Below, piece after piece: positions 1 to 39,159 of a stretch of 39,159 nucleotides of DNA; the stretch's first letter is position 1, and every line of letters starts with the position of its first letter. The stretch is from an uncultured Gammaproteobacteria bacterium (GTDB lineage Bacteria > Pseudomonadota > Gammaproteobacteria > Magnimaribacterales > D2472): the NCBI GenBank assembly GCA_913050015.1, contig CAJXAZ010000003.1, positions 1 through 39,159 on the forward strand. The letters run 5' to 3'. A model generated the notes under the pieces. The model had not been told where the DNA came from. It saw nothing but the letters and a program-made list of their open reading frames with translations, and searched no databases. A program made the translations under genes and the position numbers.

Positions 1-236
1 GCACCTGGAAGATTTTGTCCACCATTTGGATTCGAGGAAGTTAGGCCTTCGCATAGAGAAATAAGAAGATGATGCTCAGGAACTCCTGTAACTATATGAG
101 GATCAATCCCTTGAGGTTCAGAGCCATTTCCAAAATGAAAAATTTGCTTATCAAGACCATCATCAACAGGACTTAAGCTTGAAGAGCATCCAGAAATAAA
201 GATAATAACTGCTAGCGTTAGGTATAAATGTCTCAT
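1..236 (-). CDS. Peptide ABC transporter substrate-binding lipoprotein (OppA-like), 5' part; runs off the window
   Basis: Not in the ORF track. Manual translation from ATG 236: MRHLYLTLAVIIFISGCSSSLSPVDDGLDKQIFHFGNGSEPQGIDPHIVTGVPEHHLLISLCEGLT. It has a lipobox (ISG-C) and the family-5 SBP N-terminal motif 'GSEPQGIDPH...EGL'. Confidence 0.8.
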   Translation of the reverse strand, partial: MRHLYLTLAVIIFISGCSSSLSPVDDGLDKQIFHFGNGSEPQGIDPHIVTGVPEHHLLISLCEGLTSSNPNGGQNLPG

Positions 237-238
237 TG

Positions 239-2110
239 TTAAAATACTGAATTATTTAGATTTATTCTGGCATTATCAAAAAGGTCTTCGTTAATAATAG
301 TCGACATATTCTGATTCACCCTTTGCTCGGCAATACTTTGATATTGTTCTATTATTTCTGAAAGGTATTCACCGCTTGGTTGGGTTACTTTTAGAACGTC
401 AACCATAAACGTATCACCATTATTTGAATCCATTGACATAGCCTCACCTGAAGAATATTTAAATAGCTCAGAGAGTATCTCAGGAGGAAGTAGCGAAGAA
501 TTTCTTTTAACTTCTACGAAATTATCGTTAGCAATGTATGCGTAAGCCGAAATCACTGAATCAAGACTGCCATCTAATTTGGCAGCATTAACTTCTTCAA
601 CAAGGAGTGTTTTCTTCTCAATAGCCTTTATGCTCGATAAATAATCTGAAACATTACTTTTGACATCATTAAAGTCAATTAGAGAGGATTCTTTAATATT
701 ATTAATTGAAAGAACAATGAAGCTATCTTCAAGCTCTATTGCATGGGTCACATCAACCTCTGAATCAGAGGAATATAAATACTCAGCAATCCTTCTATCG
801 CTAACATCAAATTTGAAATTATTTGCAGAAGAACTATCACTGGATAGGATTTTTTGTGACAAGACGTCTCCAATTGATTCGATTGAGGAATTTGCAGAAA
901 TCATATCCTCTAGCTCAATAAAATCATCATTCATCAAAGCTCGAGATTCTGAATCAACTAAATCTGTAATAATTTTGCTCTTAAGTTCAGATAACGGCTG
1001 GATATCAGCTTCGTTTATTTCTGTAACCTTAATTAAATGGAAAGAGTCATCAAGTTCAACAATAGAACTTGTTCCTCCAACTGCAATACCTTTAATTGCT
1101 TCACCAAATTCTACAGGAAAGACATCTGAAAAATATTCTAAGTCACCACCAGTATCTCTTGAAACAATATCATCACTAAAAATAGATGCCAACTCACTAA
1201 AGCTTTCGCCGTTCTCAATCTTAGATTTTATGTCATCAACAACTTTATAAGCATCTTCTGAAGATGGATGATTGTTTTTGTCGATCATAATGTGAGATAT
1301 TCTTGTTTGAGATCTCTCGTTTGCTTTAAGTAGATACTCAGCATAGGCATCCTCAACAAAGCCCTCAGGAATTGAGACTCTATCTTTATAATTATCTGAA
1401 GTTAATACAATATAGCTAAATGCTCTTTCCTCATCTGAATAAAATAAACCTTCGTTACTTAAATAGTAATCATTAAGCTCTTCATCACTGCTCGATATAC
1501 TTTCTTTTAATTGATCAAAATCAATTTTAATAAAATCTACATCAACTGATTGTTCTGATAGCTTTGCTAACTCAAGTGACTCCTCTTCAGTTGCAAAATT
1601 TATTGAAGAAATAGCAAATCTATAAATCTCAGTAGCAGTTAAGTTTGTCATCAAATCTATGTAGCTATCTTTGGTTTGTCCATTGGAGTTAACCTGAGCT
1701 TCATATATTCCCTCGTCAAAAACCCCATCAATCTGGAAGGATGGATTTTTAATAATATTTTTCTTAGCAACTTTCTTGGAATTTTTATTTACCATTCCTA
1801 GATTTCTAGCTTTGGATAAAAGTACCTTTTGAACTATTAATTCTTGTTTAATTTGAGCAATCTGCATGTCCTCATCTAGTAAAGCGAAATCAAAGTCTTC
1901 TCCGTAGAGACTTTTAAATCTCTCAACTGTGATATTCGATGCAATCTGAAAATCTGTTTCTGATACGTCTTCACCATTGATGGTTCCCAAAGAACCTCCA
2001 AAGGCCGTTGATAGTGATGATGTGCCAAGAAATACAAATGGTAATGCGCAACATGCGATTACGATAAATAGTCTAGGGCCCGTTAAAAAGTTTCTTAGTG
2101 ATTCAAGCAT
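239..2110 (-). CDS. ppiD: PpiD-like periplasmic folding chaperone (SurA N-terminal domain + parvulin rotamase)
   Basis: N-terminal TM anchor, parvulin motifs 'ISHIMI..F.ELA..FSDD..SRDTGGDL', canonical position after lon-hupB. Confidence 0.88.
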   Translation of the reverse strand: MLESLRNFLTGPRLFIVIACCALPFVFLGTSSLSTAFGGSLGTINGEDVSETDFQIASNITVERFKSLYGEDFDFALLDEDMQIAQIKQELIVQKVLLSKARNLGMVNKNSKKVAKKNIIKNPSFQIDGVFDEGIYEAQVNSNGQTKDSYIDLMTNLTATEIYRFAISSINFATEEESLELAKLSEQSVDVDFIKIDFDQLKESISSSDEELNDYYLSNEGLFYSDEERAFSYIVLTSDNYKDRVSIPEGFVEDAYAEYLLKANERSQTRISHIMIDKNNHPSSEDAYKVVDDIKSKIENGESFSELASIFSDDIVSRDTGGDLEYFSDVFPVEFGEAIKGIAVGGTSSIVELDDSFHLIKVTEINEADIQPLSELKSKIITDLVDSESRALMNDDFIELEDMISANSSIESIGDVLSQKILSSDSSSANNFKFDVSDRRIAEYLYSSDSEVDVTHAIELEDSFIVLSINNIKESSLIDFNDVKSNVSDYLSSIKAIEKKTLLVEEVNAAKLDGSLDSVISAYAYIANDNFVEVKRNSSLLPPEILSELFKYSSGEAMSMDSNNGDTFMVDVLKVTQPSGEYLSEIIEQYQSIAEQRVNQNMSTIINEDLFDNARINLNNSVF

Positions 2111-2129
2111 AGTATGTATATTATAGAAT

Positions 2130-2156
2130 AAAAAAAGGGTGCATATGCACCCTTTT
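2130..2156 (-). terminator. Rho-independent terminator after hupB
   Basis: Perfect 24-bp palindrome AAAAGGGTGCATATGCACCCTTTT (2133-2156) with a U-tract on the minus strand (A-run 2130-2136), 15 nt after the hupB stop. Confidence 0.85.
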
Positions 2157-2171
2157 AAAGTTTAAAAAAAC

Positions 2172-2450
2172 TTAGCTGTGTTTAACCTTGTCTTTAAGGC
2201 CTTTACCGGCTTTAAATCCTGGTACTTTAGAAGCAGCAATGTGCATTGAAGCGCCTGTCTGAGGATTTCTCCCCTCTCTAGCAGCTCTATGTCTTACATT
2301 GAAAGTTCCGAAGCCAACTAACGATACTGTTTCTTCTTTACCTAAAGCATCACCGATACCACCTAAAACAGCATCAACAGCTCTGCCTGCTGAAGCCTTA
2401 GAAATATCTGCACTACCTGCAACCGCGTCAATCAAATCTGATTTATTCAT
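2172..2450 (-). CDS. hupB: DNA-binding protein HU
   Basis: [11 protein letters not shown]...[20 protein letters not shown] signature. Start placed at ATG 2450 because a GAGGAG SD lies just upstream. Confidence 0.95.
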
Positions 2451-2537
2451 ATTAAACACTCCTCTGTGTAAATTTATTTATATAAATGAACTTATATAAT
2501 GGCTTTTAGATAATAAAAGTCAAGTAAATAAAGGGTT

Positions 2538-4946
2538 TTAGTGAGTTTGTTTATTTCCGCCTTTTGACGAATCACTAGATGAAGATTTATCTTTGGTCGT
2601 CTTTGCAATTTTTGATAACGGCGTTGGCTCCTCAATTAATGCAGAAGATACAACTTCATCAATCCATTCAACAGGAATAATATTTAGGGATTCTGTAATC
2701 TGCTTAGGCATTTCTATTAAGTCAGGTTCATTATCTTTCGGGATAATAACGTTTTTAATTCCACCTCTTTTGGCTGCTAAAAGTTTTTCTTTTAGTCCGC
2801 CAATTTTTAATATTTGACCTCTAAGAGTTATCTCTCCAGTCATGGCTGTATCAGCCCTAACAGGTATTCCAGTAAAAATTGATATAAGAGCAATAGCCAT
2901 ACCACCACCAGCACTTGGACCGTCCTTGGGTGTTGCACCTTCAGGAACATGAATGTGGATATCGTGCTTCTCATAAAAATTTGACTTTATTCCCAGTGAG
3001 CTTGCTCTAGATCTAACAACAGTAAGAGCAGCCTGAATTGATTCTTGCATAACATCGCCAAGGGAACCTGTTTTGATTATCCTGCCCTTTCCATCTACAT
3101 GTGAAGCTTCGATTGTTAGTAGCTCACCGCCAACCTCAGTCCATGCCAAGCCTGTCACTTGACCAATAGCATTATCTTTTTCAGCAATACCAAATTTATA
3201 TTTCTTTATACCAGAGAATTTTTCTAAATTTTTATTCGTAATTTTAGTTGGTGCAGATGTCGTTTTTTTATTTAGCAATCTATCTTTAACAACCTTACGA
3301 AGTATTTTTGCTATTTGTCTTTCCAGACCTCTGACTCCAGCCTCTCTTGTGTAATATCTTATAAGAGAAAGAATTACTTCTTTATCAAAATTAATCTCCC
3401 CATCTTTCAAACCATTTCTTTCTATTTGTTTTGGTAAGAGATATTTATTAGCAATGCTAGATTTTTCATCTTCTATATAGCCAGGTATTCTGATTATCTC
3501 CATTCTATCTAATAGAGGTGTAGGAATATTTAAGCTATTAGCAGTACATACAAACATTACCTCTGAAAGATCGTAGTCAACCTCTAAATAATGATCACTA
3601 AAGGAATTATTTTGTTCTGGATCTAAGACCTCAAGAAGAGCTGAAGCAGGATCGCCTCTACTATCCATGCCCATTTTATCTATCTCATCTAAAAGAAATA
3701 AAGGATTCTTAACTCCAACCTTAGAAAGTTTTTGAATAATCTTGCCTGGCATAGAACCAATATAGGTTCTTCTATGGCCTCTAATTTCCGACTCATCTCT
3801 CACGCCGCCAAGTGACATTCTTACAAACTTCCTATTAGTAGCTCTAGCTATGGACTCACCTAAAGATGTTTTACCGACACCAGGAGGGCCAACTAAACAT
3901 ATAACAGGAGCCTTCATTGATTTAACTCTTTTTTGAACTGCAAGGTACTCAATAATTCTTTCTTTTACTTCCTCAAGTCCATGATGATCTTCTTCCAAGA
4001 TATCAAGAGATGATTGAATATCTGAATTAATCTTAGATTTCTTCTTCCATGGAACTTCTATCATGCAATCTAGGTATGATCGAACAACAGATGCTTCTGC
4101 TGATGATGGAGACATATGCTTAAATTTAGATAATTCACTTTTGGCTTTCTTAAGAGCATCTTTAGGCATTCCTGCTGATTCAATTTTTTCTTCAAGAATA
4201 TCTAATTCATCTCCCTCGTCACCTATCTCACCCAATTCTTTTTGAGCTGCTTTAATTTGCTCATTCAAGTAATATTCTCTTTGAGATTTTTCCATTTGTT
4301 TTTTAACACGTTCTCTTATCTTTTTTTCAACATCAACAACATCAAGCTGTGATTCTATAAAGGTAAGTAATTTCTCAGCTCTTATTTTAAGATCAGCGAT
4401 TTCTAAAACTTCCTGCTTCTTGGAAGCATCAATTGGAAGATGACTTGATATTGAATCAATTAACCTAGAAAGATCATCGAGAGAATCAACTGTTGAAACA
4501 ATTTCGGGAGGTATTCTTTTAGTGATACTAATGTAATCTTCGAATTTTGCTTTTATAAATCTTACTAAATTTGAGGCATCAGCTTCTTTTAAAGGTATGT
4601 CATCAATAGTTGTAACACGGGCAACTGAGTAATCATCCTTATCTATAACTTTTTCTATAGAACATCTCTTATAACCCTCTACTAGAACCTTCATGGTTCC
4701 GTCAGGTAATTTGATTAATTGAAGTAAGTTACTTATAGAGGCTGCCTTATGCATATCAGCAAATAATGGATCCTCAACAACTGGGTCAATCTGACTTACA
4801 AGAACAAGCTTTTTGTTAGATGACATTGCTGCATTTAAGGCTTGAACAGACTTAGGTCTGCCAACAAATAAGGTAGTTACAATTCCAGGAAAGACAACGA
4901 CGTCTCTGAGGGGAATTAAGGGTAAGTCTGATTTAATTTCTTTCAT
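2538..4946 (-). CDS. lon: ATP-dependent protease La
   Basis: Lon N-domain (PLRDVVVFP), Walker A GPPGVGKTS, catalytic PKDGPSAG and IGGLKEK. Confidence 0.98.
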   Translation of the reverse strand: MKEIKSDLPLIPLRDVVVFPGIVTTLFVGRPKSVQALNAAMSSNKKLVLVSQIDPVVEDPLFADMHKAASISNLLQLIKLPDGTMKVLVEGYKRCSIEKVIDKDDYSVARVTTIDDIPLKEADASNLVRFIKAKFEDYISITKRIPPEIVSTVDSLDDLSRLIDSISSHLPIDASKKQEVLEIADLKIRAEKLLTFIESQLDVVDVEKKIRERVKKQMEKSQREYYLNEQIKAAQKELGEIGDEGDELDILEEKIESAGMPKDALKKAKSELSKFKHMSPSSAEASVVRSYLDCMIEVPWKKKSKINSDIQSSLDILEEDHHGLEEVKERIIEYLAVQKRVKSMKAPVICLVGPPGVGKTSLGESIARATNRKFVRMSLGGVRDESEIRGHRRTYIGSMPGKIIQKLSKVGVKNPLFLLDEIDKMGMDSRGDPASALLEVLDPEQNNSFSDHYLEVDYDLSEVMFVCTANSLNIPTPLLDRMEIIRIPGYIEDEKSSIANKYLLPKQIERNGLKDGEINFDKEVILSLIRYYTREAGVRGLERQIAKILRKVVKDRLLNKKTTSAPTKITNKNLEKFSGIKKYKFGIAEKDNAIGQVTGLAWTEVGGELLTIEASHVDGKGRIIKTGSLGDVMQESIQAALTVVRSRASSLGIKSNFYEKHDIHIHVPEGATPKDGPSAGGGMAIALISIFTGIPVRADTAMTGEITLRGQILKIGGLKEKLLAAKRGGIKNVIIPKDNEPDLIEMPKQITESLNIIPVEWIDEVVSSALIEEPTPLSKIAKTTKDKSSSSDSSKGGNKQTH

Positions 4947-4976
4947 AACTCCAATATAGGGATTGTTATGAAAATA

Positions 4977-6236
4977 TCAATTGGCAGATGATGATTTTTT
5001 AGTAGTTGTTTTAAGAAGCCTTATAGGCTCTGATTTAGACATGACTGTATTCTCATCAATAATGACTTTTTCCAAGTCGTTATTTGGAAGACCAAACATT
5101 GTTTCCATCAATAACTCTTCCATGATTGAACGCAAACCTCTGGCTCCTGTCTTTCTTTTTATAGCCTGCTTAGCAATTTCTACCAAAGCCTCATCTCTAA
5201 ATATTAACTCAACATTATCAATCTCAAAAAGATGTTTATATTGATTTACCAAAGCATTTTTAGGCTCTTTAAGTATTCTAACTAAGGCATGCTCATCTAG
5301 CTCATGCAGACTTGATATAACGGGAAGTCGGCCAACAAATTCTGGAATTAAACCATATTTAACTAAATCATCTGGTTCTAAGTCATCTACATTACTAGTA
5401 ATAGGTAGGACATTTGATTTTGAACTGACTTCAGCTCCAAAACCTATCCCAACATTACTATTTCTTAAACTAATAACTTTATCTAGGCCTGAAAATGCTC
5501 CACCGCATATAAAAAGAATATTTGAGGTATCGACCTGAATAAACTCTTGTTGTGGATGCTTTCTTCCACCTTGAGGTGGTATAGAGGCTACTGTTCCTTC
5601 AATCAATTTTAATAATGCCTGTTGAACGCCCTCACCTGAAACATCTCTTGTAATGGATGGGTTGTCAGACTTTCTGGCAATCTTATCAATCTCATCAATA
5701 TAGACAATTCCTAGCTGAGCTCTTTCTGGATCATAATCAGACTTCTGTAATAACTTTTGAATAATATTCTCAACATCTTCTCCCACATAACCAGCTTCAG
5801 TTAAAGTCGTTGCATCTGCTATAGCAAAAGGAACGTTTAATATTTTAGCTAAAGTTTGAGCCAGTAAAGTTTTACCACTACCAGTAGGACCTAAAAGTAA
5901 TACATTGCTTTTTTGAAGCTCTACGGCATCTTTGGAAGTATTCTTTTTTAATCTCTTATAATGATTATAAACAGCGACTGACAAAACTTTTTTTGCTTTT
6001 TCCTGACCGATTACATACTCATCAAGCTTATTAAATATTTCTAAAGGGGATGGAAGTTCTTCTAGAGAATTATCATCCTCGCCGCTCTTAATTTCCTCTT
6101 CAATGATGTCGTTACAAAGATCAACACATTCATTGCAAATATAGACACTGGGACCAGCGATTAATTTCTTAACCTCATCCTGAACCTTGCCACAAAAAGA
6201 GCAATTTAATTTATCTGAAGAAGTTTCACTTGCCAT
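4977..6236 (-). CDS. clpX: ATP-dependent Clp protease ATPase subunit ClpX
   Basis: Zn finger CSFC...[15 protein letters not shown] loop, RKH motif. Start moved to ATG 6236 (MASETSS), with a GAGG SD upstream. Confidence 0.97.
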
Positions 6237-6840
6237 TAATTGGACCTCTTTCATTAAGTATTTTATCAACTATCCCATAAGATTTAGCAGAAGTAGCATC
6301 TAAGAAATTATCTCTATCAGTATCTTTTTCTATTTTCTTAATTGTTTGGCCTGTATGTTTTGCAAGGATCTCATTGACAACTTTTTTCATATGAAGAATT
6401 TCTTTGGCGTGAATTTCAAAATCAGAAGCTTGACCCTGAAAACCACCCAGAGGCTGATGTATCATAATTCTAGAATTTGGCAGAGCAAATCGCTTACCCT
6501 TGTCTCCACCTGCTAGGAGAATTGCTCCCATACTAGCAGCTTGACCAATACATAATGTTGAAATGGATGCGGATATAAATTGCATGGTGTCATATATAGC
6601 AAGACCAGCTGAAATACTTCCACCAGGTGAATTAATATAAATTGATATATCTTTTTCTGGATTCTCTGACTCAAGAAATAAGAGCTGGGCAACTACAAGA
6701 TTGGACATATAGTCATCAACCTGACCCGTTAGAAATATAACTCTTTCCTTAAGAAGCCTTGAGTAAATGTCAAAAGATCTCTCACCCCTTGGAGTCTGCT
6801 CTATTACCATCGGAACTAATGTTGATTGTATATCGTTCAT
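6226..6840 (-). CDS. clpP: Clp protease proteolytic subunit
   Basis: [41 protein letters not shown]. Confidence 0.98.
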
Positions 6841-6846
6841 ATCTAC

Positions 6847-8142
6847 CTATTTATTTGAAAGTTCGGAAAATTTAATTACCTTACCTTTAGATTTAAGGGC
6901 ATTTTCTAATTTTTCAACTAGCTGCTCTTCTAATACTATCATTTTAAATTGATCTAGTTGCTGAGGTTGATTCTCAACCCACTGTTTAAATTGATCGGAA
7001 TCTTTATATTTAGCTGATTCTCTCTCAACATAAGCATCTACATTTTCCTTAGTTACAGTTATCTCAAAATGCTTAATTAGTTCTGAAAAAAGCAGATCGA
7101 GCTTTACTCTTTTTCCCGCATTTTCCATGAATGAATCTATTGGAAATAAGTCATCTCCAGCATTTTCCTCAGTATGCCCAATTCTCATTAAAGCATCTTT
7201 ACGCATTAGGTCTGCTTGCTCATTAACAGTAACCTTAGGCACTGAAATTTTATTTGTCTTTAAAAGAGTTTCATAAATAGATTCTTTAGTAAGGTCTTTT
7301 TCCTGCAAAGCCACCTCTTTCTTCATTCTATTAGTAATCTCTTCTTTAAAAGCTGCCTCATCCTTCACATCCATTTCAAGCTTTTTAAATAACTCTTCAT
7401 CTACTTTTGCAGCACTTAGTTCCTGAATGGTCTTTAAATTAATTTTAAATTCAGCTTCGATACCAGCAAGATCTTTCTTAAAATAATCATCTGGAAAAGT
7501 AGATTTAATTGAAAATTCGGATGGCTCTTTTCCAATAATGGAATCTTCAAATCCTGGAATCATAGAATTACTTCCAAGAACTAATTTAAAATCTACAGCT
7601 GAATTTCCTTCAAACTCTTCGCCATTAATAGTTCCTGTAAAATCTAAAATAACCTGGTCATCTTTTTGTGATTTTCTACTTACATCTTTCCAATCACCAT
7701 ATCTTTTAACAATATCCTTAATAGCCAAGTCTATGTCATCTTCTTCAATTGAGATCGTAACCTCTTCATAGCTAGTCCATCTACTTAACTTAGGTGTTAT
7801 ATCTGGAAAAACTTCAAAAGTTGCAGAGTAAGAGATCGGCTTAGTAGGATCTTCGCTTTCAAGATCTACTGTCGGAGGTGACGCAGGTCTTAAATTGTTC
7901 TCAGCCAATGCTGGAGGATATGAGTTTTGAATCAATTCATTAACAACATCTCCATGAATCGACGGTCCATATCTTTGCTTTAAAACATCAGTTGGAACCT
8001 TGCCTTTTCTAAACCCGTCAAGCTTGGCTTCTCCTCTGATTTTATTAATCTTGGATTCAAATTTTGAATTGTACTCATCTACTGGAATAGAAACTGTTAA
8101 TTTCCTTTCCAAATCCTTGAGTTTTTTTAACTTACTAGTCAT
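6847..8142 (-). CDS. tig: Trigger factor
   Basis: GFRKGKVP ribosome-binding signature, FKBP domain (MIPGFE), tig-clpP-clpX order. Confidence 0.96.
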   Translation of the reverse strand: MTSKLKKLKDLERKLTVSIPVDEYNSKFESKINKIRGEAKLDGFRKGKVPTDVLKQRYGPSIHGDVVNELIQNSYPPALAENNLRPASPPTVDLESEDPTKPISYSATFEVFPDITPKLSRWTSYEEVTISIEEDDIDLAIKDIVKRYGDWKDVSRKSQKDDQVILDFTGTINGEEFEGNSAVDFKLVLGSNSMIPGFEDSIIGKEPSEFSIKSTFPDDYFKKDLAGIEAEFKINLKTIQELSAAKVDEELFKKLEMDVKDEAAFKEEITNRMKKEVALQEKDLTKESIYETLLKTNKISVPKVTVNEQADLMRKDALMRIGHTEENAGDDLFPIDSFMENAGKRVKLDLLFSELIKHFEITVTKENVDAYVERESAKYKDSDQFKQWVENQPQQLDQFKMIVLEEQLVEKLENALKSKGKVIKFSELSNK

Positions 8143-8161
8143 ATGATTTACCTAATTTAAA

Positions 8162-8239
8162 TGGGGCGAGCGATGGGGTTCGAACCCACGGCCTCCGGAG
8201 CCACAATCCAGCGCTCTAACCAACTGAGCTACGCCCGCC
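8162..8239 (-). tRNA. tRNA-His(GUG), with encoded G-1 and CCA
   Basis: Reverse complement GGCGGGCGTAGCTCAGTTGGTTAGAGCGCTGGATTGTGGCTCCGG...GTTCGAA...CGCTCGCCCCA. Anticodon GTG, C73 discriminator. Confidence 0.96.
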
Positions 8240-8370
8240 ACGAAACGCCACATTATAGATTAAAAATTACTATTATTAATTTTTTATTAAGCTAATATTA
8301 TGATTAAAGCTCTCAATGCTATTTATTCAATAGTTTTAGGGTCAAAGTATTTATTTAACAGGCGCTTATT

Positions 8371-9771
8371 ATGGATAATTTTTTAGAAGACACTACTCGG
8401 TTTGTTAACCAAGCTATAAAGTTTGTTCCTATTTCAAAAGGGCTTGCGAATAAAATTACCACCTGTAACTCAACATATACAGTGAGATTCGGCGTTAGGC
8501 TTCGAGGTGATATATATACATTTGAAGGCTGGCGTTCAGTTCATTCAGAGCATATGGAACCAACTAAAGGTGGCATAAGGTTTGATATGGCAACTCATGC
8601 GGACGAGGTTGAAGCCCTAGCTGCATTAATGTCTTATAAGAATGCGATTATTAATGTGCCATTTGGAGGATCTAAAGGTGGTCTTAAAATTAATCCTCAT
8701 GAGTGGGAAGAGTTTGAAATTGAAAAAATAACCAGAAGATTTGCTCAAGAACTAATTAAAAGAGATCTCATAAGTCCTTCTCAAAACGTACCAGCACCAG
8801 ATATTGGAACTTCATCCAGAGAAATGGCGTGGATTGCAGATGAGTATAGAAAACTTAAATCAACTGATATAAATGCTGCAGCGTGTGTAACAGGAAAACC
8901 AATAAATAAAAATGGACTACCTGGAAGAGAAGAAGCTACTGGAAGAGGAATCCAGTATATTGCTAGAGAGTTTTATAAAAATGAAGACCTTCTTGAAAGG
9001 TTTGGGCTTTCTAAAAATTTAGAAAATAAAACTTTGATTGTTCAGGGCTTGGGAAATGTTGGCTACCATGCATCCAAATTCTTAACTGAAGACGAAAATG
9101 TTAAATTAATTGGCATCGCTGAGTATAACGGTGCTATTTATAACGAGAATGGCATCAACGTAGAACATGCTAAAAAGTTCTTTACCAAAAATAAATCTTT
9201 TAAAAACTATACCAAAGCCAAATTTATAAAAGATGGCGGTCTTTTATTTAAAAAAGAATGTGACATATTAATACCAGCTGCTAGAGAGAATGTTATTACA
9301 GAAAAAAATGCTGGCTCGGTTAAGGCTAAACTTATTATTGAAGCTGCTAATGGTCCCATTAGCTATGCAGCAAATAAGATCCTTAATAAAATGAATATTT
9401 TTGTCATACCAGATATTCTTGCTAATTCTGGCGGAGTAGCTGTGAGTTATTTTGAGTGGGTAAAAAATATAAGACACATAAGATTTGGCAGACTTGAAAA
9501 GAGAGAGAATGCTCTAAGGTACACAACGCTAATCGAAGCAATTGAGTCTATGACAGGAAAATCAATGCCAGAAAAATATAAAAGAAATTTTATTGACGGG
9601 ATTGAAGAAATTGATCTTATTAGATCAGGGCTTGATGACATGATGATTGACGGATTCCAAGAAGTAAAAAAGGCTTACATGGAAAATAATAAAATACCTG
9701 ATTTCAGAACAGCAGCTTACAAAGTAGCTATTGAGAAGATTGCCTTGTCGTATGACTTTATAGGTCTTTAG
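8371..9771 (+). CDS. gdhA: Glu/Leu/Phe/Val dehydrogenase, glutamate dehydrogenase resembling the animal type
   Basis: KGGIRF, VPFGGSKGG, VPAPD, GLGNVG Rossmann motif, EAANGP, SYFEW. Confidence 0.9.
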   Translation: MDNFLEDTTRFVNQAIKFVPISKGLANKITTCNSTYTVRFGVRLRGDIYTFEGWRSVHSEHMEPTKGGIRFDMATHADEVEALAALMSYKNAIINVPFGGSKGGLKINPHEWEEFEIEKITRRFAQELIKRDLISPSQNVPAPDIGTSSREMAWIADEYRKLKSTDINAAACVTGKPINKNGLPGREEATGRGIQYIAREFYKNEDLLERFGLSKNLENKTLIVQGLGNVGYHASKFLTEDENVKLIGIAEYNGAIYNENGINVEHAKKFFTKNKSFKNYTKAKFIKDGGLLFKKECDILIPAARENVITEKNAGSVKAKLIIEAANGPISYAANKILNKMNIFVIPDILANSGGVAVSYFEWVKNIRHIRFGRLEKRENALRYTTLIEAIESMTGKSMPEKYKRNFIDGIEEIDLIRSGLDDMMIDGFQEVKKAYMENNKIPDFRTAAYKVAIEKIALSYDFIGL

Positions 9772-10405
9772 GAAAATATAAGGGATCATCTAGCTCTTTC
9801 CATGGCTTGTATGAAGTCATTATATTTTTTAAAAGATCACTTTCTAAGAAGGTATTTAGCCAGTATTTAATATTTTTAATATCTTCTTGAGCATCAAACC
9901 ATTCACTATTAGCTAATCTAAACTGCCTAATAAATGGAAGGATGGAGATATCAAGCTTATTTATATCATCTCCAAAAAACCAAGTCGGCCCGACAAAAAA
10001 TTTATCAAGCTCTTTTAATATCTGTAAACAGGACTCTCTGTGAATTTGTTCATTTACGTCATGATATCTAGTTGAGTACTTGTACCGATCAAGATTGAAT
10101 TTAAAATCTCCGTCAAACAATTCTATAGTTTTATCAGTAAATATTTCTTGATGGTCCAGCAAGTTAGCATCGAATACATTATGTTGTTTCAAGGCCCAAT
10201 TAATAACATCAAGACTTTCATCAATAACATTACCATTATCTAAAAGTAAGACTGGAACAGTGCCCTTAGGAGATGTATCTAGCATTGCTGAAGGTTTATT
10301 CTTTAAACTTACCTCTCTTAGCTCGCATTGAATATCCGTTAAGCAGAGTGCCATTCTAGCTCTCATTGCGTAGGGACATCTTTTGAATGAATACAAAATA
10401 TGCAT
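9758..10405 (-). CDS. Glutathione S-transferase family protein
   Basis: LYSFKRCPYAMRARMAL, SPKGTVPVL, ESLDV GST N-domain motifs. Confidence 0.9.
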   Translation of the reverse strand: MHILYSFKRCPYAMRARMALCLTDIQCELREVSLKNKPSAMLDTSPKGTVPVLLLDNGNVIDESLDVINWALKQHNVFDANLLDHQEIFTDKTIELFDGDFKFNLDRYKYSTRYHDVNEQIHRESCLQILKELDKFFVGPTWFFGDDINKLDISILPFIRQFRLANSEWFDAQEDIKNIKYWLNTFLESDLLKNIMTSYKPWKELDDPLYFPKDL

Positions 10406-10414
10406 AATTATGAA

Positions 10415-11344
10415 TTATTTTTTAGCCAGATCTTTTGGCCCAATATGTTTTTGATTTCTTCCTCTTGCTATTTCAATCTGTTTTTGTCTGCTCATATATC
10501 TAGCCTTTTGCTCCTCAGTCTTTTCATTAAAGCACTTATGACAAGCCACGCCTTTTATATAACTTACAGATTTCTTGTCTTCTTCGGTTATTGGCATTCT
10601 GCATCCATGACACATATCGAAGGTACCTACTGATAAATCATGCCTAACAGATACTCTATCATCAAAAACAAAACACTCTCCACTCCATAAGGAATCTTTC
10701 TCGTCTACAACTTCAAAGTACTTTAGTATTCCTCCTTTAAGATGGTTAACATTATTGAATCCATCCTTCTTCATAAAAGAGGATGCTTTTTCACAACGTA
10801 TTCCTCCAGTACAAAACATAGCAACTTTTTTTGTTTCTTTATCTTCTTTTGAAAAATTTTGTTTTTTGACCCACTCAGGAAATTCTCTAAATTTAACAGT
10901 ATTTGGATTTATTGAATTTTTAAAGGTTCCAATGGAATACTCATAATCATTTCTAGTATCTATAAGAATAGTATTTTCATCAGATATTAAATCATTCCAA
11001 TTTTCAGGATCAACATACTGACCAACGATGTCATTTGGATCAATGGACTCATCACCAATAGTTACAATCTCTTTCTTTAATTTTATCTTGAGCCTAGCAA
11101 ATGGATTTTCCTTAGATTCTGAATATTTAATATCTAGATCAGAAAATCCATGAATGCTTTTGATATATTTTAAAGCTAGTTTTAGATTAGCTTGGTCTCC
11201 AGCAATGGTTCCATTTAGCCCTTCCTCGCCTACTAAAATAGTTCCAGTAATTAAATTATTTTTTAACTGTTTACGTAATTCAACTTGAAGAGTCTTAGGA
11301 TTTTCGATCACTGAAAATTTATAAAGTGCGGCTACTGAGTACAT
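10415..11344 (-). CDS. trhO: Rhodanese-domain tRNA uridine(34) hydroxylase (YceA/TrhO family)
   Basis: EGLNGT, DTRNDYE..IGTF, MFCTGGIRCEKAS, HLKGGILKY, W.GECFVFDDRV. Confidence 0.9.
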   Translation of the reverse strand: MYSVAALYKFSVIENPKTLQVELRKQLKNNLITGTILVGEEGLNGTIAGDQANLKLALKYIKSIHGFSDLDIKYSESKENPFARLKIKLKKEIVTIGDESIDPNDIVGQYVDPENWNDLISDENTILIDTRNDYEYSIGTFKNSINPNTVKFREFPEWVKKQNFSKEDKETKKVAMFCTGGIRCEKASSFMKKDGFNNVNHLKGGILKYFEVVDEKDSLWSGECFVFDDRVSVRHDLSVGTFDMCHGCRMPITEEDKKSVSYIKGVACHKCFNEKTEEQKARYMSRQKQIEIARGRNQKHIGPKDLAKK

Positions 11345-11366
11345 GGAGGGATATTATATAAGAAAA

Positions 11367-11443
11367 TGGCGCGCCTGAAGAGATTCGAACTCCTGACCCA
11401 CGGATTAGAAATCCGTTGCTCTATCCAACTGAGCTACAGGCGC
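11367..11443 (-). tRNA. tRNA-Arg(UCU)
   Basis: GCGCCTGTAGCTCAGTTGGATAGAGCAACGGATTTCTAATCCGTGGGTCAGGAGTTCGAATCTCTTCAGGCGCGCCA; anticodon TCT. Confidence 0.96.
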
Positions 11444-11520
11444 TGGTCGGGGTAGTAGGATTCGAACCTACGACCACTCGCTCCCAAAGCGAGTGCGCTA
11501 CCAGACTGCGCTATACCCCG
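11444..11520 (-). tRNA. tRNA-Pro(UGG)
   Basis: CGGGGTATAGCGCAGTCTGGTAGCGCACTCGCTTTGGGAGCGAGTGGTCGTAGGTTCGAATCCTACTACCCCGACCA; anticodon TGG. Confidence 0.96.
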
Positions 11521-11609
11521 AGGGTGCAAATATTAAAGTTTATATAAAAAATAAGCAATGATCATATGAATAAATATTAATTAATATTGATTAATGAGAT
11601 AATAATCTT

Positions 11610-12452
11610 ATGACAGCAAAAATATTAGATGGTAAAAAATTAGCAACTCTTTCAGAAGAATTCATTAAGAAAGAGGTTTCTGAGCTAGTTTCAGCTGGTA
11701 TTACTCCAACACTAGCCACAATATTAGTTGGTCATGACCCTGCTTCAGAAACATATGTAAAAATGAAGAGGAATACATGTAAAAGAGTTGGCATGGAGTC
11801 AATAGCTCTCGAACTTCCAGAATCAACAACAACCGAAGAGCTATTAAAAACAATCAATGACTTAAATTCAGATGTTAATGTTCATGGAATCCTTCTGCAA
11901 CATCCAACACCGTCTCACATAGATGAAAGAAAATGCTTTGATGCAATAGATATAGAAAAAGATGTCGATGGTGTAACTTGCCTAGGTTTTGGAAACATGT
12001 CTATGGGTATAGATGCTTATGGATCATGCACGCCTGCAGGAATTGTTAGATTAATAGAACATTATGAGTTGGATGTAGAAGGCAAACATGCAGTTGTAGT
12101 AGGAAGAAGCCCTATTTTAGGAAAGCCTATGGCGATGATGTTATTGAACTTAAATGCCACTGTTACTATTTGTCATTCAAGAACTCAAAATATTGATTCT
12201 ATTATTAAGCAAGCTGATGTAATTGTAGGTGCTGTTGGAATACCTGAGTTTATAAAAACTGAATGGATTAAAGAAGGCGCCATAGTAATCGATGCTGGGT
12301 TTCATCCTGAGAAATGCGGAGATATTGATTTATCGGAAATGGATAATATTTCTTCTGCCTATACGCCAGTTCCAGGAGGCGTCGGGCCAATGACTATAAA
12401 TACATTGATATTGCACACTATGAAATCTGCAAAGAAACTAATCAATAAATAA
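11610..12452 (+). CDS. folD: Bifunctional methylene-THF dehydrogenase/cyclohydrolase
   Basis: [32 protein letters not shown]. Confidence 0.97.
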
Positions 12453-12454
12453 GT

Positions 12455-12817
12455 TTATTCTTTAGTATCTTCTTCAGTAACAAGATCTTCCACTAGGTCT
12501 ATCTCGGCTTCCACGATCTCACCCTCTTCTTCTTCCACCACTTCATCTGAATGATTTGGCTTAAAAGGGAAAGGCTTATCGTCTGTCTCAAATAACAAAA
12601 ATGCTAATGTGTCATGAAAAAATTCAATTATATAAGCATTGAAGTTTCCTATTGACTCATTTGTTTTCGAAGTAAATAAAAAGAAAAGGAACTGAATAAA
12701 GGAAAGGCCAATGGATATGGATAAGGCAAAATTAATTGCAAAAGCATAACCAAGCATGAATATAAATCTTATCCATTTACTGGTTTTTAAAATTTCATCT
12801 TTATCGATATGTTCCAT
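12455..12817 (-). CDS. DUF4389-like membrane protein with acidic tail
   Basis: 'WIRFIFML...QFLF.LFT...N..I..F...FL.F.TDDKPFPF' pattern; neighbour of gpsA. Confidence 0.65.
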   Translation of the reverse strand: MEHIDKDEILKTSKWIRFIFMLGYAFAINFALSISIGLSFIQFLFFLFTSKTNESIGNFNAYIIEFFHDTLAFLLFETDDKPFPFKPNHSDEVVEEEEGEIVEAEIDLVEDLVTEEDTKE

Positions 12818-12828
12818 AGTATTTCTTC

Positions 12829-13848
12829 CTAATATGTAAATTCTACATCAACTTCATGAGGATTATTAACAAGATCATCAATTAATGTTTTTGGTGGATG
12901 TTTTTGGTAAATGATATTGTGTAAAGAATCAACAAGTGGCATCTTGATTCCCAGCTTTTTTGACTCCTCTTTTATAACGTCCAGGGTTCTAATACCCTCT
13001 GCTACTTGACCAACTTTGTCTTTAGCTTCTTGAAGGCTCATTCCTCTTCCTAAGTTTGATCCTAGCTGATAATTTCTTGATAAACCTGATGAGCAAGTTG
13101 CTACCAAGTCTCCCATTCCAGAAAGTCCAAGAAACGTAATGGGGTTTGCTCCTTTAGCCACTGCAAATCTACTCATTTCTGCCATGCTTCTTGTTAAAAT
13201 TAAACCAACCGCATTTTCACCAACATCTAATGAATCAGCCATGCCGCATATAATTGCATAGATATTCTTTAAAGCCCCGGCAAGCTCCACACCTTGAATA
13301 TCATTACTTGAATAAACCTTAAATGTATCTGATGACAAAACCTCTTTAACCTGTTCAAGCAAGACGTTACTTGAGCTAGCAATAACAGTTCCTGCTACTT
13401 TTTTTTCAGCTATTTCTCTTGCAAGGTTTGGGCCGCTTAGAACGCCAACCTGATTCTTCTTAGAATCTATGTTCATAGAGATGATGTCTGACATAGACCT
13501 AAATGGATTTAATTTGATACCTTTAGTACAAGAGATAATATGAGAGCCTTCTTCGATCATTGGATTTATTCGCTCCATTATTGTTTCAAAAATTACACTT
13601 GGAGTAGCTATAAATACTAATGATGAGCCCTTCATAACTTCGTCTAACTTTTCAGAGGCCAGTATATTTGGAGATAATTGCAATTCTGGATGGTAAGTAG
13701 AATTAGCACCTTCAGAGTTAATTCTAAGAGCCTGCTCAGAGTCCCTTACCCACAAAGATACCTTATATCCATTTGAAGCTGCAATGTTAGCAAGGACGGT
13801 ACCAAAGCTACCTCCCCCCAATACAACAACCTTAGTATTAGTGTTCAT
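12829..13848 (-). CDS. gpsA: NAD(P)H-dependent glycerol-3-phosphate dehydrogenase
   Basis: GGGSFGT, SGPNLA.E, GALKNIYAI, GDLVATC.S..SRN. Confidence 0.96.
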   Translation of the reverse strand: MNTNTKVVVLGGGSFGTVLANIAASNGYKVSLWVRDSEQALRINSEGANSTYHPELQLSPNILASEKLDEVMKGSSLVFIATPSVIFETIMERINPMIEEGSHIISCTKGIKLNPFRSMSDIISMNIDSKKNQVGVLSGPNLAREIAEKKVAGTVIASSSNVLLEQVKEVLSSDTFKVYSSNDIQGVELAGALKNIYAIICGMADSLDVGENAVGLILTRSMAEMSRFAVAKGANPITFLGLSGMGDLVATCSSGLSRNYQLGSNLGRGMSLQEAKDKVGQVAEGIRTLDVIKEESKKLGIKMPLVDSLHNIIYQKHPPKTLIDDLVNNPHEVDVEFTY

Positions 13849-13850
13849 GA

Positions 13851-15677
13851 TTATGATAAATATTTATCAAGTTGCCTGAGGTACTTAGATGGATCTTTAG
13901 GTGAACCGCCCTCTGCAATAACTGCGTAATCATACAAAAAGTCTACAAACGAGTTGAATTGCTTTCCTTTTAAGTCTTTTAATTTTTTAAGAAGCTTATG
14001 TTTAATATTAATTTCAAAAATAGGATGTGATGACCCTAGAGTTTGACCAGATGCTTCAAGAATTTTTCTTAACTGAGCTCCCGGTTCGTTTTGAGGAAGA
14101 ATCAGGCATGTTGCTGAATCTGTAAGTCTTGAGCTAACTAAAACATCAGAAACCTTATCATCTAGATGTTTTTTTATTTTCTCAACAAGACCTTGATCTG
14201 CTTCTGAAACCTTTTTATCAGCATCATCATTGTCAGCACTTTCTTTTGCTGCATTGACCAGCTGTTTCCCTTTATATTCATTAAGACCAGCCATTAACCA
14301 CTCATCAATTCTGTCAGTTAATAAAAGTACCTCTGTTCCTTTAGATTTCAATCCCTCAATATGGGGGGAGTTGGCAGCTGCCTCATAGGTATCTGCAACA
14401 CAGTAATATATTTTGTCTTGATCATCATTCATTCTGCCTAAATAATCGTCTAGAGTTTGATCTGCATCATTAGAATCATTTTGAGATGTAGAGAAAAGCA
14501 ATAAGCTAGAAATTAGCTCTTTATTTTCAAGATCTTCAGCCGGGCCTTCCTTTAAAACTAAGCCATACTCTAGCCAAAATTCTTTATATTTATCTAATGA
14601 TTTATCTTTCAAGGACTTCAAGGATTCTAATATTTTTTTAGTTACGCCTTTCTTAATTGTGTCCACAAGAGGATGCTCTTGAAGAATTTCTCTAGAAACG
14701 TTTAAAGGTAAGTCACCAGTATCAATAATACCTCTAACAAATCTTAAATATAAAGGGAGGAAATTAGATGCATCATCCATAATAAAGACTCTTTGGATAT
14801 ATAGCTTTATTCCTCTTGGAGACTCTCTATTCCATAAGTCAAAAGGCGGCTTAGAAGGGATATATAATAAATTAGTATATTCATTTTTTCCTTCAACCTT
14901 GTTATGAGCCCACAGCAATGGATCTGCTTGATCGAAGCTCATAAATTTATAAAACTCTTTATATTCCTCTTCTTTTATAGATCTTTTAGGCTTTAGCCAT
15001 AGCGCCTCTGCATCATTTATTCTATGAGTTTCATCAGATTCTGAAATTAGATTAAGTGGAAAATTAATATATTGAGAATACTTTTCTAGTAAATATCTAA
15101 CCCTACCCTCATCTGCAAATTCTTTATTCTCTTCATTTAAAAAGATAATTATGTCAGTACCGTTTGATTCTTTAGTTACTTGCTGTAATTTATATTTTTC
15201 TTCTCCGTCACTTTCCCAAAGGGTAGCGGTATCTGAATTCTCAAAGACTGATTTAGTAATTACCTGAACTTTATCTGCCACCATAAATGCTGAATAAAAA
15301 CCAACTCCGAATTGACCTATCAAGTTTGAATCTTTTTTATCATCGCCAGTGATATTTCCTAAAAATGAAGCAGTTCCTGATCTAGCTATAGTTCCAATAT
15401 TTTCAATGACTTCAGCTTCTGACATTCCAATTCCATTGTCAGAAATAATAATTTTATTTTCTTCTTTAATAACTTTTACATCTATCTTGAGATCTTTGTT
15501 GAAAATAGATAATGTCTTGTCTTCCACAGCCTTGAATCTTAATTTATCTATAGCATCTGAAGCGTTAGAAACAAGTTCCCTAACAAATATTTCTTTATTG
15601 GAATATAAAGAGTGAATCATCAGCTTTAGAAGCTGTTTAGTTTCCGTTTGAAATACTTTAGTTTTTGATTTAGCCAT
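13851..15677 (-). CDS. htpG: Molecular chaperone HtpG (Hsp90)
   Basis: YSNKEIFVRELVSNASDA, IGQFGVGFYSAF, LPLNVSREILQ. Confidence 0.97.
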   Translation of the reverse strand: MAKSKTKVFQTETKQLLKLMIHSLYSNKEIFVRELVSNASDAIDKLRFKAVEDKTLSIFNKDLKIDVKVIKEENKIIISDNGIGMSEAEVIENIGTIARSGTASFLGNITGDDKKDSNLIGQFGVGFYSAFMVADKVQVITKSVFENSDTATLWESDGEEKYKLQQVTKESNGTDIIIFLNEENKEFADEGRVRYLLEKYSQYINFPLNLISESDETHRINDAEALWLKPKRSIKEEEYKEFYKFMSFDQADPLLWAHNKVEGKNEYTNLLYIPSKPPFDLWNRESPRGIKLYIQRVFIMDDASNFLPLYLRFVRGIIDTGDLPLNVSREILQEHPLVDTIKKGVTKKILESLKSLKDKSLDKYKEFWLEYGLVLKEGPAEDLENKELISSLLLFSTSQNDSNDADQTLDDYLGRMNDDQDKIYYCVADTYEAAANSPHIEGLKSKGTEVLLLTDRIDEWLMAGLNEYKGKQLVNAAKESADNDDADKKVSEADQGLVEKIKKHLDDKVSDVLVSSRLTDSATCLILPQNEPGAQLRKILEASGQTLGSSHPIFEINIKHKLLKKLKDLKGKQFNSFVDFLYDYAVIAEGGSPKDPSKYLRQLDKYLS

Positions 15678-15743
15678 GTTTATACCCCTATGTTAGGTTA
15701 TTTGTAGTATCTAATGTTTGAAATTCAAGGTCTAGACCTATAT

Positions 15744-16151
15744 TTATTGATTAATTACTCTAACTATCTCAACTATTGATGCTAAGAATATAATCACAGT
15801 ATTAAGAACACTAAGGCTGTGTAGTCCTTTAAACAGACTATCCCAACCCCTGTCTTTGGCAATATTTGTTAGTGGAATAATTATATAACCAAGAAAAGAG
15901 AAGGAAACGGCTATTAACGCAATATAAATATCAATTGTTGAAAAGAAGAGATATGAAATCAATAAGGCTATTAGGGTAATTAAAAATAATAATAAATAGT
16001 ATCTTGGAAAGATTCTTCTTAAGAAGTTAGATGCATTCTGATCATCAAGTACTTTAAAAACTACTGGAGCCGTAAGAAGAACTTGAGCAAATATTATCCC
16101 CAAAACCAATGAGTAGCATAGTATTAGGAGTATTAATGTAACTATATTCAT
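15744..16151 (-). CDS. Small multi-pass membrane protein (DUF4149/TMEM205-like)
   Basis: Four hydrophobic segments, 'AP.VFKVL......FLRRIFPRYY' and 'F..LH..SV.LN' motifs. Confidence 0.65.
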   Translation of the reverse strand: MNIVTLILLILCYSLVLGIIFAQVLLTAPVVFKVLDDQNASNFLRRIFPRYYLLLFLITLIALLISYLFFSTIDIYIALIAVSFSFLGYIIIPLTNIAKDRGWDSLFKGLHSLSVLNTVIIFLASIVEIVRVINQ

Positions 16152-16158
16152 AATTAAG

Positions 16159-16233
16159 TGGCGGTCTGACGGGGAATCGAACCCCGAACACCGCCGTGAC
16201 AGGGCGGAATTATAACCGTTTAACTACCAGACC
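16159..16233 (-). tRNA. tRNA-Asp(GUC)
   Basis: GGTCTGGTAGTTAAACGGTTATAATTCCGCCCTGTCACGGCGGTGTTCGGGGTTCGATTCCCCGTCAGACCGCCA; anticodon GTC. Confidence 0.94.
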
Positions 16234-16289
16234 ACTAAACTGTTGGGTGGAATAATATCTATTTTAGATAAAAGTGCAACCCAAAAAAA

Positions 16290-16366
16290 TGGTGGGTGAT
16301 GACAGGTTCGAACTGCCGACCCTCTCGGTGTAAACGAGATGCTCTACCAAACTGAGCTAATCACCC
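16290..16366 (-). tRNA. tRNA-Val(UAC)
   Basis: GGGTGATTAGCTCAGTTTGGTAGAGCATCTCGTTTACACCGAGAGGGTCGGCAGTTCGAACCTGTCATCACCCACCA; anticodon TAC. Confidence 0.96.
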
Positions 16367-16469
16367 ATTTTATCAATCAAAAAAGTTATATTTTATAACT
16401 ACCAATGATTAAGGTGGCTAATAATACTATTTTATTTATAAAAATAATACGACTTTTTTACTTCAAACT

Positions 16470-17351
16470 TTATTTTTTTGAAAGATTAATCCTTGCTAAA
16501 TATATACCGAAGAAAGATATCCCCACAAATAGTAATTGTGTAATATTTAAGAATTCTTGGAAAATAAAAGAAGCAAGTATAGTTGCGGTTAAGGGCTGCA
16601 TCAGCAAACCAATAGATCCATTAGATGCCGAGATGTTAGCTATACCAATAGTTATTAAGAACTGCCCTCCAAACTGACATAAAAAAGCTAACAGTATCAT
16701 GTTGCCCCATTCTATAGTCGAGGTTGGAACTTTTACTCCCCCCTCTATAAAAGTTGGAATAATTGAGAAAATACAACAAAAGAAAGTTGTATAGAAAATA
16801 ATATTTAAAGCAGTTTCTTTGCCAAGCCTAGATATGATTAATAAGTAAGTTCCGTAGAATAAGGCAGCAACGAGGCATAAAATATCTCCCAGAACCTTTC
16901 CATTAGCATAGTTATTAGAAAACATTATTAAGCCAGTAATGCCCAAATAAGTTATAAAAAATGATAAAACAAAGCCCTTATTTGGGACGTCCTTAAAGAT
17001 TATAAAAGATAAGATAGCAACAAAAATTGGAGCTGAATTAACAATTATTGTTGCATTCGATACCGATGTTATATTCATGCTGTAGTGCCAAAGAAGTAGA
17101 TCAGTCGTAAATGCTAAAGATGCAATTGCTGAATAGAAGATAGTTTTTTTACTTTTAACTCTAAAAAAAATAGTTTTATTTTTAACTAGATTGAAGATTA
17201 AAAGAAAGGGCAATGTGAGAAACATTCTATAAAAAAGTATTCCGGAAGAGGATAGTTCACTCCATTTAACAAATATTGGAGCAAAACCAATAAGCATTGC
17301 ACCTGCTGCTAACATAATAAAATAATGTGAACGCTGAAAATTCTCAATCAT
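16470..17351 (-). CDS. EamA/DMT family transporter
   Basis: About 10 TM segments in two EamA repeats, 'TSVSNATIIVNSAPIFV' motif. Confidence 0.88.
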   Translation of the reverse strand: MIENFQRSHYFIMLAAGAMLIGFAPIFVKWSELSSSGILFYRMFLTLPFLLIFNLVKNKTIFFRVKSKKTIFYSAIASLAFTTDLLLWHYSMNITSVSNATIIVNSAPIFVAILSFIIFKDVPNKGFVLSFFITYLGITGLIMFSNNYANGKVLGDILCLVAALFYGTYLLIISRLGKETALNIIFYTTFFCCIFSIIPTFIEGGVKVPTSTIEWGNMILLAFLCQFGGQFLITIGIANISASNGSIGLLMQPLTATILASFIFQEFLNITQLLFVGISFFGIYLARINLSKK

Positions 17352-17368
17352 GAAGTTATACTTTGTAT

Positions 17369-18733
17369 ATGAAAGAAGACATTGTAGAGCAAGATAAAGA
17401 AATTATCTCTGTTGGGGAGCTCAATAGATCAGCTAAGTATCTACTAGAGAACACCTTTAATAATATTGCTGTTGTAGGTGAGATATCCAACATGTCTAGG
17501 CCCAGTTCTGGCCATATATACTTCACATTAAAAGATGAAGATGGGGCTATCGGATGTGCAATGTGGCGTTCACAAGCATCGAGACTTAATTTTTCACCTG
17601 AAAATGGAGATCAGTGCATTCTTAAAGGTCAAGTTAGTCTTTATCCTGCAACCGGAAGATATCAGCTGATGGTTAAATCAATTGAGCAAGCTGGTTCTGG
17701 TAACCTAATGCAGCAATTTGAAACCTTAAAAAATAAACTTGATAAAGAGGGGTTATTTGATCTAAATACCAAAAGAGATATTCCAAGATCTCCCAAACAT
17801 ATAGGAGTTATTACCTCAGAATCAACAGCTGCTTTACAAGATATTTTAAGCACTATTCAAAGAAGAGCTCCATCTGCTCAGGTGAGCTTAAGCGCCTCAG
17901 TAGTTCAAGGAGATAATGCTCCAAACAGCATAATTAAAGCTCTTAGTAGGATCATCATATTTAATGAAAAAAATCCTGATAACAAAATAGATGTTGTAAT
18001 TCTAGCAAGGGGTGGAGGTTCTATTGAGGATCTATGGTGTTTTAACAACGAGGATTTAGCTAGAGAAATTGCCGCGTATCCTATTCCAACAATATCAGGA
18101 GTTGGACATGAAATAGATTTTACAATTTGTGATTTTGTGTCGGACATGCGAGCTCCCACACCAACAGCTTCTGCTGAGTTAGTTTCAGAATTTAATTTTA
18201 AAATAAGAGATAGGCTAACTGATCTAAATTTATCTCTTGTTAAATCTATAGAACAGGTGCTTAAGAGTAAAAATCAATTCGTTAGTGCATTGAAATCAAG
18301 TATTAAGAATCCATTAATGATTTTAAGAGAACAAAGTCAAAAGCTAGATAATTTTGAATTGAGGTTAAATCAAAAGATATCTCTAAACTATGCAATAAAA
18401 AATCAATCGATCAAACTTCTCTCATCAAGACTTCTTCAAAAAAGTCCCAGATCATTTTTAAAAGAGCTTAATAATAAAATATTGAACATAGATTCAAATT
18501 TAAATAAAAATATAAAAATGAAAATATCATTTAATCGCTCGCAGTTGGCTGAATATAATAAAAATCTTTCAATACTTAATCCCTTGTCAATTCTAGACAG
18601 AGGTTATTCAATAATTCAAAATAAATCTGGCGTAGCAGTTAAATCAAGTAAAGAGGTAGGCTTAGGCGAGATCCTATCCGCGAGGTTAAGCAAAGGTTTT
18701 GTTCAGGTTGAAGTAAATAAAATAGATGAATAA
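17369..18733 (+). CDS. xseA: Exodeoxyribonuclease VII large subunit
   Basis: GEISN...SGHIYFTLKD, ARGGGSIEDLW.FN, SGVGHEIDFTI.DFV.D.RAPTPT, LDRGYS. ATG 17369 preferred to TTG 17363. Confidence 0.96.
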   Translation: MKEDIVEQDKEIISVGELNRSAKYLLENTFNNIAVVGEISNMSRPSSGHIYFTLKDEDGAIGCAMWRSQASRLNFSPENGDQCILKGQVSLYPATGRYQLMVKSIEQAGSGNLMQQFETLKNKLDKEGLFDLNTKRDIPRSPKHIGVITSESTAALQDILSTIQRRAPSAQVSLSASVVQGDNAPNSIIKALSRIIIFNEKNPDNKIDVVILARGGGSIEDLWCFNNEDLAREIAAYPIPTISGVGHEIDFTICDFVSDMRAPTPTASAELVSEFNFKIRDRLTDLNLSLVKSIEQVLKSKNQFVSALKSSIKNPLMILREQSQKLDNFELRLNQKISLNYAIKNQSIKLLSSRLLQKSPRSFLKELNNKILNIDSNLNKNIKMKISFNRSQLAEYNKNLSILNPLSILDRGYSIIQNKSGVAVKSSKEVGLGEILSARLSKGFVQVEVNKIDE

Positions 18734-19538
18734 AGCATTTTATTCTTTCTTCTCGCTTCTTTTATACGCAAACTTCTGTCAATCAGCTTTAAGCGGCGTG
18801 CCTGGGGAAGTAATTGCAGTAGAAGGTCATGGGGCTATATCCAAGTTAGATCAGAGGTTTTTAGAAATTAATTTTAAAGATCAAAATTATATTTTATTTG
18901 CTATCCCCTATTCTGCCTCTAATGAATCTAAACAGTTTGATGGGATAGATATAAATATAATAAAGAAAGACTTTGGAGAATCTAGAATAACAATAGAAGA
19001 TTTATCTAAAGTTGATTTAAGTAAAGAAGATGCAGATAGAGCCTATAAGGAGGCAATGCAAATTAGAAATGCAGTCAATTCTTACTCAACAGACTTTAAA
19101 CCAAATATGGACTTTAGCTCACCTATACCAGATGGAATTATTTCAAGCAGGTATGGAAAGAAAAGGTTTATAAATAATACTCCTAGATCTCCTCATCTTT
19201 CACTCGATATAGCAGCAAGCGAAGGCACTCCCATTCAAGCCCCATCGAAGGGCAAGGTTATTCTCACTGGTAACTTCTTTTATTCAGGGAACTATTTAAT
19301 AATTGATCATGGCTATGGCCTTATATCTTCTTACAGCCACATGTCTGAAATATACCTGGAAGCTGGGGATTATGTCGAGAAAGATCAAAGCATAGGTGCA
19401 GTTGGTTCTACTGGGCGTGTAACAGGCCCTCACCTTCACTGGACTGTGTATTTAAACAAGATCAGGATTAATCCTGAATCACTGTTAAAGAAAGATTACC
19501 TACAAGGTATTTTGCAAAGCTACAAGGATGTTATTTAA
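18726..19538 (+). CDS. M23 family metallopeptidase
   Basis: Signal peptide, HxxxD (HLSLD) and HxH (GPHLHW) zinc motifs. Confidence 0.92.
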   Translation: MNKAFYSFFSLLLYANFCQSALSGVPGEVIAVEGHGAISKLDQRFLEINFKDQNYILFAIPYSASNESKQFDGIDINIIKKDFGESRITIEDLSKVDLSKEDADRAYKEAMQIRNAVNSYSTDFKPNMDFSSPIPDGIISSRYGKKRFINNTPRSPHLSLDIAASEGTPIQAPSKGKVILTGNFFYSGNYLIIDHGYGLISSYSHMSEIYLEAGDYVEKDQSIGAVGSTGRVTGPHLHWTVYLNKIRINPESLLKKDYLQGILQSYKDVI

Positions 19539-19952
19539 ATCATCTTTTGTTTGAGGTCTAAAAAAAGATTTTTCTAAAACACCGTTAGGATTAATAAAAA
19601 ATGTTGCAGGAACAGCTGGTGGTGTTTGTATACCCCATATATCCCTGGGATGAGATATAAGAGATGGTATTTCTAAATTAAATTTTCTTGCTACAGGCGC
19701 AAGGTCAGTCTCGTCTAATTCATCAAAATTAAATGCAAATACTCGAACTTCTGGGTTTTCTTTAGAGAATTCAATTAATTCTGGTATTTCCTTTATACAA
19801 GGTGCGCACCAGTCAGCCCAATAGTTTACAACGACCCAACTTCCTTTCATTTTTTCAATAGATGTATTAGAGCCATTAAAGACTTCTACATCATTTTTTT
19901 GGCATCCAAATAATAGGAATATACATAACAAGGGTATAATTTTCTTAATCAT
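19500..19952 (-). CDS. TlpA-family thiol-disulfide oxidoreductase lipoprotein
   Basis: Lipobox LFGC, NYWADWCAPCIKEIP, VPATFFI. Start probably ATG 19952 (MIKKII). Confidence 0.88.
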   Translation of the reverse strand: MIKKIIPLLCIFLLFGCQKNDVEVFNGSNTSIEKMKGSWVVVNYWADWCAPCIKEIPELIEFSKENPEVRVFAFNFDELDETDLAPVARKFNLEIPSLISHPRDIWGIQTPPAVPATFFINPNGVLEKSFFRPQTKDDLNNILVALQNTL

Positions 19953-19975
19953 GGAAGATATCATAGGCTAAAAAT

Positions 19976-20572
19976 ATGGAAAATAAATACCTCTTAATAC
20001 TTTTTTACTCCGCTGGAGGGTCTGTTAGAAATATAGCTCACTCAATTGCTGAGGGAGCCGAGAATGAAGGTGTTGAAATTAGAATTAGAACTGTACCTAA
20101 AGTATCGGCAGTAACTGAGCAAACTGAAGAGCTAATTCCAGAAAAAGGCGAAATATATTGTACAAAAGATGATTTAATTCATTGCAGCGGACTGGCCATA
20201 GGCTCTCCAACAAGATTTGGCTCAATGGCATCACCTCTAAAATATTTTCTAGATTCAACTGGTGATTTATGGGCCTCTAATACACTTGAAGGTAAACCTG
20301 GGATAGCTTTTACATCCACAGGATCAATGCATGGAGGACAAGAAGTAACTTTGTTTAATTTAATAACTTACATGCTTCACCATGGAATGATAATTCACGG
20401 CTCGCCCTACTCTATTAAAGAGTTAAGTAGCTCTAATGCAGGAGGAACTCCTTACGGTCCCTCGCATGTCGAAAGCTTTAATGATAGTAATAAACTGACC
20501 CCAGACGAACATATTATCGCAATGAAAACGGGATCTATATTGGCTAAATTAATTAAAAAATTAAATGCTTAG
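19976..20572 (+). CDS. wrbA: NAD(P)H:quinone oxidoreductase WrbA
   Basis: GSPTRFGSMA, FTSTGSMHGGQE, GGTPYG. Confidence 0.93.
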   Translation: MENKYLLILFYSAGGSVRNIAHSIAEGAENEGVEIRIRTVPKVSAVTEQTEELIPEKGEIYCTKDDLIHCSGLAIGSPTRFGSMASPLKYFLDSTGDLWASNTLEGKPGIAFTSTGSMHGGQEVTLFNLITYMLHHGMIIHGSPYSIKELSSSNAGGTPYGPSHVESFNDSNKLTPDEHIIAMKTGSILAKLIKKLNA

Positions 20573-20897
20573 CCTTAAAAAATATAAAGCGCTAACTAAT
20601 TTATTTATATTTTCTTTAATCCTGATAAAGCTTTTAACTGTTCTTGATCTAAGAATTACCAGTACATTTTTTATTATCTGGTCTTTACCTTTTGTATTTT
20701 TTTACTTCCAAGCAAGATCTCTTTCAATTAAAGCCTATCAAGGGTTTTGTTTTATATTACTTATATACTTTATGTCTTCGTCATTAAGGGTATTTGGGGT
20801 TGATATCTATCCTTATGACTTAATTGAATTAATTCTGGTTGTATTCTTTTTCATACATTGTATGTTCGGGCCCAAGACTATAAGAAAATATATGTAA
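20565..20897 (+). CDS. DUF2069-like membrane protein
   Basis: Hydrophobic 110 aa with 'AYQ..CFILLIYF', in the usual position after wrbA. Confidence 0.6.
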   Translation: MLSLKKYKALTNLFIFSLILIKLLTVLDLRITSTFFIIWSLPFVFFYFQARSLSIKAYQGFCFILLIYFMSSSLRVFGVDIYPYDLIELILVVFFFIHCMFGPKTIRKYM

Positions 20898-21025
20898 AGT
20901 TTACTTTACATAACCTTATTCATAATCTATTATTATTTTATCATCAGAATAAATTAATAATGTAACCTTTACTTCACTATATCGATGTGATAGTTTGTCG
21001 TTACATTTAATACGGAGTAAATAGA

Positions 21026-22855
21026 ATGAGTGAAAAAAAATCAATATGGGGCAAGGCTGATAGCTTTCTTAGTCTCGCAAGAAAAATCATAGTCAATGGA
21101 GCTACTGCTCTTGTATTAGTTGTTCTTACTTTCTCAATTTTAGGTGGTATTGGTTCTGCATTTGGTGGTTCTGATGAAATTGAAACAAAAGATAAAATAT
21201 TGTGGTTTAAACCAGTAGGTGTTGTTGTTGATTCAGAGGTTCTAGGAAGCGGATCAATTGATTTAAATACTATTTTAGGTGGTGGGAGCACTGCGCAACA
21301 ATATGAATTACAGGATTTACTAGACGTACTCAATAATGCTGCTACAGATGATGATCTAGCTGCTGTATATGTGAATGTATCTGAACTGGGCATGTATTGG
21401 GCTTCATCGTTTAAATTAGCTGAAGCAGTAAAGAATGTAAAAGATAGTGGGAAAAGAGTAATTGCATACTCTGAATCATATGGAAATTCATCTTATCTAA
21501 TAAGCTCTCAAGCGAATGATATTTTGATTAACGAGTACGGCGTGGTCGAAGCTTTTGGCTTTTCCAGAAAAAGAGAATATTACAAAGATTTCTATAAAAA
21601 CGTAAAACTTAACTACAACATATTTACAGCTGGTGATTTCAAATCTGGCCCAGAGCCTTATACAAGAGATTCAATGTCTGAAAATGACAAACTAACATGG
21701 AACGAGTTTGCTAGCCCTATGTGGTCAAAGATGACTGGAATGATGGAAGAAGGCAGAGATCTTCCAGCAGGAACTATTCAAAATTACGGTGATAATGCAT
21801 ATGCGATGATGGCTAAGCAGCCTGAACCAGCTCTAACAGCTCTTGAGCTTGGGTTGGTTGATATGGTTGTAACTAGAGAAGGCATCAGAGCTTGGATGTT
21901 TGAACAATATCCAAACAAAGAAAATGATAAATATGCTTTCCCAGACAGTATCTCTATATACGACTACCTATCGACAATTGAAGAAAAAGAAAGCTCTTCA
22001 AAAAACAATATTGCCATTATCAATATAGAAGGCGCAATAATGACCGGTGAGGCTGCATACGGGGTAGCTGGGTCAGATACTATTGTTGAAAACATACAAA
22101 GTGCTACTCAAGATAAATCAGTTAAAGCAATGGTGCTTAGGGTTAATAGTCCCGGTGGAGATGTATGGGCAAGTGAGTTAATTACTAATGCTCTTAATGA
22201 GTTTAAAGATACTGGAAGACCTATTGTTTCGTCTATGGGAGATGTTGCAGCTTCTGGCGGTGTTTGGGTTACAACTAATTCAGATGAGATATGGGCTGAA
22301 GAAGATACATTGACAGGTTCAATTGGTGTTTATGGAATAATACCAACGATGGATGGTCTTTATGACTTCGCCGGCATAAAAGTAGATGGCATAAGCTCTA
22401 CCAAGGCAGCTGAATGGGATGCAAGAGAGGCAATGCCTGAATACATTACCAAAGCAATACAAGCTAACATTGATAATACCTACTTCAAGTTTGTTTCCAA
22501 GGTAGCAAATAATAGAGGCATGTCTTATGAAGAGGTTCTTCCTATTGCTGGTGGCAGAATATGGGCAGGCTATAAAGCTGTGGAGCTAGGCTTGGTTGAT
22601 TACATTGGTGATCTTGATGACGCAATTGATTCTGCGGCTTCGAAAGCAAATCTAGAAGATTTCACTATCAAGACTTATAAGAAAGCTATGGAACCATTAG
22701 ATGTTTTCATTTCCCAGATACTAGAAAATGTAAGCATTGATATTAATGTAGATCCAAGACTAAAGTTATTGAATTCAACTTTAGATAAGCATTTTAAAAT
22801 TATAGATCCAAATAAAAAGAATGTTCTAGTCTATTGTTTTGATTGTGAGATCTAA
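21026..22855 (+). CDS. sppA: Signal peptide peptidase SppA (67K type)
   Basis: Two S49 domains, LRVNSPGG, SMGDVAASGG, TGSIGV, GGRIW.G..A.ELGLVD. Confidence 0.93.
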   Translation: MSEKKSIWGKADSFLSLARKIIVNGATALVLVVLTFSILGGIGSAFGGSDEIETKDKILWFKPVGVVVDSEVLGSGSIDLNTILGGGSTAQQYELQDLLDVLNNAATDDDLAAVYVNVSELGMYWASSFKLAEAVKNVKDSGKRVIAYSESYGNSSYLISSQANDILINEYGVVEAFGFSRKREYYKDFYKNVKLNYNIFTAGDFKSGPEPYTRDSMSENDKLTWNEFASPMWSKMTGMMEEGRDLPAGTIQNYGDNAYAMMAKQPEPALTALELGLVDMVVTREGIRAWMFEQYPNKENDKYAFPDSISIYDYLSTIEEKESSSKNNIAIINIEGAIMTGEAAYGVAGSDTIVENIQSATQDKSVKAMVLRVNSPGGDVWASELITNALNEFKDTGRPIVSSMGDVAASGGVWVTTNSDEIWAEEDTLTGSIGVYGIIPTMDGLYDFAGIKVDGISSTKAAEWDAREAMPEYITKAIQANIDNTYFKFVSKVANNRGMSYEEVLPIAGGRIWAGYKAVELGLVDYIGDLDDAIDSAASKANLEDFTIKTYKKAMEPLDVFISQILENVSIDINVDPRLKLLNSTLDKHFKIIDPNKKNVLVYCFDCEI

Positions 22856-23538
22856 AGACACTCTTTGATTAAAGGTATGGTAATCCTGCGTTTCATTTCC
22901 ATTGAGAGCTGATCTAGGCTCTCAAGGATTACCACCAAGTCTGAAATATTTCGTTTTGTATAGGTCAGAAGATATTGAGCTTCTTTATCTCCCAAATCTA
23001 TAGACCTTAGGTTTGCTATGAATTTTATAGCTTCTAATAAATTATCCTGATTTATAGGAAGTAATTCATAACTGTTAAGTTTTCTTAATCTCGATTCTAA
23101 ATCAGGCAAAGAAAAGCCTAAAGAGCCTGTTTTCAGCGATGCTGAAAAAACCAACCTACATTCAGAGTGCAACGAGTTATTGATTAAATTAAAAATGCCC
23201 TTCTCCCATTCGCTATCTGAAATAATATTTTCAAGGCCATCTAAGCACACCAAATCCATTGTCTCAATAGAGTCCAATATGCCAACGCCATATTTAATAA
23301 CATCTTTACATGGGATATATAACGAGGACTTACCCTCGCTGCTATATGCATTGCATAATGATTGAAGTAAATATGTTTTACCTGCGTTCTTATTTCCGTA
23401 TATAAAGATATCGTCTAATTGAGATAAATCAGCAATAACAGAAATAAGCTCATTATTCGAAGGGTCTACATAAAAGTTATCAAAAGAGGATTTATAAGTC
23501 TTATTCCAAGGAAATGTTAGCTGCTTGGGCTTATTCAT
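22852..23538 (-). CDS. hda: DnaA regulatory inactivator Hda
   Basis: N-terminal clamp-binding motif QLTF, SFDNF, GKTYLLQ, LPDLESRL, 'RRITIPLIK'. Start likely ATG 23538. Confidence 0.9.
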   Translation of the reverse strand: MNKPKQLTFPWNKTYKSSFDNFYVDPSNNELISVIADLSQLDDIFIYGNKNAGKTYLLQSLCNAYSSEGKSSLYIPCKDVIKYGVGILDSIETMDLVCLDGLENIISDSEWEKGIFNLINNSLHSECRLVFSASLKTGSLGFSLPDLESRLRKLNSYELLPINQDNLLEAIKFIANLRSIDLGDKEAQYLLTYTKRNISDLVVILESLDQLSMEMKRRITIPLIKECL

Positions 23539-24082
23539 TATGGTAGGCCTTAATATCGAAATACCAATCGTATGCATAAACTATAAGGCTCATTAAAGTG
23601 ACTGCAACAATTGATACATCTAACACAACCAAGGAAATGCTAATTCCGAGGAGCTCAAATAAAATAATAATGAAGATATAGGCAACCTGAAGCGTTGTGG
23701 TGAGCTTTCCCAGAATATTAGGAAGAGGAGCATTAGATTCAATCAGAGTCATCTGTATTGCCGCCCCAATTAAAATTGCCACATCTCTACTAAAGAAAAT
23801 AATAAAAATATAAAGAGGAATATAGTCACTAACCCATAAAATAAAAATGGTACCTGTTAAAAGCAATTTATCTGCAACAGGATCAAGTATTTTTCCTAAT
23901 TCTGTCTGCCAGTTCATGCGCCTAGCAAGAAAACCATCAAGCGCATCTGTAAGAGATGCAATAGCAAAAAAAATAAGGCTCAATATAAAGTCCTTGCTAA
24001 GAAGACTATCAAGGATTGGATAAATTAAAGCTATCCTTAAAATGGATAGGAAATTAGGAATAAAAATAAAATACTTACTCAT
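23531..24082 (-). CDS. CDP-alcohol phosphatidyltransferase family protein
   Basis: IPNFLSILR, DALDGFLARR...G.ILDPVADK signature. Confidence 0.93.
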   Translation of the reverse strand: MSKYFIFIPNFLSILRIALIYPILDSLLSKDFILSLIFFAIASLTDALDGFLARRMNWQTELGKILDPVADKLLLTGTIFILWVSDYIPLYIFIIFFSRDVAILIGAAIQMTLIESNAPLPNILGKLTTTLQVAYIFIIILFELLGISISLVVLDVSIVAVTLMSLIVYAYDWYFDIKAYHNE

Positions 24083-25104
24083 TTTTTATAATATAAATTA
24101 ATGGAACTAGAGCCCTCTTCACTTTCTAATATATCAAGAAAACCATTACTTTCAATCTCTTTCAAAATTGAATCTATAGATCCATAAGTAGAAGCTTTAT
24201 AAGCAATAGTGCTATCAGAAAAACTTATTATTTCTAAGCTTGGAATGCTTAAAATCATTGTCATTTTTTTATTTAGCTCAAGGTAGTCTTCATGAGTATT
24301 AATCCCTTTGATAGAAATATAAGCAAAGGATTCATTTGATGTTTGGATTTGAAACTCAGATAAATTTTCATCGATAAGTCTAGATAAAAAAGTTCTAAAC
24401 TTCTCTTCAAAATCAGCAACAAAATTAGGGCTCTCAAAATTAGCATTCATGTCACCAGAAATGAGCCAGTCATTTAACCCGAGATTGGAAATTTTTATGC
24501 TTACCAATTTATGGTAATCGTACTTTGAGGCTATATAGCTTTTAGGATCAGCAAGTATGTTGAAAGAAGATATTTTTTTACTATCTTCTAAATCAAAAAT
24601 TGGAAGCTCTAAAAAAATACCTCTTTCTGTAGAAAGGGTATTTAGTATTTTTCTTATGGCTTTATCCATATCATGAATTTCTTTATTAGAGGATATGAAA
24701 TAAGGCTTATCGGAACCTGAATCAACCTCGAGAAGAAATAAAACTACCGGTCTAGAGTAACCAACAAATGGTATTGATAGCTCTTTAAACTTGCTAACTA
24801 GCATATCTTGATTAAATTTAACTTGAAGATAACTTAGGCCATCAATATTTTTAACAGAATAGCTGATAATTAAATCTTTACGTGATGTACCAGAATTAAT
24901 TATCTTCCATATATTAGAGGGCGAATCATCACCACTTAATCTATAAACCATATTATTAAAAGACTTGTTAATGGATTGCTCTATCTTCGAGGTATTTTCT
25001 ATAGGCTCATAAATAGTAAAAAGTTCATTAAATTCCTTCCCAAAGGAGAGATTAGAAAAGATAATAAGTACTACTGTTAAATGTTTAATTAAATTGTTAT
25101 GCAT
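24079..25104 (-). CDS. DUF2066-like exported protein
   Basis: Signal peptide; conserved position divergent from purM; 'RGI.L.LP..DLED' motif. Start uncertain (ATG 25104 preferred). Confidence 0.65.
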   Translation of the reverse strand: MHNNLIKHLTVVLIIFSNLSFGKEFNELFTIYEPIENTSKIEQSINKSFNNMVYRLSGDDSPSNIWKIINSGTSRKDLIISYSVKNIDGLSYLQVKFNQDMLVSKFKELSIPFVGYSRPVVLFLLEVDSGSDKPYFISSNKEIHDMDKAIRKILNTLSTERGIFLELPIFDLEDSKKISSFNILADPKSYIASKYDYHKLVSIKISNLGLNDWLISGDMNANFESPNFVADFEEKFRTFLSRLIDENLSEFQIQTSNESFAYISIKGINTHEDYLELNKKMTMILSIPSLEIISFSDSTIAYKASTYGSIDSILKEIESNGFLDILESEEGSSSINLYYKK

Positions 25105-25127
25105 TTGTCTCACAATAGGTATTCTAA

Positions 25128-26159
25128 ATGACAAAAGAAATTATAGACAATGATCCTTACAAATCAGCCGGTGTAGATATAAATGCTGGTAATGAATTAG
25201 TTGATCTTATAAAAAAAGATGTCTCAGCATCTCATGGACCGAATGTTCTTGGGAATATTGGTGGTTTTGCTGGAATGTTTAGACTAGATAAGGAATATAA
25301 AAACCCTATTTTAGTAGCCTGTACAGATGGAGTTGGTACTAAAGTAGCTCTTGCACAAGAGACAGGTATGCTGGACGGAATTGGTCAGGATCTTGTAGCT
25401 ATGTGTGTAAACGATCTAATAGTTTGTGGTGCCAAACCCCTTTTCTTTTTAGATTACTTTGCCTCATCTAAGTTAGAGATTAAAGAAGCCTCAACAATAA
25501 TAAGTAGTATAGCTAATGCCTGTATTGAATCTGGCTGCGCACTTCTCGGCGGTGAAACAGCTGAAATGCCTGGTCATTATGTTGGAAAGAATTTTGATTT
25601 AGCTGGTTTCTCTGTTGGCTGTGTAGATGAAGATAAAATAATTAATAATAAAACTATTTCAGCAGGTAATGTTCTTATTGGCATAGAGTCAAGCGGACCT
25701 CATTCAAATGGATTTTCACTGATAAGAAAAATAATCAAAGATGCTAACTTAAGTGAAATGGACTTTAATAGAGTTACTGAGATGGCATTAAAGCCAACGA
25801 TCCTATATCCCTCTTTAATAATTAATCTAATAGATAAGTTTAAAATCCATGGAATGGCGCACATAACAGGTGGAGGATTAACAGAAAATATTCCGAGATC
25901 TATTCCTGAAAATCTTTCTGTTCAGATACTAAAGGATTCATGGGTGATGCCTGAAATATTTAAGTGGCTTCAAGATACCGGCGATATCAAAGAAGCGGAT
26001 ATGTTTAGAATTTTTAATTGTGGAATCGGCATGGTTTTGATTGTAGACCATGAAAGTGCCCAAGAAATCCAAGATAAAATCACTGAGGAAGGATATAAGA
26101 GCTTCGTAATTGGATCTGTTCAGGAAAAAAGCTCTGATAAGTTAGTTACTTTTATATAG
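25128..26159 (+). CDS. purM: Phosphoribosylformylglycinamidine cyclo-ligase
   Basis: YKSAGVDI, TDGVGTK, GGETAEMPG, HSNGFSL, HITGGG, FNCGIG. Confidence 0.98.
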   Translation: MTKEIIDNDPYKSAGVDINAGNELVDLIKKDVSASHGPNVLGNIGGFAGMFRLDKEYKNPILVACTDGVGTKVALAQETGMLDGIGQDLVAMCVNDLIVCGAKPLFFLDYFASSKLEIKEASTIISSIANACIESGCALLGGETAEMPGHYVGKNFDLAGFSVGCVDEDKIINNKTISAGNVLIGIESSGPHSNGFSLIRKIIKDANLSEMDFNRVTEMALKPTILYPSLIINLIDKFKIHGMAHITGGGLTENIPRSIPENLSVQILKDSWVMPEIFKWLQDTGDIKEADMFRIFNCGIGMVLIVDHESAQEIQDKITEEGYKSFVIGSVQEKSSDKLVTFI

Positions 26160-26163
26160 ATCC

Positions 26164-26811
26164 ATGAAGAGAATAGTTTTTCTAATATCAGGAAATGGGA
26201 CTAATCTTCAAGCCATTATGGACAATTGTAAAACTGGTGATATCAAAGCAAATATAGTTTCAGTTATAAGCAATAATCCTGATGCATTTGGCCTAGAAAG
26301 AGCTAAGTCTGAGGGTATTGAGACAAAAGTAATAAATCATAAAGACTATAAGACAAGAGATCTCTTTGATAACGATTTATTTAAATACATAGAAGGAGTA
26401 AATCCTGATTTAATTGTCTTAGCTGGGTTTATGAGAATTCTCACTCCAAAAATTACTGATAGCTATTTTGGGAAAATTATTAATATTCACCCCTCTCTAC
26501 TTCCGAAGTATCCAGGTTTAGATACACACTCAAAAGTTATAGAAAATAAAGACTCTCATCATGGAGTTTCTATTCACTATGTATCAAATGAATTAGACGC
26601 TGGTCCTTTAATAGCTCAAGCTACAATAAAAACAAAAGATGCAGAGACTTTAGATGAGTTAATAGAAAGAGTTCATGCAACTGAGCATAAAATTTTTTCT
26701 AAAGTAATAAAATTTATCTGCGATGATCAGATAATCCTCGATACTGGAAAGGTAATTTTTCATGACATCAAAACAAATGGAGTTCATATTGATGAATATT
26801 TTGAAATATAA
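26164..26811 (+). CDS. purN: Phosphoribosylglycinamide formyltransferase
   Basis: ISGNGTNLQA, LAGFMRIL, NIHPSLLPKYPG, LDAGP. Confidence 0.97.
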   Translation: MKRIVFLISGNGTNLQAIMDNCKTGDIKANIVSVISNNPDAFGLERAKSEGIETKVINHKDYKTRDLFDNDLFKYIEGVNPDLIVLAGFMRILTPKITDSYFGKIINIHPSLLPKYPGLDTHSKVIENKDSHHGVSIHYVSNELDAGPLIAQATIKTKDAETLDELIERVHATEHKIFSKVIKFICDDQIILDTGKVIFHDIKTNGVHIDEYFEI

Positions 26812-27481
26812 GTTTATTTTTTTAATTATTATTTCGTTAGATATGAGTGCGACTGAAATAAAAGATTATGTTGCTCGTTACTCTTTTGAATCACCTGAAA
26901 TATCACTTAATGGCATAAGAAAGCTGACAAGTCTAGATCAAGGATATGAGCTAAGCTTCGAAGCAAAAAATTGGGTAGCGAAGATGCAATTTAACTCGAA
27001 CTTTATCGTTTCTGATGATCAAGTTATCCCTAAAGGCTACAAAGTTAAAATAAAGCCTAAGTTTGTAAATAGAGATCAGATCATTGACTACAATTATAAT
27101 AAGCAATTAATCACCTCGCTTGGAAGAAATGCATGGGGTGTAGAGTTAGACCCTATGGCTAGTCCCTTAGATCCAATGAATGCTCAAATTCAAATTAGAT
27201 TAAATTTACTTAAAGGAATTAAAGAATTTTCAATACAGCTCGTAGAAATGAGAAATGGAGAAATTGAAGATAATTTCTATAAAGTAATTGGCACTGAAAT
27301 ATGTGTTGTAGGAAATAGTGAATACGAGTGTATTATTTTAAAGAGGTTTAGAGAGAAAGAAGGAAGAGAAACTATATATTACTTAGCTCCAAAGCTGGGT
27401 TATATGTTCTTAAAGATTATAGACATTAGCCAAGAGAGAGAGCAAAAACTAGAGTTAATAGAAATCTTAAGTCTTGGGTAG
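26792..27481 (+). CDS. DUF3108-like exported protein
   Basis: Signal peptide, beta-rich, 'YYLAPKLGY' C-terminal motif, usual neighbour of purN. Start likely ATG 26792. Confidence 0.6.
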
Positions 27482-28036
27482 AGTTACGCCAGTTTGACCT
27501 TGGTACTTCCCACTTCTATCTTTATAACTAACCTCACACTGCTCATCAGATTCAAAAAATAACATTTGAGCAACCCCTTCACCTGCGTATATCTTTGCAG
27601 GAAGATTGGTTGTGTTAGAAAACTCTAAAGTGACATGGCCTTCCCATTCAGGCTCTAACGGCGTGACATTAACAATAATACCGCATCTTGCATATGTAGA
27701 TTTTCCAAGACATATAGTTAATACATTCCTTGGTATTCTAAAATACTCAACCGTTCTTGCTAAAGCAAATGAATTTGGAGGGATAACACAAACATCAGAT
27801 TGAATATCAACAAAACTCTTTGCATCAAAAGACTTAGGATCAACGATTGCGGAATGAATATTAGTAAAAACCTTAAACTCGTTAGCACATCTAACGTCAT
27901 AGCCATAACTTGATACTCCATACGAGATCAACTTTTCACCATTTTCATCAAGTCTTACCTGATTTTTTGAAAAAGGTTCTATCATTTTATCTTCAATAGA
28001 TTTCTTTGTTATCCACTTATCTGATTTAATCGACAT
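27467..28036 (-). CDS. dcd: dCTP deaminase
   Basis: [32 protein letters not shown]. Confidence 0.97.
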
Positions 28037-28622
28037 TTACTTCTGTTCTCCCTTGAATTGCCCGCGCAATGGTGTTTCCATCGACATACTCTAACTCTCC
28101 TCCAATAGGAATACCATAAGAAATTCTAGAAACCTTAATATCTTTAATATGATCACTGATAAACATAGCAGTAGCATCTCCTTCAACAGTTGAGCTTGTA
28201 GCTAAGATAACTTCTTGGATATCTTCTATTGCCAATAAGCTCAAAAAATCATCTATACCAAGGTCCTCTGGGCCAACGCCTTCAATTGGTGAAAGCCTTC
28301 CCAAAAGAACAAAATATTTACCTCTGAAACCCCCAGTAGATTCTATGGCAAGAACATCTGATGGACTTTCAACAATACAAACGCTCGAGCTATCTCTAGA
28401 TGTATCGGTACAAGTTTTACATAATTCAGTTGAGGTGAGCATTCGACATCGTGAACAACGTCTAATGTGCTCCAAGGCTTCTTGCATTGTTTTAGCTAGA
28501 ATGCCTGCCCCATCTTTATTCTTATCTAACAAATAAAGAGCCATTCTCTGTGCAGATTTTTTTCCAACACCAGGAAGAATTGTTAGGGCATTAATTAGTT
28601 CGTTTAATAAGTCTTGATTCAT
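28026..28622 (-). CDS. recR: Recombination mediator RecR
   Basis: [11 protein letters not shown] HhH, C4 zinc finger, Toprim, [12 protein letters not shown]. Confidence 0.97.
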
Positions 28623-28626
28623 TTTT

Positions 28627-30273
28627 TTAGGTTATTGGCTTTATTGATCCATCTTTGATACTACCATCAAACTTTTTAAGAAAATTTTGAATTGAAGTAT
28701 CTTGAGCAATATTTTCTTCTGCATTTGTTTGTCTATTAGCCTCTTCGTTATCTTTGATACTTAGGGGCGAGCTATCTGCGTTACCCTGCTCAACCTTGAT
28801 ATCCAAACTGTCACCTAAGACAGTCATACAGGCTAATTTAAACTCAGAAAAGATATTATCAGGAATTTTATTTTCTTCATCCAAGCCAACTAAAATAAGT
28901 ATGTTATTTTCATAGCTTTTATAAGAAAGATAACCGAAATAGCTTCTAGCAAAAACACTTATATCCAAAGAATCAAAGAAAATGACCCAGCTCTCAGATG
29001 AATTAATAGTTTTACTATTAATTACAGGGGGAGCCTTTATTTCTATTTCTTTTACAATAACAGGAGTTTTCGGTTCATGGGCATCTTCAACAACTTTAAC
29101 TTCTGGCTGCAATATTTCTTTCGAAATTACTGGCAAGCTTTCAGTTTTTAAGTTTTTTTTTTCTTCTGCAGGAGCTCTAGGTGAGCTTTGATCAATTTTA
29201 TGCAAAGGGTTAAAAGCCAGCATTCTTAGAAGACATATTTCTAGAGATTCTTTTGCACTTGGATGAACATGGAACTTGGAATATGCATTAACTGCAATTT
29301 CATACAAAAGCTGACAGAACTCCTCATCAACCCTATCAGCCAGATCTTTAATTGAAGAATCCTTGGAATTGTGAAGCACTTGCTCTAATGATGTCTTGTG
29401 AAGTATTGATATTATGCTTTTTAAAATTGCTTCATATTCTGGTGAGAGTTCTTCAATTTTATATAGATGATTGAATGCTCCCTCGCCATCACCGTCAATA
29501 ACAGAGTTTATTAAAGAAACTAGCAATGAGTCATCTATAGTGCCTAATAATTTTTTAACATCCACAGACTTAAGCTCTCCATTGCCATGAGCTATTGCCT
29601 GATCTAAAAGAGTTAATGCATCTCTAACAGAACCTTTTGCTGAATTACATATAAGCTCTATACTTTCCTCATCATATGGAATTGATTCTAAATCAATAAT
29701 TTTTTTCAAATGTTCTGAGAGTATAGGACCGCCAACTGTTTTTAAATTAAGCTGTAAGCATCTTGACTGAACTGTCTTAGGTATCTTGTCAGGATTAGTT
29801 GTAGCAAAGATAAAGATGATATGAGCTGGTGGTTCTTCTAAAGTTTTTAACAAAGCATTAAAACTACTTGTAGAAAGCATGTGAACTTCATCTATTAAAT
29901 ATATTTTATATCTACCTTGAGAAGGCTTATATGGAACTGTTTCAAGCAGGTCTCTCATATCATCTACACCAGTTTTCGATGCAGCGTCCACTTCTAGAAA
30001 GTCTAGATGCCTTCCTATCCTAATTTCTTCACAATTAGTACACTTATCACAGGGTGTTGAGGTTGGTTTTTCTTCAGATTGACAATTAAGACACTTGGCC
30101 AAAATTCTAGCTAACGTTGTCTTTCCAACACCTCTAGTTCCGGCAAAAATATATGCTTGATGGATTCTATCTTGCGAGATTCCATTGGAAATAGCTTGAA
30201 CAATATGCTCTTGCCCAACAACTTCTTTGAAATTTGTTGGTCGATATTTTCTTGCTAAAACCTCATAGGACAT
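28627..30273 (-). CDS. dnaX: DNA polymerase III subunit tau/gamma
   Basis: LARKYRP..F..VVGQ, GTRGVGKT, DEVHML, SRC motif. Confidence 0.97.
   Translation of the reverse strand: MSYEVLARKYRPTNFKEVVGQEHIVQAISNGISQDRIHQAYIFAGTRGVGKTTLARILAKCLNCQSEEKPTSTPCDKCTNCEEIRIGRHLDFLEVDAASKTGVDDMRDLLETVPYKPSQGRYKIYLIDEVHMLSTSSFNALLKTLEEPPAHIIFIFATTNPDKIPKTVQSRCLQLNLKTVGGPILSEHLKKIIDLESIPYDEESIELICNSAKGSVRDALTLLDQAIAHGNGELKSVDVKKLLGTIDDSLLVSLINSVIDGDGEGAFNHLYKIEELSPEYEAILKSIISILHKTSLEQVLHNSKDSSIKDLADRVDEEFCQLLYEIAVNAYSKFHVHPSAKESLEICLLRMLAFNPLHKIDQSSPRAPAEEKKNLKTESLPVISKEILQPEVKVVEDAHEPKTPVIVKEIEIKAPPVINSKTINSSESWVIFFDSLDISVFARSYFGYLSYKSYENNILILVGLDEENKIPDNIFSEFKLACMTVLGDSLDIKVEQGNADSSPLSIKDNEEANRQTNAEENIAQDTSIQNFLKKFDGSIKDGSIKPIT
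29153..29162 (-). other. A10 slippery run in dnaX (candidate tau/gamma recoding site)
   Basis: Coding strand GAA AAA AAA AAC TTA AAA ACT GAA at codons 371-378. The +1 frame reaches TAA and the -1 frame reaches TGA within a few codons. Confidence 0.7.
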
Positions 30274-30293
30274 AGCGAAAATGATAACATGCT

Positions 30294-30734
30294 CTAACTA
30301 AAAATTGAGTCAATTTCTTTAAAACTAAAGCCCCTATTTTGTAAGAAACTCTTTTGTTTTAGTTTAGTTTTAAAGTCCAAGGAAATGCCGTCTTTAAATT
30401 TTTTATTAAAGGCATTTTCTGCTGCCTCTAACCAGCCGCCCTCCTCTTCAATAGCAATGGATGAAAGTGTTTCACTTACGCCTCTTGAGTTAAGCTCGTA
30501 GCCAATTCGCTTGGGACCGAAACCTTTTCTTTTTCTAGCTCTTGTATACATTTCTGCATACCTAGAATCATTTAAAAGAGAATTTTTTATTAGCTTCTCA
30601 ATAACATCTTCAATAACACTTAGATCATCAAACTTTTTTAAAAGCTTGTCTCTGACTTCTTTTTTTGAATGTTCTCTTCTTGAAATAATATCAAGGGCTT
30701 TATTGTAAATAGTTGGAAAGATTTCTTCGATCAT
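30294..30734 (-). CDS. recX: Regulatory protein RecX
   Basis: 'ISRREHSKKE.RDKL', 'LNDSRYAE', 'GFGPKRI..EL..RG', 'FLQNRGFS'. Start likely ATG 30734. Confidence 0.9.
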   Translation of the reverse strand: MIEEIFPTIYNKALDIISRREHSKKEVRDKLLKKFDDLSVIEDVIEKLIKNSLLNDSRYAEMYTRARKRKGFGPKRIGYELNSRGVSETLSSIAIEEEGGWLEAAENAFNKKFKDGISLDFKTKLKQKSFLQNRGFSFKEIDSIFS

Positions 30735-30735
30735 T

Positions 30736-32010
30736 TTAGTCAAATTGCTTGTCAGCACTCGCAAATAAAAAGTAGTAAATTCCACCAAAAACTAGCATTC
30801 CACTGCATATGTGAAATATAAGCGTCCAAGAGTTGGTAGCTTGAAGAATTATACCTGCAATGATGGGACTTAACACTGCTGCAATCATGCCTAAACTTCC
30901 TGCAATCCCAAATAAAGAACCAGTATATTTTGGACCAAGATCTGCATGGTTAACTCCAAAACCCCCTGCGCCGAGCCCTGAACATATGTTAGTTAGGCAT
31001 AGCAAGGTTATTACTAATAAGATTGAGTCTTGGAAGGGAAGTAGAAATAAAAATAGAGCAGCTCCAAAAAATCCCAAGCTATTAAAAAACTTTCTAACTT
31101 TAATAGTTTTATAGCCTCTTTTAATAAGCATATCTGCAGAAATGCCACCTAGCACAAGAGCAAATACGGAAACAGCACTGGGTACAAGTATTAGTAAAAT
31201 AAATAAGTTAGATCCAAGCTCCAATCCAAGACCACCAGTTTCTGTTGAAGAACTCATAAATTTTGGCAAGTATGAAAGAAAAGTAAATAAGGCCCAATTA
31301 TTACAAAAAGTTGCAACAACAATAGCAATAAAAGGCCCGTTTTTAATAACCTCTAAAAATGGAATTGATGGTGCTGCAGAATTAGTAGGAGCTTCAGCTT
31401 TTATATATTCAAGCTCTTCATTAGAAATGCTTTTATGATCTTCTGGATAAGAGGTAACTACCCTTTGCCAGAAGAAAAATAACACTATTCCAAGAGCTCC
31501 AAAAGAATAAAAAACCCATTCCCAAGAATATCCTTCAATAATAATAGCTGTAACCACGAGGCCAAAAACTGAGCCAAATGAAATACCGCTATTTGTAATA
31601 GCTATTGCTCTAGTTCTTTCCTGAAAAGGAATCCATCTAGCATATATTGAGTGCCATGCTGGAAAAGTAACACCCTCTCCAAGCCCCATTAAAATTCTTA
31701 TTAATATTAAAAAGAAAAAACCGCTGTATGCAAAAGCTGGGGTAATTATCGTAAAAAATGACCATAAAAGTAGACCATATGCGAGAACAATCTTTCCTCC
31801 ATACTTATCAGCTAGAAAGCCACCAAAGGTCATCGATATTATATAGCCAAAGTAAAAAGAGCCAAGAATAATACCAACCTGAGACTCACTCCACCCAAAC
31901 TGGGCTTGCATGGGAATAATAGCAACAGAAATATTTACACGATCTATAAAGCAAATAAATACGGCTAGAAAAGACATAAAAACTATCCTAAATCTAACTG
32001 GAAAAATCAT
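30736..32010 (-). CDS. MFS transporter, anion:cation symporter (SLC17/sialin-like) family
   Basis: 'DRVNISVAIIPM', GGFLADKYGG motif A, RILMGLGEGVTFPA, W.P..ER. Confidence 0.88.
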   Translation of the reverse strand: MIFPVRFRIVFMSFLAVFICFIDRVNISVAIIPMQAQFGWSESQVGIILGSFYFGYIISMTFGGFLADKYGGKIVLAYGLLLWSFFTIITPAFAYSGFFFLILIRILMGLGEGVTFPAWHSIYARWIPFQERTRAIAITNSGISFGSVFGLVVTAIIIEGYSWEWVFYSFGALGIVLFFFWQRVVTSYPEDHKSISNEELEYIKAEAPTNSAAPSIPFLEVIKNGPFIAIVVATFCNNWALFTFLSYLPKFMSSSTETGGLGLELGSNLFILLILVPSAVSVFALVLGGISADMLIKRGYKTIKVRKFFNSLGFFGAALFLFLLPFQDSILLVITLLCLTNICSGLGAGGFGVNHADLGPKYTGSLFGIAGSLGMIAAVLSPIIAGIILQATNSWTLIFHICSGMLVFGGIYYFLFASADKQFD

Positions 32011-32054
32011 GTGCTAAAGGTTAAAAAAAACACGTATATCTTAACTGATAATAT

Positions 32055-33338
32055 CTACTTTTGCTTCTTGAGTCTTTCTTCAAGCGCTCCTAGATTCAAA
32101 TTACCTGGAGATCCTTCTGAATAATTCATTGTTTCAGAGCTATCAAGTAAAGATATATCAGAAGTATTCTTTACCGTATTATAGGCATCTCTAAAAGGCG
32201 TTCCCTTAGCAACAAGTGCATAAACCTTATCTGTCATCTTCATCTCCTCATCAATAAAGCTATTAGACCTATCTTTGTTAACCTTTATCGTTTTAATAAG
32301 ATCAGGGACTATATTGAGACTTTTTTGACATATTTCAAAACTTGAAACTAGACTTCTCTTCGTAAGCTGCAAGTCTCTATGGTAACCACTTGGCAGAGAG
32401 AGAAGATTCTCAAGCTCAGCAGCCTGACCTGCAAGAATAGAATAATTTGCTCTTAAAATTTCAACTACGTCCGGGTTGTTTTTGTTTGGCATAATTGATG
32501 AGCCTGTTAAATATTTACTATCAATATTTAACAAATCAAATTCTTGAGATAAAAATAAACTCATATCCCATGAAAATTTTCTTATATCAAGCATTGACTG
32601 CTTGAGGGTGCTTAAGATTTGCATTTCATATTTTCCCCTACTGTTTTGAACGTAAAGGCTATTTAATTGAATTCTTTTAAATCCTAAATCTCTAGTTACC
32701 TTTTTTCTATTAAGGGGTAATCCAACTCCATAACCAGCTGCACCCCCCAGTGGGTTTGAGTCAATCCAGTTAATAGTACTTTCAATTAAATCAACGTTAT
32801 CAATAAATGATTCTGCGTAAGATGAAAACCATAGACCCCATGAGGAAGGCATTGCTCTTTGAAGATGCGTATAGCCAGGCATTGGAATATTTTCATATTT
32901 TTTAGCTGAAGATAAAAAAGTTCTAGCAATCTTTTTATTAATTTTCTTAAAATCAACTAAATTTGCTTTTGCATAAAGTCTCATAGCAACCATTACTTGA
33001 TCATTTCTACTTCTGCCGGTGTGAACTTTTTTTCCAAGATCGCCTAATTCTTTAGTTAAAAAGAACTCAATAGCAGAATGACAATCTTCATACTTATTAG
33101 TTAATTTGAAGGAGCCTTTAATAAACCTTTCTTTTAAATCTTTTAACGACTTCTCTAGTTTATTAAGTTCAGATTTTGTGAGAATGCCTATCGACATGAG
33201 AGATTTGATATGGGCGGATGTTGCATCAATATCAAAAATAAATATTGCTTTATCAAGCTCTATATCTTCGCCAGCTAAGAATGAATTTATCTCATCAGAT
33301 GAATTGCTATCACCTATATTCCATAGTTTTTTAGTCAT
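32055..33338 (-). CDS. argH: Argininosuccinate lyase
   Basis: HTGRSRNDQ, PGYTHLQRA, GSSIMPNK.NPD, GYHRDLQ. Confidence 0.96.
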   Translation of the reverse strand: MTKKLWNIGDSNSSDEINSFLAGEDIELDKAIFIFDIDATSAHIKSLMSIGILTKSELNKLEKSLKDLKERFIKGSFKLTNKYEDCHSAIEFFLTKELGDLGKKVHTGRSRNDQVMVAMRLYAKANLVDFKKINKKIARTFLSSAKKYENIPMPGYTHLQRAMPSSWGLWFSSYAESFIDNVDLIESTINWIDSNPLGGAAGYGVGLPLNRKKVTRDLGFKRIQLNSLYVQNSRGKYEMQILSTLKQSMLDIRKFSWDMSLFLSQEFDLLNIDSKYLTGSSIMPNKNNPDVVEILRANYSILAGQAAELENLLSLPSGYHRDLQLTKRSLVSSFEICQKSLNIVPDLIKTIKVNKDRSNSFIDEEMKMTDKVYALVAKGTPFRDAYNTVKNTSDISLLDSSETMNYSEGSPGNLNLGALEERLKKQK

Positions 33339-34269
33339 TATTTATTCCTGTTAATTCCTCTAAGCCACATGAAGAATTTAAGTTTTGTATTGCTTGAGTA
33401 GCAGCACCTTTTAATAAGTTATCGATGACACAGCAAATAGTTATATTGTAGCCACTGTTATCCAGAGAGAAACCACCAATAAGAGCAGAATGCGTATTAA
33501 TTACTTTATTTATCATTGGTATATCTTTTTGAATTTTTACCAAAGGCTTGTTCTTATAGTAATCACTAAATACCCTATAAATCTCTAATTCATCTGAAGA
33601 GTTTTTCAGCTTAATATGGGATGTTATTAATATTCCTCTAAAAAAATTACCAACATGAGGACTGAATGATAAATTCTCATAGCAATGTCTCTGAACTTCA
33701 CTTTCATGAATATGATTAGATAGAGAATAAGGAATAATATTATTCTTAAGATTCTCTGGGCTATTTTTATCATTTGGTGATGCTCCAGCCCCGCTATAGC
33801 CTGATATACCCATGCAACTGACAGAACCATCAATAAGATCTACTAAGGGACTTATTGAAAGCTGCATTGCGGTGGCATAACAACCTGGGTTACTTATTCT
33901 ATTAGTCGCTTTTTCACTGGCGATCTCGGGCAGTCTATATTGCCAATCTTTATCAAATCTATAATCAGAGCTCAAGTCAATTAACGTTATGTCTGAATAA
34001 TTTTGATTAATAATATCAAGATATCTAAAAGATTCATTATTTGGGAGAGCCATTATGACAATATCCACTTCTTCAAGATTAATGTCTGAAACTTCAAGGA
34101 AAGAATAACTTAAATTAGATTTTTTATATTCATTTACTGGATCCCCAGCTGATGATTTTGAAAAAATTTTAACTAGATCAAAACATGGATGATCGTTAAG
34201 GATTTGGATTATTTCTTGGCCAACATAACCTCTTCCTCCGATCATAGCGATATTGAATTTATTTTTCAT
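33331..34269 (-). CDS. argC: N-acetyl-gamma-glutamyl-phosphate reductase
   Basis: GGRGYVG, DLSSDYR, NPGCYAT, SGYSGAG, DNLLKGAATQA. Start likely ATG 34269 (MKNKFN). Confidence 0.95.
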   Translation of the reverse strand: MKNKFNIAMIGGRGYVGQEIIQILNDHPCFDLVKIFSKSSAGDPVNEYKKSNLSYSFLEVSDINLEEVDIVIMALPNNESFRYLDIINQNYSDITLIDLSSDYRFDKDWQYRLPEIASEKATNRISNPGCYATAMQLSISPLVDLIDGSVSCMGISGYSGAGASPNDKNSPENLKNNIIPYSLSNHIHESEVQRHCYENLSFSPHVGNFFRGILITSHIKLKNSSDELEIYRVFSDYYKNKPLVKIQKDIPMINKVINTHSALIGGFSLDNSGYNITICCVIDNLLKGAATQAIQNLNSSCGLEELTGINND

Positions 34270-35569
34270 ATGTAATTGTTGCCGGCTGATTTGATGCATA
34301 GTTTATGCACGCTGTTAATTCATTTGTATCAGTAATTCCAACCCAAAAAATATTCCAATCCTCGTTTCTTTGGAATCCATCGCAGACATCTTTGTAGAAA
34401 TTATTTATAGAGTTTTTAGATCTTGATCTCCAAAATATTTTAGTATGATTTGATGTCATCTTATTCCACATGGCATTTCCCAAACCTTCGCCTCTAGCAG
34501 AGCTAATTACAGCAAATTTATCCATATAAGCTATATCGTGTTGATAAGACATTACTATTGCCGCTCTATTGCATGAGCTTACATAGAAATCTTTATTGCC
34601 AGTTGTAAAATATTCCTCAACCAAATCACCTCTGAAAGAGCTCTCAAGTATGTGAGTAAGATTATTAATGCCATCATCATCAAGAGTGTTTGAATGAGTA
34701 ATTTTATGACCTGCCTTAACTAAAGTTCCATAACCAGCATCAGTAAATAACTCTCTATTTAGATGCAATGGCTTAGTTATAGAGACAGAACTATTATTTG
34801 GTAATGATTCTAAAAGTAGCTTGATTTGTTGAAGTTTTAACTTCATTCCAGAATGAAGCCATTCCTGAGCCATAAGTCTCTCATAGTCATCTTTTATATT
34901 AATTGTAGAAATTAAATTGTTGTTTGCATCTAATATGCCACCAACATCACTTAAGAAAATTACCTTATCAGGAGATATTTCACTAGCCAAAGCCAAAGTA
35001 GCTTTGTCGGCATTAATATTAACTATTTGACCATCTGAAGTTTTGCCAACAGGAGCAATAACAGGAACTCCATTATTTAGAATAATATCTTTTATTTTAT
35101 CTGAAAATGTTTTAACCACCTCTCCAACATATCCAAGAGATTCATTTTTAACACTGCATTCAAAAATTTCACCAACCAAGGAGACTGCTTGGACTCCCTC
35201 CTCTTGCAATGCATCTGTAAGTCTTAAATTTTCCCTAGTGAATATTGAAACTGCTACATCTAAAACCTCTTTAGTCGTAACTCTTTGACCATCTACAAAG
35301 GAGAATTTAATATCCTGCTTCTCTAGTTCCTCTGAAAGTATTGGACCTGCGCCATGAACAATGATTGGCCTTAAACCTACTTCGTTAAGAAAGGCTAAAG
35401 AAGATACAAGGTTTTCTAGATCGCTCTGTATAACTGCTCCACCAACTTTTATTACAGCAAACCTATATTCGTCAGAAGAGAATCTTTCTAAATATTTTCT
35501 TATCTCCTTCTCACTACTCATCCCGCTTAGAAGCTTAAGAATAGTATTTTTGGTAAAACTTTTATTCAT
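34259..35569 (-). CDS. argB: Acetylglutamate kinase with C-terminal NAT (DUF619) domain; bifunctional NAGS/K type
   Basis: AAK domain VIKVGG, HGAGP, NINAD, ELFT..GYGT; NAT domain YMDKFAV...GEGLG..W and FWRSR..N..N.FY. Confidence 0.92.
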   Translation of the reverse strand: MNKSFTKNTILKLLSGMSSEKEIRKYLERFSSDEYRFAVIKVGGAVIQSDLENLVSSLAFLNEVGLRPIIVHGAGPILSEELEKQDIKFSFVDGQRVTTKEVLDVAVSIFTRENLRLTDALQEEGVQAVSLVGEIFECSVKNESLGYVGEVVKTFSDKIKDIILNNGVPVIAPVGKTSDGQIVNINADKATLALASEISPDKVIFLSDVGGILDANNNLISTINIKDDYERLMAQEWLHSGMKLKLQQIKLLLESLPNNSSVSITKPLHLNRELFTDAGYGTLVKAGHKITHSNTLDDDGINNLTHILESSFRGDLVEEYFTTGNKDFYVSSCNRAAIVMSYQHDIAYMDKFAVISSARGEGLGNAMWNKMTSNHTKIFWRSRSKNSINNFYKDVCDGFQRNEDWNIFWVGITDTNELTACINYASNQPATITYEK

Positions 35570-35573
35570 TTTA

Positions 35574-36761
35574 TTATTTATTAATATCAGTCCAGGTAGC
35601 AGTACTTTGGCCTAAGAGCTTAATAAAGCCAGTAGACTCCTCTACTCCCCATGATGCAGATTGAGCATATATAGCCTCTTTACTAACAAGTATTTTCTTA
35701 GCTTCTACTTCGACCGCTTCTGCCTTTCCGCCGGATAATAATATAGTTACCTTGCCGTTAACTGGTTGCTGGATATCTTCCAAAAAGTTTTCTAAATTCC
35801 TTGTGAGAGGATCAAAGTAAAAGCCTCCATAAACAAGCTCAACCCATTTTTTACCCACTATAGGTTTAAAGAAGTTTTGTTTATCTGTAAAAATAGCCTC
35901 TTCAAGAGCTCTGTGAGCTCTTTGAAGAATTGTTATTCCAGGAGCTTCAAACAAAAACCTACCTTTGATACCAATAATCGTATCACTTGCAAATATCTCT
36001 CTTCCAATACCATATTTACCGCCCAGTGAATTCAATGTTCTAAGAATTTCTGGCCCATTAATTAACTTACCATTAAGTTTTTTTGCCTCACCTTTCTTGA
36101 ATTCAATAGTAATCTTTTTAGTATTTTGAGGGTACTTATCTGGTGTATTGCAAAGAATATAACTGTCAGACGAAGGCTCTTTCCACTCATCAATTTCTGA
36201 GCCAGAAACGGTTGCTCCCATTAGGTTTTCATTAACACTATATGTTGAATGCAGAGAGGAGACTTTAAAGCCTCTATCTTGAAGATATTCTTTTTCATAA
36301 CCCCTAACATCAGAGACTTTATTTTGAATTTCTCTAATAGGAGTAACAGTTTTATATTTTCCAAAAGCCTGAATAGATAAATCAAACCTGACCTGATCAT
36401 TACCCATTCCAGTGCATCCATGAGAGATATACTTTGTATTTAATTTTTTACATAACTTAATCGCCTCTTTTACAATTAAGTACCTGTCTGAACAAAGAGC
36501 TGGATACTTGTCTTGATACAAGGCTCCTGACCAGACTAATGGCTTAATGATCTCTTTCCATAAAGAGGAATCTATATTTACATTAATATGCTTCTTCGCG
36601 CCTAGCTCATTAGCTCTATTAGTAATCTTATCCTCCTCCTTCTTAGATGTTCCGCCAGTATTTACAAATATTGTATGAACTTCAAAGCCCTGCTCCATAA
36701 GATAAGGTACACAAAAACTTGTATCTAACCCTCCAGAAAATGCTAAAACAATTTTTTTCAT
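35574..36761 (-). CDS. argG: Argininosuccinate synthase
   Basis: LAFSGGLDTS, HGCTGMGNDQVRF, FEAPG. Confidence 0.97.
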   Translation of the reverse strand: MKKIVLAFSGGLDTSFCVPYLMEQGFEVHTIFVNTGGTSKKEEDKITNRANELGAKKHINVNIDSSLWKEIIKPLVWSGALYQDKYPALCSDRYLIVKEAIKLCKKLNTKYISHGCTGMGNDQVRFDLSIQAFGKYKTVTPIREIQNKVSDVRGYEKEYLQDRGFKVSSLHSTYSVNENLMGATVSGSEIDEWKEPSSDSYILCNTPDKYPQNTKKITIEFKKGEAKKLNGKLINGPEILRTLNSLGGKYGIGREIFASDTIIGIKGRFLFEAPGITILQRAHRALEEAIFTDKQNFFKPIVGKKWVELVYGGFYFDPLTRNLENFLEDIQQPVNGKVTILLSGGKAEAVEVEAKKILVSKEAIYAQSASWGVEESTGFIKLLGQSTATWTDINK

Positions 36762-36762
36762 T

Positions 36763-37764
36763 TTATTTATCCTTTAATAATGTAGTTAATAATGATTTCT
36801 GAACATGCATTCTATTTCCAGCCTCTTGAACTGCGACACAATACTTAGAATCCATGACGGCGTCAGTAGCTTTTATATTTCTTCTTAGTGGCAGGCAATG
36901 ACTGAATATTGCGTTATCAGTCATAGACATTTTATTTTCATCAACTATGAAATGTTTATACTGGTCTCTAATTAGTTTCTCTGGCTCTGGATTTCCATAG
37001 TAATTAAGTGATCCCCAACTTTTTGCATAAACGACATGCGCGTCTGAATAGCCCTCCTCAATATCATGAGTAATTGTGAAAGAGGTTCCATTTGCTTTGC
37101 AGTTAGATTCTGCCTGAGAGGTATAGTTGCTATGCAGAATATAGTCATCTGATGGGCATAATAATTTTACATTCATTCCAAATTTACTAGCTATCATCAA
37201 TGAAGAGTTTGCTACTGCTGTGTTTAGTGGCTTTGGATGATATGTCCAAGTTAGTAAGTAATCTTTGCCTGAGAGGTCTCCTAATTGCTCCTGAAGAGTT
37301 AGTATGTGAGCTAGTTCTTGGCACGGATGGGTTATTGTCTCCATATTAACCACTGGTACAGAGGCATATTTTGAAAAGCTATTAATTACATTGTCTGATA
37401 AGTCTTCATCAAGGTTTGTAAATTTAGGAAACGCTCTAACTGCTATAAGATCACAGTACTCTGACAAGACTCCAGCTACTTCAATAATATGCTCTTCTGA
37501 CTCTGAATCCATTACAGAGTTTAATTTAAACTCTATTGGCCAGGCATCTTTGCCTGGATGAAGGACTACAGCATAACCACCTAACTCCTGAATACCAATT
37601 TCAAAACTAGTTCTAGTTCTCATTGATGGATTAAAGAATAGTAAAGCAACAGACTTATTCTTCAGTGTTTCCTGAAACTTATTGTCTTTTAGATCTTTGG
37701 CATAATCCAAGATATCTTGTAATTCGTCCTTAGACCAATCTGATGTAGAGATAAAATTTTTCAT
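36763..37764 (-). CDS. argF': N-acetylornithine carbamoyltransferase (ArgF', Xanthomonas type)
   Basis: FFNPSMRTR, DAWPIEF, EEH, TWTYHPKPLNTAVANS, HCLPLRRNIKATDAVMDS. Start ATG 37764. Confidence 0.92.
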   Translation of the reverse strand: MKNFISTSDWSKDELQDILDYAKDLKDNKFQETLKNKSVALLFFNPSMRTRTSFEIGIQELGGYAVVLHPGKDAWPIEFKLNSVMDSESEEHIIEVAGVLSEYCDLIAVRAFPKFTNLDEDLSDNVINSFSKYASVPVVNMETITHPCQELAHILTLQEQLGDLSGKDYLLTWTYHPKPLNTAVANSSLMIASKFGMNVKLLCPSDDYILHSNYTSQAESNCKANGTSFTITHDIEEGYSDAHVVYAKSWGSLNYYGNPEPEKLIRDQYKHFIVDENKMSMTDNAIFSHCLPLRRNIKATDAVMDSKYCVAVQEAGNRMHVQKSLLTTLLKDK

Positions 37765-37780
37765 AATTAATATTTTTAGC

Positions 37781-37807
37781 AAAAAAAAACCCAGCATATG
37801 GCTGGGT
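37781..37807 (-). terminator. Attenuator terminator hairpin upstream of argF'
   Basis: Minus strand ACCCAGC-CATAT-GCTGGGT running into a U9 tract, 16 nt before the argF' ATG and downstream of the operon promoter. Confidence 0.88.
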
Positions 37808-37833
37808 CTAATTTACAAGTAGACAGACCCAGC
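37801..37833 (-). promoter_or_regulatory. Antiterminator hairpin of the arg leader
   Basis: GCTGGGTCT (37833-37825) is perfectly complementary to AGACCCAGC (37809-37801), which contains the 5' arm of the terminator. Confidence 0.8.
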
Positions 37834-37883
37834 TATTTTGGTGGCACCCGTCTTTCTTGTATTTTTAAGTTGTTCATTTCCAT
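37833..37883 (-). CDS. Putative arg operon leader peptide MEMNNLKIQERRVPPK (or 14 aa from ATG 37877)
   Basis: ATG GAA ATG AAC AAC TTA AAA ATA CAA GAA AGA CGG GTG CCA CCA AAA TAG. Tandem Arg codons; the stop overlaps the antiterminator 5' arm. Confidence 0.72.
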   Translation of the reverse strand: MEMNNLKIQERRVPPK

Positions 37884-37886
37884 CTA

Positions 37887-37914
37887 AGTATATATAGAAT
37901 ATTGATTTTGTAAA
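37887..37914 (-). promoter_or_regulatory. Sigma70-type promoter of the arg leader/operon
   Basis: TTTACA (37914-37909) - 16 nt - TATACT (37892-37887). Confidence 0.6.
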
Positions 37915-38018
37915 CTTTAATACGAGCGATATTCCGCTTGAAACTTCGCTTTTAAGTACTAAATATTAAGTTTTTGACTGATAAGAATACTTTACCCATA
38001 AGGTTTAAACATTCAAAT

Positions 38019-38103
38019 TGGTAGGGATGGAGGGGATCGAACCCCCACGCCTTGCGGCACTAGGTTCTAAACCTAGCGTGTCTACCAGTTCCACCACATC
38101 CCC
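38019..38103 (-). tRNA. tRNA-Leu(UAG)
   Basis: GGGGATGTGGTGGAACTGGTAGACACGCTAGGTTTAGAACCTAGTGCCGCAAGGCGTGGGGGTTCGATCCCCTCCATCCCTACCA; long variable arm, anticodon TAG. Confidence 0.95.
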
Positions 38104-38152
38104 AGAGAAATGAATTATATAGATTAATACTTATGAAAGGAAAGATTAAATT

Positions 38153-38542
38153 TTATAAATCGTAAGAAATTTGATTCTTTCTACTTTTTTGAATTGCGTA
38201 TAGAGAAATACAAAGAGCAAAACCAATGAAAAATGATGTTACAGAGTAGTTGGTAAAGCCTTCATAAATAAAACCAAATACTTTTGCGATCATCATTGTT
38301 GACATGATGTAAAGCAAAATAGTTCCTATCTGGACTTTTGACGAAGAATATACAAACCTCACAGTTAGGTATCCACAGCACATAATAAATCCAGCATATG
38401 TTCTAACTAAAATTGATTGGTCAGCACCCTCTACAATAAAAGGAATGAAGATATTATTAACATTCGGTCCAAAAACAGTAACTGCACCAATTACCAAAAG
38501 GAATAAGCCAGCAGAAACTAAAAATATTCTAAAAATAATCAT
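38153..38542 (-). CDS. Hypothetical four-TM membrane protein
   Basis: Hydrophobic ORF. Start likely ATG 38542, in an ATGA overlap with the upstream stop. Confidence 0.6.
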   Translation of the reverse strand: MIIFRIFLVSAGLFLLVIGAVTVFGPNVNNIFIPFIVEGADQSILVRTYAGFIMCCGYLTVRFVYSSSKVQIGTILLYIMSTMMIAKVFGFIYEGFTNYSVTSFFIGFALCISLYAIQKSRKNQISYDL

Positions 38543-38751
38543 AGAACTCCAAGCATATAAAGAGCTATAAGAAATGAAACACCCCCAACACCCATCCAAA
38601 TATACATTTCTTTATAATTTTTGAATTTATAGGAGTTAATTGCAAGGAAACAGCAAAATATTGGAGCAACTACCAAAACTCCATAACCAACTAATATTGC
38701 CAAAGGTATAAATGCTAATAGTAAAAAAGCTTGTAAAAACCACTTATTCAT
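38539..38751 (-). CDS. Small hypothetical membrane protein
   Basis: 70 aa hydrophobic ORF from ATG 38751, translationally coupled to the next gene. Confidence 0.55.
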   Translation of the reverse strand: MNKWFLQAFLLLAFIPLAILVGYGVLVVAPIFCCFLAINSYKFKNYKEMYIWMGVGGVSFLIALYMLGVL

Positions 38752-38788
38752 AGAGTAATAAGACAACTATTTGAATATATTGTCAATT

Positions 38789-39142
38789 CTATTCTAGCTC
38801 AATCTGTAAATTATCATTGTTCATGGATGAAATCTGAGTTTGAATCTCTCCAATTGTTTGATTTAGTTGTTTTTTATAATTATTAAGAGCTTGGACAGAA
38901 TCATCTATTAGCATAAGTTGGGTTTCTAGTGACTTTATAGTTCTTTGTATATCTTCCATCTCTTGACTGCCCTGAGAAATTTCTATTATTTGTAATTCAT
39001 TGCTCCTAATAGCTTGTTTATTAGATTTAATATTATTTAAAGATGATTGTGAGGTTATATTTAATTCTTTTGAGGCTTTTTCTAATTCCAATATTGCTCT
39101 GCTGAGTTTGGCAATATTTACCTTATTCTTCTTATTACTCAA
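38789..39142 (-). CDS. Hypothetical coiled-coil protein
   Basis: 117 aa, heptad-like Q/N/E/K/I/L-rich. TTG start with GGGA upstream; start uncertain near the window edge. Confidence 0.5.
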   Translation of the reverse strand: MSNKKNKVNIAKLSRAILELEKASKELNITSQSSLNNIKSNKQAIRSNELQIIEISQGSQEMEDIQRTIKSLETQLMLIDDSVQALNNYKKQLNQTIGEIQTQISSMNNDNLQIELE

Positions 39143-39159
39143 ATCCCAAAGCTTTCTAA

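Follow-up and report, generated by a model that had tools for sequence, protein, structure and literature searches.

How is arginine biosynthesis controlled in bacteria that carry no recognisable ArgR? Leader-peptide attenuation is textbook knowledge for the Trp, His, Leu, Thr, Phe and Ilv operons, and arginine is the domain of ArgR. The question is raised by a 39,159-nt stretch of DNA from an uncultured SAR86 bacterium (here called the window), in which the minus-strand operon argF'-argG-argB-argC-argH is preceded by a promoter, a short open reading frame (ORF) with Arg codons, and repeats that can form more than one hairpin. A preliminary description of this sequence proposed that the region is an attenuator with trp/his-type geometry, which might replace ArgR in a streamlined genome. 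It suggested examining the leader in related genomes, co-variation of the stems, folds with and without a masking ribosome, and the presence of argR.

We conclude, with a probability of roughly 0.85, that the element is a ribosome-mediated attenuator of the trp/his type that senses charged tRNA-Arg and controls argF'-argG-argB-argC-argH. The evidence is computational and comes from the anatomy of the locus, its conservation and co-variation, alternative RNA folds, the rarity of CGG, the tRNAs of a relative, and a search for ArgR that found none. The preliminary description knew of no characterised Arg-codon attenuator of a bacterial arginine biosynthesis operon, and literature searches likewise found no published example. 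Such an attenuator would add arginine to the amino acids under leader-peptide attenuation.

The argF' leader and its predicted switch

The features of the locus are collected in Table 1. The promoter ranks first in a consensus scan of positions 33000-39159, matching at 10 of 12 positions. The genes from argG to argH (32055..36761, minus strand) are so tightly packed, or overlap, that co-transcription is presumed.

Table 1. Coordinates of the argF' leader elements and operon genes in the window
Feature	Position	Strand	Details
-35 hexamer TTTACA	37909..37914	minus	direct reading and consensus scan
-10 hexamer TATACT	37887..37892	minus	direct reading and consensus scan; 16-nt spacer to -35
Leader ORF MNNLKIQERRVPPK	37833..37877	minus	14 codons plus TAG at 37835-37833
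Putative regulatory Arg codons	AGA 37853-37851, CGG 37850-37848	minus	leader codons 9-10; CGG is the conserved, predicted sensor codon
Segment 1, UACAAG..AGACGGG	37847..37861	minus	5' strand of the 1:2 (anti-antiterminator) helix; includes the Arg codons
Segment 2, antiterminator 5' arm GCUGGGUCUG	arm 37833-37824, whole segment 37814..37833	minus	
Segment 3, shared strand UAGACCCAGC	37801..37810	minus	partner is segment 2 (antiterminator) or segment 4 (terminator)
Segment 4, GCUGGG and U9	37781..37795	minus	GCUGGG 37795-37790, U9 37789-37781; intrinsic terminator, 3' arm and U-tract
argF' (N-acetylornithine carbamoyltransferase)	36763..37764	minus	first structural gene; match to NCBIfam NF003384 with 531.8 bits (cut-off 288)
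argG	35574-36761	minus	
argB, long-form	34259-35569	minus	
argC	33331-34299	minus	
argH	32055-33338	minus	

Most of the anatomy given in the preliminary description was borne out base for base: the promoter, the Arg codons, the arm that overlaps the stop codon, its complement, the terminator with its nine U residues, and the 16-nt gap between the U-run and the argF' ATG (37764). The leader ORF with its AGA-CGG pair also stood, while its start had to be moved. An in-frame ATG at 37883 is not conserved, and the conserved start is the second ATG, at 37877, which gives 14 codons.

The antiterminator 5' arm GCTGGGTCT (37833-37825) takes its first base from the stop codon (the G of TAG), 14 nt past the CGG, and has a perfect complement, AGACCCAGC, at 37809-37801 on the minus strand. 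In all, the leader region holds three copies or complements of GCUGGG, from which mutually exclusive antiterminator and terminator hairpins can form. The antiterminator has 9-10 perfect pairs, and the pattern scan gives the terminator nine pairs, five of them G-C, with a 5-nt loop. The arm in segment 2 also overlaps UCUGUCU..CUUGUA (37827-37814), which forms the 3' strand of the 1:2 helix. The minimum free energy (MFE) fold of the leader has -29.7 kcal/mol (z = -2.58) and contains this additional helix, in which the ORF pairs with sequence downstream of its stop codon. Consequently, the element has four segments rather than the three originally described, although the exclusive hairpins of that description were upheld.

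The prediction that CGG would be rare proved correct. Among the sense codons of the bacterium's own genome it is the least used, with 36 occurrences among 221,168 codons (560 ORFs of at least 200 aa), and accounts for 0.4% of 8,177 Arg codons, AGA for 72%. A genome of the same genus (G029) has 33 tRNAs, with the Arg anticodons CCT, TCG, ACG and TCT; tRNA-Arg(UCG) is thus present, and no tRNA-Arg(CCG) was found in this genome. When its tRNA-Arg(UCG) was searched against the bacterium's own assembly (79% complete), the search recovered only tRNA-Arg(UCU), with 79% identity, and, where a contig ends, a piece of 23 nt. Two features count against an attenuator: the number of regulatory Arg codons, one or two, is small, and AGA is the Arg codon used most often.

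Metatranscriptome contigs from three of four runs, representing three studies, span the leader, the terminator and argF'. Positions 37868-37904 are uncovered by contigs of all four runs. Contigs of two studies stop at 37866 and 37867, which fits a 5' end near 37877-37880, but contigs cannot show ends, nor do they reveal a terminated leader RNA, and this fit was given no weight. The transcription start is predicted at about 37880, 0-5 nt before the conserved ATG.

From these features and the comparisons below, we infer that the leader ORF is translated, that ribosomes stall on it, and that the outcome responds to arginine. Transcription would begin at the AUG of the 14-codon ORF or within a few bases of it. 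Where no ribosome translates the leader, segment 1, including AGA-CGG, would pair with segment 2, and segments 3 and 4 would form the terminator. When Arg-tRNA is scarce, a ribosome would stall with CGG or AGA in its A site, CGG being the rarest codon and presumably decoded only by wobble of tRNA-Arg(UCG). The stall would melt the 1:2 helix and keep the GCUGGGUCU arm free. Counted from the C of CGG, this arm begins 17 nt further downstream, where the stop codon has its last base. The freed arm could then pair with its complement in segment 3 once this is made, no terminator would form, and RNA polymerase would read into argF'. When Arg-tRNA is plentiful, the ribosome would reach the UAG and mask the arm, which starts with the G of this codon; segments 3 and 4 would then form the terminator, and the transcript would stop at the U9 run.

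Conservation, folds and co-variation in SAR86

Strong ArgF' matches were found at 30 loci among 61 SAR86 family genomes. The leader and its hairpins precede 21 of the 29 ArgF' loci with usable upstream sequence, and a covariance model adds seven loci, for 28 leader matches in 28 sources. The leader ORF and its Arg codon are indeed kept in these relatives: the ORF has 14 codons, with CGG as codon 10, in all 27 SAR86 loci evaluated, and CGG lies four codons before the stop in 28 of 28, L052 included. Alternative frames are closed by stops in 25 and 21 of 27 loci. Conservation thus extends to the length and frame of the ORF and to the position of CGG, and not to the peptide sequence, Arg excepted. 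Several leaders (L021, L030, L049, L053 and L056) carry a single CGG and no other Arg codon. Of the tandem AGA-CGG sensor first proposed, CGG therefore holds as the conserved codon, and the pair does not hold as a conserved unit.

Upstream of the ORF, the -35 sequence TTTACA with a 16-nt spacer occurs at 20 of the 28 leader loci, and TTTCAA or TTTACT at two more; the six loci of genus g5 have other -35 hexamers. In all 28, 6-10 nt separate the -10 box from the ATG, so the leader ORF is probably leaderless. Downstream, the element ends 14-32 nt from an ATG and lies directly before either argF' or a receptor gene. The latter arrangement is that of genus g5, which is without argF' and argG and carries the same leader before a TonB-dependent receptor. 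Within the SAR86 family, this leader-linked receptor is confined to genomes without the arg operon. The association hints at what one of the many uncharacterised SAR86 receptors may do.

The element has limits within and beyond the family. Loci of SAR86 genus g9 and of SAR92/Porticoccaceae have argF' without it; a longer Arg-rich ORF in g9, considered as a leader, did not fit the terminator/antiterminator scheme. Across the order, the covariance model matched 88 of 151 genomes at E <= 0.01, and all matches of at least 54 bits fall in family f1. Five lower-scoring matches outside f1 were inspected (L055, L057, L058, L059 and L063), and all five are terminators without a leader ORF. In the bacterium's own genome, matches on contigs C12 and C21 are plain terminators, and the model also matches the argF' hairpin on the opposite strand (24.2 bits).

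In the consensus scan, promoter-like sites (28, against 26.3 +/- 5.0 in shuffled sequences) and terminator-like sites (3, against 3.1 +/- 2.0) are at chance level, and the case for an attenuator is consequently based on conservation rather than on scans. A terminator-like pattern that is no commoner than in shuffles, together with a same-strand tRNA-Leu gene 105 nt upstream of the -35 box, is what might be expected if the hairpin were the terminator of that tRNA or another unregulated terminator, with argF' expressed by read-through or from a separate promoter and the ORF present by chance. This explanation is hardly credible and already conflicts with the comparative data. At L003-L006 and L010-L014, the upstream neighbour is divergent, yet promoter, leader and hairpins are kept; in g5, the gene downstream is a different one. 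The ORF is open in every locus evaluated while other frames are closed, and the 16 nt between the U-run and the argF' ATG are too few for a separate argF' promoter.

The attenuator reading is further supported by alternative folds. Without a ribosome, the 1:2 hairpin and the terminator are part of the MFE structure in 21 of 21 SAR86 sequences. With a ribosome at the stop, the terminator forms in 21 of 21. With a ribosome at CGG and segment 4 still unmade, the antiterminator forms, again in 21 of 21. The placement of the ribosome assumes a typical footprint size. Folding with and without masking thus gave the states expected of an attenuator, provided that segment 4 is unmade during the stall. 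When the ribosome is at CGG and the transcript is complete, just 5 of 21 sequences have the antiterminator as their minimum-energy fold, and the switch would therefore have to be kinetic.

Column-based methods gave a narrower view. RNAalifold on a MAFFT alignment returned only the invariant 9-pair terminator, and a column helix scan did not pick up the 1:2 helix, which is shifted in register from genus to genus. Folds of individual sequences and shuffles were used instead. Against shuffles of the ORF part, the 1:2 region has a mean z of -2.8 across 27 sequences, and is not clearly better than shuffles in two of them (L019 and L023). The outer 1:2 helix is paired at 82.5%, with changes on both sides at three of six pairs and register shifts in g5 and g8. 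In SAR86, the antiterminator is paired in 86% of cells, its sixth pair being mismatched in 8 of 20 distinct sequences.

The terminator core is invariant within SAR86 and consequently shows no co-variation there. Across wider relatives, both hairpins co-vary, a test that the preliminary description had suggested. In 30 diverse sequences, 210 of 210 terminator cells are paired, with compensatory changes at four of seven pairs, and the antiterminator is 93.3% paired, with three of seven pairs compensatory. Some changes affect the three arms jointly: GCTGGG/CCCAGC/GCTGGG at 22 loci, GCCAGG/CCTGGT/GCCAGG at three, and GCCGGG/CCCGGC/GCCGGG at one. The SAR86 comparison, the masked folds and this co-variation all support the trp/his-type geometry that was originally proposed, and none of the refuting conditions named with that proposal held where a check could be made.

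Wider relatives, ArgR and the Xoo5 RNA

Leaders of divergent sequence also precede argF' in Kangiella, Lysobacterales and other metagenome-assembled genomes (MAGs), where 3-6 Arg codons stand just upstream of the arm. Their ORFs end, for example, in MTSRARRPEPHIFAG, QQRRRSRIMPAGNC or RRNRRRINTPGCEVL before the stop codon. The Arg runs comprise several codon types (CGT, CGC, CGA and AGA) and are the only coding feature that leaders of distant lineages have in common.

These runs bear on what the leader might report. A translation-driven attenuator could respond to general translation capacity, or to slow decoding of a rare codon, rather than to arginine in particular. Leaders whose only Arg codon is a single CGG would suit such a device, as CGG is wobble-read, the rarest codon, and may be slow at any arginine level. 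We regard this as quite improbable. The genes controlled are those of arginine biosynthesis, the wider family uses runs of varied Arg codons, and slow decoding of CGG, whatever its cause, still depends on charged tRNA-Arg.

A search with the PF01316 profile found ArgR in none of the 61 SAR86 family genomes, including 26 that are at least 90% complete, nor in the bacterium's own genome (78.9% complete), nor in five genomes of Stenotrophomonas, Xanthomonas, Kangiella and Lysobacter; a control search matched 9 of 14 reference genomes. The idea that the attenuator replaces ArgR in a streamlined genome therefore survives in part. ArgR was indeed not found, but homologous leaders occur in Kangiella and in 4-Mb Lysobacterales, also without detected ArgR, which indicates that the element is old rather than a by-product of streamlining. 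An attenuator would explain how arginine synthesis is controlled without detectable ArgR, for example in SAR86, which is abundant in the ocean, and in the Xanthomonas/Stenotrophomonas group.

In the latter group, the leader coincides with a catalogued RNA. The Rfam family RF02242 (Xoo5) matches the Stenotrophomonas leader with 113.9 bits and the Xanthomonas leader with 97.3 bits (gathering score 50), and its match begins 2 nt before the leader ATG. Xoo5 and the SAR86 element share several properties: (i) in Stenotrophomonas and Xanthomonas, Xoo5 is immediately followed by argF'; (ii) it covers an ORF, the one ending in MTSRARRPEPHIFAG; and (iii) both have GCUGGG, CCCAGC and GCUGGG-U-run arms. 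They differ in that the Xoo5 ORF is longer, at 33-53 codons, with three CGN-type Arg codons, and in that Rfam files Xoo5 as 'Gene; sRNA'. In the Rfam model, the 3' end of the cloned RNA falls 5 nt short of the terminator stem and not past the U-run. RF02242 gave no match to the SAR86 window at E up to 10, and none to Kangiella, Arenimonas and a Chromatiales MAG at E up to 0.5, although the architecture is common to them.

By 5' RACE and cloning, Xoo5 was found to be an RNA of 124 nt, and Northern blots showed bands of about 130 and 100 nt (Liang 2011, PMC3039613). The main text of that paper does not mention argF, arginine or a leader, and Schmidtke 2012 (PMC3300014) does not mention argF, arginine, a leader peptide or attenuation. 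A discrete RNA of about 100-130 nt and the Rfam filing agree with a short RNA that is primarily a trans-acting sRNA gene, for which the position before argF', the ORF and the Arg codons would be incidental; a terminated leader might in addition act in trans. It is nevertheless very unlikely that this is the main function. The element always lies directly before argF' or the receptor that replaces the operon, at the short distances seen in SAR86. ORF length, frame and CGG position are conserved and the peptide is not, and Arg runs are the sole coding feature common across distant lineages. Moreover, joint variation of three arms is predicted by a switch and not by a plain sRNA terminator. If the attenuator reading is true, Xoo5 would be re-read as a cis-acting leader.

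Taken together, the balance of the evidence tips slightly towards a broader interpretation, in which these leaders form an old, unrecognised family of Arg-tRNA attenuators in Gammaproteobacteria that use the argF' pathway and lack ArgR, comprising Lysobacterales/Xanthomonadaceae (where it would be mis-filed as Xoo5), Kangiellaceae and SAR86. In SAR86, the element would have shrunk to a leaderless 14-codon ORF, its sensor possibly a single wobble-read CGG. Where the arg operon was lost, it would have been rewired to the TonB-dependent receptor, in which case this receptor would be expected to import arginine or an arginine-bearing compound. A leaderless ORF of 14 codons with a single very rare codon would illustrate how small such a sensor can be.

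Comparison with known leader systems

The proposed attenuator resembles the classical leaders trpL, hisL, leuL, thrL, pheL and ilvL in having a short ORF with codons for the end-product amino acid. As in the classical attenuators of Proteobacteria, the 1:2, 2:3 (antiterminator) and 3:4 (terminator with U-run) helices lie directly before the first biosynthetic gene, and the stop codon is positioned such that a ribosome there would block segment 2. The regulatory codons of leuL, like CGG here, are rare; they are starvation-sensitive CUA codons. The SAR86 element differs from the classical systems in that it would sense arginine, has one or two regulatory codons, and has an ORF that is probably leaderless.

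In an Rfam scan of the window, only tRNA-Leu passes. None of the amino-acid leader families reaches its threshold, the best being Leu_leader with 14.7 bits against a gathering score of 50, and no T-box was matched. Sub-threshold matches to a Betaproteobacteria toxic sRNA, AbsR28, PrrF, RyhB and Leu_leader were dismissed, as all of them sit on the terminator.

ArgR with its ARG boxes and Arg-specific T-boxes likewise exert feedback control on arginine biosynthesis genes, and the T-box also senses tRNA-Arg charging through a terminator and an antiterminator. In SAR86, sensing would occur via the translating ribosome, rather than by a protein or by direct binding of the tRNA.

A further parallel is orf34 in the leader of Salmonella speF, which has consecutive rare Arg codons (AGG-CGG) at which ribosomes pause when arginine is low, selecting between mRNA structures (Ben-Zvi 2019, PMC6386406). 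Arg codons in an upstream ORF, ribosome pausing and alternative mRNA structures are thus common to both. As described there, orf34 controls ornithine decarboxylase, that is, polyamine synthesis and not arginine biosynthesis. It is reported to act by way of Rho-dependent termination, decay by RNase G and accessibility of the ribosome-binding site, with no intrinsic terminator/antiterminator pair described.

Two other modes of sensing were considered and rejected for the SAR86 element. A riboswitch was dismissed because the leader has neither the space for one nor a conserved aptamer, and nascent-peptide sensing because the leader peptide is not conserved apart from Arg.

Leaderless, cysteine-rich upstream ORFs precede biosynthetic genes in mycobacteria, and we know of no trp-type terminator/antiterminator in their mechanism. 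They share with the SAR86 leader a short, probably leaderless ORF rich in codons for the end-product amino acid, and differ from it in phylum and amino acid. Leader peptides of Gammaproteobacteria do not usually have a leaderless start that lacks a Shine-Dalgarno sequence, a point against the attenuator.

The argF' leader and its conservation in SAR86

Comparison of related loci indicates that the element upstream of argF' most likely acts as a leader-peptide attenuator that responds to arginine, a prediction to which we attach a probability of roughly 85%. The downstream gene is an N-acetylornithine carbamoyltransferase by NCBIfam (531.8 bits; cut-off 288), and it is followed by argG, long-form argB, argC and argH. 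All coordinates in the preliminary description proved correct when the minus strand was re-read (see table). Consensus scans of the window perform at chance level, both for promoter-like sites (28 versus 26.3 expected) and for terminator-like sites (3 versus 3.1), and the case is therefore built on comparison with relatives.

Features of the window locus and of related leaders
Feature	Position	Strand	Remark
-35 box TTTACA	37914-37909	minus	then 16-nt spacer
-10 box TATACT	37892-37887	minus	sequence
Leader start codons, ATG and in-frame ATG	37883, 37877	minus	sequence
Arg codons AGA, CGG	37853-37851, 37850-37848	minus	sequence
Leader stop TAG	37835-37833	minus	sequence
5' arm GCTGGGTCT	37833-37825	minus	sequence
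Exact complement of 5' arm, AGACCCAGC	37809-37801	minus	sequence
3' arm GCTGGG, then nine T	37795-37790, 37789-37781	minus	sequence
argF' ATG	37764	minus	16 nt past the T run
tRNA-Leu(UAG)	38019-38103		upstream of leader
ORFs upstream of tRNA-Leu	38153-38599, 38789-39142	minus	
RF02242 match, Stenotrophomonas	L149:1268-1391		coincides with the Arg-rich leader ORF plus antiterminator arm ahead of argF'
RF02242 match, Xanthomonas	L132:1247-1370		as above
Leader and receptor, genus g5	L049:1501-3094		genome G004; also L051-L054, L056
Leader ORF end GMTSRARRPEPHIFAG, then stop			Stenotrophomonas, Xanthomonas, Lysobacter, Pseudoxanthomonas
Leader ORF end QQRRRSRIMPAGNC, then stop			Kangiella
Leader ORF end RRNRRRINTPGCEVL, then stop			Lysobacterales MAGs
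Leader ORF end IRRVRRTHREQRAG, then stop			a Chromatiales MAG

The source genome comprises 879,687 bases in 63 contigs (78.9% complete, 35% G+C), and the named organisms with related ArgF' belong to the SAR86 cluster. A search for ArgF' in 61 genomes of the family yielded 30 strong loci, 29 of them with upstream sequence. The promoter, a 14-codon ORF, the arm, its complement and the terminator occur together in 21 of these 29; the remaining eight all belong to one genus, g9. A covariance model built from the SAR86 leaders finds a single strong site in the source genome (96.1 bits), and its matches of at least 54 bits are confined to the window's family among 151 genomes of the order.

Both the Arg codon proposed as sensor, CGG, and the position of the stop relative to it are conserved. 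CGG is codon 10 of 14 in all 27 SAR86 loci evaluated, and a 28th (L052), with one or two added N-terminal codons, keeps the four-codon distance from CGG to the stop. The peptide is otherwise not conserved, and the other two frames contain stops in 25 and 21 of the 27 loci. The AGA codon precedes CGG in genera g1-g4, and follows it or is missing in g8 and g5. Only 6-10 nt separate the end of the -10 box from the leader ATG (28/28 loci), which leaves no space for a Shine-Dalgarno sequence; the ORF is thus probably leaderless, read from a predicted transcription start site.

CGG was expected to be rare in so AT-rich a genome, and it is indeed used less than any other sense codon (36 of 221,168 codons, 0.4% of Arg codons, in 560 long ORFs), while AGA supplies 72% of Arg codons. 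In bacteria, CGG is usually read by tRNA-Arg(CCG). This species was not found among the 33 tRNA genes of G029, a genome of the same genus assembled into a single contig, whose Arg anticodons are CCT, TCG, ACG and TCT (loci L064-L095); CGG is therefore presumably read solely through wobble of tRNA-Arg(UCG). The incomplete assembly that includes the window yielded only the TCT and CCT species.

The hairpin could instead be a plain terminator of the upstream tRNA-Leu, its neighbour in the window. It is not simply that, since in nine loci (L003-L006 and L010-L014) a divergent gene stands upstream in place of the tRNA. NCBIfam gave no match for the two ORFs beyond the tRNA (E <= 1e-5); one (148 aa) looks membrane-like and the other (117 aa) coiled-coil.

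In genus g9 (L020, L025, L027, L028, L111 and L121, including record SAR86E), argF' is preceded by a longer ORF of another kind (37-56 codons). This ORF ends in RRRRSI or KRRLRSI roughly 35 nt ahead of argF', and a small hairpin whose U-tract is weak comes after it. The same tail (IPTQRIRSV) forms the C-terminus of the upstream panD-like ORF in some genomes; the observation also covers L022, L024, L108, L109 and L117.

The locus is present in 22 marine metatranscriptome runs from 10 studies. In three of four runs examined, a contig reaches from argF' through the terminator into the leader (37199-37866, 36730-37867 and 37166-37824). This fits co-transcription, with the caveats that RNA libraries may include DNA and that contigs show neither ends nor amounts.

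Alternative folds of the leader

Folding predicts a classical four-segment layout for the window leader. Without constraint, the strand holding the Arg codons (UACAAG..AGACGGG, segment 1) pairs with UCUGUCU..CUUGUA past the stop (segment 2), and the terminator (3:4) also forms. When 21 SAR86 leaders were folded with the ribosome footprint masked, the expected alternative states appeared in 21/21 at each of three stages: the 1:2 helix plus terminator with no ribosome, the antiterminator (2:3) with CGG in the A site and segment 4 not yet made, and the terminator with the ribosome at the stop codon. Once the full transcript is present, the lowest-energy structure with a ribosome at CGG is the antiterminator in just 5/21, and the decision must therefore be kinetic, as is common to many attenuators.

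Shuffling the ORF part makes the 1:2 region less stable (mean z of the native sequences -2.8, 27 sequences), except in L019 and L023, which are not clearly better than shuffles. The outer 1:2 helix has both-sided changes at 3/6 pairs. The terminator core is invariant throughout SAR86, and antiterminator pairing there reaches 86%.

A wider family of Arg-rich leaders

In named genomes, 80 argF' loci were retrieved, 79 with sufficient upstream sequence. A terminator lies within 200 nt in 65 of the 79, most of which have an upstream ORF with at least three Arg codons in its last 16 residues. In the Stenotrophomonas/Xanthomonas-type, Kangiella, Lysobacterales and Chromatiales leaders, the arm GCUGGG encodes Ala-Gly just ahead of the stop; Arg runs are the sole coding feature shared between lineages. 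Some base changes affect the three arms jointly, the combinations being GCTGGG/CCCAGC/GCTGGG (22 loci), GCCAGG/CCTGGT/GCCAGG (three) and GCCGGG/CCCGGC/GCCGGG (one), with a mixed G-U-compatible form in four. Such co-variation is the mark of a strand obliged to pair with two alternative partners. The covariation anticipated for the stems is present in an alignment of 30 diverse sequences, with 210/210 cells paired and compensatory change at 4/7 pairs for the terminator, and 93.3% paired with change at 3/7 pairs for the antiterminator, both pairings exceeding shuffled and slid controls.

Among the named-genome argF' loci, the element is missing from SAR86 g9, SAR92/Porticoccaceae and two MAGs. 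The SAR92/Porticoccaceae loci (L110, L123 and L124) have neither an Arg-rich leader nor a terminator in the 260 nt upstream, and their argF' must be under another mode of regulation.

ArgR (PF01316) was not found in the source genome, nor in the 61 family genomes, of which 26 reach at least 90% completeness, nor in five further genomes (Stenotrophomonas, Xanthomonas, two of Kangiella, and Lysobacter); as a control, the profile hit 9 of 14 reference genomes. The suggested lack of argR fits these results. Missing ArgR goes along with the element in 4-Mb genomes too, and streamlining is therefore not the cause.

Rfam family RF02242, 'Xanthomonadaceae sRNA Xoo5', matches the Stenotrophomonas (113.9 bits) and Xanthomonas (97.3 bits) leaders well above its gathering score of 50. 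The Stenotrophomonas match opens 2 nt upstream of the leader ATG and stops 5 nt short of the terminator stem. Liang et al. (2011, PMC3039613) used 5' RACE and cloning to report Xoo5 as an RNA of 124 nt, and their Northern blots gave bands of ~130 and 100 nt; the main text uses none of the terms argF, arginine or leader. Schmidtke et al. (2012, PMC3300014) mention a start site for the Xcv homologue and draw no arginine link. Xoo5 looks like a cis-acting leader, not a free-standing sRNA gene. Neither the SAR86 window nor the loci of Kangiella, Arenimonas and the Chromatiales MAG are matched by the model. By score, the SAR86 element thus falls outside RF02242, although it has position, arms and logic in common with that family.

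Searches of openly available main texts turned up no attenuator that works through Arg codons in an arg biosynthesis operon, and one may have been described elsewhere. The closest case found is Salmonella speF orf34, which carries an AGG-CGG pair (PMC6386406). According to Seliverstov et al. (2005, PMC1262725), arginine genes are under T-box control in other species, and no arg RNA element was found in Actinobacteria. Naville & Gautheret (2010) leave arginine unmentioned in their main text. The element belongs to a wide and apparently undescribed family, of which the SAR86 version is a minimal, CGG-based and probably leaderless form.

The leader at a TonB-dependent receptor gene

Six covariance-model matches of at least 54 bits fell, unexpectedly, in genus g5, which lacks argF'. 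In 6/8 g5 genomes, the full CGG leader, antiterminator and terminator stand ahead of a gene encoding the plug domain of a TonB-dependent receptor. ArgG occurs in 30 of 61 family genomes (0/8 in each of g5, g6 and g7, 0/3 in g10) and the receptor subfamily in 22, with no overlap and nine genomes having neither, counts that come from related genomes and are not independent observations. The Arg leader was not found at the receptor genes of g6, g7, g10, G008 or G032. The receptor subfamily may import arginine or a related compound. Switches between arg operon and receptor also occur within g1 (genome G005) and g8 (G008 and G032), and in G005 (L184) the receptor directly follows tRNA-Leu, the place of the arg operon in the window.
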